This document shows, one piece after another, positions 1 through 52,547 of a stretch of 52,547 nt of DNA. The position numbers were made by a program, and so were the translations under genes. The DNA is from a virus (Duplodnaviria; Caudoviricetes). The DNA lies in the IMG/VR virus record IMGVR_UViG_3300021405_000017, positions 1 to 52,547 of that record; one strand, given 5' to 3'. Numbering within the stretch: the first letter of the stretch is position 1; each line of letters starts with the position of its first letter. Below the pieces are notes generated by a model. The model made no database searches. It saw nothing but the letters and a program-made list of their open reading frames with translations, and was not told the origin of the DNA.

Positions 1-282
1 GGCATAACCTTCGCCACCGGCTGGCTTCAGAGTTGCACGTCGCGAGGCAACGGCGGCGTGGGCCTCTATTGCGACAACGGTTCCGGCATCGCTTCCTGGT
101 GGGGCACGGCGCTACAGAACGGCACCGATGTCACGGCGCAGATCGGCGCGACGATCACGTTCATCACGGAACCGGACGCCCAAGGCAACCCTATTCCCGG
201 CTTTGTGACCTGCTCGCCCCCGCCTAACACGGTCGGCAATCTCAACTCCATGGTCGCCACGGTCGCAATCGCCAGCTCTTAA
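1..282 (+). CDS. Tail fibre/tailspike protein, C-terminal fragment (5' end outside window)
   Basis: Frame 1 is open from base 1 (GITFATGWLQSCTSRGNGGVGLYCDNGS...) to TAA at 280-282. G/N/S-rich, beta-helix-like composition, upstream of other tail genes. Confidence 0.6.
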   Translation, partial: GITFATGWLQSCTSRGNGGVGLYCDNGSGIASWWGTALQNGTDVTAQIGATITFITEPDAQGNPIPGFVTCSPPPNTVGNLNSMVATVAIASS

Positions 283-299
283 AGGGACCGGATTACGAC

Positions 300-758
300 A
301 TGCAAGTCTTCATCAACCGAGCCGAATTGGCGTTCCGTGACCGGCCTATGAGGGTGCTCGGCTATCACGAGGATGGCCAGGCCATTGAGGTTTCGGCCTA
401 TGGGGCTCAAGCGACAGTTCTGTCGCTGCGCTCATCGGCGATTACCAACACGCAAACCGGGCCGGCGCTTATGCCCGGATGGCGGGAGGCCAACCGGGAG
501 CAGGTCGTACGCGGCGAGGCGGCGCGGCGCATTCTCGCGGTCTTTCCCGAACATGCGCAACGCAATGCCGCCTTGGAGCTTGGGCTCATGGCGGCCGGAG
601 GGGCGAAGGATTCGGCAAAGCGTAAGGCGGAGATCGAGCGTGCTTGGACCTATGTCAACGCCGTCCGGCAAGCCGCCAAGGCGATGGTTGGCGCACTGCC
701 GGCCGACCCGACCTCGGATAGCCATTGGCCGCCCCGCGCCGCTCCCTTCCAGGGCTGA
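300..758 (+). CDS. Putative tail fibre assembly/tail-associated protein
   Basis: 152 aa. C-terminal EAARRILAVFPEHAQRN...W..VNAVRQAA...DPTSDSHWP pattern resembles phage tail-fibre-adjacent proteins. Confidence 0.5.
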   Translation: MQVFINRAELAFRDRPMRVLGYHEDGQAIEVSAYGAQATVLSLRSSAITNTQTGPALMPGWREANREQVVRGEAARRILAVFPEHAQRNAALELGLMAAGGAKDSAKRKAEIERAWTYVNAVRQAAKAMVGALPADPTSDSHWPPRAAPFQG

Positions 759-766
759 ATGCTCTC

Positions 767-1174
767 ATGGCGATGCCGACCAATGTTCTCGCCCTGCCGC
801 TGGCGCACCTCGTCATAGAGGTTGCGAACAACGAGGATTGGATCGACACGCTTGTCTTTTTGGTCGCCGACAGCCAGCCGACGCCGCCTTACGACCAACT
901 CGATTTGCGCGGCATCAGCTTCGAAATGCACCTCAGGCGGCGACCGGAGATTCACGAGATCGTGCTCGCCGCCTCGACCGTCGAGCGGTCGCTTCTGATC
1001 GGCTCGCCGCCGAATTTCGGCTATCTGATCTTCTACGTGCCCGAGGAAACGATGCGAACGCTCTGGGCCGGCCGCTACGTCGGTGACATCGTCGCTCGCG
1101 ACGCCAGCTTTCGAGGCGGCCGAGTCGTGCTCACAATCGACCTAGAGGTCATCGAAGGGATTACACGCTCGTGA
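767..1174 (+). CDS. Phage structural hypothetical protein (BppU-like adaptor domain)
   Basis: [11 protein letters not shown]...[14 protein letters not shown]...GRYVGDIVA...EGITR; stop overlaps start of the next tail gene. Confidence 0.5.
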
Positions 1175-2817
1175 CCATCAAGCAAGTCATCCCCGGCGCT
1201 CTCTCGCCTCCCGGCGCCGAAATCTTCGCTGCGCCTTATGCGCCGATGGGCCCAATAATCGCCGGCACCAGCGCGACCGAGATCGACGTGCCCTCGCCGC
1301 CGACGTTCGTCCCTTTCCTGTTCGTTATGGATCAGTTCAACCTCGGCTTTCAGTCGGGGATGCGGCTTCGGGCCGCTGATACGTCCGACACTTCGAACCT
1401 CGCCGGCATCGAAGGCCACTGCCTCTCCTATAACCCAACGAGCAATGAGCTTGTGATTCTCGCCGACCTCGTCGCCGGGGCGGGCGCGCATGACGAGTGG
1501 TTTATCACCGTCGCCGGTGTTCAGGGGCCGCCGGGGCCGGAAGGGCCAGAAGGGCCGCCCGGTCCGCCGGGCGGCCCACAAGGTCCGCCTGGCAACAACG
1601 GTCCGCCCGGTCAGAACGGGATGCTGGTCGGCGACTTCGGTGACGTGGCCGACCCAACCATGCTGCCGATCGACGGTCTTCTCCCGATCGACTTCGACGG
1701 ACCGGGCAAGCCGTCTGCGCCGATCCAAATGCTCCCTGGCATGGGTCTCCTCTACACCGTCGATGGACATCAATGGACGTTCGTCTCGGATACGGTGGCG
1801 ACCGCCGGCTGGCTCGACGGCGGACAGATCCAAGGTCCGCAGGGCGAGAAGGGCGATAGGGGCGATGAGGGCGGGCCGCCTGGCCCGGAAGGCCCGATCG
1901 GCCCTCAAGGGCCGCAGGGCGACGAAGGGCCGCAGGGGCTTACCGGCCCGCCTGGGCCTCAAGGGCCGGTCGGTCCGCAAGGGCCAGATAACGGCGTCGT
2001 TAGCTTCAACACCCGCGTTGGCGCGGTGAACCTGTTGCCGCCGGATATTACCGGCGCGGGCGGGGCGTTGCTCCTGTCTCCGAACTTCATCGGAAATCCT
2101 CAAGCGCCAACTCAATTACCGGGCGATAGTTCGCAGCGCCTCGCGACGACAGAATTTGTGGGTACGGCGACCGGTCGCTTCCTGCCGCTGATCGGCGGTC
2201 AACTGACCGGACCGCTCCTGGGAACCAGCGCGAATTTTTCGGTCGGGGTGACGGTGCCGCCAGTTCTTGTCTCAGGAGCGAGCCTGATGATCGACGGCCC
2301 CGCGCCGCCATTCAGCCGTAACATCGGCGCCCAAGTCAACGGCTTGCTTCGCTGGATACTCTCGCTTGGCGATAACACAGCCGAGACCGGCTCGAATGCT
2401 GGGTCTGATCTCGTTATCTCTTGCCAGGACGATAACGGCCTGGCCCTTTATAACCCGGTGCTAAGGCTCGTTCGCGCCAGCGGCCGAGCGCTATTGCCTC
2501 GTGGGCTCAGCGTAACTGGGGGAATAGAGCTTACCTCTGGCGGCGTATCGTATCAGGATTTTTATCCGACTGGAGGTGCGTTTAGTTTTGGCTTTGCCGA
2601 CCTCGGCATTGGCGCCGGCGTCTTAGTTCGGATTGGCACTACGGTGCTTCCGGGGTACATGCAGTTTGGCCCGACCCCCAACACGCTTGCTGACTTGATC
2701 GATGAGGTCGAAGCGTTGCGAGCGCAAGCGGAAACACTACCCACCCTAACCAGGACGTTGCAAGAGGCGATGGCGCGCATCGCCTCCCTCGAGGCGCAAG
2801 TCACACCCCACCACTGA
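1171..2817 (+). CDS. Collagen-repeat tail fibre protein
   Basis: Two Gly-X-Y tracts, [11 protein letters not shown] and [18 protein letters not shown] fibre motifs, C-terminal coiled coil. Confidence 0.8.
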
Positions 2818-2918
2818 ACAGAACGGCCCTTACGCAAGCCGTTCTGCTCGACCGGCCGGATTGGCCTGTCCTCCCGCAGCCTGTCCGGTCGGCCGAGGCC
2901 TCTCGAAAGGAGCAAGTC

Positions 2919-3371
2919 ATGGCGACTCAACTCACGCCCCATTTCACGCTTGAGGAAATGACCGACTCGCAGACGGCGGCGCGCAAGGGCCTTAACAACG
3001 TGCCGCCGGCGAACAGCCAGGAGCGGCGGAACCTGGAGCGCACCGCCGAAGTCATGGAGCAGGTGCGCGGCCTTCTCGGCGAGAAGCCGATCTTAATCAG
3101 TTCCGGCTACCGCAGCCCGCAAGTCAACGCGGCGGTCGGCGGCAGCAAAAGCAGCGCCCACATGAGCGGGCTGGCCGCCGACTTTTCATGTCCTGGCTTT
3201 GGCACGCCCAAAGCCATCTGCAAGAAGCTAGAGCCGCACATGAAGACCCTCGGCGTCGACCAGTTGATCCATGAATATGACACTTGGGTCCATCTTGGCC
3301 TGAGCGCCGGCGCGCCGCGTCACATGGCGATGACCATCAACAATTCCGGCACACAGACCGGCTTTGTTTAG
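2919..3371 (+). CDS. Endolysin, peptidase M15A (D-Ala-D-Ala carboxypeptidase-like) family
   Basis: ISSGYRSPQVNAAVGGSKSSAHMSGLAADF and WVHL Zn-binding motifs; AGGAG RBS. Confidence 0.9.
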   Translation: MATQLTPHFTLEEMTDSQTAARKGLNNVPPANSQERRNLERTAEVMEQVRGLLGEKPILISSGYRSPQVNAAVGGSKSSAHMSGLAADFSCPGFGTPKAICKKLEPHMKTLGVDQLIHEYDTWVHLGLSAGAPRHMAMTINNSGTQTGFV

Positions 3372-3372
3372 G

Positions 3373-3672
3373 ATGACCCTCGCCGAGCTTCCACCAGTTC
3401 CGAAGATCCTCGACTATCCGAGCTTGGCTTCGGTGGTCGCGGTCGTGGCGGGGACGACTGTTATGCTGATCGTCACCAAGCATTTTGACCCGACCGGCGG
3501 GCCGCTGGCCATTTCAATGATCGTGGTCTTATCGATGGTCGGCGTGATCGCCTTCTCGCTCTTGTTCAACATCCCATCCGACGACGAGGTCACCCCGGCG
3601 GTTGTCGGCGGCCTGGTCGCGGCGTTCGGCGGGGTGGTCGCCTATTGGCTCGGGCGAGGCGGGCAAAAATAA
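3373..3672 (+). CDS. Putative holin (3 transmembrane helices)
   Basis: Three hydrophobic segments; directly follows the endolysin. Confidence 0.6.
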   Translation: MTLAELPPVPKILDYPSLASVVAVVAGTTVMLIVTKHFDPTGGPLAISMIVVLSMVGVIAFSLLFNIPSDDEVTPAVVGGLVAAFGGVVAYWLGRGGQK

Positions 3673-3748
3673 AAGAGCCCGCTATAGCGCAATCGTCATA
3701 GGAATCGCATAAGTTGCTTCTCCGCCAACCCCTCAAAAGGAGGAAACA

Positions 3749-4264
3749 ATGCCGAGAGTAAAAGGCTTTCTACGAATCATTGGTCGTCGCGGCCACCGGC
3801 CCGACCAGGGCTTGCCTGGCGAGGAAGACCTCACCGACCCGGATTATGGCATTGATGAAGGCGAACTTCCCGAAGTAGAGCCGCCCGATCCACCGGCCGG
3901 CATCTGGCCGCCGTTGACGCCAGAGCATCCGTGGCGACCTATCCCATCATGGCCGGAACGTCCGGGGCATGGACTGCCGCCCGGCTCTCCCCCTGCTGGC
4001 GGCGTCGGAGGGCGTCCGCCGGACCGTCCCGTTCCCGGCGAACCCGATGAGGAACTGCCGCCCGGAAGCATCTGGCCGCCCCTGCCGCCCGGCGTCCACG
4101 GCAAGTTCCTCGCATTGGTGCTGATCGGAGGCGGCGGACGCGGCGCGCACTACCGCTACGTCGTCATCGACGCCGACGCACTCCCCGCGCCGCCAGCCGG
4201 CGGCATTGGCGGCCGGCCGCCGGAGAGGCCAGGCCCCGGGCCAGGGCCGACGCCGAAGCTGTAA
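3749..4264 (+). CDS. Proline-rich hypothetical protein with duplicated PPxxIWPPL and GGxGGRPP motifs
   Basis: Strong AGGAGG RBS, internal repeats, followed by a terminator. Confidence 0.7.
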   Translation: MPRVKGFLRIIGRRGHRPDQGLPGEEDLTDPDYGIDEGELPEVEPPDPPAGIWPPLTPEHPWRPIPSWPERPGHGLPPGSPPAGGVGGRPPDRPVPGEPDEELPPGSIWPPLPPGVHGKFLALVLIGGGGRGAHYRYVVIDADALPAPPAGGIGGRPPERPGPGPGPTPKL

Positions 4265-4317
4265 AAAAGGACCGTCCCACGGTCCCGAGAGCCGCTGGTT
4301 CGCCAGCGGCTTTTTTT
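4263..4317. terminator. Back-to-back intrinsic terminators between convergent operons
   Basis: A-tract + GGACCGT-ccc-ACGGTCC (minus-strand terminator), then AGCCGCTGG-TTCG-CCAGCGGCT + T-tract (plus-strand terminator). Confidence 0.85.
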
Positions 4318-4903
4318 ATGCGCTCGATCCAGTCTTCTTGACGAACATTTTATTGCCGCAGCGATTGCACGTGACCTCGCTGAATTCGCTCACCGGCAAC
4401 GAGGCGGTCGCCCGTACGTCGGCATCGCTGATAAAGGGCCTCCCGTCCTCGCCTCCGCCTTGCCCTTCACCCGCCGCGGCCGGCTCGCCCGTTACATCCG
4501 GCGCCCGGCGGCGATTGTCGGCAAGCTGAAAATCGAGCGTCCCGAGATCAAAGGCGAAGTCCAGGTTGAGGCTCGCCAGCTCACCCCCTAACAGCTCCTG
4601 ATCCCAGGTCGAGAACTCCTGCACCTTGTTGTCGGCGAGGCGATCGAACTTGACCGTCTCCGGGTCCGCGTCGGTGTAGACGCAGGGGATCTCCGCCATC
4701 TTGAGCCGCACCGCCGCTTTCCAGCGGGTGTGTCCCTTGACGATCACGTTATCGCGGTCGAGCACCAGCGGCACGTTGAAGCCGACCTTAGGGATCAGCT
4801 CGACCAGCTTGCCGACCGTGACGTCATTGTTGCGGACGTTGCGATGGTACGGCTTGATCTTCCGCGTCTCGACCATCACCAATTGGCTGACTGTATCTAC
4901 CAC
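4316..4903 (-). CDS. ParB/Srx N-terminal domain protein
   Basis: IKPYHRNVR...GFNVPLVLD...IVKGHTRWKAA...RLADNK ParB motifs; C-terminal CxxC. Confidence 0.85.
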   Translation of the reverse strand: MVDTVSQLVMVETRKIKPYHRNVRNNDVTVGKLVELIPKVGFNVPLVLDRDNVIVKGHTRWKAAVRLKMAEIPCVYTDADPETVKFDRLADNKVQEFSTWDQELLGGELASLNLDFAFDLGTLDFQLADNRRRAPDVTGEPAAAGEGQGGGEDGRPFISDADVRATASLPVSEFSEVTCNRCGNKMFVKKTGSSA

Positions 4904-5451
4904 GGGCGCGGCCCTTTACGGATAATGCAGTAGGCGAGCATCGGGATGTGCTCGATCAGCTTGGGAAGCTCGACCTCGACGTCCGGATAGTCGGCCCGGT
5001 CGAAGCCGACCAGGAGCTTGTTGGGGCCGGTCTGAGGGAGGCGGAGATCGCGTGCGACCTGGTGCGGCGACCAGGTGTCGAGGATGATCGCCAGGCCTGG
5101 CCGGAAGAGCGGCATCTCAGCCAGGTCATCCTCGAGGCCGTGGACGATGAAGCCGTCATTGTGCAACTGGATTTGCAGCGCGTAACGGGTGGCGCCGGGA
5201 TCAGTGTGCATCGGATAGCCGCCGCGCGTGCACAGGAAATGCGGGCTGGTCCCTTCCTTCCCGGCCTTGTGCCCGAAGGTCTTGAGGCGCGTCGAGGCGC
5301 GCTGGTCGCCCCAAAAATCGTAGAACCATTCCGGATTGAGCGCGGGCAGGGCGACGACATCGCCGTAGCCCAGCTCCTCGAGCGCGCCGTGCCACAAGAT
5401 CGGATGGCCGGTCTGATCGCCGCTGAGCGCCGCGCCCTTCTTCCAATCCAT
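4897..5451 (-). CDS. Putative Fe(II)/2-oxoglutarate dioxygenase-fold protein
   Basis: YPMHTD (HxD) and a distal H in ILDTWSPHQV, spaced like a double-stranded beta-helix metal site. Inference from motifs only. Confidence 0.45.
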   Translation of the reverse strand: MDWKKGAALSGDQTGHPILWHGALEELGYGDVVALPALNPEWFYDFWGDQRASTRLKTFGHKAGKEGTSPHFLCTRGGYPMHTDPGATRYALQIQLHNDGFIVHGLEDDLAEMPLFRPGLAIILDTWSPHQVARDLRLPQTGPNKLLVGFDRADYPDVEVELPKLIEHIPMLAYCIIRKGPRPW

Positions 5452-5456
5452 CGCCG

Positions 5457-6059
5457 CTACTCCTCGCCCTTAGCCGCCTCTCCCTCGTATTTGAGCCGCT
5501 CTTCGATCTGGCGGTTGGTCTCCATCGCCGGCGAATAATCGCCGCCTTGGAAGAACTTCGCGTAGCCGGTGATATGCTTGAGCCGGATCAGCTCCTGCTT
5601 TTCCAGGCCCAGCTCTTCGCACACCCGCTGATCGCTCCAGCCGTTCGCCAGCATCTCGACCACCAGCGCGCTCATGCCGTCGATCGAATGTTTGCCGCGC
5701 GCCCGGTTGTGGCGAATCGTACTCGCCATGCGGTCATTGACGCCCTTGTCGATGACGACGATCGGCAGGAGGCCGTGGTTCTTCTCGTAAATGTCCGGAT
5801 AGCGCTTCATCACGCTGTAGCGGTGGAAGCCGTCTACGATCACGTAGCGATCGCGCTTCGGGTCATAAACCGTGACCACGGGCTGGGTGTAACCATCGTG
5901 CTTGATCGAGACATAAAGAAGCTGCATCTCCATCAGCGCGACGCTGTTCGGATTATAGTCGTTGGCGTAGACCTTTTCGATCGGCGCCCACAGCACGCGG
6001 CTGACCGGATTGTGGGACATGTCGAACGCCGAGGTCGCCAGGACTTGCTCATCGGTCAT
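5457..6059 (-). CDS. ibrB: IbrB/YbdM-like ParB-domain protein
   Basis: ANDYNPN, DGYTQP, IVDGFHR and RMASTIRHNRARGKH signature motifs. Confidence 0.9.
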   Translation of the reverse strand: MTDEQVLATSAFDMSHNPVSRVLWAPIEKVYANDYNPNSVALMEMQLLYVSIKHDGYTQPVVTVYDPKRDRYVIVDGFHRYSVMKRYPDIYEKNHGLLPIVVIDKGVNDRMASTIRHNRARGKHSIDGMSALVVEMLANGWSDQRVCEELGLEKQELIRLKHITGYAKFFQGGDYSPAMETNRQIEERLKYEGEAAKGEE

Positions 6060-6255
6060 GATCGAATTCGCCTTCCTTGGCTCGCCTCGCTAGATCGTCA
6101 TGGCCCGCGGCTTCCAGCTCCCTGACGAGCTGGATCATGGGGAAGGTGAACGGCGAAGCGAAATCCGAATAAGCGCCGGCCTCGGCCGCCTTGGCCATAT
6201 CCTCGAGGCCGGCCTCGCGCAGCGCCTCGAGCAGCGCCTGTTTGCCGTCAGACAT
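6049..6255 (-). CDS. Hypothetical protein
   Basis: Short ORF overlapping neighbouring genes in the operon. Confidence 0.6.
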   Translation of the reverse strand: MSDGKQALLEALREAGLEDMAKAAEAGAYSDFASPFTFPMIQLVRELEAAGHDDLARRAKEGEFDHDR

Positions 6256-7390
6256 GGCCATCCGGGGCGTCGGCCGCGAGCCGGCGCGCCTCTTTGCGCT
6301 GCTCGTACAGGCCGCCGGGGACGCGCCGGTCCTCCATCTTGAAGCGGGTCCGGGCGTTCTGGTTCAGCGTCCCGTCCAGGTCGTTGATCAGGATCTCCTT
6401 GACGTGCACCCGATGCCAACGGTCCTGGTCTTGGTTCGCCCATCGGTTGCGGAAGCGCTGGCGGTGCTCGGGCTCGGTCAGGTTCTCCAACAGGTAATCG
6501 CGATAGTCGCGCCAGTTGGCGAAATGCGCCGGCAGCTTATCCGGCATGATCTGGCGCTCAAAGTGGTTGAAGCAATTCACCCCTTCGACCCGCCCGAGAT
6601 AGCGGTTGTACATCTCGGGCTCCGTCTCCTGCAGCTGCTCGATCGAGTGCCAAGCGGTTTCGTGGATCAGCGCTGAAACCCGCATCTCCCGGCCGGTCTT
6701 GCCGAACTTGTAGAAGGCGTCATAAACCCGATTGTAGGGCCAGCCGTGGTTGGCGATCGCCGTCCAGATATCGCGGTCGAGCCAGTCATAGATCGGCCAG
6801 AAGACGCGCGTGTTCGCGAGCGTCTTCCGGCACCAAGTGATCCCTTTGAAGTGGGGTTTCTTCTCGGTCATGGTCAGCCGCCGGACCGAGCTTTCCATCG
6901 CCCGCATGCCGACCAGCACGGCTACGTGTTGCTTGCCAACACAATCGCATTGCGAGGGCAGGCGCTCGATCAGATCATGAAACCGATCGTAGGCCGGGAT
7001 CGGGTTCACCTTGATCGAGATCGGGTCTTGCTCGCGAATCCATTTCTCCCGGTCGGCCTCCGCCCAGCAGCTGAGAAAGTTGTTGCTGAATGACAGGCTG
7101 TTCGACAGCCGGAACGGGATTTGAAACCAGAAAGGCCGGACGTCGGGCTCGCGCATGACCGCGGCCATGTAAGTCCCGGTCGCCTTCCACTCGGCCTCCT
7201 GATCGAGCCAGAACACTTTCACCGGCAGCCGGCCGCGCTCGGCGGCGATGACTCGAGTGAGCTCGAACAGGACAGTCGAATCCTTGCCGCCGCTCATGGA
7301 GACGACGACGTCGTCGCAATTGTCGTAGATGAAGCGGATGCGTTCCTGCGCCGCCTCAAAGACCGATTTCGTCGAGAAGTTTTGTGTCAT
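6248..7390 (-). CDS. ibrA: IbrA/YbdN-like PAPS reductase family (PP-loop) protein
   Basis: SMSGGKDS PP-loop, LDQEAEW, VGMRAMES, PIYDW, MRVSALIHE. Confidence 0.9.
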   Translation of the reverse strand: MTQNFSTKSVFEAAQERIRFIYDNCDDVVVSMSGGKDSTVLFELTRVIAAERGRLPVKVFWLDQEAEWKATGTYMAAVMREPDVRPFWFQIPFRLSNSLSFSNNFLSCWAEADREKWIREQDPISIKVNPIPAYDRFHDLIERLPSQCDCVGKQHVAVLVGMRAMESSVRRLTMTEKKPHFKGITWCRKTLANTRVFWPIYDWLDRDIWTAIANHGWPYNRVYDAFYKFGKTGREMRVSALIHETAWHSIEQLQETEPEMYNRYLGRVEGVNCFNHFERQIMPDKLPAHFANWRDYRDYLLENLTEPEHRQRFRNRWANQDQDRWHRVHVKEILINDLDGTLNQNARTRFKMEDRRVPGGLYEQRKEARRLAADAPDGHV

Positions 7391-7646
7391 CGTCGACCTT
7401 GGCCCGATTGATGATCTGGCACCTGGGCAGGTCGTCGGGCATCGCCCAGTATTTAAAGCCGTCGCCGGCGTACCAGTAGCGAAAGGTCCGCCGGCCCCAC
7501 CGTTCGTCTAGGCCGTTTTGCCTGATGGTGTGAAACAGCGCGACGAAATCCGCCTCGTTCTCCGCCGTCCGCACCGTATAGAAGTGCGGAATCTGCGGCA
7601 TGGTCTTGGCGAACTTAAAGGTCAGTCGGTCGAGGAAGTCCGTCAT
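7356..7646 (-). CDS. Conserved hypothetical protein in the ibrAB cluster
   Basis: FAKTMPQIPHFY...YWYAGDGFKYWAM...IINR; overlaps ibrA. Confidence 0.7.
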   Translation of the reverse strand: MTDFLDRLTFKFAKTMPQIPHFYTVRTAENEADFVALFHTIRQNGLDERWGRRTFRYWYAGDGFKYWAMPDDLPRCQIINRAKVDDDTKLLDEIGL

Positions 7647-8169
7647 GGCGCGGTAGGTTTACACAGGTTTGGCGCGGCCTGGCAAAGTAGCCAAATCGCC
7701 GGCGCGCCGTCCCGAAGGTCAGGTAGCACAAAGGGGTTAACGAGTGTCGCCTCGTCGACCGTTGGGGCGGGCGCCGCGGGCGGCGGCGGAGGGATTTCAG
7801 AGTCGTTTCGACTCTGATTATCGGCGACGCGTCGGACGGCCGGCGGGCGAAACCGCGGCAGCCGGCTCACCGGTCGGACATAGGCCTGCGCCAGCGCCGA
7901 TCGCGCGCTCACGCACTCGTCGAGGCGGACGCGCCAGATCTCACCGAAAGCACAGTGGGCGGCCGTCGCCGGCGCCGGGGCGAGCGCCGTCATAAACGCA
8001 CACAGAGGCCCCAGGACAGGCCTCGCCCGTTTTGGGCTATGGCAGCGCCCGGCCAGGCCCCGGCCCGGATCTGCGGCCCGCGCCGCCCCGACAAATTCCA
8101 ATTCGGCCCGGCGGGGGCAATGTTCCCACAGGAAGCCGCAGGGGCAACGCTCAGAGCGGAAGGGCCGGG

Positions 8170-8862
8170 TCATGCCGCGGCGCCCTCGGGAGGCGGCTGA
8201 TAGGGAACGCCGTCGACGCTCCAGGCGCCGCCGAGCTGGTGGATCCTATTAACCAGGACCGCCAGCCGCGCCGGATTCAACTCGACGCCGCAGAACGGCC
8301 GGCCGGCCTGATAGGCGGCGATCCCCACGGCGCCGCGGCCCATGCACAGGTCGGCGATCGTCGCGTAACGCTCGCGCTGACAGATCTGGACGATGATGTC
8401 TTGCTCGTCCAAGCCGCTATAGTCGGCCGGCGACGGCTCAGCCCCGCCGCGCACGACAAAGCAGGGGTTCCGCTTGTAGTAGGTCGCCGGATAGGTGTCG
8501 ACGAAGGCGAACCGCGCGCGCAGCTCGCCGGTGACCTCTTGAACATGTTGCTTGCCGATTTCGACATAGCAGGTCGCCGGCGCAATCCGGTCGATGCGGG
8601 CGAACAGCGCATGGAGGAACTTGTCGAAGCCGTGGGGATTACGCGCCAGGTTGGCCTTCGAGCGAAAGCCGTTTTCGAGCGCCGCGTTGTAGGGCGGATC
8701 GACGAACACGCAATCAGCTTCCGTCATGAAGTCCGGCAACCCGTCATAAAGATCGTTGACCATCACCCGGCCGAGCCCGCACGCCCACAGCTGACCGGGC
8801 TTGAGCGGAAAGCGGTCGACGCTGCCGTCGTATCTCCAGGCCGCCTTGATGCGCTCAGACAT
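8170..8862 (-). CDS. DNA methyltransferase-like protein (N6-adenine/N4-cytosine, beta-type motif order)
   Basis: FVDPPY catalytic motif precedes the IADLCMGRG...GVELNP SAM-binding motif. Confidence 0.8.
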   Translation of the reverse strand: MSERIKAAWRYDGSVDRFPLKPGQLWACGLGRVMVNDLYDGLPDFMTEADCVFVDPPYNAALENGFRSKANLARNPHGFDKFLHALFARIDRIAPATCYVEIGKQHVQEVTGELRARFAFVDTYPATYYKRNPCFVVRGGAEPSPADYSGLDEQDIIVQICQRERYATIADLCMGRGAVGIAAYQAGRPFCGVELNPARLAVLVNRIHQLGGAWSVDGVPYQPPPEGAAA

Positions 8863-9076
8863 TCGCTTCTCGCCCTCTCGCGTCGAAGCCCCACCAGTCT
8901 ACCATGCAGCGGTCGCAAAACCGCGCCCCTGAGCCGTCCTCTTTCCAGATCATCAGCGGCACGTCGCCCTCGCTGATCTGCACGTGGCAATAGGCGCAGA
9001 ACGGCCGCGGCGGGCTGTCCGGCCGGCCCCACGACACCCGGCCCCAATCGAAGTCCGGCCGCGGCTCTAATGTCAT
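8855..9076 (-). CDS. Small zinc-finger hypothetical protein
   Basis: CAYC...CDRC pairs; coupled start/stop. Confidence 0.55.
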   Translation of the reverse strand: MTLEPRPDFDWGRVSWGRPDSPPRPFCAYCHVQISEGDVPLMIWKEDGSGARFCDRCMVDWWGFDARGREANV

Positions 9077-9399
9077 TCCTCGGTCCCCGGCGTCAGGCCG
9101 CGAACGATCTCGAAAATCTTTCGGATTGCGGCGCCGTCCTGGGCGGAGCATGTCCTGCGGCCGAGCCGAGCCCGGTGGCGGGCGACTGTTTCGATCACGT
9201 CCGCAAGCGCCGCGTCGACATCGCGCTGGCGCTGCGCCTCCGCCTCCGCCTTCTGGCGGGCCACGTCCTCGAGCCGGCGCGCGTCCGGCTCGTGAATCGC
9301 GAGCGCGGTCTGCACCGCCGCCGTTCCGATCGCGTCGGCGAGCGAGTCGATCTCCGCCAGGTCAGCGGCGGACATCGCGTGTCTGAGTTGGTCGTTCAT
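9073..9399 (-). CDS. Hypothetical protein
   Basis: ATG with GGAGG RBS; helical Ala-rich ORF. Confidence 0.55.
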   Translation of the reverse strand: MNDQLRHAMSAADLAEIDSLADAIGTAAVQTALAIHEPDARRLEDVARQKAEAEAQRQRDVDAALADVIETVARHRARLGRRTCSAQDGAAIRKIFEIVRGLTPGTEE

Positions 9400-9427
9400 T
9401 GGGTTCGCCTCCTCCTGGCCATCGTTT

Positions 9428-9479
9428 AAAAAAACCGCCGCCGGACTGGGCTGGGGGGCAGTTATCCGTCCGGCGGCGG
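9428..9479 (-). terminator. Intra-operon intrinsic terminator/attenuator
   Basis: 12-bp perfect stem CCGCCGCCGGAC/GTCCGGCGGCGG followed by a U-tract on the minus strand. Confidence 0.7.
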
Positions 9480-9505
9480 CTTCCCCGAGCACGGGGGGAA
9501 GCTCG

Positions 9506-9796
9506 TTAAATCCAACTCTCCACAACCTGCGGCTGGTCGCCTTCCTGCCGGCAGATGTTGGTCAGGCCGGCGCGCCGGAAAACCTCGCGCAGCTCCTCGA
9601 GGTCGCCGATCAGCGAATGATCGGTGGCGATCGTCTCACCGCCGCCGACTTCGAACCGGCGGGCGATGTGTCCATGCGGATAGTCAGTCGGCCGATCGTA
9701 GATCGTCCAGATGGTCAGGTTGCCGCGCTTGATCGCATTACTCTGAACCATCAAGACGCCGTAGGCCGCGTCTTCCATGGAGTGCCCTTCGATCAT
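9506..9796 (-). CDS. Conserved phage hypothetical protein
   Basis: WTIYDRPTDYPHGHIARRF...DQPQVVESWI. Confidence 0.7.
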   Translation of the reverse strand: MIEGHSMEDAAYGVLMVQSNAIKRGNLTIWTIYDRPTDYPHGHIARRFEVGGGETIATDHSLIGDLEELREVFRRAGLTNICRQEGDQPQVVESWI

Positions 9797-10083
9797 TTGG
9801 CCTTTCCCTTGCCGAAGCGTTGAAATGCGGTGCTGAATGCGACGGCGTCGAGCATGCGCTTGTCGCCGGCGATCACCTTGAGCGTCTCGTCGGAAGGCTC
9901 AGCCAGCCGTTCGCCGGTCCATTCCATGACGTGCGAGCAGTAGGCGCATACTAAGACGTCGCCCGGCTCAGGCACGCGGTCGGCGTAAAGCGAGCCCGCG
10001 CCGGTCAGCGGTTTGCCGCAATTCAGGCATGCGCCCTGATCGATGCGCGCGGACTGATAACCGGGGCCGATGCGGTGGGTCAT
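9793..10083 (-). CDS. Zinc-finger hypothetical protein
   Basis: CLNC...CAYC; ATGA overlap with neighbour. Confidence 0.6.
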   Translation of the reverse strand: MTHRIGPGYQSARIDQGACLNCGKPLTGAGSLYADRVPEPGDVLVCAYCSHVMEWTGERLAEPSDETLKVIAGDKRMLDAVAFSTAFQRFGKGKAK

Positions 10084-10379
10084 AGCGGGTCGATATTCTC
10101 GTCGAGGGCGATGTCGAGCCATCGGCTGATCGCCGGGCGCGTAGTCAGGCGGTCGATCCCGGCCCTGAGCGCGTCGATCTGCGGGCCAACCCAGACGGGC
10201 GCCATGATCCACTGCCTGAGATACGCGCGCATAGCGGCGATCATCTCGTCGGTCATTGGCTCCTGCGTAAGATAGGCCTCGACCGCCGGCCGAAGCACGC
10301 CGCTCGTCTCAGACATCCAATAGCCAGGCCCCTCGCCGTGGCGGGCGATCTGCGGCGCCGGCCTTCGCTTCTCCTTCAT
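10080..10379 (-). CDS. Hypothetical protein
   Basis: ATGA-coupled ORF in the operon. Confidence 0.6.
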   Translation of the reverse strand: MKEKRRPAPQIARHGEGPGYWMSETSGVLRPAVEAYLTQEPMTDEMIAAMRAYLRQWIMAPVWVGPQIDALRAGIDRLTTRPAISRWLDIALDENIDPL

Positions 10380-10603
10380 CGGAATCCTTCGATCCATCCG
10401 CGGACCTTTGCGGCGTCGTCATCCATGACCGCCCTGATCATGCTCAGGTGAGCGCCCGCGTCGAGATCGAGACGGGTCTCGGGATGCTTGCCGAGATCAC
10501 TGGTCATGCTGGTGACGGCCTGGGCGAGGTCGCCGTGATCGAGATATTCGAGCGCTCGGGCTTTGCACCAGGCCAGATGTTCATCGCGAGTCTCGTCAGC
10601 CAT
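10376..10603 (-). CDS. Conserved phage hypothetical protein
   Basis: TRDEHLAWCKARALEYLD...SDLGKHPET...WIEGF. Confidence 0.7.
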   Translation of the reverse strand: MADETRDEHLAWCKARALEYLDHGDLAQAVTSMTSDLGKHPETRLDLDAGAHLSMIRAVMDDDAAKVRGWIEGFR

Positions 10604-10783
10604 TGCCACCCTCGATCATGGTCGCCGTCGCCAGGATCTTTTTCACCATCCGGTCGGCGAACTCTTCGGGCGTCATGTCACACGCCGCCTTGCCGGGGTT
10701 GGCGGCCTGATACTCGATGATGACCGCTTCGACGTCGGCCTCGCGCATTTCAAGCTCAACGAGCATTGGCTTTTCTTTCGTCA

Positions 10784-11002
10784 TCACCATCCCTGATCGC
10801 CGACGCGCTGACCGACGCGCCATTCATCGCCCTCAAGATGGGCCTCGAAATACCCCTTGGCGTCGCCGCCCAGCGCCGCGATGACGTCCGCCGGCATTTT
10901 CGACGTCGGGACATAGGTCGTGAAACGCCTGCCCTGCGCGTAGAGGAGGAAGGGCGCGTCGGGGATGTTCGACGATAGGGGCCGCTGGACCTTGAGCAGC
11001 AT
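10784..11002 (-). CDS. Hypothetical protein
   Basis: MLLKVQRPL...KGYFEA...DQGW, coupled ORF. Confidence 0.55.
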   Translation of the reverse strand: MLLKVQRPLSSNIPDAPFLLYAQGRRFTTYVPTSKMPADVIAALGGDAKGYFEAHLEGDEWRVGQRVGDQGW

Positions 11003-11004
11003 GA

Positions 11005-11673
11005 TCACTCCGCCGGCAGGAGCTTGAAGGCGGCGAGGGTCAAGCGGCCGAGCTCGTCGACCGCCTCCTGCCCATCCTTCATGGCTTGACCGAGCAGCAG
11101 CGGATGGCCGCTGTCGATCGAGGCCATGATCTCCGCCCGCGTCGCTGTTCGCCCCTCCGCCCACCAATCGACGCGATCCGGATGACCGAGCCGGATCAGC
11201 CAGCCGCCTCTACCGTCGCTGAACTTGGTCGCTGAGGCCGTCTCATAAAGGGCCGTGACGCCGGGGTTACGCTCGATCATTGTGCCGGCGACCTGGCGCG
11301 GCTCGTCCTCCGTCATCGGCAGGCGCCGCATCCGAGGTTTCACAAGAAACGGGCAGGCCTTGACGGCGAACTCGGCGCACTCGCGATGGCTGGCTGGCTC
11401 CGAGGTCGTGCGGTTGATTACGCACATTGGACCTATGGCATACACTCGGTGCACGCCGAGCCGGTCGCCGCAAATCCAGCACAAGCCCTGCTTGAAGGCC
11501 TGAGCACGAAAATGGGCCCGAGCGTAGCGAAAGTCGGGAGAGGCTCCGGGATAGGCGCGGGCCACCGGATGGCCGTCTTGCATCCATTCGACGAAAAAGG
11601 GCACCGGGTATCCGCGGTCGTCCTTGGGCAGCCGGGCGATGCGGGGCGGAAGCTCTGGTAGGACGATCGTCAT
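11005..11673 (-). CDS. Conserved phage hypothetical protein (Cys/His, probable Zn-binding)
   Basis: RGYPVPFFV, CWICG, HRECA...CPFL; first gene after the promoter at 11.7 kb. Confidence 0.7.
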   Translation of the reverse strand: MTIVLPELPPRIARLPKDDRGYPVPFFVEWMQDGHPVARAYPGASPDFRYARAHFRAQAFKQGLCWICGDRLGVHRVYAIGPMCVINRTTSEPASHRECAEFAVKACPFLVKPRMRRLPMTEDEPRQVAGTMIERNPGVTALYETASATKFSDGRGGWLIRLGHPDRVDWWAEGRTATRAEIMASIDSGHPLLLGQAMKDGQEAVDELGRLTLAAFKLLPAE

Positions 11674-11695
11674 GCGCTGGGTTCTCCCCCCTGAC

Positions 11696-11726
11696 GATGG
11701 TTGGCTACAAAGCAACTTTTTGTCAA
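11696..11726 (-). promoter_or_regulatory. Sigma70-type promoter overlapped by repressor operator GTTGGCTACAAAGCAAC
   Basis: -35 TTGACA at 11726-11721; 17-bp operator at 11700-11716, identical to 22387-22403. Confidence 0.75.
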
Positions 11727-11729
11727 GAG

Positions 11730-11764
11730 AGGGCGCGCGAGGCCTCTTTTTCGCGCGCCCTTTT
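11730..11764. terminator. Hairpin terminator downstream of the attP tRNA fragment
   Basis: 11-bp stem AGGGCGCGCGA/TCGCGCGCCCT plus T-run. Confidence 0.6.
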
Positions 11765-11771
11765 GGGGCGA

Positions 11772-11974
11772 GTTTTCTAAACCGTTTTCTAAACCGCCCC
11801 GACGGTTTAAAATAAACCGCCCTAAGTTATTGAAAAGATTGGCTGGGGGACCTGGATTCGAACCAAGATTGACGGAGTCAGAGGCCGTTGTTCTTCCTTG
11901 ATTTTATTGGGAAAGGTTTTTTAAACCGCGATTTTTGGCCCTAAAGAGATCAATGGGTTGCGCTCGGTTTAGAA
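11772..11974. mobile_element. attP: core = 3' half of tRNA-Gln(CTG) (11840-11884, minus strand) with arm-type repeats
   Basis: Minus strand CTCTGAC-TCCGT-CAATCTTGGTTCGAATCCAGGTCCCCCAGCCA gives anticodon loop CTG, T-arm and CCA end. TAAACCG-containing repeats at 11772, 11784, 11803(rc), 11917 and 11965(rc); adjacent to the integrase. Confidence 0.9.
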
Positions 11975-13070
11975 TACGATTTTCGCCCGCCTCGTAGACT
12001 TCAAATTTAGCCATCGCTGCGCGCGCGACGCTCAGGTCAAGGTTCACATAACCAGCGAGCGAAGAGCGCTTTGTGCCGCTCTCCAAACCATGCCCGGTAA
12101 TGCTGGCGATCTCGATCGTGGTGCAGCCGGCGCGTCCCATGCGTGACGCGGCGGTCCCTCGTAGATCATGGAACGTGACGCCGCCTTTCCGGCTGCTTGG
12201 CACGCCCGCCTTGATACAGGTCTTACGCCACATGACCCGAAAGCCATCCGGCGTCCACGGCTCGCCGCTCTGGTTGACCAGCATGAGCTCATCTTTGCGG
12301 GGTGTCGCGTCGAGGATCGCCCTCAGCGGCGCCGCCACCGGGACGACGATATCGACGTCGGTCTTGCCTTGAGTCAGCGCGATCACGTCGCCGTCGTATG
12401 CGGTCCATGGCAGCCGGAGGAGATCGCCTTGTCGCTGCAAGGTCCAGAATGCGAGGGCCATCGCCAGCGACAATTCCGGCGAGGCGGCTGCCCTGAACGC
12501 CGCCATTTGGCCCTCGGTCCAGACCTTGTGTTTCCGACTCGTGCTGTAGAGTTTCTCGACGCCCGAGCGAGCGCAAGGATTGAACTCGATCTCGCCCCGC
12601 GTCGTCGCGAAATTCAAAACGATATTCAGGACGACCCAGGCATAGTCGGCCTGCCGGTCTGATTTCTTAGCGAGCTGATCGCGCCAGCGGAGGAAAATCC
12701 CTCGCGCCCGATTCTTGACCCCCAGGGCGATGATCGGCATCTGGCGATGTTCGGTGGGAACGGCGGCCAGGAGCTTGCGATAGTCGCGCTGTGTCCGCTC
12801 TTTCCGCTTCCGAAATTCGGGGCTGTCGAGATAAAGGTCAATCAGCCATTCGAGCGTCTTGCCGGCGGTCGCGCGCGGCTCGTTGGAGTTGGCGATCGGA
12901 CCCGCCGCCTTGATTGCCAGCGCCTCCGCCAGCGCGCGCCTGAACTCAGGCGAGCCTTCCGGCCCAGGTAGCTTCGGGCCGCCCTGCCACGCGTAGAGGT
13001 AGAGAACGGTCGTTCCATCGGCGAGTTTTTTGGGGACGCGGTGAATCCCCCCTTTACTTGGACGTCCCAT
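11904..13070 (-). CDS. int: Tyrosine recombinase (phage integrase)
   Basis: Catalytic R (LQRQGD), K (QGKT), HDLR, GH and Y (AGYV); next to attP. Confidence 0.95.
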   Translation of the reverse strand: MGRPSKGGIHRVPKKLADGTTVLYLYAWQGGPKLPGPEGSPEFRRALAEALAIKAAGPIANSNEPRATAGKTLEWLIDLYLDSPEFRKRKERTQRDYRKLLAAVPTEHRQMPIIALGVKNRARGIFLRWRDQLAKKSDRQADYAWVVLNIVLNFATTRGEIEFNPCARSGVEKLYSTSRKHKVWTEGQMAAFRAAASPELSLAMALAFWTLQRQGDLLRLPWTAYDGDVIALTQGKTDVDIVVPVAAPLRAILDATPRKDELMLVNQSGEPWTPDGFRVMWRKTCIKAGVPSSRKGGVTFHDLRGTAASRMGRAGCTTIEIASITGHGLESGTKRSSLAGYVNLDLSVARAAMAKFEVYEAGENRILNRAQPIDLFRAKNRGLKNLSQ

Positions 13071-13266
13071 AATATTTCGCTTCCCAATCCGCTAAGGCCC
13101 GCTCGGCGCTGGCTGCCGGCGTTGTCTGGATGCTCACTTCGCCGCTCACGATTGTGATCTTGCCGGCGCTGTCGATTTCGCAGCGCGTGACATGGAGCCC
13201 GGCCGCCTTGGCCGCGCGGAGCGCGCGAGTGACGTCGCTTTGACGGAAGGATGACGGACGTTTCAC
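13054..13266 (-). CDS. Putative excisionase/recombination directionality factor
   Basis: RPSSFRQSDVTRALRAAKAAG...EIDSAGKI; small basic protein overlapping the int start. Confidence 0.6.
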   Translation of the reverse strand: MKRPSSFRQSDVTRALRAAKAAGLHVTRCEIDSAGKITIVSGEVSIQTTPAASAERALADWEAKYYGTSK

Positions 13267-13481
13267 CGTCGCTCGCCCTTCCCCGTCGCGGAATCGGCCC
13301 TTTCGCTTATGGCGGGAAGCCCCGCCGGGCGACGCGCCCCCGGGCGCGGTGTCTCACACTTCGCCCGAGCGGTCCGCGAAGACAAGAGGGCGCCGCGCAC
13401 AATTTGCGCTCCGTCCACGGGAATAGGCGCGGCCTGGTCCGATTCAATTCTCATCACCACGCCGCGCCTCCTTCCGTCTCA

Positions 13482-13977
13482 GCCGGCCCAGCCCCGCCTC
13501 GCCTTGCCAGATCAAGCCTAGTCACACCGCGCCTGGTCCAGCCTCGCCGGCCCCGCAAGCCGCGCCATGCCAGGCCACGCCTTGCCTCGCCAGGCCTCAC
13601 CATTCCGGCCGCGCCGAGCCCGGCCTTGCCTAGCCACGCCACGCCGCGCCAGACCCCGCCGCGCCGGCCTTGCCTTGCCTCGCCGGGCCTAGTCGCGCCC
13701 GGCCGCACCGAGCCTGGCCGAGCCCGGCCGTGCCGCGCCCCGCCGAGCCCTGCCTGCCTCGCCCCACCTCGCCAGGTCCAGCCTTGCCAGGCCTTGCCCC
13801 ACGCCGCACCTGCCTTGCCCTGCCTCGCCAAGTCGCGCCCGGCCTCGCCGGACCCAGCCCAGCCTGGCCACGCCTGCCTTGCCACGCCCAGCCTCACCGG
13901 GGCCGGCCGCGCCTTGTCTAGCCTAGCCATGCCTGGTCCGGCCGCGCCGTGCCGCGCCTGCCTTGCCTCGCCTCGTC
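13482..13977 (-). ncRNA. GGY-NN pentamer array 1 (about 7 putative guide units)
   Basis: Strict 5-nt periodicity (plus strand RCCNN, minus strand GGYNN) with 4-nt steps at 13482, 13546, 13604, 13663, 13752, 13808, 13872 and 13956. Intergenic, starting at the upstream gene's stop codon. RNA status inferred. Confidence 0.8.
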
Positions 13978-14280
13978 TCATACGGGCGAATCGAGCCGTT
14001 TGAACTCGCCTCGCCGTAGCTCGATGGCCGGGACACTCCGGATCTCGCTGCGCCGCGCCTTGATGACGAATTCGCGCCATTCTCGCCGCTGCTCCCGCTC
14101 TAAGCCGCGTACTAGGTCAGCCTGATATTTCTCCGACAACGCGCGCTTCACCCAAGCGTCGAACGGCAGCCGAGCCGCAGCTGCCGCCTCCTCGAACGCC
14201 TGCATGATCGGCGAGGCAAGGCGAATGTGGAGCGTCTTGCCGCCCACCTCGTCGTCATTGTCATTGATGGGTTCGTTCAT
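13978..14280 (-). CDS. Small hypothetical protein (possible RHH/HicB-like DNA-binding) between arrays 1 and 2
   Basis: AAGGAG RBS; TLHIRL...AAAAARLPFDAWVKRAL. Confidence 0.6.
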   Translation of the reverse strand: MNEPINDNDDEVGGKTLHIRLASPIMQAFEEAAAAARLPFDAWVKRALSEKYQADLVRGLEREQRREWREFVIKARRSEIRSVPAIELRRGEFKRLDSPV

Positions 14281-14301
14281 GACCCTCTCCTTTTCACTTT
14301 T

Positions 14302-15777
14302 GCCCGCCTTGCCTGCCTTGCCTTGCCGAGCCTTGTCGGACCCAGCCGGGACACGCCAAGCCTCGCCATGCAACGTCCCGCCGCGCCTGCCTTGCCATGT
14401 CGGGCCTAGCCGGGTCGGATCTTGCCGAACCCCGCCAAGCCTCGCCTCGCCCGGCCCGGTCAAGCCACGCCTGCCTTTGCCTTGCCATGCCTGGCCTTGC
14501 CCAGCCGCACCGTGCCGAACCCGGTCGGACCCGGCCAAGCCTGCCATGCCAGACCTCGCCTCGCCGCGCCTTGCCAAGCCTCGCCAAACCCGGCCATGTC
14601 GCATCCGGCCGCGCCTGCCTCGCCCCGCCTTGCCTCGCCGCGCCCTGCCCAGCCCGGCCAGGCCGAATCGTACCGGGTCTAGTCATGCCCCGCCGGCCTC
14701 GCCTTGCCCCGCCAGGCCCAGTCTCGGCTCGTCCTGCCTCGCCTAGTCCCGCCCAGTCGCGCCCGACCATGTCAGGCCGTGCCCGGTCCCGTCTTGCCGT
14801 GCCGCGCCTTGCCAGGCCTGCCTCGCCATGCCTCGCCAAGTCGCGCCTTGCCTCACCGCGTCTGGCCCGGCCTTGCCGCGCCAGGTCTCGCCGTGTCGCG
14901 CCTGCCTTGCCTTGCCTTGCCCGGCCCCGCCTCGCCGGGTCCCGCCATGCCTGCCTCGCCTCACCCCATCGTGCCGGGCCAAGGCGTGTCCCGACATGCC
15001 TCGGCATGCCAGGCCCGGCCCGGCCGGACCTCGCCTGCCTAGCCTCGCCCGGTCGCGCCGAGTCGAGCCTAGCCTCGCCGCGCCCCGCCGTACCGTGCCC
15101 GGCCGGGTCATGCCTGCCTCGCCCCGCCGCGCCAGCGCCATGCCAAGCCTTGCCGAGTCGCGCCTGGTCGTGCCTGGCCCGGCCAGGCCCAGCCTGGCCA
15201 TGCCTGCGTTGCCTTGCCTCATCAGGTCAGGCCATGCCTCGCCTCGCCCAGCCTCGCCTCGCCTCGCCTGTCTGGCCATGCTTCGCCTCGTCACATCATG
15301 CCGCGCCGGATCAAGCCTCGCCCGGTCCCGCCGTGCCGTGCCTGACCCCGCCTCATCAGGTCTGGCCATGCCTGCCTCGCCTCGCTGCGCCGGGGCTCGC
15401 CCGGCCAAGCCGGGTCGAGTCCCGCCTGGCCCCGCCTAGCCTGCCTTGCCGTGTCAGGCCTCGTCACGCCTCGCCGTGTCCGGCCCAGCCTAGTCTGGCC
15501 ATGCCTGCCGTGTCCGGCCCAAACCAAGCCTCGCCTTGCCGCGCCTTGCCTCGCCACGCCTGCCTTGCCCGGCCAGGCCAAGCCTTGTCACGTCGCACTG
15601 CATCCCGCCTCGCCTGCCTTGCCTGGCCTCGCCAGGTCTCGCCGCCCTTGTCCTGCCCAGCCTCGCCTGCCTTGTCAGGCCACGCCTAGCCGGACCGGGC
15701 CGGGCCTAGCCTTGCCTCGCCGCATCTGGCCCGGCTCTGTCATGCCAAGCCTGGCCTTGCCTGCCTTGCCGTGTCAG
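14302..15777 (-). ncRNA. GGY-NN pentamer array 2 (about 19 putative guide units)
   Basis: About 1.47 kb of pentamers. GGCAGGC-type junctions at 14311, 14385, 14469, 14539, 14613, 14692, 14816, 14900, 14949, 15033, 15112, 15202, 15266, 15370, 15439, 15503, 15558, 15612, 15665 and 15759. Confidence 0.8.
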
Positions 15778-16316
15778 GCGGCGGTTCGTGAGCCGCCGCC
15801 CTTGCCTTTGCCGCCTTTGCCGCCGCCGGCCTTGCCCGCACCTTTGCTCGCAGCCTTGGCGGCGCGGGCTCGTTCGGCGATGGTTTCGAGGTTGAGCAAC
15901 ATGGTGTCCAAGTCTGGACCGACGCCCAGGACGAGGGCGACCTTTCGCGCCCGCTCTATAGCGGCGGCGATGCGGTCAACCTCGTCCTCGAGGACTCGCA
16001 GCGCCCGCGCGCGCTGACCTTTGAACGAGGTCAATTCGCAAGAGGTCTGCGTTTTCGGCGCTCGATCGGGATCGACAATGTAGTAGGGCACTACGATGGT
16101 TTCGGTCTCCGTGATGACCTCAAACCGGACGTAACGGATCAGGGTGCGGGCCTGCTCGATCCAATGCTGTTGCGCCGCCTTTTTTACGTCCCATTCGAAG
16201 TCTTCATGGATTGGAGAGCCGGGAGGCCGAGCCGCTTCGACCACCTTCTCAGGCTCAAGACGCCCGCTGGAGTCTTCCAGCGAGCGAATAAAGGCGGCCT
16301 TGGCCGCCGACATCAT
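15774..16316 (-). CDS. Partner protein of the RAMP-like gene (function unknown)
   Basis: LEPEKVVEAARPPGSPIHEDFEWD..AAQQHWIEQARTLIR motif; ATGA-coupled to the RAMP-like gene; array 2 begins at its stop codon. Confidence 0.75.
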   Translation of the reverse strand: MMSAAKAAFIRSLEDSSGRLEPEKVVEAARPPGSPIHEDFEWDVKKAAQQHWIEQARTLIRYVRFEVITETETIVVPYYIVDPDRAPKTQTSCELTSFKGQRARALRVLEDEVDRIAAAIERARKVALVLGVGPDLDTMLLNLETIAERARAAKAASKGAGKAGGGKGGKGKGGGSRTAA

Positions 16317-17197
16317 TGCGACAGCCCCACCTCGTCGCCGCCGCCATTGCTCTTAGGCGGGCGCTTGCCGTTTGCGGCTTTCGGCGTCTTGCCCTTTGAC
16401 GCCTTGCCGCCCTCGCGCTGAGAGCTAGCCTCGCGCCGGATGATCTCGCTCTCGTACCACACCCACAATTCTTCGCTGTCGATATCGCTCGCCTCCGGGT
16501 TATCGTAGGCCGCCTGTTGCACCTTACGGCCGCCGTTCTTGACGATATCGAGCCAGCGCGGGTCACGCGCATCGACGACCTCCCAGCCGCCGTTGTTGAA
16601 GGTGCCCTTCTCTGTTCGCCCGTCGCCGATGCCGGTCACATCGCCGGCGTTCGACATCAAGTTGACGATCGCCCGCTCGGTCGTCAGCGTCTTGATGAAT
16701 TGGACGGTGAGTTTCACCGCCCATGTTTTGAACATCGCGCGGGTTCGAATGTCGGGCACGCGCTTCATGCCCTCAAGGCGGACCCAATCCATGTAGAGGT
16801 AGGGCTTGCCATAGACGTGGACCGTCTGGTCGACCACCTGCACCAGACAGCCGATCTCAGTCTTCGTTGCACCTGGCGTGCGGAGCGCCGCGGAACCGAG
16901 CGCCTTTTTGAAAGCGCCGGTAGGGAAGTGAAAAAGCGTAGGCGCGCTATCGTCGCGGCACCGATACATTGTGTCGCGGAATTCAGCGAGCGGGTCATGT
17001 TTCAAAATGACCTGCTTCTCGGCGTTGTTTTTAGCGCGCGACGGAAGCAACAGCTGCTGCTTCGCTTTCGCGCTCGGCCGATTCATCACCAGGGGCGCCG
17101 TGCCCAGAAGATGGAAGACAACGTAGCCTCGCTCGAAGCGCTTAAGCTCCGAGACCATCTCGGTGGTGTCGCGTGTTTTACTGGGTTTGGTAGCCAT
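16313..17197 (-). CDS. Stand-alone RAMP/Cas7(Csm3)-like RNA-binding protein (Vipr-like)
   Basis: N-terminal LLGTAPLVM (cf. RAMP TxSPLxIG), FHFPTGAFKKAL (cf. YIPGSSLKGAL) and C-terminal Gly-rich loop GIGDGRTEKGTFNNGGWEV. Flanked by pentamer arrays; AGGAGG RBS. Confidence 0.75.
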   Translation of the reverse strand: MATKPSKTRDTTEMVSELKRFERGYVVFHLLGTAPLVMNRPSAKAKQQLLLPSRAKNNAEKQVILKHDPLAEFRDTMYRCRDDSAPTLFHFPTGAFKKALGSAALRTPGATKTEIGCLVQVVDQTVHVYGKPYLYMDWVRLEGMKRVPDIRTRAMFKTWAVKLTVQFIKTLTTERAIVNLMSNAGDVTGIGDGRTEKGTFNNGGWEVVDARDPRWLDIVKNGGRKVQQAAYDNPEASDIDSEELWVWYESEIIRREASSQREGGKASKGKTPKAANGKRPPKSNGGGDEVGLSQ

Positions 17198-17252
17198 TCT
17201 CGTCTATGCTCCTCCTTTCGGAAAACGGCCTATCCGCTTTCCGTCGTCGCTT

Positions 17253-17279
17253 GGCCCGGGCGTCGTGAGCGCCCGGGCC
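17253..17279 (-). other. 10-bp perfect hairpin at the 3' end of array 3
   Basis: GGCCCGGGCG-7 nt-CGCCCGGGCC. Confidence 0.7.
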
Positions 17280-17299
17280 TTGCGTTTCGTTCGCGCTCA

Positions 17300-17939
17300 G
17301 CCTGCCGGCCGAGCCTTGCTTTGCCTCGCCATGCCGGGCCGTGCCACGCCGGGCCTGACCAGACCCAGCCCTGCCGAGCTGCGCCACGCCAAGTCGCGCC
17401 TGCCTCGCCCAGCCGGGCCGTGTCGGGCCTAGCCGCACCTCGCCCGGCCTCGCCAGGTCCGGCCGCGCCAAGCCTTGCCTGCGTCGCCGCGCCGTATCGC
17501 GCCGGACCGGGCCACGCCCCGCCAAGCCTCGGCCAGACAAGCCTCGCCAGGCCGCGCCTGCCTTGCCTCGCCATGCTGAGCCCAACCCCGCCAAGCCCCG
17601 CCGCGCCAGGTTCAGCCAGGTCCGGCCTCGCCTGCCTCGCCTTGCTCCGCCCCACCTCGCCGTGCCCCGTCACGCGTTGCCCGGTCGCGCCCAGCCGTGC
17701 CCCGTCTCGTCTAGCCATGCCTGCCTTGCCCCGCCGAGCCGGGTCTGGCCTTGCCCCGCCAAACCGCGCCACGCCAAGCCTGGCCTGACCCCGCCTGCGT
17801 CGCCTTGCCTCGCCTCGCCCGGCCAAGCCGCGCCCGGCCTCGCCATGTCGGGCTCAGCCCGGCCAGGCCTCGCCGGTCATGCCGCCCCTTATCGAGCCCA
17901 ACCCCGCCATGTCTGGCCAAACCGCGCCTGCCTTGCCTC
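17300..17939 (-). ncRNA. GGY-NN pentamer array 3 (about 8 putative guide units)
   Basis: Junctions at 17300, 17398, 17477, 17556, 17630, 17719, 17793, 17872 and 17926; spacings mostly 5n+4 (54-98 nt). Confidence 0.8.
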
Positions 17940-18966
17940 AAAGGAGGTTCTCCTCTGATTTGGCCGCAGAGGAGCGGCGAGGCGGTTCACCACCGTCCTC
18001 TGCGGCCGCATCCGGCGCGGGTGGTTGTGGCCCGGCGGGAGGGGGATTCTCCGCCGTTTGAGCCGCGCCGGAATCTAAGTTCGGGGATAGGTCAGTAGCG
18101 CCGGCTGCCCCGGCGAGCGCGTTCAGCTTCGAGGACAGGCCTTTCAGGGCAGGGCCTCGGTCGGCTTTCGGTTCTGGAAACAGCGTCTCGACTGTCGACT
18201 CGCCAGACTTGATCGCCTGCCGCATCGCGGTCAGCGTAATCAGATCGTCGAGGCCGACGTCCTCGATCCCCGGAACCTCAAGCGCGTTGAAGACGCGCTC
18301 GGGGGTAACGCCCCAGGCCGCGAAAGACCTGACCGCTACGTCCCGGCGCTCAGAGAGCGTCTTGACGTCGCCGGCGATCACCCGCTCGACCGACTGATAG
18401 GCTCGCCGCCAGATCGCCTTGGGCACGCCGCGCATGATCGCGTTGCGAAGCGCGATCGAACACGCGGCCTGGCCGGTCACCATGATTAAATCGTCGTCGT
18501 AAATCCGGCCATGCTTGTCGAAGATACGCCGGCGCACCCGTGACGTGGTGACGCGGCCCGTCTCCAAATCGTGGAAGACGCCCTCGGCCTCGACGAACTT
18601 TTCAATCCGATCGATGTGGATGACGCGGGAGGCGTCGCGGCAATTGCCCCATTGCGAGGCGACGATCTCGGCGAAACGTATGGACGGACCGCGAATCGCC
18701 TTTTTGCCGCGAGGCAGCGCATAGACGCATTCTTCCGCGGTCTCGTCGTCGAGCGTCGCCAGGCCCAGGATGTCGCTCATCACCTTCTTTTGCGATCGTG
18801 GATAGGCGTGCGCGGTATTGACCTGCTGATCGACCTCGGCGCGGCTGAGCGCGATCGCCAGGCTCATTTGGCTTTGCGCCGGACCGGCGTCGATCGTCGC
18901 CAGCGGGCCGAAGTCGTCCGTCTGTTCGAGATCCGTTTCGACGGGCTTAGCCATTGGCTTTTTCAT
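17938..18966 (-). CDS. Putative single-strand annealing/recombination protein
   Basis: DQQVNTAHAYPRS...YALPRG...GPSIRFAE..ASQWGN; adjacent to the YqaJ exonuclease. Function inferred from context. Confidence 0.6.
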   Translation of the reverse strand: MKKPMAKPVETDLEQTDDFGPLATIDAGPAQSQMSLAIALSRAEVDQQVNTAHAYPRSQKKVMSDILGLATLDDETAEECVYALPRGKKAIRGPSIRFAEIVASQWGNCRDASRVIHIDRIEKFVEAEGVFHDLETGRVTTSRVRRRIFDKHGRIYDDDLIMVTGQAACSIALRNAIMRGVPKAIWRRAYQSVERVIAGDVKTLSERRDVAVRSFAAWGVTPERVFNALEVPGIEDVGLDDLITLTAMRQAIKSGESTVETLFPEPKADRGPALKGLSSKLNALAGAAGATDLSPNLDSGAAQTAENPPPAGPQPPAPDAAAEDGGEPPRRSSAAKSEENLL

Positions 18967-19912
18967 GTTGCGCTGCCTTGATTGAGACTTGTCGCCAGAT
19001 GGACGCCTTCACCTGGTAGGCGCCGCGGCGGCGGGTCGGGGCGACGATCAGGCGCCCGTCAGGCAGCCGGCCGCGCTCGGCGAGCCCGAGCTTGGCGACA
19101 ATTTCCGTGTCGATGATTTTGCGCTCTTTGGCCGCCGCGGCTCCGTCATCCTCGCGCGCCTTGAACGCCTCGCGTTGCGTAACAAGGTCGAGGATGCGGT
19201 TGTCGGCGCGTAGGTCGACTTCGGTGTCTTCCGCCTCAGCGTAGAGGCGCGCGATTACATCGGCGTCGTCAGCGTAATGGGGTGGATAGGAATCGCCCTC
19301 CGCGACGCGGCGCCAGAAGTCGGCGGTGAGCTCGCGTAGTTTCACCATGATCGCTGACTCGATCGGTATCTCCTCGACGTGGGCCGTCCACTCCGACATT
19401 TCCAATACCGCCACCGCGGCCCATGTGGCGCCGGTCAGAGAGGCCTCAACAATCGCCTGGACGGCGATCCAAAGCGGGACTTCAATTTCGCCACCCGCCT
19501 GCCAAGTGCGGCGGAAGGCCTCGCCCGCGGTTTTCACCTGCAGAACGCCCAACCCTTCGATGTCAGGACAGGTGACGAAGGCGTCGGGCGTGGCGCCGAT
19601 CCGGGCCACTGGATCGCGGTAGTAATGATCGCCAGGAACGATCGTCCAATCAGGGTAGGTTTCCGCGACCATGTTGAGGACGACGTGCTCGAGGTCGCGC
19701 CCGCGCCGCATCGCCGGCGTCTCATGGACGCGCTCTTCGACGCGCCCGCTCTTAACGGCCCACAACTCGAAGGCGGATTTGTAGGGATGGATCGCATCGG
19801 CGAGCAAAGCCGCGATTTCAGATGCGGTGACATCCTGCCGACGCCATTTGAGCCACTCGGCGTGATCGGTGATCGGCCGCTTTTCGATTGTCTGCTCGGC
19901 GAACGCGTTCAT
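18947..19912 (-). CDS. YqaJ/lambda-exonuclease family viral recombinase nuclease
   Basis: EWLKWRR..VTASE, RGRDLE, IGATPDA, VLQVKT, AVQ motifs. Confidence 0.85.
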   Translation of the reverse strand: MNAFAEQTIEKRPITDHAEWLKWRRQDVTASEIAALLADAIHPYKSAFELWAVKSGRVEERVHETPAMRRGRDLEHVVLNMVAETYPDWTIVPGDHYYRDPVARIGATPDAFVTCPDIEGLGVLQVKTAGEAFRRTWQAGGEIEVPLWIAVQAIVEASLTGATWAAVAVLEMSEWTAHVEEIPIESAIMVKLRELTADFWRRVAEGDSYPPHYADDADVIARLYAEAEDTEVDLRADNRILDLVTQREAFKAREDDGAAAAKERKIIDTEIVAKLGLAERGRLPDGRLIVAPTRRRGAYQVKASIWRQVSIKAAQHEKANG

Positions 19913-20178
19913 GCGTTCCCCGTCTGGTCAGGCTGGCCTTCGAACCGCGCGATTTGCTCCTTGAGCATCGTCACGATGTCCGCGCGGCTGGCGCCGTTGC
20001 TGATGTAATTCACGCGCCCGTCATCGGCGCCGAAAGGAAAGACCATCAAGATGAAGCCGACCTTGCGCTCCTTGCCCTTAGCTACGCCGTTGAACGCCTC
20101 GTCAAGCGCGCCGGCGACCGCGTTCATCGTATCGCGGTAGGTCTCCTCGATCGGCGCGTCGCCCAGCCGCTCAGTCAT
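19909..20178 (-). CDS. Conserved phage hypothetical protein
   Basis: GFILMVFPFG..GRVNYISNG.RADIV.MLKE. Confidence 0.7.
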   Translation of the reverse strand: MTERLGDAPIEETYRDTMNAVAGALDEAFNGVAKGKERKVGFILMVFPFGADDGRVNYISNGASRADIVTMLKEQIARFEGQPDQTGNA

Positions 20179-20366
20179 GGCGTCCTCGCCAAGGTGATAG
20201 GCGCCTTGCGCCGGGTGCGATGGTGCAGCACGCGCGGGTGCTTCCACGGATTGTCGTCGCGGCGCCTGTTCGACAACGTGCACGCGCAAGCCCGACACAT
20301 GCCCGTCTTGCCGGTTCCCTTGGTCGGCCTTTCGCAGCGTGGACATCTCAGCTCAAGTTCGGTCAT
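20175..20366 (-). CDS. Small zinc-finger protein
   Basis: CPRC...CRAC; ATGA overlaps. Confidence 0.5.
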   Translation of the reverse strand: MTELELRCPRCERPTKGTGKTGMCRACACTLSNRRRDDNPWKHPRVLHHRTRRKAPITLARTP

Positions 20367-20704
20367 GGCGCCCGTTCTCGTTCGCTGTCCGTTCCGATCC
20401 GCGAATCGTCGGCGCGCCCATGGCCCGCGTCATCCGGCAAGGGCGCCCGGGCCTTGTCCCCCGGATTGTTTGCCTCAGCCCCGTTCGGCTGCCGGCGCTG
20501 AATGTTGCGCATCTCGTTGACGAACATCCGGAACGTCTCGGCGAGTTCAGGATCCGCGCCGGATTGCGCCGCCTGAATCTGGGCCGCGGTCAGGCCAACG
20601 AGCGCCTCGCCGGACGTCTTGCGCTCATGCGCGCGACACTGCGTTGCGGTTGGGAAGTCGCGGCCATCGCGGGCGACATAGACAGTGCGTTGCTCGGCCT
20701 TCAT
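20363..20704 (-). CDS. Hypothetical protein
   Basis: YVARDGRDFPT...CRAHE; ATGA overlaps. Confidence 0.6.
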   Translation of the reverse strand: MKAEQRTVYVARDGRDFPTATQCRAHERKTSGEALVGLTAAQIQAAQSGADPELAETFRMFVNEMRNIQRRQPNGAEANNPGDKARAPLPDDAGHGRADDSRIGTDSERERAP

Positions 20705-20919
20705 CGGACCAGCGTCGCTCCCTTCAACTGCCGGCCTACGTCGTCACTCATGAGGTCGATCGACCGGGCGGTTTCGCGGTGCGCCTCAGCGATACGAAGG
20801 CTTGCTTCCTCAATCGTGTTCGCAAGCTCCATCAACGCCTCACAAATCGTAACGTCGCGGCTATCGGTGCCCTTCATGACTTCGCGCCTGGCTTCCTGCG
20901 CTTCGCTCAGTGTCCGCAT
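20701..20919 (-). CDS. Hypothetical protein
   Basis: AGGAGG RBS. Confidence 0.6.
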   Translation of the reverse strand: MRTLSEAQEARREVMKGTDSRDVTICEALMELANTIEEASLRIAEAHRETARSIDLMSDDVGRQLKGATLVR

Positions 20920-20940
20920 TGGTTCCTCCTAGAAGTGCTT

Positions 20941-21028
20941 GCCGGTCCGGCCGCGCCACGTCCCGCCGCGCCATACCCAGCCGGATCAGACCGAGCCTCG
21001 CCGCGCCTCGCCGGCCTTACCTCGCCAT
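20941..21028 (-). ncRNA. Solo GGY-NN unit (array 4)
   Basis: 13 pentamers between 4-nt steps at 20941 and 21010; intergenic. Confidence 0.75.
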
Positions 21029-21034
21029 AGTTCT

Positions 21035-21385
21035 TCATGACCAAACGATGCGCTCGAACAGCACCGCCGGGCCGGCAATCCAGGGCAACGTTTCCGCGAT
21101 CTTGACGTTCTGGTAGAGCAGCGCGTTGCGCCGGTAGATGATGGTAGCGGCCTCGTTACGCGGCAGGCCCCTGTCATGGCCCATCTCGTCGACGAACATG
21201 TCCGCCCTCTTGAAGGCGAGGCCGCCATTGAAGTCAGCGAGCACACTGACGTGCTCGCAGTGCTCGCAGCCGATCAGGAGCTGCATCAGCCCGTTGATCT
21301 CGCGATAGGCCGGCCGCTCCGGCAGTTCGAACGTCCGCGTCTCGCTCGACTCGTCGGGCTTTAGGACGAGAAGCTTAGTTTCCAT
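21035..21385 (-). CDS. DUF3846-like hypothetical protein
   Basis: MFVDEMG...LPRNEAAT.IY...IAGPAVLF. Confidence 0.65.
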   Translation of the reverse strand: METKLLVLKPDESSETRTFELPERPAYREINGLMQLLIGCEHCEHVSVLADFNGGLAFKRADMFVDEMGHDRGLPRNEAATIIYRRNALLYQNVKIAETLPWIAGPAVLFERIVWS

Positions 21386-21575
21386 CGGCGGGCGCCTCTT
21401 GCTCAATGATGTCGAAGCGCTCGAACAGTTCGACCGCGACGTCCTGCACGTCGATGACCAGCGGTCCTGAGCCGCCGGATGGGACGACAAACGTGTTGCC
21501 CTCGCGCTCGCCGCCGTCGCCGAGGGCCTCGAAGATCGCGTCCATGAGGGCCTTCATGCTTGCCGGCTGTTTCAT
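21375..21575 (-). CDS. Hypothetical protein
   Basis: Coupled ORF in the early left operon. Confidence 0.5.
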   Translation of the reverse strand: MKQPASMKALMDAIFEALGDGGEREGNTFVVPSGGSGPLVIDVQDVAVELFERFDIIEQEAPADGN

Positions 21576-21751
21576 GCGGCGCTCACCCGCCCGATCGTCA
21601 TCGCCGCAAACCATGGCTCGCCGTCAGGGCCGGTGAATGTCGCCTTCCACTGAAACGGAACCGGGATGCTTCCATCCTGGATCGCGAGATTGATCTCGAA
21701 TTCAAGCTCGGCGAGCGCCGCTTCCATGTCGGCCTTGCGTTCCTCGCTCAT
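21572..21751 (-). CDS. Hypothetical protein (59 aa, below ORF-track cutoff)
   Basis: MSEERKADMEAALAELEFEINLAIQDG...; ATGA overlaps on both sides. Confidence 0.55.
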   Translation of the reverse strand: MSEERKADMEAALAELEFEINLAIQDGSIPVPFQWKATFTGPDGEPWFAAMTIGRVSAA

Positions 21752-22362
21752 GCCCGCACCCGGGTGGAGAGCGCTGCTTTTTCAACCGCGGTCAAATCCC
21801 ACTGGCAGACCACCAGCCACAAATCGCCCTGGCCGATGCGGCGCAGGAGCAACGGATCGTTCGGCGGCGCCTTGGTCCACTCGGCTTCCCACAAAGTGCA
21901 ATAGTTCTGCAGGCCGCGCTTCGGCCGCAGATGCAAGGGCGGCGTTGGAACGAGCGCGGTCGCGCCCCACGGGCGCCGGCCGGCGAGAACCGGGAACGAG
22001 CCGGCCGGCCAAGAGATGACCGAGCGCGATTCCATCGGCGTCCAGGACGGGCGGCGATAGCGTACCGAAGCGTTATCGGCGGCCATCGTCGCCGCGCCGT
22101 CATGATTGAAGCGCAGCACGCAAGCGACCGCGTCGGCGCGGCATAGCGCCAGCTTCGGAAAGCCGACGCCTGGGCCCTCGGTGAAGACGCCGGCTTGCTG
22201 GACGGATGCCAGCGCCTGAATGACCATCCTGCCCGCGGCGATGAGTTGGTACGTTCGGCGCACTTCCCAATCGATGGGCTTCGACCAGTGGGCGTGTTTC
22301 TTGTATTCCCGGTAGAGCTGCCGGGCCTTGCTGCGGTCGAGTTCGACGGATAAGGTTTGCAT
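21748..22362 (-). CDS. Conserved phage hypothetical protein
   Basis: ALVPTPP..RP....Y.TLWEAEW..APP.DPLLLRR...W.V..QWDLT; first gene of the leftward early operon. Confidence 0.7.
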   Translation of the reverse strand: MQTLSVELDRSKARQLYREYKKHAHWSKPIDWEVRRTYQLIAAGRMVIQALASVQQAGVFTEGPGVGFPKLALCRADAVACVLRFNHDGAATMAADNASVRYRRPSWTPMESRSVISWPAGSFPVLAGRRPWGATALVPTPPLHLRPKRGLQNYCTLWEAEWTKAPPNDPLLLRRIGQGDLWLVVCQWDLTAVEKAALSTRVRA

Positions 22363-22382
22363 GGAGACCACCCTCCACGCTC

Positions 22383-22412
22383 ATTAGTTGGCTACAAAGC
22401 AACCTTTGTCAA
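22383..22412 (-). promoter_or_regulatory. P_L-like promoter with operator
   Basis: TTGACA-N18-ACTAAT; operator GTTGGCTACAAAGCAAC at 22387-22403. Confidence 0.75.
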
Positions 22413-22454
22413 TGGGCGCCGAGGCCAGATTGATCCGCACTTGTTTTTTTACGC

Positions 22455-22832
22455 CTAGGGCGCCTTGGCGCCGACCAGCGCTTCGAGCGCCGTGAAATAA
22501 CGCTCGCGTTCTTCGGGCGACAGGCCGGCGAGCAGAGCGTCGGCGGACCTTGCTTCCGGCGGGGTAAAGAATTGCGCCGGGGTAATATTGAGCGCCCGCA
22601 TCAATCGGAATTGAACTAGTAGACTTAGGGTTCGCTCGCCGCGTTCATAGCGGGAGACCTCGCCTTTGCTTGTCTTGAGCGCTTCGGCGAGATCTTCTTG
22701 CGTCATACCGCGTTTCTGTCGCCATTCCTTCAAATAATGACGAAAGATCTCGATCTTCTCGGCCTCACCCGAGGACGAGCCGATATAGACCTTGGTCCGC
22801 CGACGTGGCTTGCGCGGTTTTGAGGTTGCCAT
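22455..22832 (-). CDS. CI-like XRE helix-turn-helix repressor
   Basis: LKEWRQKRGMTQEDLAEAL..SKGEVSRYERGER; divergent from the Cro-like gene; operator GTTGCCATAAAGGCAAC (22825-22841) overlaps its start. Confidence 0.85.
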   Translation of the reverse strand: MATSKPRKPRRRTKVYIGSSSGEAEKIEIFRHYLKEWRQKRGMTQEDLAEALKTSKGEVSRYERGERTLSLLVQFRLMRALNITPAQFFTPPEARSADALLAGLSPEERERYFTALEALVGAKAP

Positions 22833-22945
22833 AAAGGCAACTTTACCACGAGTCGCAGCCAGTAGTTAAGCCACCTAGGCCTGTAAAAACCCGACAAAGT
22901 TGTCTAGGTGAAATTACCCAGAAGCGGCGCGGGGCCCATTGCCCC

Positions 22946-22980
22946 TTGACGGCTTGTTGCCTCTAAAGCAACCTAGGATA
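22946..22980 (+). promoter_or_regulatory. P_R-like promoter with operator; probably leaderless mRNA
   Basis: TTGACG-N17-CAACCT then ATG at 22980; operator GTTGCCTCTAAAGCAAC at 22956-22972; no SD sequence. Confidence 0.6.
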
Positions 22981-23234
22981 TGGCCAAGTTTCATCGCGCT
23001 GAGCTTAAGGACGCCCGCGTTCAGGCTGGCCTCACTCAAAGCCAGCTCGCGTTGCACATCGGCATGACCAAGAACTTCGTCACGGAAGTCGAGAACGGCC
23101 ATCGCAATCCTGGCTATCGCACCATGATCGCGTGGACGCGGGCGCTCGGGAAGTATGGCTCGCTTGAATTGTTCAGGCAGATCAGCCCGAAAACCGCATC
23201 CGGAAAGAAAGCCTCAGCCGCCGGGGTGGCCTGA
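22980..23234 (+). CDS. Cro-like XRE HTH regulator
   Basis: LKDARVQAGLTQSQLA..IGMTKNFVTEVENG..NP. Confidence 0.85.
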   Translation: MAKFHRAELKDARVQAGLTQSQLALHIGMTKNFVTEVENGHRNPGYRTMIAWTRALGKYGSLELFRQISPKTASGKKASAAGVA

Positions 23235-23235
23235 A

Positions 23236-23658
23236 ATGCCGCGCCCGGCGCTCGCCTTAGGCCAACGCGATCTGTTTACGCGGCGCGTGCGCAAGCCGCC
23301 GCCGGCGCCAGAGTTCGCCCTTCACTGCATGGTCGCCGATATTCTCAACCGGTGGATCATGCCCGGCTGGCGGTTCTCGCATTTCCCGGCCGGCGAACTC
23401 CGCAACAAGGTCACCGCCGGCCGGCTCAAGCGCATGGGCCTCGCCCGCGGCTGGGCCGATTTGATCCTGCTTTCGCCGGCCGCGCTCGCGCATTTCTTGG
23501 AGCTCAAACGGCGCGGCGAGACGCTATCCGACGATCAGGAGGACTTCGAAAGCTACTGCCTGGCGCATGGCTATCCGCACGCTTGGACCGACAGCTTCGA
23601 CGTGGCCCTCGCCATCCTCAAGCGCTGGGGCGCGCTGAGAACGGGGATCAGCGCATGA
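23236..23658 (+). CDS. VRR-NUC domain nuclease
   Basis: LKRMG..RGWADL...FLELKRRG..LSDDQ. Confidence 0.8.
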   Translation: MPRPALALGQRDLFTRRVRKPPPAPEFALHCMVADILNRWIMPGWRFSHFPAGELRNKVTAGRLKRMGLARGWADLILLSPAALAHFLELKRRGETLSDDQEDFESYCLAHGYPHAWTDSFDVALAILKRWGALRTGISA

Positions 23659-24053
23659 GCTTTGATCTCCTCGAGGCGCTCACCGAACAGGCGGCCAAGC
23701 GCGAGGGCGTGCCGCGGGCCGAAGCCCGGCCGGCGGTCGAAGAGGCCGCGGAGGTTCTGGAATGGCGGATAGGCCGCGAGCCGCCGCGAGGCCGCGTGTT
23801 GCGATTGGCGGCGCTCCTGATCCATCCGCACGCGCGCCGCAAGTACCGCAACGTCCTGGTTGAGATCGACGAGATCGAGCTCGACGGCGATGACGGCGGC
23901 AAGATCCCGAGCATCGCCGTCACCTGCACCAAGTGCCGCGAAAGCGTCGAGATTTACGGCCGGCACGAGGCCTCGATCATCCGCGGCTGCGCCACTCTGG
24001 CCGACGACTGCGGCGAGTGGAATTTCTACGTCTACGACGAGGCGGTCGCGTGA
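23655..24053 (+). CDS. Hypothetical protein (Cys-containing)
   Basis: ATGA-coupled; CTKC...C...C. Confidence 0.55.
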   Translation: MSFDLLEALTEQAAKREGVPRAEARPAVEEAAEVLEWRIGREPPRGRVLRLAALLIHPHARRKYRNVLVEIDEIELDGDDGGKIPSIAVTCTKCRESVEIYGRHEASIIRGCATLADDCGEWNFYVYDEAVA

Positions 24054-25054
24054 CGGATGAACCCGAGTCCGACGACAAGCGCCAGAGAGGAAACGTCATG
24101 CCATTCGTCAGACCTAAGGAGGACGCGCGTTCATTCGAAACCACGCAGATGGAGACCAAGCTCTTAAGCCTTGGTGAAATGTACTCTTGGACCTTGCCGG
24201 CGTTTCAGCGCGATGAAGTGCAGACGAAAAAGGTCATTGAGTTTGCCGAGGAACTCAGAACCAACGGCGGCGTAGTGGCCGGCGTGATCCTGCTCGGGAT
24301 GCTGCGAGCGGCCGAGGAGTCTGTTGTTTATCTGGTTGACGGACAGCAGCGCCGCAATGCGTGTCAAATATCCGGTCTGTCCGAATTCATCGCTGACGTC
24401 TGCCTCAAACGCTACGACTCGATGGCGGACATGGCGGAAGATTTCAAGCGCGTGAACGCCCGGCTCGTTCCCTTCAAGCCGGACGATTTACTACGCGCCT
24501 GCGAGCTGTCGCATCAGTTTCTAAAGGAGTTGCGCGACCGTTGTCCCTTCATCGGATACGGCAACATTCGCCGATATGAGGATCGGTCGCCGACCTTGAG
24601 CGTCTCGATCGCGCTCAAATGCTGGTTCGGATCAGGCCAACCGACTCCAGGCGCGCAAGGTCAGGCCGTCGGGCTCCTCGATCAGCTCGACGACATTCAA
24701 TCCCAGAATCTGTCGGTCTTTCTGATCATGGCGCACAAAGCATGGGGAAGCGATCGGCAATACGGCCGCCTGTGGGCGAACCTCAATCTGACGATGTGCA
24801 TGTACTTGTATCGCAAGCTGGTGCTCGACCCGAGCAATCGGCGCGCGCCTTTGCCGAAGGAGATGTTCGGCAAAGCTCTCATGTCGGTTTCCGCCAACGG
24901 CCCTTATATCGACTGGCTGTCAGGCCGCAGCATTAGCGAGCGCGATCGTTCGCCCTGCTACAAGCGCTTGAAGAGCATCTTCGTTGAGCGGCTGACGCAG
25001 GAATACAACGGCAAGCTCTTTAAGCTGCCAAGTCCGGATTGGGCATCCAGTTGA
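24050..25054 (+). CDS. ParB-superfamily DGQQR/DUF262-like domain protein
   Basis: LPAFQR and YLVDGQQR motifs. Confidence 0.7.
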   Translation: MTDEPESDDKRQRGNVMPFVRPKEDARSFETTQMETKLLSLGEMYSWTLPAFQRDEVQTKKVIEFAEELRTNGGVVAGVILLGMLRAAEESVVYLVDGQQRRNACQISGLSEFIADVCLKRYDSMADMAEDFKRVNARLVPFKPDDLLRACELSHQFLKELRDRCPFIGYGNIRRYEDRSPTLSVSIALKCWFGSGQPTPGAQGQAVGLLDQLDDIQSQNLSVFLIMAHKAWGSDRQYGRLWANLNLTMCMYLYRKLVLDPSNRRAPLPKEMFGKALMSVSANGPYIDWLSGRSISERDRSPCYKRLKSIFVERLTQEYNGKLFKLPSPDWASS

Positions 25055-25800
25055 GCGCCGATCCCGCCCAGCCGCCGCGATCGCGAGGCGTTGGAAAAAC
25101 CGATCATTCGTGGATCAAGCACGGGATGGCCGCAAGCGCCGTCGGCGCTCAGGTCGCCGCATTCCGCCGGCTTTTTCCGGATGCGCGGATGGCGCTTATC
25201 GACGGCAACGCCGGCGACGGCGTCGGCGTCGAAACCGGGCAGGCCGATCTGTTCGACGGCGTGCGGCAGTCGCGGCCGACGCCGCGCTTACTGGCTGATC
25301 TGGCGAGAAAGCATAACGCGACGCTGTGTCTGTGCGAGTGCGATCGAGTCAAGCGGAAGATGCTGATCGAAGGATTTCCCGCCGCGACCGTCGTTTCGAG
25401 CCATCGCGAGGCGGCGGCTTTCGCCCTCAAGGGCTTCAATTATGCGCTGTGGCTCTCCGATCCGTGCGGTTATGCCGGGCATGGCGTCGAGCACATGCGC
25501 ACGGTCGCTGACATTTTTCACAGCGACTTCATCATCATTTTGAATGAGCTGGCTTTGGAGCGCGTTCGCGGCGCGAGGGGTTCGCCGCATTGGCTTCCGC
25601 ATCAGAAGTACACTCCGATGTTACAGCCTTCGTGGTGGCTGCAACAGCTCCCGAAGCGCTATCTCGCGCGCTCGCCGCTGATCAACCAATCTCCCGGATT
25701 TCACTTCCGATTGTTGGTCGCCAGCAACTTCCTGACCGATGGCGTCAAGCGGATGCGCAAGGTCGAAATCATCACGCGACAACAGGAGGGGCGAAGATAA
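25051..25800 (+). CDS. TcmP-like (three-Cys-motif partner) SAM-dependent methyltransferase-fold protein
   Basis: IDGNAGDG, LCECD, WLSDPCG; directly upstream of a DUF5131 gene. Confidence 0.6.
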   Translation: MSADPAQPPRSRGVGKTDHSWIKHGMAASAVGAQVAAFRRLFPDARMALIDGNAGDGVGVETGQADLFDGVRQSRPTPRLLADLARKHNATLCLCECDRVKRKMLIEGFPAATVVSSHREAAAFALKGFNYALWLSDPCGYAGHGVEHMRTVADIFHSDFIIILNELALERVRGARGSPHWLPHQKYTPMLQPSWWLQQLPKRYLARSPLINQSPGFHFRLLVASNFLTDGVKRMRKVEIITRQQEGRR

Positions 25801-27132
25801 ATGACCGAACTGACTCGCTACCAGGTTACCGAGCGCGCGCTGGCGTCCGCCAAGACGATCAATGAAGTGAGCGAAGTGTGCAGCTATTACGACGGCATCG
25901 CTAAAGCAGCGCGCGGCCTTGAAGACCGGGAGGCCGAGATCGAGGCGGCCGAGCTTTCCATCCGGGCAAAACGCAAGCTCGGTCAATTGATCATCGCCGC
26001 GGGCAAGGCGGGCGCGCTGGCGAAGGGAGGCGGCGATCAGCGGCCAAACCACCGGGTTAAAAATAACCCAGTGACGCCGACCCTTGCCAGCGCTCACGTC
26101 GACAAGAACCTCGCCAACAGCGCGCGTAAGCTCGGCAAGCTTGAGCCTGAGGAATTCGATCGCGGGTTTGAGGCATGGCGCAAATCGATCAACGGCGGCG
26201 GCGAGCGCATTTCAGCCAAGCTGCCAGAGGTTCCGCGGGAAGCGCGCGGACCATCTAAGCGACGCGCCGATAACATCTCGCTTAAGACCTGGGAGCAGAT
26301 GAGCGCGGAAGAGCGGCGCGAGTGCCTCGACCCGGCGAACTATCCCAGCGATGCTCCCATGAATAAGCAAGACGGCCCTGGCATCGAGTGGGCGCAGAAA
26401 AGCTGGAACCCGATTGTCGGCTGCAAGCATGACTGCCCCTATTGCTACGCGCGCGATATCGCGACCCGCTATCCCGACGCGTTCCCGCACGGCTTTGAGC
26501 CTGCGTTCCGCCCTTACATGCTCAACGCCCCGCGCAACACGCCGCTCCCGAAGGAAGCGATGTTCGACGCGCGGTTCAGCCATGTCTTCGCGGGGTCGAT
26601 GACGGATTGGTTTGGAAGGTGGGTGCCGCCCGAGTGGATCGAGGCGGTGCTCGCGACCATGCGCGACAATCAGATTTGGCAATTTCTATGCTTGACGAAA
26701 TTCCCGAAGCGCATGGCTGAATTTGATCTGCCGCCGAACATGTGGGCGGGCACCACGGTCGATCTCCAGGCGCGCGTCGCCAACGCAGAAGCGGCCTTTG
26801 CAAAGCTCGCGGCGAAAAACCCAACCGGCGTTCGCTGGCTTTCGATCGAGCCCCTACTCGAACCGCTCAAGTTCAAACAGCTTGATCTATTCAAGTGGGT
26901 GGTCATCGGCGGCGCTTCCAAATCCAGCAAGACGCCAGCGTTCCAGCCGCCGTTTCCGTGGATCATTGATATCTACGCCCAAGCCAAGGCTGCGGGCTGT
27001 CAAGTCTACATGAAGACGAATCTCCTCGGCAATCGGGTGCTCGAATTGCCCTTCGACGCGCCGATCAAGAAAGACCCGACAGAAGCGGAGAATGTCTTTC
27101 ATTATCTGGGGAGGGCCAAAGATGCCGAGTAG
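25801..27132 (+). CDS. DUF5131 (Gp37/Gp68) radical-SAM-like protein with N-terminal extension
   Basis: IEWAQKSWNPIVGCKHDCPYCYA, SMTDWF, LTKFP, LSIEPLL, WVVIGGAS. Confidence 0.85.
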   Translation: MTELTRYQVTERALASAKTINEVSEVCSYYDGIAKAARGLEDREAEIEAAELSIRAKRKLGQLIIAAGKAGALAKGGGDQRPNHRVKNNPVTPTLASAHVDKNLANSARKLGKLEPEEFDRGFEAWRKSINGGGERISAKLPEVPREARGPSKRRADNISLKTWEQMSAEERRECLDPANYPSDAPMNKQDGPGIEWAQKSWNPIVGCKHDCPYCYARDIATRYPDAFPHGFEPAFRPYMLNAPRNTPLPKEAMFDARFSHVFAGSMTDWFGRWVPPEWIEAVLATMRDNQIWQFLCLTKFPKRMAEFDLPPNMWAGTTVDLQARVANAEAAFAKLAAKNPTGVRWLSIEPLLEPLKFKQLDLFKWVVIGGASKSSKTPAFQPPFPWIIDIYAQAKAAGCQVYMKTNLLGNRVLELPFDAPIKKDPTEAENVFHYLGRAKDAE

Positions 27133-27514
27133 CGTTAGGGCCGGTCTAACCCGCAGCGGCATCGTTCCTGTCAGGGCTCTCCCTAGACTTCGTGACGAGG
27201 CCAAGAAAGGCGACGACACCGCGACCGCGGTCGTCAACTTAGTCGCGACCTGGTGGCACTGGGCGGAGCTCGCGATGGATGCCGGCGCCATTGTGGGTTG
27301 CGCTGGCTGCGCCAAGGTTCTGAATGAAAAGAAGGTCGGCGGGTTTGCCGTCTTGCTGCCGCACCCGCTGGTGCGAGGCAGCGAGCCGATGGGGGGACAC
27401 TGCGCCGCGTTTTGCCTCCGTTGCATCTCTCGCCGCCCCTCTCAAGAGCTTCGTGACGCATTTGCAAAAACGCTCGAATCCGAGGGCTTCGGATCGCTGA
27501 GTCGACTCGCATGA
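27122..27514 (+). CDS. Hypothetical protein (CxxC pairs)
   Basis: Coupled ORF. Confidence 0.5.
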   Translation: MPSSVRAGLTRSGIVPVRALPRLRDEAKKGDDTATAVVNLVATWWHWAELAMDAGAIVGCAGCAKVLNEKKVGGFAVLLPHPLVRGSEPMGGHCAAFCLRCISRRPSQELRDAFAKTLESEGFGSLSRLA

Positions 27515-28056
27515 GCCAGCGCGCCTCGGGCTACGCCCGCCGTCCTGACGAGGTCTATCCGACCCCGCCGTGGGTGACGCTCCTGCTCGCGCCTTATCTC
27601 AAGCGGCGAAATATTACGGACGTCTGGGAGCCGGCCGCCGGCAACGGTTTGTTGGCGTCCGTCCTTCGAGGCGAAGGCTTCCGTGTGGTCGAGACGCGCG
27701 ACAATTTTTTCTCGCTCAACGAGCCGCCAAAAGACACCGACGCCATCGTCACCAATCCGCCCTATGGTGACGATCGCCGCGGCGCGATGGCTCGCGATTT
27801 CATCCGTCACGCCTTGGCGTTCGAAACGCGCATTGTCGCGATGCTGCTTCGGGTCGACTTCGATTCGGGCAAGACCCGCACCGATCTGTTCCGCGACAAT
27901 CCGCACTTCGCCGGCAAAATTACGCTACTCGACCGGATCAAATGGTTCCCGGGCGACAGCGGCCCGTCCGACAATCACGCTTGGTTCATTTGGAATAGCC
28001 GCCACAGCGGCCAGCCGTGGCTCGCCTATGCCCATCGAAAAACGGTGGGCCCATGA
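27511..28056 (+). CDS. Small DNA adenine methyltransferase-like protein
   Basis: YPTP.W, WEPAAGNG, IVTNPPY, HAWFIW. Confidence 0.85.
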   Translation: MSQRASGYARRPDEVYPTPPWVTLLLAPYLKRRNITDVWEPAAGNGLLASVLRGEGFRVVETRDNFFSLNEPPKDTDAIVTNPPYGDDRRGAMARDFIRHALAFETRIVAMLLRVDFDSGKTRTDLFRDNPHFAGKITLLDRIKWFPGDSGPSDNHAWFIWNSRHSGQPWLAYAHRKTVGP

Positions 28057-28352
28057 GCGACCGTGAAGGCGACATGGGGCGCTGCCGGGCCTGCGGCGCG
28101 AAGATCGAATTTATCAGCGATTGGCGCAGCCGCGTGATCGCGCTCGATCCCAAACCGGCAGCGCTGCGCCGGCCGACCTTCGTCGAGGTCGAGATGGGCG
28201 AGTTCGTCGAGGTCCATCGCCACGAGTGCGAGCCGAAGCCGGATCCGCCGCCGCCCTACGACGGCCGCGAGGTGCGGCCGAAGGTCGAGGCGCGCAGGCC
28301 TACGCCGGCGCCGGAACCGCAATTGGAGTTGTTCAAGACGCCAGCATTTTGA
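28053..28352 (+). CDS. Hypothetical protein (CxxC/His)
   Basis: CRACGAKI...H.HEC; ATGA overlap. Confidence 0.55.
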   Translation: MSDREGDMGRCRACGAKIEFISDWRSRVIALDPKPAALRRPTFVEVEMGEFVEVHRHECEPKPDPPPPYDGREVRPKVEARRPTPAPEPQLELFKTPAF

Positions 28353-28421
28353 GGCCGCCATGACCGTCTCGCCTGCAACCCGGACCGTAGCAGTTGACGT
28401 GATCGAATAAGGGCGCGCCCG

Positions 28422-28658
28422 ATGGCGGACGGCCCTGTTGCACGTGAAACGACGCTCGCCGACGCGCTTGACGTCGTACGGCTGGACGAGCTCGCCCGCA
28501 CGGCGGAGCTGGCGGCGTCCTACTGGCACAGTGTCGCCCTGGCCGCCGATCGCGGCGACGTTCACACCCTCATCCTCCATTGTCACCAGCTCGCCCAGGT
28601 CACCCGCGAGGCCTTCGCCCTGGCGCGCGCGCTCGGCTCGTCGGAGGCCGAGCGATGA
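28422..28658 (+). CDS. Hypothetical protein
   Basis: Coupled to the next ORF. Confidence 0.5.
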   Translation: MADGPVARETTLADALDVVRLDELARTAELAASYWHSVALAADRGDVHTLILHCHQLAQVTREAFALARALGSSEAER

Positions 28659-28867
28659 CCGAGCCAGACCAGGAACGGCCGAGCGTGGCCGAGGAGCGCG
28701 AGCGACTCTTCCGCGCCTATCCGGAGGAGTACAACGACGGCGCCCGACGCGGCTATACCGGCAACAAGCGCTATCCGCGCGGCTTCCACGATTGGCCGCT
28801 CGAGCGACGGAACGCATGGTTCGCCGGCTGGAATGTCGGCTACTGCGACCGTATGGCGGGGCGCTGA
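28655..28867 (+). CDS. Hypothetical protein (RMF-like Y..G...GY...W..GW pattern)
   Basis: EYNDGARRGY...RNAWFAGWNVG. Confidence 0.5.
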   Translation: MTEPDQERPSVAEERERLFRAYPEEYNDGARRGYTGNKRYPRGFHDWPLERRNAWFAGWNVGYCDRMAGR

Positions 28868-30300
28868 TGCCAGAGCGACCGCCCTATTTCACCGAGGCTC
28901 AATGGCAGGAGCACCTCCGCCGGACAGGACAGGCGCCGGCCGGCGAGGAGCAGAAGCCGCCGCCGCCCGACAACGGCCAGCCTCCGGGCGGCTTCAATGA
29001 GAGGGTGGTCCAATTCGACCAGGCTCGAAAGCGCAAGCCCAAGCCGCCGCCGACGCCGCCGCCGGGCGGCTGGCCCGAATGGGTGGGACGTCTACGGCGC
29101 GACGATCGCGGCCGAGTCATCCCCGACCTCGCCAACGTCCTGATCGCCCTGCGCGGCGAGGACAAGCTCGCCGAGGCCTGCGGCTTCGACGAGATGCTAC
29201 AGCACTCGATGGTGTTGAAGGAATGGCCGCGCCTGCCCGACGCCAAGCCGATCAAGCCGCCGCCGCACGAGACCGATGATGATGACATTAGCCGGATCCA
29301 GGAGTGGTTGCAGCGCATGGGCCTGCCCCGGATCGGGCGCGAGATCGTCGGCCAGGCGGTCGAGGTCTTCGCCCGCGAGCGCAGCTTTCACCCGGTGCGC
29401 GATTGGCTCAACGGCCTCAGCTGGGACGGCGTACGCCGAATCGACCGCTGGCTGTTCGTCTATTTCGGCGCGGAAGCCGAGGATGATGACGCGATTGAAT
29501 ACGTCAGCGCGATCGGCAAGATGTTCCTCATCGCCATGGTGGCGCGGGTGTTTCGACCCGGCTGCCAAGCCGATTACATGCTCGTGCTCGAGGGCGACCA
29601 GGGCATCCTCAAATCAAGCGCCTGCCGCGCGCTCGCCGGCCAATGGTTCTCGGACAGCTTGCCGGATGACATTCAGGGCAAGGACGCCCGCCAGCACTTG
29701 CGCGGCAAATGGCTGATTGAAGTCTCCGAGCTTGCCGCCTTTTCCAAGGCCGAGACCGAGGCGCTGAAAGCCTTCATCACCCGGCGCGAGGAACGCTACC
29801 GTCCGCCCTTCGGCCGGCATGACGTGGTCGAAAAGCGGCAATGCCTGTTCATCGGCACCACCAACGAGGAGAGCTACATCAAGGACCAGACCGGCGGGCG
29901 CCGCTATTGGCCGGTCAAATGCCTGTCGATCGACGTCGAGGGCCTCGCCGGCGTCCGCGACCAGTTATTCGCCGAGGCCTTGATCCGGTTCCGCATGGGT
30001 GACCGCTGGTGGCCGACCGCCGCGGACGAGGCCAGGTTCTTCAAGCCGCAACAGGAGAGACGGGAGGAAGATGATCCGTGGGTTCCGCCCGTGGCGACCT
30101 GGCAGCAGGGCTTCCCATCGGACAAGGTGACGGTGTCGCAAGTTGCCCGCGAATGTTTGGGGTTTGACGGCAATTCCCGCATTGACCCGCGAGTACAGCA
30201 GCGGATCGCTAAGATACTCAAGAGGTTAGGTTGGGCGCAACTGCCGAGGACGATGCACGGCCGCTTTTACGCCCGGCCGCGAGGCGACGACGACGCATGA
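28867..30300 (+). CDS. VirE/VapE-family SF3 helicase (replication)
   Basis: FHPVRDWL, Walker A LEGDQGILKSS, Walker B LIEVSEL, FIGTTN, DQTGGRRYWPV. Confidence 0.9.
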   Translation: MPERPPYFTEAQWQEHLRRTGQAPAGEEQKPPPPDNGQPPGGFNERVVQFDQARKRKPKPPPTPPPGGWPEWVGRLRRDDRGRVIPDLANVLIALRGEDKLAEACGFDEMLQHSMVLKEWPRLPDAKPIKPPPHETDDDDISRIQEWLQRMGLPRIGREIVGQAVEVFARERSFHPVRDWLNGLSWDGVRRIDRWLFVYFGAEAEDDDAIEYVSAIGKMFLIAMVARVFRPGCQADYMLVLEGDQGILKSSACRALAGQWFSDSLPDDIQGKDARQHLRGKWLIEVSELAAFSKAETEALKAFITRREERYRPPFGRHDVVEKRQCLFIGTTNEESYIKDQTGGRRYWPVKCLSIDVEGLAGVRDQLFAEALIRFRMGDRWWPTAADEARFFKPQQERREEDDPWVPPVATWQQGFPSDKVTVSQVARECLGFDGNSRIDPRVQQRIAKILKRLGWAQLPRTMHGRFYARPRGDDDA

Positions 30301-30421
30301 CGCGTATGACGCATAATGACACGAGTCCCTATAGAGTCTCTGTAATGCGCGCGCGGCCATGCGAAAGGCTATATAGGGGGGGCTCTATAGGGGTTCGTGT
30401 CATCACGTGTCATAGCGTCAT
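30297..30421. other. Putative replication origin with inverted iteron-like repeats
   Basis: ATGAC(G/A)C x3 (30297, 30306, 30316) faces G(T/C)GTCAT x3 (30397, 30407, 30415). 19/21 inverted repeat 30316-30336 vs 30383-30403, directly after VirE. Confidence 0.6.
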
Positions 30422-30792
30422 CGCCTCCCTCCCGCCGTCCTCCAGCCCTAACCCCGGCTAAACCCCCGGCGATCGGCGGCTCACCGGCCGTCAACATCAC
30501 CGCTCCGCCGCGCACCGCCGCCTCAATCAGAACCCCCGTTTTTACATTGGCCACCCGCGTTACTTGCAGCCGCCACACTGGTTTCACATCGACCCCCCGC
30601 GTACTTGCAGCCGTTGAGGTGAGAGTGAACCCGCGCCGGCGCCTATGGTGGCCCCTTTGTTTTTCCATCGCCCCCCCCGGCCTAAGGGCGCGTACTTGGA
30701 GGGCGGGCGGGCGCTATGCGGGCTGCGATCCCGGCATCCCCCGGGTCACGCCGGGTTTGACGGGATAGGGCATAATGTCTATATTTGGCGTT

Positions 30793-31026
30793 ATGACCGC
30801 GGCCGAAGATGAAGACAATCAACTCAAACGGGAGCTTCTGATGGCGGACCTACAGCTGAGGCGGAAGCAAGTGGTGTGGGAGACGCCGCGTAATATCGGC
30901 ATTCTTGCCGCCGCAATCGCGGCGATCGCCGGCGTCCTGTTCGGCACGCTTGGCTATAAGATCGGTCAGCAGCCGGCCCCGCCTCCGGTCATTATCAACC
31001 TACCGCCGGCCGCGCCCGCCAAATGA
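30793..31026 (+). CDS. Small membrane protein
   Basis: Single hydrophobic helix; Pro-rich tail. Confidence 0.55.
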   Translation: MTAAEDEDNQLKRELLMADLQLRRKQVVWETPRNIGILAAAIAAIAGVLFGTLGYKIGQQPAPPPVIINLPPAAPAK

Positions 31027-31238
31027 CTCCCGCCGAGTTCAAGGCTGCGCGTGAACGGCTCGGGCTGACACAGGTCGAGTTCGCCCGAGTGTTCAAGGTT
31101 GACCTGCGCACCGTCGGCGGCTGGGAGCAGGGCGTGCGCAACGGCAAGGAGGCCGCCATCCCTTTGCCGGTGGCGCAGCTGGTCAAAGCCGCGCTCAAGC
31201 ATCCGGACGTTCGACGCGAGCTTGGCATCAACTCGTGA
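31023..31238 (+). CDS. XRE HTH DNA-binding protein
   Basis: MTPAEFKAARERLGLTQVEFA...RTVGGWEQG. Confidence 0.8.
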   Translation: MTPAEFKAARERLGLTQVEFARVFKVDLRTVGGWEQGVRNGKEAAIPLPVAQLVKAALKHPDVRRELGINS

Positions 31239-31573
31239 ACGCGCCGAGGCTCGGCCGTTACATCCTCGTCAACCGTGAGCCGGTGGAGGAGCCTGATCTC
31301 CTGACCTGGGCCACGTGGCTCGAAACGGCCGATCTGCACGTGCGCCTGTCCGAGCAGGGCGACGTGCGCGTCTCGACGGTGTTCATGGGCCTCGACCACA
31401 ATTATTGGGGCGAGGGGCCGCCGATCTTGTTCGAAACCATGGCGTTCGTCGGCGACCAGACCGTTGGGCAAGAGCGCTATGCGACCTGGGCCGAGGCCGA
31501 AGAGGGGCACGCGCGCTGGGTCGATCAGGTGTTCAAGCCGACGCCGATCCTGTCGCTGCCGGTGAAGACATGA
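31235..31573 (+). CDS. Conserved phage hypothetical protein
   Basis: VSTVFMGLDH...PILFETM...RYATWAEAEEGH. Confidence 0.7.
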   Translation: MNAPRLGRYILVNREPVEEPDLLTWATWLETADLHVRLSEQGDVRVSTVFMGLDHNYWGEGPPILFETMAFVGDQTVGQERYATWAEAEEGHARWVDQVFKPTPILSLPVKT

Positions 31574-31941
31574 TTTGCGAGACCTGCGAGGGCGAGGGCT
31601 ACGTGCGCGGCGTCGACACGGCAAACCCGGGCGCGCTCGTCATGCTGCCCTGTCTCGAGTGCAACGGCTCGGGCGTGGCGAGCTGTTGCGACGTGGCCGG
31701 CTCGAGCGCGCCGCCGTCCTGGGCCGAGCAGCAGCTCGCCGAGGCGAAGGCTTGGCGTGAGGAGATGGCCGCGCTTTATCACGTCCCGGTGGACGCCCTG
31801 TTTGCCGAGCCGCACAGCTCCTCGAGGCGCTCGTTTGTCTGCCCGCGCTGCGGCGCCGAGAGCTTCAACACGCACGACATCATCTATCGCTACTGCGGCC
31901 GTTGTCACGCCTTCGTGGACGATCCGCCGGGGCCGAGCTGA
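31570..31941 (+). CDS. Zinc-finger protein
   Basis: CETC.G.G...CLECNG.G and CPRC...YCGRCH. Confidence 0.6.
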   Translation: MICETCEGEGYVRGVDTANPGALVMLPCLECNGSGVASCCDVAGSSAPPSWAEQQLAEAKAWREEMAALYHVPVDALFAEPHSSSRRSFVCPRCGAESFNTHDIIYRYCGRCHAFVDDPPGPS

Positions 31942-32252
31942 TCGATGAAGGCGAGCAATTCGTCGGCGCCCAATTCGCGCCAGGCTGGCTCATTCCAGGC
32001 GTGCAGGGTGAAGGCGGCCTTGGCGTAATCGAGGTCAGCCGCGCCGGCGACGCAGAGCGGCCACAGGATCTTGAGGTCGATCGCCCTCTGCCGAGCTCGC
32101 CACCAGGTCCGGATCAGCGCCCAAGCCGCCATCGGTCCCTCCTGCGCCAGATTTATGCAATTTATGCCGCGCCTAGGAGGTTGGCTCTAGCGCAACTTCC
32201 CGGCGTAAGGTATCTCTATCCCGTCGTGGATTTTCTCCAACGGGGCTCAATC

Positions 32253-32822
32253 ATGAAAAGGCTATTGATCGCAACGGCGCTGCTCGCCGCGGTTGGCTCG
32301 ACGCCAACAAGGGCGGCGAATCAAATCACGGTCGAGGACATCGGCTCGGTCTTCAACCAGTCTCTCGCGCTACCGGCTCAGGACACGCCCGGCAGCGGCA
32401 TCGGCTTCGAGCAGTTCTTCGAATTCACGCTGCCTACCAGGGAGACGGTCACGGTGTCGATGAGCGACAGCGCGATCGGCCTTCAACGGATCACCGGCGG
32501 CCTGCTTTCGCTCAACGATTTCACCTCGAGCGCGCCGACCTCGCCATTCCAGCCAATCGGGGCGCTGATCGAATCGTCGGCGGTCGTGAATGTGACCGGC
32601 GGTCAGGAGGCGACGGTTAATCCGGACATCTTGAACGCGGGCGCGTATTTCGCTGAGCTGTCCGGCGTAAGCGGCCTCTCGCCGATCCACATCGCCATCG
32701 ACGGCACGATTACGGCGGTGTCGACGCCTGAGCCCTCGACCTGGGCGATGCTGGCGCTCGGCTTCGGGTTCCTTGGATTTACCGCGTTCCGGCGTAGGAC
32801 GCGTCGTAGCCTCGCGATCTGA
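32253..32822 (+). CDS. Secreted PEP-CTERM (PEPxxWA-CTERM) sorting-domain protein
   Basis: Signal peptide MKRLLIATALLAA; C-terminal TPEPSTWAMLALGFGFLGFTAFRRR. Confidence 0.9.
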   Translation: MKRLLIATALLAAVGSTPTRAANQITVEDIGSVFNQSLALPAQDTPGSGIGFEQFFEFTLPTRETVTVSMSDSAIGLQRITGGLLSLNDFTSSAPTSPFQPIGALIESSAVVNVTGGQEATVNPDILNAGAYFAELSGVSGLSPIHIAIDGTITAVSTPEPSTWAMLALGFGFLGFTAFRRRTRRSLAI

Positions 32823-32835
32823 ATGCCGTCGCCCC

Positions 32836-33006
32836 ATGAGTGCGCTCGGCGTCGTTCTGATCGTGATCCTGGTCCTGATCCTGGTCGGCGGCGTCGGGGC
32901 CATCCCCTCCGTGCCCTATGGCTATGGCTACGGGCATGGGCTCAACGGCGGCGTCGGCCTCCTCCTGGTGGTCGTGCTGATCCTCGTGCTGCTACGGTAC
33001 ATCTGA
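32836..33006 (+). CDS. DUF3309-like small membrane protein
   Basis: LGVVLIVILVLILVGG...GYGYG...GGVGLLLVVVLILVLL. Confidence 0.75.
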   Translation: MSALGVVLIVILVLILVGGVGAIPSVPYGYGYGHGLNGGVGLLLVVVLILVLLRYI

Positions 33007-33112
33007 ACGTGGCGTAGCGCGCCGCGTAACCCGCCGCCGGCTGAGCCTCTCTCCAGGGCCTATGCCGGCGGCGGCCCACAGATGGCCCAGGACGGGCCTT
33101 TCCCGTCTTAGG

Positions 33113-33703
33113 CTATGGGAGCGCCCGGCGAGGGCCGGCGGCCTGTCCTGGCCCGCCTGGCGCGAACCTGATCTCCATTTTCCCCAGGACCGCGATCTTC
33201 TCCTCGACGCTGTGACCCTTGGTCCGCATACTGCTGTCCTTCTCGTGCCACTGGCGATCGGCGCTGAGGGCGGGCGGGAAGAGCGCGATGGCGTCCAGGT
33301 CATTCCACCGCACCAGGCCGATGATGTTGTCCTGGGCGCGGCGCTCAAGATAGGCGCGCAAGGCCGGATCGCGGTGCGCGTCGGGGTGCTTGGGGTCGAC
33401 CCAAATCTGCACGACCTGAATGTGCTGTAGCTCGCCGGTCGCGTCGTCGCGCAGAGAGACGAAGTCCGGCATCAGGTCGATCACGTAATGCGACCGGTCC
33501 GGCCGCGACAGATCTGCGGCGTCATCGTTGACAAGCCACCTGCAGCTCCACAAGCGGCACTCCGGCGAGACGGATTCCAGGCGGGCGTAAACCTTGCAGC
33601 CGCGGGCGTGGCTCTGATGCTGGCAGCGCTCGCCGGCGCCCTTGTTCAGCGAGCGGACCGGGAGAAGCTTGCAGCACAACGTACACTCGCCGCACGCCCT
33701 CAC
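33113..33703 (-). CDS. YkgJ-like CxxCxxCC cysteine-cluster protein
   Basis: RACGECTLCCK...C.H...GC.VY...C..W.C.W. Confidence 0.75.
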   Translation of the reverse strand: MRACGECTLCCKLLPVRSLNKGAGERCQHQSHARGCKVYARLESVSPECRLWSCRWLVNDDAADLSRPDRSHYVIDLMPDFVSLRDDATGELQHIQVVQIWVDPKHPDAHRDPALRAYLERRAQDNIIGLVRWNDLDAIALFPPALSADRQWHEKDSSMRTKGHSVEEKIAVLGKMEIRFAPGGPGQAAGPRRALP

Positions 33704-33963
33704 GACTCCAACACTTCCATGACCGCGATCGGCGAGATCTTGGCGCGGTGCAGATAGCGCAGGAAGCGCTCGACCGGGGCCGGCACCGGCGCCTCGCCTG
33801 ACCACCATCGCCGCACCGTGCGTTCGTTGACGCCCACGAGGCGCGCGGCCGCGGCGGTCGATAGTTCGAGCTTGCGGAGGGTGCGTTGGAATTCCTCCTC
33901 GGTCATCGCGTCAGCGCGGGGCGGCGGGTCGGCCGGCGTCAGAGCGGCGGTGAATTTGGTCAT
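33700..33963 (-). CDS. HTH DNA-binding protein
   Basis: MTEEEFQRTL..L.LSTAAAARLVGVNERTVRRW.SG..PVP. Confidence 0.7.
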   Translation of the reverse strand: MTKFTAALTPADPPPRADAMTEEEFQRTLRKLELSTAAAARLVGVNERTVRRWWSGEAPVPAPVERFLRYLHRAKISPIAVMEVLES

Positions 33964-34232
33964 GACTCGGCGTCCTCTACCTTGCGCAAGCGATGCTCGA
34001 TGTGAGCGATAGATTGAGCGAGGCCCCGCACTTCGATGACGAGCCCGGCGAGCGAGCCGTCATGGCGCATCGCCATGCCCGTCAAGACCGTGATTTGATC
34101 TTCAATCGCGCCCAGCCGATCGAGCACCCGTTCGAGCTGGCGAGAGACGAATTAAATCGAGACATCATCGGCCATCGGTCATCCTTCGTTCCTGTACATA
34201 GGGCGCGCCGCCCGCGGTCGGCAAGGGCTGGC

Positions 34233-34436
34233 TCACGGGCTGAAAATCCGCACGGTGAGGGTCGAGCCGTCCTCAAACAGGACGACCGGATTGTCGGCGT
34301 CGGAGACATCGACGAACTCGATCCTGAGCCAGACCTCGCCGGCAGGACGGGCCTCGCCGTCGTCATTCAGAAGCTGCATGCTGCGGCCCTCGATCATGTC
34401 GCGGATCATTAGGCCTAGGCATTGCGTGCGGGTCAT
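34233..34436 (-). CDS. Hypothetical protein
   Basis: ATGA-coupled ORF. Confidence 0.5.
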   Translation of the reverse strand: MTRTQCLGLMIRDMIEGRSMQLLNDDGEARPAGEVWLRIEFVDVSDADNPVVLFEDGSTLTVRIFSP

Positions 34437-34651
34437 AGCTCGGCCTCCGGCAAAGGTTCGTAAGCGTCAGGGTGCGGGACGATCTCAGGCAGGCCGTTGG
34501 CCTTGCGCCGCGGATTGGCGAGATCGACGCACGCGCGACAAATCGGCTGGCGCTCGCCCGCGATTGTGATCGACGGGACGTGGTGCGGGTTAAAGCCGAA
34601 GGGCCGGCCGCAACCGGCGCAAGGCCCGTAGGCGATGACGTAGCCGGTCAT
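34433..34651 (-). CDS. Zinc-finger hypothetical protein
   Basis: CAGC..F.FNP..VPS...PICRAC. Confidence 0.6.
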   Translation of the reverse strand: MTGYVIAYGPCAGCGRPFGFNPHHVPSITIAGERQPICRACVDLANPRRKANGLPEIVPHPDAYEPLPEAEL

Positions 34652-35040
34652 TGCTTCACCCTCAGCGCGAATTCAGCCAGCGCGCCGCCGCCGTCCTCGA
34701 AATGGCCGCGGCGGTTTAGCTCCGCCTCGATCGTGGCGACCTCGTCATCCTCGAATTTGTTCGAGGCGCAAAAGTCGGCGAATCGGCCCTCCCACTCGCC
34801 GTCATTGAGGATGACGATCGTGTCATTCGTGATCGGCGTCCGCTCGAGGAGATAGGCGAGCGCCCCGCACATTGGGCATTCGCCGGCGGGCGTGATCTCG
34901 CCCGGCGCGACGCGCTGCTCATAATCGGAGATGCCCTCAAGATCGCATGCGGCGCCCTTCCAATCGCAGTCGCCGCATTCGACGGGCGTTTCATCGTCGC
35001 CGCCGTATTCGCGGCGCTCGTAAAAGAACACTTGGCTCAT
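34648..35040 (-). CDS. Zinc-finger hypothetical protein
   Basis: CGDC...RVAPGEITPAGECPMCGALA. Confidence 0.6.
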   Translation of the reverse strand: MSQVFFYERREYGGDDETPVECGDCDWKGAACDLEGISDYEQRVAPGEITPAGECPMCGALAYLLERTPITNDTIVILNDGEWEGRFADFCASNKFEDDEVATIEAELNRRGHFEDGGGALAEFALRVKQ

Positions 35041-35274
35041 TGTCGCACCTGCTGGATCAGAACGCGGTGAATGTCATAGGGGCCGTTGCAGCCGACGCCG
35101 GGCTTGCCGTAGATCGCGGCGCCGCGGGTGAGCTTGATGAAGGTGTCCTGGTTGGCGACGTTCCAGGCCTCGGCGTATTCGCACTCGACGCGCCCCTCGG
35201 TCGTCCAGGTCTGACCGTTGGCGGCCGAGCCGTTGATCACGTAGTCGAACTGCTTGCGCATCAATGGTCCTCCG

Positions 35275-36192
35275 TCACAGCTCAAACATCTCTCGGCAGA
35301 TGGGCCCGATGCCCAACTCAACGCTCTTGGCGTTGGTCAATTCCCGGCCGCAGCAGGAGCACTGGCCGGTCCTGCGGCCGAAGGCGACCGCCGCCGCCAA
35401 AGGGTCAGCCATGGCCGCCACGACGGCCGCCTGTTGCTCCTCAGTGGCCTCGAACGAGGCGACGAACTTGCCGCCGGCGATCTTGCCAAGGAACTGGTCG
35501 CCGGCCCGGAGATAGACTGCGCCGGCGTTTCGGCCGGTGGCCGGCGCGAGGCTGGCGACGAAGCCGTCGAAGCGCAGCTTCGGCTGCTTGGCGCCCGCGC
35601 GCACCGCCGCCTCGAAGGCGGTCATCAAGCGATCAGTCGTAACGACCGGCGCGTTCTCGACTCGCGCCGTCCTGGCCGCCGCGCGCTGCGCGTCCTGCGC
35701 CATCAGCTTGCGCAGGGCCTCAAGCTGGCGCTCGGTCAGGTCGCCCCAATCCTCGATCGCGCGCAGCATGTCGTCCGGATAGGTGAAGGTCGGCCGGCCG
35801 GAATGCGCCAGCATCCACGCCCACTCGGCCGGGTGCGCGGCTGCGAACGCCTCGCGGCGCTCGGTCTTCACGTTGGCTTTGCGTTGGGCCGCGCCCTCAC
35901 GCCGGCGCTGACGCTCGGCCGGGCTGGTGAGGCGCTCGAAATGGCCGACGCCCTTGCAGGCGAAGCACTGGCCAAAATCGCGGCCCCGATAGCCGATGAA
36001 CCGGCCGCGGCCGTTGCACTTCTTGCACGTCTCGCGGAAGGTCGCGCCCCGCGCCGGCGGGGTGACGAAGTCTTCCGGCGCCGGCTCGGCGTCGACCTGC
36101 GGCGGATGGTCGCCCGCGGCGGGAGCGCCGCCGTCGAAATCATCGAGCAGGTCGGCGAATGGGTCACGGGCTTGGATTGCAGACCTGTTCAT
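35275..36192 (-). CDS. DUF6011-domain protein with CxxCxGxG zinc motifs
   Basis: C-terminal CSCCGRELT...S...GIGPIC; N-terminal CKKCNGRG...CFACKGVG. Confidence 0.8.
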   Translation of the reverse strand: MNRSAIQARDPFADLLDDFDGGAPAAGDHPPQVDAEPAPEDFVTPPARGATFRETCKKCNGRGRFIGYRGRDFGQCFACKGVGHFERLTSPAERQRRREGAAQRKANVKTERREAFAAAHPAEWAWMLAHSGRPTFTYPDDMLRAIEDWGDLTERQLEALRKLMAQDAQRAAARTARVENAPVVTTDRLMTAFEAAVRAGAKQPKLRFDGFVASLAPATGRNAGAVYLRAGDQFLGKIAGGKFVASFEATEEQQAAVVAAMADPLAAAVAFGRRTGQCSCCGRELTNAKSVELGIGPICREMFEL

Positions 36193-36238
36193 CGGGGCCT
36201 CCTTGCGGCCGGACGGGATTGCCCTTGCCGCCTCTGGC

Positions 36239-36269
36239 ATATGGGCATTATGCCCTAGGGCGTCAAGGC
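36239..36269 (-). promoter_or_regulatory. Repeated promoter/operator cassette, copy 1 (TTGACG-N17-CATATG, palindrome GGGCATAATGCCC)
   Basis: 31 bp identical to 39510-39540; near-copy at 40175-40203. Confidence 0.75.
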
Positions 36270-36278
36270 GCGGGCGCT

Positions 36279-36607
36279 TCAATATTCCTCCGCCAGCATG
36301 ATGGTCAGGATGCGCGTGGTGACGGTCGGATCGCTGGGGTCCGGTGACGCGTATTCGAGGCTGAGATCGTAGTAGTCGATCTTCCAGAACAGCTTGCGCC
36401 CGAGCAGTTCAAAGCTGCCGAAGTCGTGCTCGCCGGCGGGTCATTGCCGGTGTCGAACTTGTCGAACACCCGCACCAGGCCGAGCGCCAAGTGCGAGAAC
36501 TCGACGCCGAGATTGCTGACCCCGGCGGTGAACACGACTCGTCCGAGTGACGGCGTGCGCTCGGGCGCGCGGCGGAAGGCGTCGTTAAGGGCGGCGATGG
36601 CGCTCAT
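36279..36607 (-). pseudogene. DUF3768 protein with a 1-nt frameshift
   Basis: IAALNDAFR...NDP in one frame; GEHDFG...FWKIDYYD...SPDPSDP.VT.RILTIMLAEEY in another. One base is missing near 36436. Confidence 0.8.
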
Positions 36608-36746
36608 TGGCCCGCCTCCCAAAACATCACCTTGCGTCGGTTCTCTAACCGGCGGATGCGTTTTTCCAGCAGATAGTTGGCGACCATGTTGGCGAGGCCG
36701 CCAAAGCTAAGCACCAGAATGCAGGCCGCATGGAAATGGAGCTCGG

Positions 36747-37586
36747 TCATCGGCCCGCCTCCTGATGCAGGCGGTAGAGCCCGGAGAGCAGCGGCGCGAC
36801 GACCGCGTGCAAATAAGGGCTGTTGAGGGCGGCCCAAGCCAGGTCCGCCCGCGCGCCGCGGCGCGTATCCCGGCGCGCCGAGGGATGCGGCAGGGTGGCG
36901 GCGATGGTGTTGAGGCTCGGTATCCGGACGCCGGTTTCGCCCAGCACCTCAATGTCGGGGAACGCCGCCCGCAGCATCTCCGCTGCTGTGTTCCCCTGAA
37001 CGACCAGGATGGTCGGGCGCAGGATCTGCACGGTGGCGCGCAGATGCCGAACGCAATTGCGCTTCATCTCGCTCGTCGACCTGCCGTTTTTCCCGGTTTC
37101 GCCCGGCGTCGCCGAGCAACTAAGCGCGTTGATCAGAGCGAACGTGTCGTAAATGTGCCGGTATTCGCCGTTGACGAGAATCAGGTCGTCGCGCGAGTCC
37201 AGGCTCAGAGGCCGGCCGTACAGGAGACGCAAGGCGTTGGTCGTCCCTTGCATGTGCGGGTTGCGCGCGGCGAACGGGGTGACGCGGCCCTTGGCCGACG
37301 TGATCGGCGAGCGTTCGGCGATCGAGCGTGGCCCTGTCTGCGCGCGGCCGACCTCCTGGCCGCAGACGGCGATCCGCCAGGAGCGGCCATTACCGCTCAG
37401 GTCATAGGCGGCGCCGACATGCGGGAGCTGCGCCGCGTTGAAGCACAGGCCCTTCCGTGCGGCCGAGAGACGGCAGGAGGCGAGATGATCGCAGCCGACC
37501 ACTTCCGCCCGGAAGTAGGCGTCCAATTGCTCGATGATCCGCTTGGAGCCGGAGGCGCTCGCCTCGAAGGTGCGCATCGGCGTCAT
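36747..37586 (-). CDS. Uracil-DNA glycosylase-like family protein
   Basis: IAVCGQE, LINALSCS, ILRPTILVVQG and LPHPSAR motifs. Confidence 0.7.
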   Translation of the reverse strand: MTPMRTFEASASGSKRIIEQLDAYFRAEVVGCDHLASCRLSAARKGLCFNAAQLPHVGAAYDLSGNGRSWRIAVCGQEVGRAQTGPRSIAERSPITSAKGRVTPFAARNPHMQGTTNALRLLYGRPLSLDSRDDLILVNGEYRHIYDTFALINALSCSATPGETGKNGRSTSEMKRNCVRHLRATVQILRPTILVVQGNTAAEMLRAAFPDIEVLGETGVRIPSLNTIAATLPHPSARRDTRRGARADLAWAALNSPYLHAVVAPLLSGLYRLHQEAGR

Positions 37587-37885
37587 CGGCCCGCCTCCCG
37601 ATTGATGACCGGCAGCGCCGCCTTCATCGCGTCGATCCAGGCGTTGAGATCAGCCTGGGCCTGGGCGAGCTGCGTGCGCTTGTACGGCTTGCCAGTGATC
37701 CGGCTCGCCGCGGCCAGCATCACCGTCGGCGTGTAGGCGCGGTTCACCTTCATCTTGGTTTTCAGGTAGAAGCGGATCGCCTCGCGCAGCGTGGTCGCGG
37801 CGAACAGAGCGGTTGCGTCGGGTCCGACAAAGGTGATGGCGCCTTTGCCGACCTCGACGAAGCTGTCGTCAGCGGGGCTTTTCAT
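37583..37885 (-). CDS. Hypothetical protein
   Basis: Coupled ORF. Confidence 0.55.
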   Translation of the reverse strand: MKSPADDSFVEVGKGAITFVGPDATALFAATTLREAIRFYLKTKMKVNRAYTPTVMLAAASRITGKPYKRTQLAQAQADLNAWIDAMKAALPVINREAGR

Positions 37886-38409
37886 AGTCCCGCCTCCCGC
37901 TGCGCTGCGCGATAGTAGAAGCTGGCGGTCGCGTGCGGCCCGTTCATCTCCTTCATGAGGCGCTCGGCTTCGGCCTCGGCCGAAGCCTTGTCAGGGAACG
38001 ACTTGGCGCGGCCCTTGTCGTCTTTGAGCCACCCCGAGCGCGAGCCCGTGACGCCTCCGCACACGGTGCAGAACACGCCCCACGCGCCGGCTGCCTTCAA
38101 CGGCTCGAAGCCGAACGAGGCGACGACGAACGCCTTGCCGTCGACCACGGCCACGTCGCCGACCGACATCGACGTGTGGCCGAGCCCCTTGCGCTCGATC
38201 AGCGCCCGGGCCTCGCCGTTCGGCGACCAGACCTCGGCTTGGAAGTGCAGGAAGACGTCCTCGAGCGCGTGGTCGATCGGCTGGCCTTCCTGAGCCTCGA
38301 AAGTGGTCAGGAAGACATGGGTGGCGGCGAGGTTGGCGGGATCGGGCTTGGCGCCCATGATCCCGTCCCGGAACCATTCCGGCTTCATGTAGTGGATGGC
38401 GAGCGTCAC
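37882..38409 (-). CDS. YodL-like domain protein
   Basis: LEDVFLHFQ...HTSMSVGDVAVVDG. Confidence 0.55.
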   Translation of the reverse strand: MTLAIHYMKPEWFRDGIMGAKPDPANLAATHVFLTTFEAQEGQPIDHALEDVFLHFQAEVWSPNGEARALIERKGLGHTSMSVGDVAVVDGKAFVVASFGFEPLKAAGAWGVFCTVCGGVTGSRSGWLKDDKGRAKSFPDKASAEAEAERLMKEMNGPHATASFYYRAAQREAGL

Positions 38410-39164
38410 CGGCCCGCCCCCTGCGCAAGGGCCACGCCGGCGGCGGTGACGCGGGCGGAGAACTTGCCGCCCTTGTCGGCGCGGGTTTCGATCAGGCCCC
38501 GGCGCTGCAAGCCGGCGAGGAAGCCCGAGACTGCGCGACCAACGAGGCCGTGCGGGATTTCCTTCTGATCAACCCAGCCGTCAGCGGCGACCTTGAACGC
38601 GGCGAGGAGAACCTTCTCCGCGTCCGGCGAGATGCCGCCGGCAGCGACCTTCGGCGCCGCCTTGGGAGCCCGCAGACCGGCGACCTTGCGGCCACGCTTC
38701 GGCGCGTCGCGCTTGGCCTCGATTTCGGCCCGGCGTTCGACCGCATAATCCGCCATCACGCCGGCGCCGATCGTGACCTTGGGATCGGCGAGCAGCTCCT
38801 GACGGAGCACCTGCAGTTCCTCGGTGGCGCTGGCGTTGTCGGCGAGGACCGATTCGCGGATCGTCTCGGCGTTCGCGTCGGCGCGCAGCCGGGCGAGGCC
38901 CGGAGGGACGGCGGTCGGCTCGGGCACGCTGGTGAACGCCTCGGTCGAGTCGATCACGTCCTCGTCCTCGTTGACCGGCTCAAAGCCTGTCGTCGAAGAA
39001 CCGGAGGTCGGCGCCTGAGTGACGGCCGGGACGATGCGGAAGCCGCCGCTGAGGCTGACCACCGTGAATTCGCCGAGCGCGGCTTCGCCCTTCTTGACGG
39101 CCTTGCGCACGTCAGCCTGGGCGTTGGACTTTTGCGAGTAAGTCTTGGTGAGATTGAGAGCCAT
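38406..39164 (-). CDS. Hypothetical protein with C-terminal winged-helix-like segment
   Basis: GRAVSGFLAGLQRRGLIET...ARVTAAG. Confidence 0.55.
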   Translation of the reverse strand: MALNLTKTYSQKSNAQADVRKAVKKGEAALGEFTVVSLSGGFRIVPAVTQAPTSGSSTTGFEPVNEDEDVIDSTEAFTSVPEPTAVPPGLARLRADANAETIRESVLADNASATEELQVLRQELLADPKVTIGAGVMADYAVERRAEIEAKRDAPKRGRKVAGLRAPKAAPKVAAGGISPDAEKVLLAAFKVAADGWVDQKEIPHGLVGRAVSGFLAGLQRRGLIETRADKGGKFSARVTAAGVALAQGAGR

Positions 39165-39248
39165 GATCGTTCTTTCGGGTTCCTTTGGGTTATCGAGCGG
39201 AAGCCGCCCGCGACCGCCCAGCCGGTGGCTGGGCGCGCGCTGGGGTTT

Positions 39249-39461
39249 TCACGCGACGCGATAGAGATCGCCGTGCCGGGTGAGCTTGCCGGCCTGCACG
39301 AGGCCGGCCATGAGCTGCTCGTATTGGGCGAGCGTGCAGCCCTGCGCCATCAGCGCGGCGTAGATCACGCCGCCGGGTGCGCCGAGCGGGCCGGCGGCCT
39401 TGACGCTGTCGATGATCGCGTCGGCGATCATGCGGAGCAGCTTGATTTGCGCCTGGGTCAT
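39249..39461 (-). CDS. Hypothetical protein
   Basis: AGGAGG RBS; leader duplicated with that of the gene starting at 36192. Confidence 0.65.
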   Translation of the reverse strand: MTQAQIKLLRMIADAIIDSVKAAGPLGAPGGVIYAALMAQGCTLAQYEQLMAGLVQAGKLTRHGDLYRVA

Positions 39462-39509
39462 CGGGACCTCCTTGCGGCTGGGGCGGGATTGCCCCTGCTC
39501 GCCCTGCCA

Positions 39510-39540
39510 ATATGGGCATTATGCCCTAGGGCGTCAAGGC
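39510..39540 (-). promoter_or_regulatory. Repeated promoter/operator cassette, copy 2
   Basis: Identical to 36239-36269. Confidence 0.75.
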
Positions 39541-39618
39541 ACGGAAGGCATTATTTGCATAATTATTTCAGGTGCTTGACCTGTCAGTGCGTTACGGGTC
39601 GAAGCTCTCGAACTGAGC

Positions 39619-39641
39619 AAAAAAAAGGGCCTCGGAGGCCC
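39619..39641 (-). terminator. Intrinsic terminator
   Basis: GGGCCT-ccg-AGGCCC hairpin followed by U8 on the minus strand. Confidence 0.75.
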
Positions 39642-40174
39642 CCGTTTTGCTCATTCCGGCTTGACCTTCCGGAGCAGCTTGGTGAGGAGATCGCGCTCGC
39701 GGCGGCTGAGCGTGTGCGGCCGGCGTTGAAGCTGCTCGAGCTTGGCCCGCTCAGCCTCGGTGAGGCCCCGGCTCGCGCCGGGTACCTTGTCAGTGGGCCA
39801 GCGCGCGATCACTTGCTGGTTTTCTCGTAGCGGCCGACGATCCTAAAGCTGTGGCGGCCAGCAGTAGGGTTCGCATCGTTCAGTTCTCCTTTCGCGTTGC
39901 TGACCTCGTCAGCCACCGCCTTACGGTGGGACCGGGCGCGCCCGGTTTCGGTCTTCAAAACGTGTCCTCGACGCCCAGCGTCATGTCCCGGGCGATCAGG
40001 AGCGCCGCCAGCTTGGCGAGGTCCGTGATCCACCCGAGGTCTTCGACGGCGATCACTTCGCGGGCGATCAGCCAGCGCGCGACGAGCCACATGGCGTTCT
40101 CCTTTCCAAGGCATAATGCCTACTTCGCGGACGCAAAGAGGCCTTTGAGCCGGATTGCTCGCGTCCGCCCAGCA

Positions 40175-40203
40175 ATATGGGCATAATGCCCTAGGGCGGC
40201 AAG
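40175..40203 (-). promoter_or_regulatory. Repeated promoter/operator cassette, copy 3
   Basis: TTGCCG-N17-CATATT with GGGCATTATGCCC; additional GGCATAATGCC site near 40110. Confidence 0.7.
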
Positions 40204-41016
40204 CCCGCAAGGGCCGCATCACTCGATCTTTGCGGCCAAAGCTTTGACAGTTGGGGCCAGGCGTTAGACGTGCAGGTGTGGCGCCGCTGCGGCCGCGCAG
40301 CAGGCGTCGTGCGCCGCATCGGTCGGCCGCGGCGCAAACGACAGCATCCCGCGAACCACGCGGCAAGCCGCGTAGGCGGCCAAGGCGTCGTCGGGAGTGC
40401 GGAAGAGCGTCCGCGCCTCAACCCCGTGCTTTGTCACCTTAAGGGTGAGCTTGACGCTTTTCCCCAGCGCCATCCCCATGTCGGTGAACAGCTTGAGGAC
40501 GTAATCCCGTTCGGCGATCGCCTCGTCGCGCTCGGCGGCTATTTCGCCCAGGCGGGAAAGCAAGGCGCGGATCCCCTCGTCTTGTCCGACGACGGGGTCA
40601 TCGCTTTCGGCGTTGGCCGCATTCGCGCCGACGACATGACTAGAGCGAAGCATTTCGCGCAGCCTCCCCTGATTGTCCTTTGGGCTCATATGAACGCCCG
40701 AAAAAGCTGTGACGTGGGCGTGACAACTCAGCTTGGTGTACGAGTTTTCCCGCGTCAAGATGCCCGCAAACCCCTCTAAACTGAGACTAAATCCGGTTTC
40801 GCTAGAGTTCCTCGGTGTCAACATGCCGATATGGGGAGGGCCGAAATCTGGGGATATCGATCACATCGGCGTTGACTTAGGGGCGGGCCGCCGCGGGCGA
40901 ATCGAGTCAAACACCCGAACCTCCCCAATTATGCGGAGGATGCGGTCGACATACCCGGCATACTCGGCATACTCGTGACATTTACTGCCTGTTTGACCGC
41001 GGTCACAATTGCCGCC

Positions 41017-41193
41017 ATGCCCGCCAAACCCGATGAGCCTCAGCGCATCATTGTGCCCATGCGCCGAGACCTCCTCGAGCGGATCGACGACTTCCGCTAC
41101 GACCACCGCGTCCCGAGCCGCGCCGAGGCGATCAGACAGCTGATCGACGCGGGCCTACGGGCAAAACGGTCCAAGCCGCACAAGCCGCCTTAG
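41017..41193 (+). CDS. Ribbon-helix-helix DNA-binding protein
   Basis: RIIVPM..DLLERIDDFR...PSRAEAIRQLIDAGL. Confidence 0.8.
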   Translation: MPAKPDEPQRIIVPMRRDLLERIDDFRYDHRVPSRAEAIRQLIDAGLRAKRSKPHKPP

Positions 41194-41420
41194 CTAGACG
41201 GCTCGGCCCCGGCGGCCCGCCTCGGCCAAGCGCGCCTTGAGGGCCTGATCGGCCTCGGCCCGCGTCCTGTGCGCCGAGATCACGCCGAGGCCCTCGACCA
41301 CCGCCCAGATCTTGCCGAACGGCTTTACCTGCATCGGGTCGTGCGCATGCGGGTTCGGCCCCGGCGGCATCGTTTCCTTTCGAGCCGGCATGTTTGTGAC
41401 CCCGATATGATGCGCCGTAG

Positions 41421-41873
41421 CTATCGCGCGCCGGCAAGCCGCCCGGGTGGCAGCTCCACCGTCATCTGCCGGCCGAGCAGATTGATCAGGACGAGCTCAC
41501 GCTCGCGCGCGCTCATCCCGTTATAAACGCCGGCGAGAGCGCCGACCTGAACCCGATCGCCCTGACGTAAGACCGGCGGCGGCGGCGGCTCCGGCAGCCG
41601 CACCAGGCCGAGCGAATCCATCTGGCTCCGCCACAACGCGATCTCCCGGTCAGGACATTTCGCCGGCGCCTCGCCGAACTTGATCAGCCCGAGCACGCCC
41701 AGCGTCCGATCGACGATCCGCCAGCGGTCATGAATGTGGACGAACAGATAGCCGGGAAACAGCGGCCCGCCGCTGGTTTTGGGAACGAAGATCTCGAAGC
41801 CGGCCGTCTCCAGGCGCTCGCCGGCGAAGCTCTCTCGCCTGGTCAAGGTGCGCGCCACGGCCCAATAGGACAT
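41421..41873 (-). CDS. NusG-family transcription antiterminator
   Basis: YWAVART...E..A...L...GFEIFVP...PLFPGYLFV...GV.G; C-terminal KOW-like GDRVQV...LLGR. Confidence 0.85.
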   Translation of the reverse strand: MSYWAVARTLTRRESFAGERLETAGFEIFVPKTSGGPLFPGYLFVHIHDRWRIVDRTLGVLGLIKFGEAPAKCPDREIALWRSQMDSLGLVRLPEPPPPPVLRQGDRVQVGALAGVYNGMSARERELVLINLLGRQMTVELPPGRLAGAR

Positions 41874-42529
41874 GGGCGCAGGAAACAAGCGATGAAACCC
41901 TCAAATGTCAATGGCTTAGGGCGGCGCGCCCTCGGGCGTGAACGCGGCTTTAGCGCCCGCGCTCCCTTTGTTCGAGCGCCTCGAGCCGATTGATCATTAT
42001 GGCGACTTGCTTGCTCAGGCGCTCGTTGTCCCGGAGGACCGTCCACAAGCCTGCTTTGACGAGGCGCCCCACCATCCACACCGCGTAAATCAAGACGCCG
42101 TTCATCGCCACCAGCGCTACGGTCTGCACTACGTCGAGAAAACTGTTCGGCGTCCAGTTCATTTCCCCTCCCAGGAGCGCTGCGGCCAATAGCGCAGCGC
42201 GGCCTCAACGTGCTCACGTTGGCGCCGGTTCCACCCGATCATCTCCGAGGCTGAGGTCTTGACGCTAGGACGTCCCGCCCTATGGCGTCAACGGTCAGAA
42301 ATGAGGAGAGCGACTCGCCACGGGAGACGAGCCGCCTTCACCCTCTTGGAACGCTGGACACGTCTTGAGGACGCTATCGCCAGCCTACCGGCGGAACATC
42401 GGTCAAAGTTGGGCCTTGAGCAACTCCAAAAACACTAGAATTTGACGACTCTGCCGGGGCAGCGCTACACATCGCGCCCGGAAGTTGGCGGAGGAAGCAT
42501 CTTTTCCCCGATGCGCGGAGCGTTTCCCG

Positions 42530-42964
42530 ATGGCGGCGCCCCTCTCTGATCCCGCGCAAACCCACCATTGGAGGTTGTGGTACGGCCTTCAACGCTGGAA
42601 GAAGCGCGCTCACCATCAGCTCAGAACCGAGCCGCTGTGCGCTCAGTGCCTCGCTCAAGGTCGCGTCACCGCAGCCACCATCGCGGATCATAACCCGCCT
42701 CACCAAGGCGTCTGGAATGATTTCCGCCTCGGCCCCCTGCAATCGCTGTGCGCCGATTGCCACAAGCGCAAATGGGCCGATGACCGCCACGGCTATCATT
42801 GCGACATCGGCGACGACGGCTTCCCGCTCGATCCGCGTCACCCTTTCAACAGTAAGCGGACCTCTGACGGCGGACCGGCAGCAGGCGAGCTTAGGGAGAG
42901 GCAACCCGGTCCGCCTTCGGCGAGCCTCTCCCACCCGCTCAACCGCGTAAGGGAGCAGACATGA
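42530..42964 (+). CDS. Terminase-associated HNH endonuclease
   Basis: EPLCAQC...ATIADH.PPH.G...LQSLCADCH. Confidence 0.85.
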   Translation: MAAPLSDPAQTHHWRLWYGLQRWKKRAHHQLRTEPLCAQCLAQGRVTAATIADHNPPHQGVWNDFRLGPLQSLCADCHKRKWADDRHGYHCDIGDDGFPLDPRHPFNSKRTSDGGPAAGELRERQPGPPSASLSHPLNRVREQT

Positions 42965-43191
42965 AACCCATCGCCCTCGCGATCGCCCTCGGCCTCATCG
43001 TCGGCGCTAGCACTGAGGCCAACGCTGTTGTCTGTGCTCGCGGCGTCTATCACGCGGGCTGCGCCGGTCCTCGAGGCGCGGTCGGCGTCCACGGCGCTGC
43101 GGTGCGCCCCTATGGCGCGGTCGCTCGGCCCGTCGCTCGGCCCTACGGCGCCGCCTGCGTCTGGCGCGCCGGCGTCCGCATCTGCCGATGA
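42961..43191 (+). CDS. Small secreted Cys-containing protein
   Basis: Signal peptide; VCARGVYHAGCAGPRG. Confidence 0.65.
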   Translation: MKPIALAIALGLIVGASTEANAVVCARGVYHAGCAGPRGAVGVHGAAVRPYGAVARPVARPYGAACVWRAGVRICR

Positions 43192-43451
43192 CAGCCGATC
43201 CCCATTCTCCGCCGGCCCCTAGCCTAGCCGGCGTTCGCAAGGCCGAAATCGACGTCGGTCCTGAGTTCTTCCGGGCGACTCTCCAGACTGTGACGCCGCC
43301 CAACACGCTGACGATGGCGGCCTCGACCGGCGCCGCGAAGATCGTCATCCATCTCGACACTGGCGAGGTTGACCTTCTCGGGCTTGAGCCAAGCGAGGGC
43401 GCCCGGCTCTTTTGGAAGATCGTCGAGGAGCAATTCGGGAAACGAGGATGA
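43188..43451 (+). CDS. Hypothetical protein
   Basis: ATGA-coupled on both sides. Confidence 0.55.
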   Translation: MTADPHSPPAPSLAGVRKAEIDVGPEFFRATLQTVTPPNTLTMAASTGAAKIVIHLDTGEVDLLGLEPSEGARLFWKIVEEQFGKRG

Positions 43452-43948
43452 GAAAAGGCCCGGCGCCGCTTCCGACCCATCTCAAGCTGTTGCGCGGCAA
43501 CCCGGGGCAGCGGGCGCTCAGCAAGGGCGAGCCGATGCCGATGCAGCCGCCCGACCCGCCCGACCCGCCGGGCGATCTGACCGGCTACGCCAGGGAGGAA
43601 TGGAACCGGATCATCGTCGAGGTCTTTCGGCTTCGGCTGGTGACCAGCATCGATATCCAGGTCCTGGCCGCCTATTGCGACGCCTACGCCCGCTGGCGCA
43701 ACGCGCGTGAGACCTTAGCCGCGATGGCCGAGCGCGATCCCATAACCCGCGGCCAGATCGTCAAGACCCAATCCGGTGGGGCCGCGCCTAATCCGTTGGT
43801 GTTCATGGCCGCCGCCGCAGCCCGAGACATGGTCCGCTTTGCCGCTGAGTTTGGATTATCCCCCGCCGCCCGTACCCGCATTAACGCGATTGACGCCATC
43901 GGCGGCACGCCGAGCAAGTTCGCGGGGCTCCTCGCCGGAGTTGATTAG
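43448..43948 (+). CDS. terS: Terminase small subunit, P27 family
   Basis: P.PTHLKLLRGNPG.R, LAAYC..Y, NP.V, EFGLSPAAR. Confidence 0.9.
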   Translation: MRKGPAPLPTHLKLLRGNPGQRALSKGEPMPMQPPDPPDPPGDLTGYAREEWNRIIVEVFRLRLVTSIDIQVLAAYCDAYARWRNARETLAAMAERDPITRGQIVKTQSGGAAPNPLVFMAAAAARDMVRFAAEFGLSPAARTRINAIDAIGGTPSKFAGLLAGVD

Positions 43949-45512
43949 ACGCAGCGCGCGCGGGAAGCTTCGCGCGGACGAAGTCATCCGGTTCATCGAG
44001 GCTTTAACCGTTCCCAAGGGGCACGGGCAGGGCCACCCGTTCGTGCTGATGCCGTGGGAGAAGCGGTTCATCCGCGACGTCTATGAGCCGCATTGGAACA
44101 AGAACGACAAGCGGGTGGTGCGCCGGGCCATCCTGTCGATCGCCCGCAAGAACGGCAAGAGCGCACTGACCGCGGCCTTGTGCCTCACCCACCTGATTGG
44201 GCCGGAAGCGATCCCCAACGGCGAGGTGTATAGCGCCGCCAATGATCTCGACCAGGCGGCGATCATCTTCCGGTTCGCCCAACAGATGGTGGAGCTCGAG
44301 CCGGACCTGGCGCAGAAGATCGACCTGGTTCCGTCGACCAAGACGATGGTCGCCCGGCCGACCGGCTCAGTGTTCCGCGCCGTCTCGCGCGAGTCTTCGA
44401 CCAAGCACGGCTATTCGCCGTCGATGGTAGTCTATGACGAGCTGGCGCAGGCCAAGAGCCGCGCCCTCTATGACGTGTTCGACACCGCCTTCGGCGCTCG
44501 CGAGGAGCCGCTGTTCGTCGCCATCTCGACGCAGAGCAACGATCCCGAGCACGTCTTGTCGAAGCTGATCGACGACGGGATCGCCGGCGCCGATCCCTCG
44601 ATCATCTGCCATTTGTACGCCGCCGATGAGGGCTGCGACCTGGCTGACGAAAGCCAATGGCGAGCGGCCAATCCGGCGCTCGGCGTGTTCCGCGACCGCG
44701 AAGACCTGGCGACGGCGATCCGCAAGGCGCAGCGGATGCCGGCGGAAGAGCCGAAGGTTCGCAATTTGTTCCTCAATCAGCGGGTGTCGCCGTTGGCCCC
44801 CTTGATCTCCCGCGCCGAGTGGTTGGATTGCGTCGGCCCGGCCGAGCTGACCCCCGGCGAGGAGGTCTATCTCGGCCTTGACCTCGCGAGCGTGGTCGAC
44901 CTGGCGGCGCTGGTCATGGTCTCGGCCATCGATCCGGCCCGGGTCGCGCCGCTATTCTGGAAACCCCGCGAGCTGCTCGCCGATCAATCCCGGCGCGATT
45001 TCGGCGCCGGGAATAATCGTTACCAAGAGTGGGCCGACGCCGGCCTCCTGCGCTTAAGCCCGGGGCGCTCGATTGATCCGGCGGTGATCGCGATGGCGAT
45101 CGGCGAGCTGGATCAGCGCTACCGCATCCGCGGCCTCGCCTATGACCGCTGGCGCATCAACGACCTCTTGCGAGCGTTCGATAATATCGGGCTGCGCGCG
45201 TTCAAAGACGGGGATAAGGGCGACGGCCTGCGCCTGGTGCCTTGGGGCCAGGGGTTTAAGGACATGGGCCCGGCGATCGACGCCCTCGAGGTGGCGATCT
45301 TCGAGCATCGGCTCATTCACCCGAGCCATCCGATCCTGAATTGGAACATGGCGAACGCCATCGCGACCATGGACCCGAGCGGCAATCGGAAATTAGACAA
45401 GAACGCAGCCCGATTTAGAATTGACGGCAGCGTCGCGCTCGCGATGGCGATGGGGCTTCGCTCGCGCGACCGCACCAAGCCGCCGATCGATGTTTTCGCG
45501 CTGATCGGATGA
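43941..45512 (+). CDS. terL: Terminase large subunit
   Basis: Walker A SIARKNGKS, VVYDEL, ISTQ, YLGLDLA, AYDRW, RIDGSVA. Start codon uncertain. Confidence 0.95.
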   Translation: MIRRSARGKLRADEVIRFIEALTVPKGHGQGHPFVLMPWEKRFIRDVYEPHWNKNDKRVVRRAILSIARKNGKSALTAALCLTHLIGPEAIPNGEVYSAANDLDQAAIIFRFAQQMVELEPDLAQKIDLVPSTKTMVARPTGSVFRAVSRESSTKHGYSPSMVVYDELAQAKSRALYDVFDTAFGAREEPLFVAISTQSNDPEHVLSKLIDDGIAGADPSIICHLYAADEGCDLADESQWRAANPALGVFRDREDLATAIRKAQRMPAEEPKVRNLFLNQRVSPLAPLISRAEWLDCVGPAELTPGEEVYLGLDLASVVDLAALVMVSAIDPARVAPLFWKPRELLADQSRRDFGAGNNRYQEWADAGLLRLSPGRSIDPAVIAMAIGELDQRYRIRGLAYDRWRINDLLRAFDNIGLRAFKDGDKGDGLRLVPWGQGFKDMGPAIDALEVAIFEHRLIHPSHPILNWNMANAIATMDPSGNRKLDKNAARFRIDGSVALAMAMGLRSRDRTKPPIDVFALIG

Positions 45513-45630
45513 AAGATGACGACGGCGAGGACTTCCCGCCCACGCAACACCCGGTTCGAGAATTCATAACAGCCAGCCTTTTCGTTCTCGGCATCGTCGC
45601 CTTCGTTTGTTGGCTGCTTTGGAGGTGGAT

Positions 45631-45861
45631 ATGAGCCTCGCTGGAATCCTTTTAGGCCTCATCAATGTCGCGATCGTCGTCGCGATCTTGATGCTGATCG
45701 GCGCGATCGTCGTTTGGTTCCTTCAGTGGATCTTCAGCGTCGCCGTGCCGGCCAACGTGCAGAAGCTCTACATCGGCATCGTCGCGCTGATCGCCCTCTA
45801 CATGATCGTGGCGCTCTTGCTCGGCTTGCCGGTCGTCCACCTGATCGGCCGATACGACTAA
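45631..45861 (+). CDS. Small membrane protein (2 TM)
   Basis: GGAGG RBS; hydrophobic. Confidence 0.7.
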   Translation: MSLAGILLGLINVAIVVAILMLIGAIVVWFLQWIFSVAVPANVQKLYIGIVALIALYMIVALLLGLPVVHLIGRYD

Positions 45862-45866
45862 AGGTC

Positions 45867-45983
45867 GGCGGCGGCCCGCGCTAAACGGACCGCCGCCCCT
45901 TGCCTTGCCCAGCCCTGCCGCGCCTGGCCCCACCGGACCGGGCCGAGCCGTGCCTTACCACGCAACGCCAAGCTTGCTTGGCG
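45867..45983 (-). ncRNA. Solo GGY-NN unit (array 5) with its own promoter and 3' hairpin
   Basis: 14 pentamers at 45902-45971. Upstream TTGAGC-N18-TAGGTT (46020-45991); downstream hairpin 45867-45897. Confidence 0.75.
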
Positions 45984-46034
45984 CGCCCTTAACCTAGTTC
46001 GATCAGCCATCTTAGCTCAAGCCAAGAGTCCCGA

Positions 46035-46385
46035 ATGCTACCGGCGACGTACAATCTCGATCTGTATAGAGGCGACACGCTAAGGTTACAGGTAAAGTTG
46101 TGGAACAACGAGGAGCGTGATGATCCGGCCGATTTGGATGGCGTGATCGCAGCGAGCCAGTTTCGTGTACGGCCCGACGCTGAGCCGATGGTCGAGATGG
46201 CGTGCGCGATAACTTTGCCGAACGTCGTCGATCTAACCCTCAGTTCAGACGCGAGCCGGATGTTACCAAAAAAGGGCGTGTGGGATCTGGAATTGCGTTT
46301 CCCAGGCGGGGACGTATTTACACCGCTAGCCGGGAAAATGACGCTGAAACCTGACGTAACGCTACCGCCAGGCGCCGCGCCCTGA
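46035..46385 (+). CDS. BppU-like structural adaptor domain protein
   Basis: [10 protein letters not shown]...DL.G..AASQ.R...GVWDLEL...T.LAG...PDVT. Confidence 0.7.
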
Positions 46386-47239
46386 TGGACGCGCGCGCTG
46401 ACCGGCCCGCCATCCTCGCCGTCGACATCGTCGAGCATCGCGTCGACCTGGCGATCTCGATCGGCCCCGCCGGCCCGCCGGGCGCGCAGGGGCCGCCAGG
46501 GGCAGACGGAATCGACGGCGCGCTAGGTCCGCCGGGGCCTCAGGGCGATCCCGGCCCACAGGGCGGCGCTGGGCCGCCAGGCCAGGATGGCGCGATCGGC
46601 CCCCAAGGGCCGCAAGGCCTTCAGGGCGATCAAGGCCCGATCGGCCCGATCGGTGCGACCGGCCCGCAGGGCGATCCGGGGCCGGCGGGCGGACAAGGGC
46701 CGCAAGGCGGGGTCGGTCCACAAGGGCCGCCAGGTCAGGACGGCGCGCAGGGGCCGGCGGGTGGACAAGGACCGCCGGGCGCGAACGGAGCGGACGGCGT
46801 TGACGGCGCGATCGGCCCGCCTGGCCCTGGCGTGGCGACCGGCGGCGCGGTCGGCGATGTCCTGGTTAAGACGGGCGCGCCCGATTTCGCGACTGGCTGG
46901 CAGGCGCAAATCGGGCCGTGGCAAACGCCGGGTGTCGTTGGCGGCACCGATAGCGGCGTGGAATATCGCATGGAGCCTGGCCGCGTCGTGCGGCTGCGCG
47001 GCGTCTTCATTCCCATAAACGGTGATGATGGCAGCGCCCGCCTTACCGGGATGCCGCCGGGCACATCGGCGCAGGAATTTGTCAGCGCAGCGGGCTTCAA
47101 TATCGCCAACAGCACGCCGACCGCCTGGATGATCATTGTCCAACAAGACGGTCAGCTCTTGTTCTACCGCATCGTCCCGGCGCCGGACGGCAGCGGCGGG
47201 CGCGTCGGCCTGGAAGGCGTGACCTACACCACGACATGA
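46385..47239 (+). CDS. Collagen-repeat fibre protein
   Basis: Long Gly-X-Y tract; [10 protein letters not shown]...W motif. Confidence 0.8.
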
Positions 47240-50064
47240 ACGTTCAAACAAAACCTCCGAACCCGTTTAAAAGGCGCAAGCCCTCGCCGATCGCCGCCCA
47301 GGCGACGGGAAGCCAGGAGACGTTTGTCCGCTACGTCGTCGTCAAGGCGGCGGCTCAGTTGCGCCGCGGCGACGAGATGGCGATCGCCAACGCCCGCTTC
47401 CCCGGCGACGCCCGCCTTCGCACCGTCATTCGCGCCACCGCCGAGCCGCCGACCGATCTCAGCAACACGCCGGCGCTCGCGGTTATGGGCGTCGATTACG
47501 TCGAAAGCCTCCAGCCGATCTCGGCTGCGGCGCAGGTGTTCCGCGCCAGCCGTCTCATGCTGAGCTTCGATCGCTACGCCAGCATCTCGATCCCTGACCT
47601 GGTGGGCCTCGACGAGGGGCCGCCGGCCTGGGTCGCATCCGGCCAGCCGGCGCCGGTCGGCGAGCTAACCGGTCAAGCGACAATCCTCGAACCGCGCAAG
47701 CTCGAGTTTATCATCACCATCAGTAGAGAAATGCTTCTCGGTTCGAACGCCGAGAAGCTGATCGGCGACGCGCTGCGCGCCAAGATCGCCTTCGATCTCG
47801 ACAAGTCCTTGTTCGACGCCTTGCCGGTGAGCGCGGCGCGGCCCGCGGGCCTGAGATCTTTCAACACCCGGCTGCCCGAATCGACGGCGACCAGCAGCAA
47901 CGACACGGCGATGATGCAGGACGTGGGCACGCTCCTTCGGGCCGCCGAGCACATCGCCGGCGGTGAGCCGATCTACTTCATCGCCCGCTCTCGCCGCATC
48001 GCCGCGATGCGGCAAATGTATCATGGCCGCCCGCCATCCAATTTCGTCTTGCTGCCGAGCGCCGCCAGCCTCGCCTTGCCGGAGAGCGTGTTGCTCTGCG
48101 TTATCCCGCGCGCCGTCCCGTCGGCCATCGGCTTGCCTGAGGTTGAGCTCGTGGAGAGCGCGGCCGTCGAGATGGATGACGCGCCGGGTTCGCCGGACGT
48201 CATGCAGGCGCAGAATGTGCGCTCGTTCTTTCAGTCCGACACTTTCGGCCTCAAAGTACGCCTTCCGGCCTCTTGGAGCTTACGCCATCCGGACGGGGCC
48301 AACTGGATCACGTGTCTTTGGCCGGCGGACATTGGCGCCGGCGGCGGCGGTATGCCAGACGCGCCGGCCGACCAGTTCACCTATGGCCGGCATCAAGGCG
48401 CATGGGCGCCGGTAGCCGAGGAAGTACCGGCGACGCCGCCCGCGACCGGTTTTGCCCGAACCAATGTCTCGACATCGCCCTGGGTGCCGATCGAGAATTT
48501 GACGGCGCATCTGGCGCCGCTCGACTCGCCGGTGTTTACTGGCGCGCCGGCCGCGCCGCACCCGCCGCCAGGTGACGCCAGTACCCGGGTCGCCACGACG
48601 CAATTCGTTCGCGACGCTGGCGGCCTTGAGGAAGTCCCGGTCACGCCCAACGGGGCTTACGCGCGCGTCAGGGCCGGCGCCAATACGGATTGGCGCAACT
48701 TGGTTGAACTCGGCGTCGCGCCGCTCGATTCGCCTATCTTCATCGGCGCGCCGCGCTCGCCGACGCCGCCGCCGGGCACCGCCAATGACACCATCGCCAC
48801 GACTCAGTTCGTCCGCGACAATGCACCGGCCGGCGGCGTCGAGGATGTGCCAACTACCCCGAGCGGGGCCTATGCGCGCACGCGCTTTGCAGGCGATCCT
48901 GCGGGTTGGACGACGCTTGCCGACCTTGGCGTGGCCTCGCTCACCTCGCCCGTATTCATCGGCAACATAACGGTTCCGAACGGCACGCTCGGTTTCCCCG
49001 GTATCCAATTCACCGACAACCAGGTTGGCGTCTATCGGAGCGCCAATCTCATGGTCCTGGTCGCCGCCGGCGCCGCCGCGGCCCAGTTCTCCCCGACGCT
49101 GTCGGCGATCTTCTCGCCGCTGTTCCTGAGCGGCAACCGCATCCAACAGGTCGGCGACGCGACCGCGGCTACTGACGCGCTCAATCAGCAAACCGCCGAC
49201 GGCCGCTATGTCCGGCCGGGCGGCCCGGCGTTGACGGACACGCTGACCACCAAGGCCGGCACCGGGATCAACGATCTAGGTCTTGCGGTTGGGGACGGCG
49301 CGACGGGTTTCTACCGCGACGCCGCGGGCACGGGCGCCGGCCTCAGCACGATGGTCGGCGGCTTTCCGCTGTTCATGCTGTTGGCCTCTCGCGAGGCCGT
49401 CATCAACGGCCCTTTGAGCGTGGGCGGCAACCGCGTCATGGCGGTCGCCAACCCGGCGGCTGGCTCTGACGCGCTCAATCTTCAAACTGGCGACGCCCGC
49501 TACCTGACGCTCCAGCAGGGCGGCATCGTCAGCGGCGCGGTGCAGTTCCTGTTCAATCCGGTCCTGCCCACCGACGCGGTGACGAAAGGCTATGTCGACG
49601 GCCTTGTCACCGGGCCGCGCGCACCCGCTCTCGTCTTCGATCTCCCGGCGGACGTCACGATTCCCCCTAACGAGAATTGGACCGATCTCGCCACCGTGCC
49701 GTACACGATTCCACTGCGTCCCGGCGTCGCGTCGTTAGTCCGATTGAGTATGTCTGGCAACCTCGCCGATTTGAGTAACGTTGCAATGCTCGCCGTCCGC
49801 ATTGGCTCCGGCCTAGGGAACAGCAGCACTTTCCCGGAGCGCCGCGTCTTCGCCTACGGTAGTTCTACGGGCGCGGTTACAAGCAGCGGCTTTGTCGTCG
49901 ATTTCTTTGCCGAGCCGGCCCCTGGCGCGACGACGATGAGCCTCCCGCTTCAGATCAAGCAGTTCAACGTCGGCGCGCCGATGACCCCGATGCGGGTCCT
50001 CGGCGGCGGCCCGACCACGGGCGAGCGCTCGCAAATCTGCGTCACCGACCTCGGCCCGGTCTAA
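47236..50064 (+). CDS. Major-capsid-like (HK97-fold) N-terminal domain fused to fibre repeats
   Basis: The first ~360 aa parallel the capsid protein at the window end ([38 protein letters not shown]). Then LAPLDSP.F.G.P..P.PP.G....ATTQFV repeats and DA.T/NK..D motifs. Confidence 0.75.
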
Positions 50065-50129
50065 CGCCGGCCGTCCGCTAGCAACTCACCATCATCGACC
50101 TCCGCCCTGTCACCTAAGGGAGCCTCGCC

Positions 50130-52547
50130 ATGCCGATCTCACCCGGCGCTGACGAATCGCAATCCGATTGGATGAGCCGTTGCGTGCCTGAAATGATGGG
50201 CCCGCCTGGGCCGGACCAGCGCGACAACGACCAGGCGGTCGCGATTTGCTTGGACATTTGGCGCGAGGAGCACCCGAACGCCGCGGCCTATCGAGCCCGC
50301 CAGAAGCGCATGAAGCAGACCGGCAAGCAGATCGGGCCGGACGATGGCGAGAGCTATACAGAGTGGCTCGATCGCTGCGTCGATGAAACCGGCGATCCTG
50401 ATTTTTGCCAATGGCTATGGGAGGAGATGCGGGGCGGCGACGACACGCTCCACGCCCGCCCGCCCGCCTACAAGGGCGGTAAGCCGCAATGGCGCCGCCA
50501 AGCGCCATCGCCCAATGCGGACGAAGATCACGACTCGTTCATGAACCGCTGCATCGTCGCCGTGCAGGAGGATGATGATACGCTCAGCGAAGATGACGCC
50601 GAGCAGATGTGCGAGGTCGCCTGGAGCAACGGCGAAGCGCACGCGCGGCCGGCGATCATCAAGAGCACGGCCAAGCCGGTCCACAATTTCGAATACACGA
50701 TGAGCGATGAAACGCCGGATCGTTACGGCGACATCGTCGCTCATGACGGCTGGGTGCTCGACCACTTCCGCAACAACCCGGTCGCGCTATTCGGCCATAA
50801 CCACGACTTCCCGATCGGCCGATGGCTTGATGTCCACATCGACAAAGAGGTCAAAGCCCTCCGCGGCCGGCTCGACATCCCCAAGGGCGTCTCACCCCGA
50901 ATCGATGAAATCCGCCTCCTGGTTGACGCCGGCTATCTCCCCGCCGTCTCGGTCGGCTTCCGCTCGCTGACGCGTCCGAAGCAGATCAAAAACGAGGCCG
51001 GAGATGACACCGGCGGCCTGCACTTCCTCAGGCACGAATTGCTCGAGTGCAGCGTCGTGCCGGTTCCAGCCAATCCCTCAGCCTTGGCGATCGCCAAGTC
51101 GCTGCGCATTTCGCCCGACACCCTCAAGCTTGCGTTCGCCGAGCCCGGCGATCGACGCCAGCTTGTTCGGCGTCGGGTTTTAACCGGCGAGCCCGCCGCA
51201 CGCCCTCACGGGGCAAGGCACAAAGCCATGTCTACCATCAGTGAACGAATCGAAGTCGAACGGAGTGTCATCAACGACCTGCGCGATCGCCAGGCCGAAC
51301 ACCTGCGTAACATTGACGACGCCAACCCCAACGAAGCGGAAGACGCGATCACGGTGAACCTCAGCCGGCAGATCGGTCAGCACGTCCGGCACCTGCAGAG
51401 CCTCGAGGAGGCGGAGCGGGCGCAAATGCCGGTCAGCATGGGTGAGCGTATCGGCGAGATCCTGCCGCCTGAGCGGGATCCGGACGAGCCGGGTTCGAAC
51501 GGGCGCCGCACGCCGGTGCGCGGGCGGCAGCTCATGCTCGCGCCGAGCCCGATCGCCTTCCAGCGCGCCGACGGCGGGATCAAGTATCGGTTCCCGCCCG
51601 CGATCATCAAGCGGCGCAAGGAACTCGACTCAGTCGACTACCTCATCCGCAACGGCGTGATCACGCTGTTCGCGCATCGGCTGAAGAAGAATCCCGATGA
51701 GATTCGGACGATGCTCTACGGCGATGACGAGCGGACCAAGGCCTGCTTCCAGTACATCCAGAAGGCGGTCTCAGCCCCGGCGATGACCGACGTGCCGACC
51801 TGGGCGGAGGAACTGGTCATCCAGGTCCAGGGCGACTTTATGGCGCCCCTGATGCCGACGGCGATCTTTCCGCAGCTTGCGGCGCTCGGCCTGTCGCTCG
51901 ACTTCGGCCGCGCCGGGCGCATCGCCATTCCGACACGCTTGAGGACCCGCACCATCGCCGGCGCGTTCATCGGCGAGGGTCAGCCGATCCCCGTCAAGCA
52001 GGGCGTGTTTTCGCCTCAGATCGTCACCCCGAAGAAGCTCGGCGTCATCACGGTAATGACCCGCGAGATCGAGGAACACTCGATCCCGGCGATCGAGGCG
52101 TTGTTGCGCGACGCGATCTCGGAGGACACCGGGCAGTCGATTGACGACGTGCTGCTTGACGCCAATCCGGCGACCGTCGTTCGGCCGCCTGGCCTCCGTA
52201 ACTACGCTCCTACCCCGCTTCCCCCGACACAAGCGGGGGCCGAGCCTATCCTGTTCAATCGGATGGTTCGCGACCTCCGCCGGCTGAGGGCGGAGCTGAT
52301 CAGCATGACCAACGGCAACGTCCGCGCGCCGTGCTGGATCATGAACCCGATCCGGACCGACGGGATTGCATTGAACGTCGCGCCGGGAACCGACCCGTTC
52401 CCGTTCCGCGCCGAAGTCTATGCCGGATCGCTGATGGGCTGGCCGCTGTTCGAATCGACCACGGTCAATCCCAACCAGATCCTCGCGGTCGATGCGGCGG
52501 ACTTCGTCACGGCGGGGCAAGGTGCGCCGACGTTCGGGGGCAGTTAT
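50130..52547 (+). CDS. HK97-type prohead protease fused to major capsid protein (3' end outside window)
   Basis: Single open frame from ATG 50130 (absent from the ORF track because it has no stop). DETPDRYGDIV, NPVALFGHNH, SVGF and ECSVVPVPANP, then capsid motifs FIGEGQPIPV, PKKLGVI and RPPGL. Confidence 0.9.
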   Translation, partial: MPISPGADESQSDWMSRCVPEMMGPPGPDQRDNDQAVAICLDIWREEHPNAAAYRARQKRMKQTGKQIGPDDGESYTEWLDRCVDETGDPDFCQWLWEEMRGGDDTLHARPPAYKGGKPQWRRQAPSPNADEDHDSFMNRCIVAVQEDDDTLSEDDAEQMCEVAWSNGEAHARPAIIKSTAKPVHNFEYTMSDETPDRYGDIVAHDGWVLDHFRNNPVALFGHNHDFPIGRWLDVHIDKEVKALRGRLDIPKGVSPRIDEIRLLVDAGYLPAVSVGFRSLTRPKQIKNEAGDDTGGLHFLRHELLECSVVPVPANPSALAIAKSLRISPDTLKLAFAEPGDRRQLVRRRVLTGEPAARPHGARHKAMSTISERIEVERSVINDLRDRQAEHLRNIDDANPNEAEDAITVNLSRQIGQHVRHLQSLEEAERAQMPVSMGERIGEILPPERDPDEPGSNGRRTPVRGRQLMLAPSPIAFQRADGGIKYRFPPAIIKRRKELDSVDYLIRNGVITLFAHRLKKNPDEIRTMLYGDDERTKACFQYIQKAVSAPAMTDVPTWAEELVIQVQGDFMAPLMPTAIFPQLAALGLSLDFGRAGRIAIPTRLRTRTIAGAFIGEGQPIPVKQGVFSPQIVTPKKLGVITVMTREIEEHSIPAIEALLRDAISEDTGQSIDDVLLDANPATVVRPPGLRNYAPTPLPPTQAGAEPILFNRMVRDLRRLRAELISMTNGNVRAPCWIMNPIRTDGIALNVAPGTDPFPFRAEVYAGSLMGWPLFESTTVNPNQILAVDAADFVTAGQGAPTFGGSY

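What the first reader, a model, noticed from the sequence alone, without database searches (positions are those of the whole stretch)
20941..21100. Solo guide sits next to the gene whose homologue it encodes
Unit 20945-21009 decodes to AESLPWIAGVA. The gene ending just beside it encodes AETLPWIAGPA (21065-21097, 18/22; one mismatch is a Leu TTG/CTN first-position swap). A guide linked to a resistant allele of its own target resembles a selfish allele-exclusion or homing cassette, and may hint at local guide origin.
Basis: partly seen in the sequence, partly recalled or inferred. Interest (0 to 1): 0.85.

Follow-up and report, generated by a model that had tools for sequence, protein, structure and literature searches.

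The report
Solo VIPR guide beside its target's homologue
This short five-letter repeat is a stand-alone guide RNA of a phage's CRISPR-like VIPR silencing system; it sits right after a gene and spells a conserved part of that gene as rival phages write it, so weapon and resistant copy probably travel together.

Summary
Unit 20945-21009 is 13 in-phase NN-GGY pentamers on the minus strand. Its dinucleotides match codon positions 1-2 of the neighbouring gene's tail at 18/22, or 18/26 over all 13. That is the best of about 105,000 positions in the window.

The system is already published as VIPR (three 2026 bioRxiv preprints). It pairs a RAMP protein with GGY/NN guide RNAs that read DNA while skipping every third base. 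Solo guides whose self-match is lower than their non-self match are also in print.

The guide does aim at the neighbour's gene family. The homologous site is the top hit of the whole locus in 45/62 distinct relatives, against 0/310 shuffles. An independent relative, L079, carries a different 13-pentamer guide at the same spot. That guide spells another motif of the same gene: 22/26 on this window, up to 24/26 elsewhere.

No perfectly matched allele was found (best 22/26), and the resident allele's 18/26 equals the family mode. The second solo behaves the same way.

What is not in the parts of the preprints I read is the cis-linkage of guide and sub-threshold resident allele, recurring at one site with reciprocal targeting. 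Follow-up agents of this scan have already reported the same pattern on other genomes. This is a new variant of a known kind, of moderate interest.

The parts
20945..21009 (-). Solo vrRNA unit: 13 NN-GGY pentamers (10 GGY and 3 GAY cores). This is the guide portion.
   Evidence: Core composition is like the arrays (78% GGY and 16% GAY of 456 cores). A length of 13 lies within the 7-30 range of the 33 parsed units.
21010..21034 (-). 5' leader between the stop codon of the upstream gene and the unit: AGAACT, three pentamers (AT-GGC, GA-GGT, AA-GGC), then a 4-nt phase step.
   Evidence: The RA-GGC + 4-nt step resembles unit boundaries in the arrays.
20936..20944 (-). 3' boundary of the unit: a 4-nt phase step followed by one degenerate pentamer. 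The ribosome-binding site of the next gene comes next.
   Evidence: Aligns with the 3' boundary of the L079 unit.
21035..21385 (-). Gene X: 116-aa early-operon protein, weakly DUF3846-like. It is the resident member of the family the guide is aimed at.
   Evidence: 163 homologues. DUF3846 is matched weakly by 21 of 68 members, best E 5e-4, below Pfam's cut-off. No PHROG.
21062..21100 (-). Resident near-match of the solo guide, codons IAETLPWIAGPAV: 18/26.
21167..21205 (-). Site in gene X (codons ADMFVDEMGHDRG) matched 22/26 by the solo guide of the related contig L079. The first 10 dinucleotides are perfect.
   Evidence: The next best position in the window scores 17.
20701..20919 (-). Next gene of the operon (72 aa, starts MRT...). 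Its homologue follows gene X directly in relatives that lack the unit, and follows the unit in L079.
16313..17197 (-). Candidate vipr gene: 294-aa protein with a RAMP fold.
   Evidence: AF2 with 66 sequences gave pLDDT 86.8. Top Foldseek PDB hits are Csm3/Cas7-type subunits, E about 1e-4, probability 1.0. Relatives are encoded on 540 viral contigs; 59 of the 80 fetched loci hold GGY-NN runs, almost all next to the gene and on its strand.
15774..16316 (-). Candidate vap accessory gene (180 aa). It overlaps the vipr stop by 4 nt.
   Evidence: phrog_15946, unknown function. The role is inferred from position only.
13461..15758 (-). Main vrRNA arrays 1 and 2 (13461-13955 and 14315-15758), split by a 101-aa ORF. 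They are staggered units cut by 4-nt steps.
17308..17861 (-). vrRNA array 3, upstream of vipr.
45887..45971 (-). Second solo unit (17 pentamers), antisense to the late genes and 64 nt upstream of gene 46035-46385.
46287..46325 (+). Resident near-match of the second solo (codons [13 protein letters not shown]): 19/26, the best in the window.
   Evidence: The closest homologues P0211 and P0209 allow 23-25 and 22-24 of 26.

Best explanation
The unit is a stand-alone (solo) vrRNA of this phage's own VIPR system.

It lies in the early-left operon as an intercistronic insert directly after the stop codon of a DUF3846-like gene, so it is probably transcribed with that gene (inferred). It would then be cut at its phase-step boundaries and coated by the Vipr RAMP protein encoded 3.7 kb further down the same operon (inferred).

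By the published one-base-skip code, its 13 NN dinucleotides read codon positions 1-2 of the conserved C-terminal motif (D/E-A-E-S-L-P-W-I-A-G-V-A) of the same gene family, as a subset of rival phages write it. Binding there would block the rival's early-left operon. In relatives such as L003 that operon carries exo, a recT-like gene and the rival's own VIPR array downstream (mechanism taken from the preprints; effect here inferred).

The resident allele differs at 8 of the 26 read bases. Two of the last three dinucleotides at the 3' end are wholly mismatched. It is therefore presumably spared (inferred, not tested).

Because the guide and the tolerated allele are about 25-90 bp apart, recombination between related phages cannot easily separate weapon from antidote. 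The pair can move as one cassette.
For: System identity:
- GGY/NN pentamer arrays flank a RAMP-fold gene.
- 59 of 80 fetched viral loci with a homologue of that gene hold GGY-NN runs, almost all next to the gene and on its strand.
- The architecture matches the preprint's 'staggered arrays' with 1-nt overlaps.

Target identity:
- The resident site is the best of about 105,000 window positions.
- In 45 of 62 distinct homologue loci the homologous in-frame site is the single best hit of the whole locus on both strands, against 0 of 310 shuffled guides.

Independent replicate:
- L079 is among the two closest C-terminal homologues, 77% identity. It has a 13-pentamer unit at the same position with unrelated NN. 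Those NN spell the ADMFVDEMGH motif of the same family.
- That guide scores 22/26 on this window (next best 17) and reaches at least 21/26 at 23 of 73 distinct best sites.
- It is the top hit in 69 of 75 loci, against 0 of 375 shuffles.
- Targeting is reciprocal: the window's guide scores 21/26 on L079's allele.

Non-self better than self:
- L031 scores 22, L079 and L081 score 21, the resident scores 18 of 26.

Second solo:
- The resident scores 19/26, the best in the window.
- The closest homologues P0211 and P0209 allow 23-25 and 22-24 of 26.
- The family site is the top hit in 36 of 71 loci, against 0 of 355 shuffles.

Patchy presence:
- Only 1 of 67 distinct homologue gene ends (L079) has a unit downstream.

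Literature:
- The one-base-skip code, wobble alignment, the 80% threshold and targeting of rival phages are described in 10.64898/2026.04.26.720920.
- Solo vrRNAs with self-match below non-self match are described in 10.64898/2026.10.15.759431.
Against: - No allele with a perfect or near-perfect DNA match was found. The best is 22/26. The exact 11-dinucleotide pattern gave 0 hits in viral contigs.
- The resident allele's 18/26 is the mode of the 59 distinct alleles. It is not visibly recoded relative to the family, and most relatives would be spared just as it is.
Self-binding therefore cannot be excluded.
- No mismatch-tolerance data appear in the three preprints. The word 'mismatch' gave 0 hits in 10.64898/2026.04.26.720927 and only methods text in the first preprint.
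- In 1.39 Mb of homologue loci, shuffled guides reached 21/26 by chance. The 21-22/26 scores are convincing only because of where they fall.
- The 13th dinucleotide (CG) scores 0 of 2 in all but three of the sampled alleles and at most 1 of 2 in any.
- Expression, processing and loading are not shown. No promoter-like or terminator-like site lies in 20600-21700.
- L079's own allele is cut off by the contig end, so its self-match is known for only 5 dinucleotides (7/10).
- Of 9 other remote units tested in other VIPR loci, only 1 had a nearby above-shuffle hit.
Confidence: 0.6

Rival explanations
1. Autoregulation. The solo guide binds its own phage's gene X site with partial complementarity, and the second solo binds its own neighbour likewise. 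This would tune or time the phage's own early-left (or late) transcription rather than attack rivals.
For: - The self-match is 82% over the central 11 dinucleotides, with two runs of consecutive perfect dinucleotides (2 and 5).
- For both solos the best hit in the whole genome is the adjacent gene.
- The guide is co-oriented with, and immediately downstream of, the gene it matches.
- No perfectly matched foreign allele was found for solo 1.
Against: - Foreign alleles match better than the resident one for both solos: 22 against 18 of 26, and 23-25 against 19 of 26.
- L079's guide matches 23 foreign alleles at 21/26 or better.
- The preprints report self-match scores below threshold, or below non-self scores, as the rule.
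- A self-regulator would be expected to match its own site best.
Confidence: 0.15
2. Relic or decoy. The unit is either a decaying leftover of an array that no longer works, or a decoy RNA that soaks up a rival phage's Vipr protein, as satellite solo vrRNAs do. In either case the match to gene X has no function in this phage.
For: - 3 of 13 cores are GAY rather than GGY, and the 3' boundary lacks the RA-GGC-A-GGC form usual in the arrays.
- The best foreign match is only 22/26.
- Decoy solo vrRNAs are documented for F5 satellites (abstract).
Against: - GAY cores are as common in the main arrays (16% of 456).
- The guide still picks out the in-frame family site in 45 of 62 loci. A drifting relic would lose that.
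- L079 keeps a unit of the same length at the same site with an even better family match, which argues for maintained function.
Confidence: 0.12
3. Local, templated guide origin. The NN of solo units are written from the neighbouring gene, or from a rival's copy aligned to it, by an unknown acquisition process. Adjacency would then reflect where guides are born, not selection for linkage.
For: - 3 of 3 solo units examined (two in the window, one in L079) target the family of the adjacent gene.
- The window and L079 units align in register over all 13 pentamers. L079's three irregular cores (positions 5, 7, 10) all fall on irregular positions of the window unit, including a shared rare GAT at position 5. 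NN identity is 7/26, which is chance level (GAT is 12 of 456 array cores).
- A stepwise mutational path between two working guides would need about 19 changes.
Against: - No acquisition machinery is known or seen: no Cas1-like or reverse-transcriptase gene was noted among the ORFs I annotated. I did not annotate the whole window.
- The scaffold coincidence is post hoc. My rough estimate is p about 0.01-0.03.
- Unit swapping by recombination between GGC repeats could replace NN blocks.
- The guide does not match the resident gene perfectly.
- The array guide 13559-13603 near-matches a resident gene 15 kb away, so adjacency is not universal.
Confidence: 0.1
4. Chance resemblance between a GC-rich repeat and a GC-rich coding sequence.
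For: 5 of 40 shuffled guides reach the same local score somewhere in the window. Shuffles reach 21/26 in 1.39 Mb.
Against: - The position-specific agreement is 45 of 62 loci against 0 of 310 shuffles.
- The L079 guide is an independent replicate: 22/26 against a next best of 17.
- The second solo behaves the same way.
Confidence: 0.01

Closest known systems
VIPR systems (Vipr RAMP protein + vap + vrRNAs), bioRxiv 10.64898/2026.04.26.720920. Structural basis in 10.64898/2026.04.26.720927.
   Same: - Phage-borne RAMP-fold protein flanked by arrays of GGY/NN pentamers.
- 9-16 repeats per guide (13 here).
- NN read DNA with a one-base skip aligned to the wobble position.
- Targets are conserved coding motifs of rival phages.
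- 4-nt steps fit the 'staggered arrays with 1-nt overlaps' of fig. S18, of which I read only the legend.
   Different: - The protein is 294 aa rather than about 20 kD.
- No invariant pseudoknot tail of the type II kind was seen.
- 16% of cores are GAY.
- The arrays total about 2.5 kb.
- The type (I-VII) could not be assigned, because the supplementary tables were not available.
Solo (orphan) vrRNAs of F5 satellites and of VIPR-null SUSP1-family phages, bioRxiv 10.64898/2026.10.15.759431.
   Same: - A single vrRNA standing apart from vipr.
- Wobble-aligned targeting of a gene family that relatives carry.
- Self-match lower than non-self match, read as avoidance of autoimmunity.
   Different: - Here the phage is VIPR-positive.
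- The solo is an intercistronic insert directly behind the resident homologue of its own target.
- A relative holds a different guide at the same site against the same gene.
- The two phages' guides hit each other's allele (21/26 and 22/26).
- No such cis-linkage is stated in the parts I read (sections 8, 9 and 17, plus word searches for linkage, neighbouring and self-match). Supplements were not seen.
Homing endonuclease genes next to a cleavage-resistant allele, and marker exclusion in T-even phages (recalled from general knowledge; no call).
   Same: A sequence-specific agent is encoded beside an immune version of its own target. It acts on the sensitive allele of co-infecting relatives and has a patchy distribution.
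   Different: No nuclease is evident. The published VIPR action in phage types is transcriptional silencing. Gene conversion of the rival allele is not shown.
Virus-borne mini-CRISPR arrays aimed at close relatives for superinfection exclusion (recalled from general knowledge; no call).
   Same: A virus carries guides against conserved genes of its own relatives and avoids matching itself.
   Different: The guide here uses a gapped code and a different effector. It is physically tied to the resident allele.

Membership tests
VIPR system | Vipr protein with a RAMP (RRM core, G-loop, thumb) fold encoded next to the repeat RNA | tested here: met
   ORF 16313-17197(-): AF2 with a 66-sequence alignment gave pLDDT 86.8 and pTM 0.79. 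Top Foldseek PDB hits are Csm3/Cas7-type subunits of type III and VII complexes, E about 1e-4, probability 1.0, TM 0.3-0.5. A GxGDGRxEKG glycine-rich motif is conserved in the family. The single-sequence fold failed (pLDDT 30.9).
VIPR system | vrRNA made of tandem GGY/NN (YNNGG) pentamers, 9-16 per guide, with conserved GGY and hypervariable NN | tested here: met
   13 pentamers, 10 GGY and 3 GAY. 33 units were parsed in the window. The NN of the aligned window and L079 units share 7/26 while the cores are conserved.
VIPR system | Target recognition by the one-base-skip rule, with the skipped base on the codon wobble position | tested here: met
   Period-3 sliding finds the in-frame family site as the top hit in 45 of 62 loci (window guide) and 69 of 75 loci (L079 guide), with 0 for shuffles. 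I did not test other skip lengths.
VIPR system | Accessory vap gene beside vipr | tested here: inconclusive
   ORF 15774-16316(-) overlaps the vipr stop. It hits only phrog_15946 (unknown function) and has no Pfam match. It was not compared with vap1-6.
VIPR system | vrRNA is expressed, processed and co-purifies with Vipr | not testable with these tools
   No RNA run holds the stretch.
VIPR type II (SUSP1 / P. fulva) | Invariant 3' tail with a conserved fold or pseudoknot after the repeat tract | not tested
   Units abut each other through 4-nt steps with no spacer long enough for a 40-nt tail. By eye this fits the 'staggered array' architecture better than type II. No folding was run.
Solo/orphan vrRNA | A single vrRNA unit standing apart from the vipr-flanking arrays | tested here: met
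   The unit lies 3.7 kb from vipr and 3.1 kb from the nearest array, with no other in-phase run within that distance.
Solo/orphan vrRNA | Self-match lower than the match to relatives' copies of the target | tested here: met
   Self is 18/26, against 22, 21 and 21 of 26 for the three best of 59 distinct alleles. However, 43 of the 59 score 18 or less. Second solo: self is 19/26, against 22/26 (L200) and protein-level bounds of 23-25 (P0211).
Selfish weapon-plus-immune-allele cassette (homing-like) | The agent is encoded adjacent to a resistant allele of its own target and is patchily distributed among relatives | tested here: met
   The unit starts 25 nt after the gene's stop, and the near-match lies 53-91 nt from the unit. 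Only L079 among 67 distinct homologue gene ends has a unit.
Selfish weapon-plus-immune-allele cassette (homing-like) | The resident allele is actually immune, and the cassette spreads into sensitive genomes | not testable with these tools
   Needs reporter and co-infection experiments.

The most novel reading that the evidence does not exclude
The solo site behind gene X is a conserved scaffold whose NN letters are rewritten in place from the neighbouring gene family. That would be a primitive, Cas1-free way of acquiring guides. The resulting guide-plus-tolerated-allele cassette would then act as a nuclease-free homing element. Vipr stalls on the rival's allele during co-infection, and the phage's own exo and recT-like genes, encoded just downstream, copy the cassette into the rival.
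Probability: 0.1. Interest if true: 0.9.

Novelty: new variant of a known kind. Interest (0 to 1): 0.55.

Why it matters
VIPR was described only in 2026, and how its guides arise, avoid self-targeting and are inherited is still open.

This locus shows a guide wired in cis to the resident, sub-threshold copy of its own target. A relative holds a different guide at the same site against the same gene, and the two phages' guides hit each other's allele. This gives a concrete, testable model: guide and tolerated allele are inherited together as one poison-and-antidote cassette, used against close relatives in a reciprocal arms race.

It also gives a natural pair of guides and alleles (69%, 81% and 85% NN match) with which the mismatch tolerance of VIPR could be measured.

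If the in-register scaffold with rewritten NN reflects a real process, it bears on how programmable guides were acquired before CRISPR adaptation existed.

Tried and rejected
- Rfam gathering scan of the whole window: 0 families.
- Pfam and PHROGs on gene X and its small neighbours: nothing above threshold apart from weak DUF3846.
- Exact IUPAC pattern of the 11-dinucleotide core in viral contigs: 0 matches.
- The search for related loci with the single Vipr protein and with the single solo-2 neighbour protein: no relatives. Alignments worked instead.
- Single-sequence AF2 of the Vipr candidate: pLDDT 30.9, unusable.
- Array units against the window. Apart from 13559-13603, which near-matches 29125-29147 (0 of 40 shuffles), none of the 31 array units beat the shuffles in the window. 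Of the 29 array units of at most 20 pentamers scored against the gene-X homologue loci, none exceeded the shuffle maximum. Unit 13608-13662 reached 18/22 inside L020's gene X, which equals the shuffle maximum, so I rejected it as evidence.
- Generalisation to other VIPR loci. Among 9 remote units in the 80 Vipr loci, only L112 9071-9125 had a nearby above-shuffle hit (19/22, 239 nt away, 0 of 50). The 10-kb flanks hold too few remote solos for a test.
- Promoter/terminator scan of 20600-21700: 0 and 0.
- Sequencing runs: no RNA holder was listed. Laid contigs of four soil runs cover the solo only in X1, the probable source. One X1 contig is a co-occurring relative whose gene-X end continues into a different sequence. 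The uncovered parts in X2-X4 say nothing.
- I first considered a TRAP-like ring-protein binding site, G-quadruplex or i-motif DNA, and pentapeptide coding. I dropped these once the VIPR preprints were found.
- Supplementary files of the preprints (data S3/S4, type tables, Supplementary Fig. 3A) were not available. They may already list this phage or state guide-target adjacency.
- I searched the literature only with the terms.
Full report
WHAT IS THERE

The window is a complete 52.5-kb contig with 65% G+C. It has a temperate-phage layout and is its own 'genome' in the tool set.

On the + strand it holds long runs of in-phase pentamers RYC-NN, which read as NN-GGY on the minus strand. They lie at 13461-13955, 14315-15758 and 17308-17861, with two isolated units at 20945-21009 and 45887-45971. 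No such run has GGC in phase on the + strand. A dynamic-programming parse cuts them into 33 units of 7-30 pentamers separated by 4-nt phase steps.

The unit in question is 13 pentamers with cores 8 GGC, 2 GGT, 2 GAC and 1 GAT. That composition is like the arrays, where 78% of 456 cores are GGY and 16% are GAY.

It lies in a 115-nt spacer between the stop codon of a minus-strand gene (21035-21385, 116 aa) and the ribosome-binding site of the next gene (20701-20919). In transcript orientation it is preceded by three pentamers and a phase step, and followed by another phase step.

THE OBSERVATION

The minus-strand dinucleotides are GA GC GA TC CT CC TG AT GC GG GT GC CG. Laid on codon positions 1-2 of the gene's tail (IAETLPWIAGPAV, 21100..21062) they match 0,2,2,1,1,2,2,2,2,2,0,2,0.

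This is the single best of about 105,000 positions in the window. The next best are one position at 16 and six at 15. The Leu TTG against CT mismatch is real.

As a bare score it is not overwhelming. 5 of 40 order-shuffled guides reach the same local score somewhere in the window. So I looked for evidence other than the score.

WHAT THE REPEATS ARE

A full-text search for 'pentanucleotide repeats / phage / intergenic' found a 2026 bioRxiv preprint (10.64898/2026.04.26.720920). I read its abstract, sections 4, 10, 20, 26 and 27, and passages found by word search.

It describes VIPR systems as follows:
- A phage-encoded RAMP protein (Vipr) works with vrRNAs of 9-16 YNNGG repeats.
- The NN pair with double-stranded DNA while every third target base is skipped.
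- The skipped base usually falls on the wobble position.
- Natural targets are rival phages and satellites.
- A match of 80% or more of NN is the working threshold.
- No self hit reached that threshold in the clades the authors checked.
- The legend of fig. S18 describes 'staggered arrays' in which neighbouring vrRNAs overlap by 1 nt, which is what a 4-nt step looks like.

A second preprint (10.64898/2026.04.26.720927; passages only) gives the structural basis: one protomer per repeat and an R-loop triplex. It contains no occurrence of 'mismatch'.

A third preprint (10.64898/2026.10.15.759431; abstract, sections 8, 9, 17 and passages) describes solo or orphan vrRNAs on satellites and on VIPR-null phages. 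Some have self-match scores lower than non-self scores, which the authors read as avoidance of autoimmunity.

A fourth paper (10.64898/2026.10.21.760802) I saw only in the search listing.

MEMBERSHIP

ORF 16313-17197(-) has 87 homologues. With a 66-sequence alignment it folds at pLDDT 86.8. Its best PDB matches are Csm3/Cas7-type RAMP subunits, with E about 1e-4 and probability 1.0.

Relatives are encoded on 540 of the 567 candidate stretches in viral contigs. Of the 80 loci kept, 59 hold GGY-NN runs. Nearly all of these are next to the gene and on its strand; one locus also has a run on the other strand.

The window therefore carries a genuine VIPR system.

IS THE SOLO GUIDE AIMED AT ITS NEIGHBOUR'S FAMILY?

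Gene X has 163 homologues. It is weakly DUF3846-like: 21 of 68 members match, best E 5e-4, below Pfam's cut-off.

I fetched 91 homologue loci: 41 viral, 6 genomic and 44 metagenomic. In 62 distinct loci with a recognisable C-terminal motif, the homologous in-frame site is the single best hit of the whole locus on both strands in 45. For shuffled guides the figure is 0 of 310. The relation to the gene family is therefore not chance.

A REPLICATE FROM ANOTHER PHAGE

L079 is a 1,144-nt metagenome contig. Its gene-X fragment is among the two closest to the window over the C-terminal part (77% identity over residues 69-116; L056 has 78% over residues 40-116). It has its own 13-pentamer unit directly after the stop codon, followed by the homologue of the next gene.

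Its NN are unrelated to the window's: 7 of 26 are identical. They spell A-D/E-M/I-F/L-V-D/E-D/E-M/I-G-H/Q-..., which is the ADMFVDEMGH motif of the same family.
- On the window it scores 22/26 at 21205..21167, with the first ten dinucleotides perfect. The next best position scores 17.
- It reaches 24/26 on L050 and at least 21/26 at 23 of 73 distinct best sites.
- It is the top hit in 69 of 75 loci, against 0 of 375 shuffles.

In the other direction, the window's guide scores 21/26 on L079's allele, with the first seven dinucleotides perfect. So two related phages hold different guides at the same site. Each exceeds the 80% threshold on the other's copy of the neighbouring gene.

Among 67 distinct homologue gene ends, only L079 has a unit downstream. 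In syntenic relatives (L002, L003, L043, L050) the next gene follows the stop within about 15 nt.

I dropped 18 loci in which my motif pattern found no site, and 14 duplicate sites. That leaves 59 distinct alleles. Their scores out of 26 are distributed as follows:

| Score | 12 | 13 | 14 | 15 | 16 | 17 | 18 | 19 | 20 | 21 | 22 |
|---|---|---|---|---|---|---|---|---|---|---|---|
| Alleles | 1 | 1 | 2 | 3 | 5 | 6 | 25 | 10 | 3 | 2 | 1 |

- The resident allele scores 18, which is the mode.
- No allele is perfect.
- Three reach the 80% threshold: L031 at 22, and L079 and L081 at 21.
- Protein-level bounds on 113 homologues give a ceiling of 23/26 (P0002, P0025, P0032). 17 of them could reach 21.
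- The 13th dinucleotide scores 0 of 2 in all but three of the sampled alleles and at most 1 of 2 in any.

The guide therefore looks specific for a sub-class of alleles (D-A/P-E-S-L-P-W-I-A-G-V-A). That sub-class is only partly sampled. The resident allele is spared in the same way as most of the family, not by conspicuous recoding. The refutation clause 'homologues match no better' holds for the majority and fails for a minority.

THE SECOND SOLO

The second solo unit (45887-45971) lies 64 nt upstream of gene 46035-46385 and on the opposite strand.
- Its best hit in the window is inside that gene: 19/26 at 46287-46325, with the next best positions at 17 and 16.
- The two closest homologues carry LQLAWPGGDVFT (P0211) and [12 protein letters not shown] (P0209). 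These allow 23-25 and 22-24 of 26.
- In 71 distinct, more distant viral loci the family site is the top hit in 36, against 0 of 355 shuffles. The best score is 22/26, and none of the 80 loci has a unit within 2.5 kb.

So 3 of 3 solo units examined are aimed at the family of the adjacent gene. In the two cases that could be measured, the resident copy scores below the best foreign copies.

HOW IT MOST LIKELY WORKS

Shown:
- the identity of the system;
- the gene family the guide is aimed at;
- the adjacency of guide and resident allele;
- the patchy presence of the unit among relatives;
- the reciprocal matches between the window and L079.

Inferred:
- The unit is transcribed with the early-left operon, since no promoter-like or terminator-like site lies in 20600-21700.
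- It is cut out and loaded onto Vipr made from the same operon.
- It binds the rival's gene X and so blocks the rival's early-left operon. In L003 that operon continues through exo and a recT-like gene into a GGY-NN array.
- The resident allele escapes because of 8 mismatched bases of 26. These include two wholly mismatched dinucleotides among the last three at the 3' end.
- Tight linkage keeps the guide together with a tolerated allele when mosaic phages recombine.

WHAT REMAINS OPEN

- Autoregulation is not excluded, because the self-match over 11 positions is 82%.
- No mismatch-tolerance data are in the texts I read.
- Expression is unknown. No RNA run holds the stretch.

An unexpected detail concerns the scaffolds. 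The window and L079 units align in register over all 13 pentamers. L079's three irregular cores, at positions 5, 7 and 10, all fall on irregular positions of the window unit. Both have a rare GAT at position 5; GAT accounts for 12 of 456 array cores. Yet the NN are unrelated. This hints at a conserved scaffold whose letters were replaced wholesale.

NOVELTY

The system, its code, solo vrRNAs and the rule that self-match is lower than non-self match are all in print as 2026 preprints.

Three things are not stated in the parts I read:
- the cis-linkage of a solo guide to the resident homologue of its target in a VIPR-positive phage;
- its recurrence at one site with a different guide in a relative;
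- the reciprocal hits between the two phages.

Supplements were not available.

This scan's own notes show that follow-up agents have already reported the same 'solo guide beside its target' arrangement in several other genomes. Those are unchecked AI notes, but they mean this window is one more case of a recurring pattern, not a first sighting.

I rate it a new variant of a known kind, with interest 0.55.

Noticed in passing
window 20945-21009 (minus) against L079 158-222: The two solo units align in register over 13 pentamers. L079's three non-GGC cores (positions 5, 7, 10) all sit on non-GGC positions of the window unit, and both have a rare GAT at position 5. The NN share only 7/26. The scaffold looks homologous and the guide letters look rewritten.
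   Followed up: partly
L001 2990-3250 (Mycobacterium phage Quico, NC_028751.1, between gp56 and gp57): blastn of window 15800-20900 hit 33 Mycobacterium phage records over the array part only. Quico holds the same RCC-NN staggered array in an intergenic stretch without annotation, and other records annotate it as hypothetical proteins. Cheoctovirus-type mycobacteriophages probably carry VIPR-like arrays.
   Followed up: partly
window 13559-13603 against 29125-29147: This array unit has a local match in a resident gene 15 kb away. The match beats all 40 shuffles. It is a near-self match that is not adjacent to its guide.
   Followed up: no
window 13608-13662 against 21046-21076, and L020 6289: This array unit decodes to A-G-L-A-V-V-..., close to the very end of gene X (AGPAVLFER). 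It scores 18/22 on L020's homologue, which only equals the shuffle maximum. It may be a second guide against the same gene, or chance.
   Followed up: partly
L112 9071-9125: In another Vipr-encoding viral contig, an 11-pentamer unit upstream of vipr has a 19/22 hit 239 nt away on the opposite strand (0 of 50 shuffles). It may be another guide next to a near-self site.
   Followed up: no
window 13461-17861, unit 3' ends: The last dinucleotide before a 4-nt step is mostly AA or GA, and the second-to-last core is almost always GGC (non-GGC in 1 of 33 units). This suggests a semi-constant 3' boundary used for processing.
   Followed up: no
window 21034-21090, run X1 record 5: The probable source sample also holds a related contig. 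Its gene-X end (6 differences over 57 nt) runs into a different downstream sequence that resembles the hairpin after L054's gene, without a solo unit. Rival alleles co-occur in the same soil sample.
   Followed up: no
window 13978-14283 (minus): A 101-aa ORF with no Pfam or PHROG match sits between arrays 1 and 2, inside the VIPR locus.
   Followed up: no

Follow-up and report, generated by a model that had tools for sequence, protein, structure and literature searches.

VIPR systems comprise the RAMP protein Vipr, Vap, and vrRNAs of alternating GGY and NN elements (bioRxiv 10.64898/2026.04.26.720920), and have been known since 2026 only, mainly from two Enterobacteria/Pseudomonas clades. As set out in the available portions of three 2026 bioRxiv preprints, these guide RNAs skip one base per step when reading DNA. 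The vrRNA is a small RNA of ~100 nt that co-purifies with Vipr, and its repeats are followed by an invariable, structured 3' tail. Characterized vrRNAs carry 9-16 YNNGG repeats, and callers require at least 4 (bioRxiv 10.64898/2026.04.26.720920). The published cut-off for a target is an 80% NN match, at which the authors, in the available text, report finding no self-targets. For SUSP1, structures indicate that target engagement runs 3'-to-5' along the vrRNA, and SUSP1 vrRNA4 has a six-unit, 18-bp footprint.

Guides located >20 kb from vipr are classed as solo vrRNAs, and those of satellites redirect the VIPR of a helper phage (Lopez et al.). As far as the accessible text describes them, published solos reside on vipr-less elements, at a former VIPR locus or in a non-coding region of a satellite; their targets are vipr genes, other vrRNAs, satellites and host REP elements, and a lower match to self than to relatives is the published way around autoimmunity (bioRxiv 10.64898/2026.10.15.759431).

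The unit considered here lies in a 52,547-nt stretch of phage DNA, which in its entirety is termed the window. Virus-borne mini-CRISPR arrays offer a further point of comparison: they direct a short guide against close kin, spare the carrier through a differing copy of the target in its own genome, and consist of CRISPR repeats and contiguous spacers served by host Cas proteins. In the window, by contrast, the code is non-contiguous and the RAMP protein is phage-encoded; the tract lacks CRISPR-type repeats, having a period of 5 nt only as opposed to ~25-40-nt direct repeats with contiguous spacers.

The vipr-vap candidates and their arrays

The type of system represented in the window is an already published one, VIPR (bioRxiv 10.64898/2026.04.26.720920), and its candidate components are the following.

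13457-15765, minus strand: main staggered repeat arrays, downstream of vap, broken at 13963-14315 by a small minus-strand open reading frame
15774-16316, minus strand: vap candidate (phrog_15946), a predicted accessory gene abutting vipr directly downstream
16313-17197, minus strand: vipr candidate (phrog_4652), encoding a RAMP-fold protein
17309-17850, minus strand: repeat array upstream of vipr, so that arrays lie on both sides of vipr-vap
20951-21010, minus strand: a second dispersed unit (the sister unit) with 12 repeats, lying a short way downstream of the minus-strand gene 21035-21385

We assign 16313-17197 as the vipr candidate by fold and motif rather than by comparison with published Vipr sequences. 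An AlphaFold2 model of its product (pLDDT 82, pTM 0.77) had 13 PDB matches at E<=0.001, the best at E 2e-4, and every one was a chain from a CRISPR type III/VII effector complex; a Csm3 chain gave a TMt of 0.55. A G-rich loop, G.G.G..R....G, is invariant in an alignment of 17 homologous sequences. Among 120 viral loci chosen solely for containing (CCNNG)x12, vipr homologues were present in 21 and vap homologues in 16, the two adjoining by coordinates wherever a locus has both. This layout, in which long arrays flank the genes for a RAMP-fold protein and one further small product in a phage, is as in the VIPR systems described so far in the available text, and the 4-nt phase steps of the window's arrays fit the published "staggered arrays".

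Three other accounts of the repeats were dropped in view of the 5-nt period in all phases with 4-nt steps, together with the VIPR papers: Rho utilisation or a C-rich RNA on the plus strand, DNA folding as a G-quadruplex or i-motif, and coding in a 15-nt register for a pentapeptide-repeat protein.

A guide unit apart from the vipr locus

The unit is antisense to the late operon in which it lies, and its parts and immediate neighbour are as follows.

45867-45897, minus strand: strong 3' stem-loop GGCGGCGG...CCGCCGCC, immediately following the final repeat and possibly serving as terminator or tail
45898-45962, minus strand: guide region of 13 clean tandem YNNGG repeats (CCNNG on the plus strand), the NN dinucleotides forming the code and the RNA 5' end lying at the right
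45963-45984, minus strand: putative 5' leader, containing a 16-nt palindrome (45967-45982) and two repeat-like units of degenerate sequence
46020-45991, minus strand: promoter-like motif TTGAGC-N18-TAGGTT, occurring once in the window
46035-46385, plus strand: neighbour gene (phrog_1084) for a 116-aa protein that weakly matches an LtfC-like beta-sandwich, upstream of a collagen-like tail fibre gene
46284-46322, plus strand: resident partial match under the 1-nt skip rule (18/26 bases), with a perfect seven-unit run at 46302-46322

In each of the 13 guide units, read on the minus strand, a pyrimidine stands first and GG last, and two degenerate units extend the tract to 45972 (the 15-unit parse). 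The repeat number falls within the published 9-16. An earlier sequence-only reading had proposed a guide, and this is supported in that the unit is guide-like and belongs to a RAMP-associated pentamer-repeat system; the tract, hairpin, TTGAGC-N18-TAGGTT sequence, seven perfect dinucleotide units at 46302-46322 and two Leu first-position swaps that it had described are likewise all present.

By position, 45898 minus 17197 gives 28.7 kb, which exceeds 20 kb, and the unit thus counts as "solo". A location so far from vipr, inside the late operon, sets it apart from the guides of the VIPR loci covered in the available text, and in lying away from a vipr operon it resembles the solo or orphan vrRNAs reported from F5 satellites and VIPR-null SUSP1-like phages. 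It differs from those solos, as far as they are described, in that its carrier is VIPR-positive, the same 52.5-kb record encoding the vipr-vap candidates. The sister unit, 3.8 kb from vipr, falls short of the solo distance.

A guide RNA start near 45984 is suggested by the -10-like hexamer alone. The promoter of its own that had been ascribed to the unit stands as a motif, although a weak one: 7 of 12 positions agree with the sigma-70 consensus by manual count, and a consensus promoter scan did not call it. The hairpin lies 6 nt past the stop codon of plus-strand gene 45607-45861, is followed by no U-run on either strand, and is present in single copy in the window, being absent from the sister unit and the staggered arrays. 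A plain hairpin in single copy, it could be a tail, where the vrRNAs described in the accessible text have a conserved tail or a pseudoknot. The minus-strand fold of 45850-45980 has an MFE of -69.5 kcal/mol (z = -2.3; 5 of 200 shuffles equally stable). Searches of the whole window matched no Rfam family, and a tRNA search returned none. Only one RNA-library contig touches the unit (197 nt, depth 2.6, 45924-46120); it carries no strand information, may be carried-over DNA, and runs across the proposed start near 45984. A near-coincident 223-nt contig (45917-46139) was found in a run guessed to be DNA, and both short pieces are identical in sequence to the window. A further run contains the entire window and may be its source. 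The comparison covered assembled contigs, so that gaps in cover in the two runs with short pieces carry no information; no variant letters are listed at the target site.

Fit of the code to alleles of related phages

In plus-strand order the NN series is TT TT CA CT GC TG CC GG GG GA GT TT AC, and when aligned with 46284-46322 its variable dinucleotides correspond to codon positions 1-2 of the neighbour gene. A 1-nt skip code on these codon positions is a VIPR property in the published material available, and the in-frame fit to homologues described below agrees with the earlier suggestion of a code that follows codon positions 1-2 and has a relationship to the structural gene next to it. The comparison took in 48 non-self homologues of that gene. 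P0004, which reads DLQLAWPGGDVFT, would allow 24/26 guide bases to match, and P0002 up to 23/26; these counts are maxima, since both are known from peptide alone and one base may be lost at each of two Leu units. The site comprises codons 85-97 of the relatives' LtfC-like tail-fibre-module gene. Against the same homologue set, 300 shuffles of NN order reached a maximum of 20, compared with 24 for the real order. The comparison of alleles across related phages that the sequence-only reading had proposed therefore came out strongly positive (24/26, shuffle maximum 20). In its claim of a match to the adjacent gene the gene family was right, but the best fit is to the relatives' alleles (P0004 24/26, P0002 23/26) and not to the resident copy at 18/26.

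This fit is specific to the unit. In 12-unit windows scored on the neighbour's family, it reaches 24/24, as against 15-17 for 12 main-array units and 16 for the sister unit, and on the target family of the sister unit it reaches only 17. At the DNA level, among 80 IMG/VR loci with homologues (36-55% identity), the best matches were 21/26 in L129, L147 and L148, that is 81%, just above the published 80% cut-off; the shuffle maximum was 19 in 100, and 11 of the 12 best matches coincided with the aligned in-frame site, where the base passed over is the wobble base. Alignment of the target register to the wobble position, and a self-match below the match to relatives, are features shared with solo vrRNAs as the available text presents them. 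The predicted target, a tail-fibre-module gene whose resident allele lies directly adjacent, is unlike the targets described there.

Exact 13-, 11- and 12-unit guide patterns gave 0 matches in IMG/VR, JGI metagenome contigs and genome contigs, and protein-seeded scans of genome contigs, viral and metagenome sequences yielded no close relative. With blastn the region had no match among GenBank phages, and tblastn matches were confined to 23 records of Streptomyces phages, with 30-34% identity. One syntenic locus (L121; terS-TerL-membrane protein-neighbour gene) has ~3 nt between the last two genes and no tract. The intergenic gap was below the 173 nt of the window in 76 of 78 homologue loci, and a tract of at least 7 units within 4 kb of the homologue occurred in 0 of 80 loci. 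These comparisons favour an insertion of the unit in the window's lineage. In a partial relative (L025), the membrane-protein homologue lies in a lysis cassette and the neighbour-gene homologue is absent.

On this evidence we consider it probable that the unit is a stand-alone vrRNA gene of the phage's own VIPR, directed against the tail-fibre-module alleles of kin phages and placed beside a mismatched resident allele; the neighbour gene 46035-46385 is most likely that resident, mismatched allele of the guide's target family. In such a mechanism, a guide gene lodged within the late operon at a distance of 28.7 kb from vipr-vap would yield a minus-strand transcript of ~120 nt with a short leader, 13 YNNGG repeats and the 3' stem-loop. 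Its GGY scaffold would be coated by Vipr protomers encoded at 16313-17197, and the 13 NN dinucleotides presented by Vipr would read duplex DNA, passing over one base in each unit. Binding at codons 85-97 of the relatives' gene would then block transcription of the tail-fibre genes of a competing kin phage. As in the VIPR systems covered by the available text, the predicted targets lie in competing phages, and this unit has no self-match of at least 80%. The window would offer a soil-phage example of a phage that has VIPR and yet places individual guides at a great distance from vipr; dispersed guides of this sort may target structural genes, here of the tail-fibre module, in the nearest relatives, and a guide can sit directly beside the phage's own non-matching allele.

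The resident allele and its linkage to the guide

The best self-match of the guide is to the neighbour gene itself, with 18/26 bases (69%), or 19/30 (63%) in the 15-unit parse, in both cases below the 80% cut-off that two short main-array units exceed. Other skip periods gave 18 bases with a run of 6 for period 2, and 17 bases with a run of 5 for periods 4 and 6. Permutation, which had been put forward as the check on this match, divides the claim. Because 142 of 500 NN-order shuffles reach a total of at least 18 window-wide (both strands, both orders), the resident total is not significant, whereas a run of at least 7 arises in 4 of 500 such shuffles; decisive enrichment comes from the relatives' alleles.

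The resident copy, 322 nt away, departs from the code at six units (D, the two Leu first-position swaps, Q->E, A->R and W->F), all of which face the guide's 3'-proximal repeats. Since SUSP1 engagement starts at such repeats, these mismatches may allow the resident copy to escape silencing; conversely, the footprint of SUSP1 vrRNA4 spans only six units, and the seven perfect units of the resident might still be bound. Those seven units are simply the portion of the site common to resident and target alleles. Between the target and resident alleles five guide units differ, and a sixth fits neither. Of 54 homologue loci in which the site was located, 53 have Q (CA) at guide unit 3, making the resident E a rare state. 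The resident Leu codon forms are common in relatives and so give no proof of selected escape, and the resident score of 18 lies within the range of 13-21 for distant homologues, indicating that this allele is not unusually divergent but merely misfits the code. The description of the neighbour's codons as unusually A/T-rich was accurate: its GC3 of 0.64 is the lowest among 12 genes compared, the others having 0.71-0.86.

The seven perfect units, 340 nt from the guide, speak for self-regulation, by which the guide would bind resident 46302-46322 (a 20-bp footprint) and damp or time transcription of the tail-fibre module that the phage itself carries, perhaps holding that module silent during lysogeny. 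A run this long is seen in only 4 of 500 shuffles window-wide, and a six-unit footprint of 18 bp is published for SUSP1 vrRNA4. We nevertheless judge this reading unlikely: the match is under the 80% cut-off in either parse, the mismatches all lie where SUSP1 engagement begins, the sister unit likewise fits non-self better, and the 12/12-unit fit to relatives' alleles is left unexplained.

The want of a solid promoter, a conserved tail and a clear RNA signal, along with the lack of an orthologous tract in any of the 80 relative loci or in L121, could instead mark an inert relic, a once-functional or recombination-acquired guide now untranscribed or unloaded and carried in an intergenic insertion. 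A decaying tract should lose both scaffold and code fit, and the retention of both, with Y..GG intact in 13/13 repeats and the code still 24/26-compatible with a living allele, counts against this reading, which we find improbable. By analogy with the satellite solos that redirect a helper phage's VIPR (Lopez et al.), the unit might mainly load and divert a competitor's Vipr rather than arm the phage's own, but this is a remote prospect for a phage that has vipr-vap candidates itself and a guide whose code fits a structural gene of phages where a multicopy repeat of the host might have been expected. Chance, under which a pentamer repeat of other function would resemble the neighbour gene by coincidence, can appeal to the frequency of 18/26 among window-wide shuffles and to local partial matches beside isolated tracts being at chance level (2/81 at p<=0.02), but is strongly disfavoured and verges on negligible given that 0 of 300 shuffles exceeded 20 on the homologue set against 24 observed, that other real units score 15-17 of 24 against 24, that DNA-level matches pile up on a single in-frame site, and that the sister unit provides an independent replicate.

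Within the reading of the unit as a guide against kin alleles, we tentatively raise the further possibility, itself doubtful, that the guide and the resident allele it mismatches act together, by tight linkage, as a single poison-antidote cassette. In that case the guide would silence a co-infecting or resident kin phage that carries a sensitive allele, and the linked insensitive allele would protect the carrier; recombinants would survive only with guide and allele both, so that the 0.5-kb module would spread like an allele drive. That the adjacency instead reflects new guides being written locally from the homologous gene is less likely than the cassette. If the linkage is functional, it would present a concrete case of allele-specific exclusion between related phages, in which non-self is told from self with no need of a PAM. 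The allele pair offers a natural experiment on how far VIPR tolerates mismatches and on what the 3'-proximal repeats contribute.

The sister unit shows a comparable pattern. Against relatives' alleles of gene 21035-21385 it scores 25/30 at the protein level, or 23/24 in a 12-unit parse, and 21/24 at the DNA level against a shuffle maximum of 19, compared with 19/30 or 18/24 for its resident allele; its exact pattern had no match in the scan. Both dispersed units adjoin the resident homologue of their best-fitting gene, and under the cassette reading this could point to a rule on where dispersed VIPR guides are placed. Among isolated tracts of at least 10 units in the window and the 120 viral loci, the 2 of 81 at local p<=0.02 are what chance predicts, and hence do not point to a general rule by which guides lie beside partial matches. 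One of these two tracts is the window's own sister unit, and in the 15-unit parse the local total score of the unit at 45898-45962 had p=0.05 in the same 81-tract test.

A VIPR system and a dispersed unit in the window

VIPR systems are described as comprising Vipr, a minimal RAMP protein, together with the accessory protein Vap and vrRNAs, the latter consisting of 9-16 YNNGG repeats and a 3' tail. The code lies in the NN dinucleotides, which recognise either strand of double-stranded DNA and skip one base per unit, usually at the codon wobble position, and binding represses transcription (bioRxiv 10.64898/2026.04.26.720920). Arrays can also be recovered through a 5-nt entropy periodicity (10.64898/2026.10.21.760802). 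"Solo" vrRNAs, called when the nearest Vipr lies more than 20 kb from the array, are carried by satellites and VIPR-null phages and match self less well than rivals (competition preprint 10.64898/2026.10.15.759431). The system, its code, the wobble logic, solo vrRNAs and discrimination through lower self-match are thus already in print. The sections and passages of the VIPR preprints covered here yielded no guide dispersed within a VIPR-positive phage, none against the structural gene of a kin phage, and none directly beside a resident non-matching allele.

At the system level, the window qualifies as VIPR-positive. The virus record (52.5 kb, 65% GC) encodes an integrase, a large terminase and collagen-like tail fibres, and its CCNNG/YNNGG pentamers share one orientation throughout, the opposite never being seen. 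The arrays flank two minus-strand genes, the vipr candidate (16313-17197) and the vap candidate (15774-16316). A structure model of the former that drew on 16 homologous proteins of viral loci with arrays (pLDDT 82, pTM 0.77) matched 13 PDB chains at E<=0.001, every one from a CRISPR type III or VII effector complex (best E 2e-4; TMt 0.55 for Staphylococcus epidermidis Csm3), and a glycine-rich loop is invariant in its alignment. The exact (CCNNG)x12 pattern occurs in at least 120 IMG/VR stretches; tblastn found vipr homologues in 21 and vap homologues in 16 of the 120 loci listed, and the two are adjacent by coordinates in the listed loci holding both. The 4-nt phase steps of the window's arrays fit the published "staggered arrays", in which, per the figure legend, vrRNAs overlap by 1 nt (10.64898/2026.04.26.720920).

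A window-type vipr homologue lies within the fetched flanks in only 21 of the 120 loci listed, and the others may hold different Vipr types, a vipr beyond the flank, or solo tracts. One IMG/VR locus, L003, carries 141 consecutive pentamers (6308-7012, 705 nt) in one phase without a 4-nt step, far exceeding the 9-16 repeats of described vrRNAs. Between two of the window's arrays, a small minus-strand ORF (13978-14290, MNEPINDNDDE...) is co-oriented with vipr and vap; it had no Pfam or PHROG match and one weak tblastn match, in locus L107.

Repeat tracts of the window and elements of the dispersed unit
13457-13962, 14316-15765 and 17309-17850, same orientation as the unit: pentamer arrays
20951-21010, same orientation: short pentamer tract (sister unit)
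45867-45897: GC-rich hairpin, leftmost element of the 173-nt gap on the plus strand
45898-45962: 13 perfect CCNNG pentamers on the plus strand, YNNGG on the minus strand
Up to 45972: two degenerate pentamers to the right of the 13 perfect ones
45967-45982: 16-nt palindrome in the same gap
46020-45991, minus strand: TTGAGC-N18-TAGGTT, promoter-like motif

The unit occupies a 173-nt gap between a small membrane-protein gene (45607-45861, plus strand) and an LtfC-like gene of the tail-fibre module (46035-46385, plus strand; hereafter the neighbour gene), and its 13 YNNGG repeats compare with 9-16 in published vrRNAs (10.64898/2026.04.26.720920). The downstream hairpin described in the sequence-only reading is present, lacking both a U-run and a second copy. 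The promoter assigned in that reading exists as a motif but is weak, agreeing with consensus at 7/12 positions and going uncalled by a promoter scan. RNA-library evidence on the unit consists of a single 197-nt contig at depth 2.6 (45924-46120, run X3), which spans the proposed transcription start, does not give the strand, and could be carried-over DNA; a near-coincident 223-nt contig (45917-46139) occurs in X2, a run guessed to be DNA. The two runs come from different studies, each with a short, identical, low-depth contig over nearly the same ~200 nt, and neither covers the remainder of the 1.2-kb stretch. An inverted repeat resembling the hairpin, GGCGGCGG...CCGCCGCC, lies at 15777-15800, in the 3'-terminal part of the vap coding sequence and directly ahead of the downstream array.

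Resident and relatives' alleles as putative targets

Read in plus order, the NN series is TT TT CA CT GC TG CC GG GG GA GT TT AC. When aligned to 46284-46322, skipping one base per unit, its best match in the window on both strands and in both orders, it matches 18/26 bases of the resident allele (the window's own), with the previously noticed run of seven perfect dinucleotides borne out at 46302-46322, where it is in frame and the wobble base is the one skipped. Enrichment over a permutation background is divided: when NN order was shuffled window-wide, a run of 7 was reached in 4/500 shuffles, but a total of 18 in 142/500. The resident match (69%; 19/30 or 63% in a 15-unit parse) is under the published cut-off for natural targets, at least 80% NN match, above which the authors' text reports no self-target found (10.64898/2026.04.26.720920), and by itself is not compelling. 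Among the main-array units, an 8-repeat unit (13560-13599) matches a resident plus-strand site (29125-29148) at 15/16 NN bases (94%), exceeding that self-target cut-off, and a 9-repeat unit (17803-17847) scores 15/18 at 13360; such short units score high by chance more easily.

Relatives' alleles fit considerably better. For the neighbour gene, a search of 5.8 billion proteins returned 48 non-self homologues, the four closest at 69-76% identity, and each residue was given its best-fitting first two codon bases. The aligned site of homologue P0004, DLQLAWPGGDVFT, is compatible with 24/26 guide bases (12/13 units) and that of P0002 with 23/26, both being best codon fits of sequences known as peptides alone, vs a real score of 18 for the resident; NN-order shuffles against the same 48 proteins never exceeded 20 (n=300). 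The code is specific: in 12-unit windows on this family the unit reaches 24/24, 12 main-array units 15-17 and the sister unit 16, and on an unrelated family the unit reaches only 17 of 24. At the DNA level, 80 IMG/VR loci whose homologues are more distant (36-55% identity) gave a best score of 21/26 (81%; loci L129, L147 and L148) vs a shuffle maximum of 19 (n=100), and 11/12 of the best matches fell on the same in-frame site. Scans of three sequence collections returned no exact target. The comparison of alleles is thus strongly positive, and the proposed match to the adjacent structural gene holds for the gene family but shifts in its best fit from the resident to its relatives.

Since the guide fits relatives' alleles better, the perfect resident run is the shared part of the site: its seven units encode PGGDVFT, common to resident and target-type alleles, and the mismatches are the positions where the two differ. 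The unit's complex may nevertheless bind these seven units, as a six-unit footprint is on record for one SUSP1 guide (10.64898/2026.10.15.759431). All six resident mismatches lie opposite the six repeats adjoining the 3' hairpin, and in SUSP1 structures target engagement begins at the tail and moves over the vrRNA in the 3'-to-5' direction (structural preprint 10.64898/2026.04.26.720927); if this behaviour carries over, the resident site would be blocked at its entry point despite a perfect 5' half. The resident E at unit 3 is a rare state, as Q (CA) occurs there in 53/54 homologue loci with the site located. Relatives commonly share the two Leu codon forms seen in the resident, and these forms are not callable as selected escape.

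Insertion of the tract and a proposed role

Judged by gene order, the tract is an insertion. The syntenic locus L121 (terS 58%, TerL 65%, membrane protein 60% and neighbour gene 55% identity, in the same order) has ~3 nt between its membrane-protein and neighbour-gene homologues and no tract; the gap upstream of the homologue is below 173 nt in 76/78 measurable loci, most being a few bases or overlaps, and a tract of at least seven units within 4 kb occurs in 0/80 homologue loci. The neighbour gene's A/T-rich codons, remarked on earlier, are confirmed by a GC3 of 0.64, the lowest of 12 genes compared (others 0.71-0.86), and would be compatible with import of the segment by recombination.

We propose as the most likely mechanism that the unit is transcribed from the minus strand and that Vipr would coat the guide RNA, which would then bind and silence the tail-fibre module in a competitor, a kin phage bearing a DLQLA(W/F)PGGDVFT allele. 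The resident allele would escape, its site being blocked where 3'-end engagement begins if the SUSP1 order holds here. In the boldest reading, guide and linked immune resident allele would form one cassette.

The sister unit

The sister tract (20951-21010) is 25 nt away from the stop codon of minus-strand gene 21035-21385, and its match to this adjacent resident gene (19/30) is inside the shuffle range. Among 119 non-self homologues, P0082 and P0074 reach 25/30 and P0051 24/30 (protein-level shuffle maximum 22, n=300); in a 12-unit parse the best score is 23/24 vs 18/24 for the resident, and among 63 IMG/VR loci DNA-level scores reach 21/24 at the aligned site (shuffle maximum 19, n=100). Both dispersed units therefore adjoin the resident homologue of their best-fitting gene family, and for both the fit to non-self alleles exceeds that to self. 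Local matching reached p<=0.02 in 2/81 isolated tracts, which is chance level, so that adjacency of guide and match is no general rule in that test. Locus L202 (5073-5309) encodes a 66%-identical homologue of gene 21035-21385, with four consecutive pentamer units ~2.2 kb downstream, and so probably represents a further VIPR-positive phage from the window's lineage.
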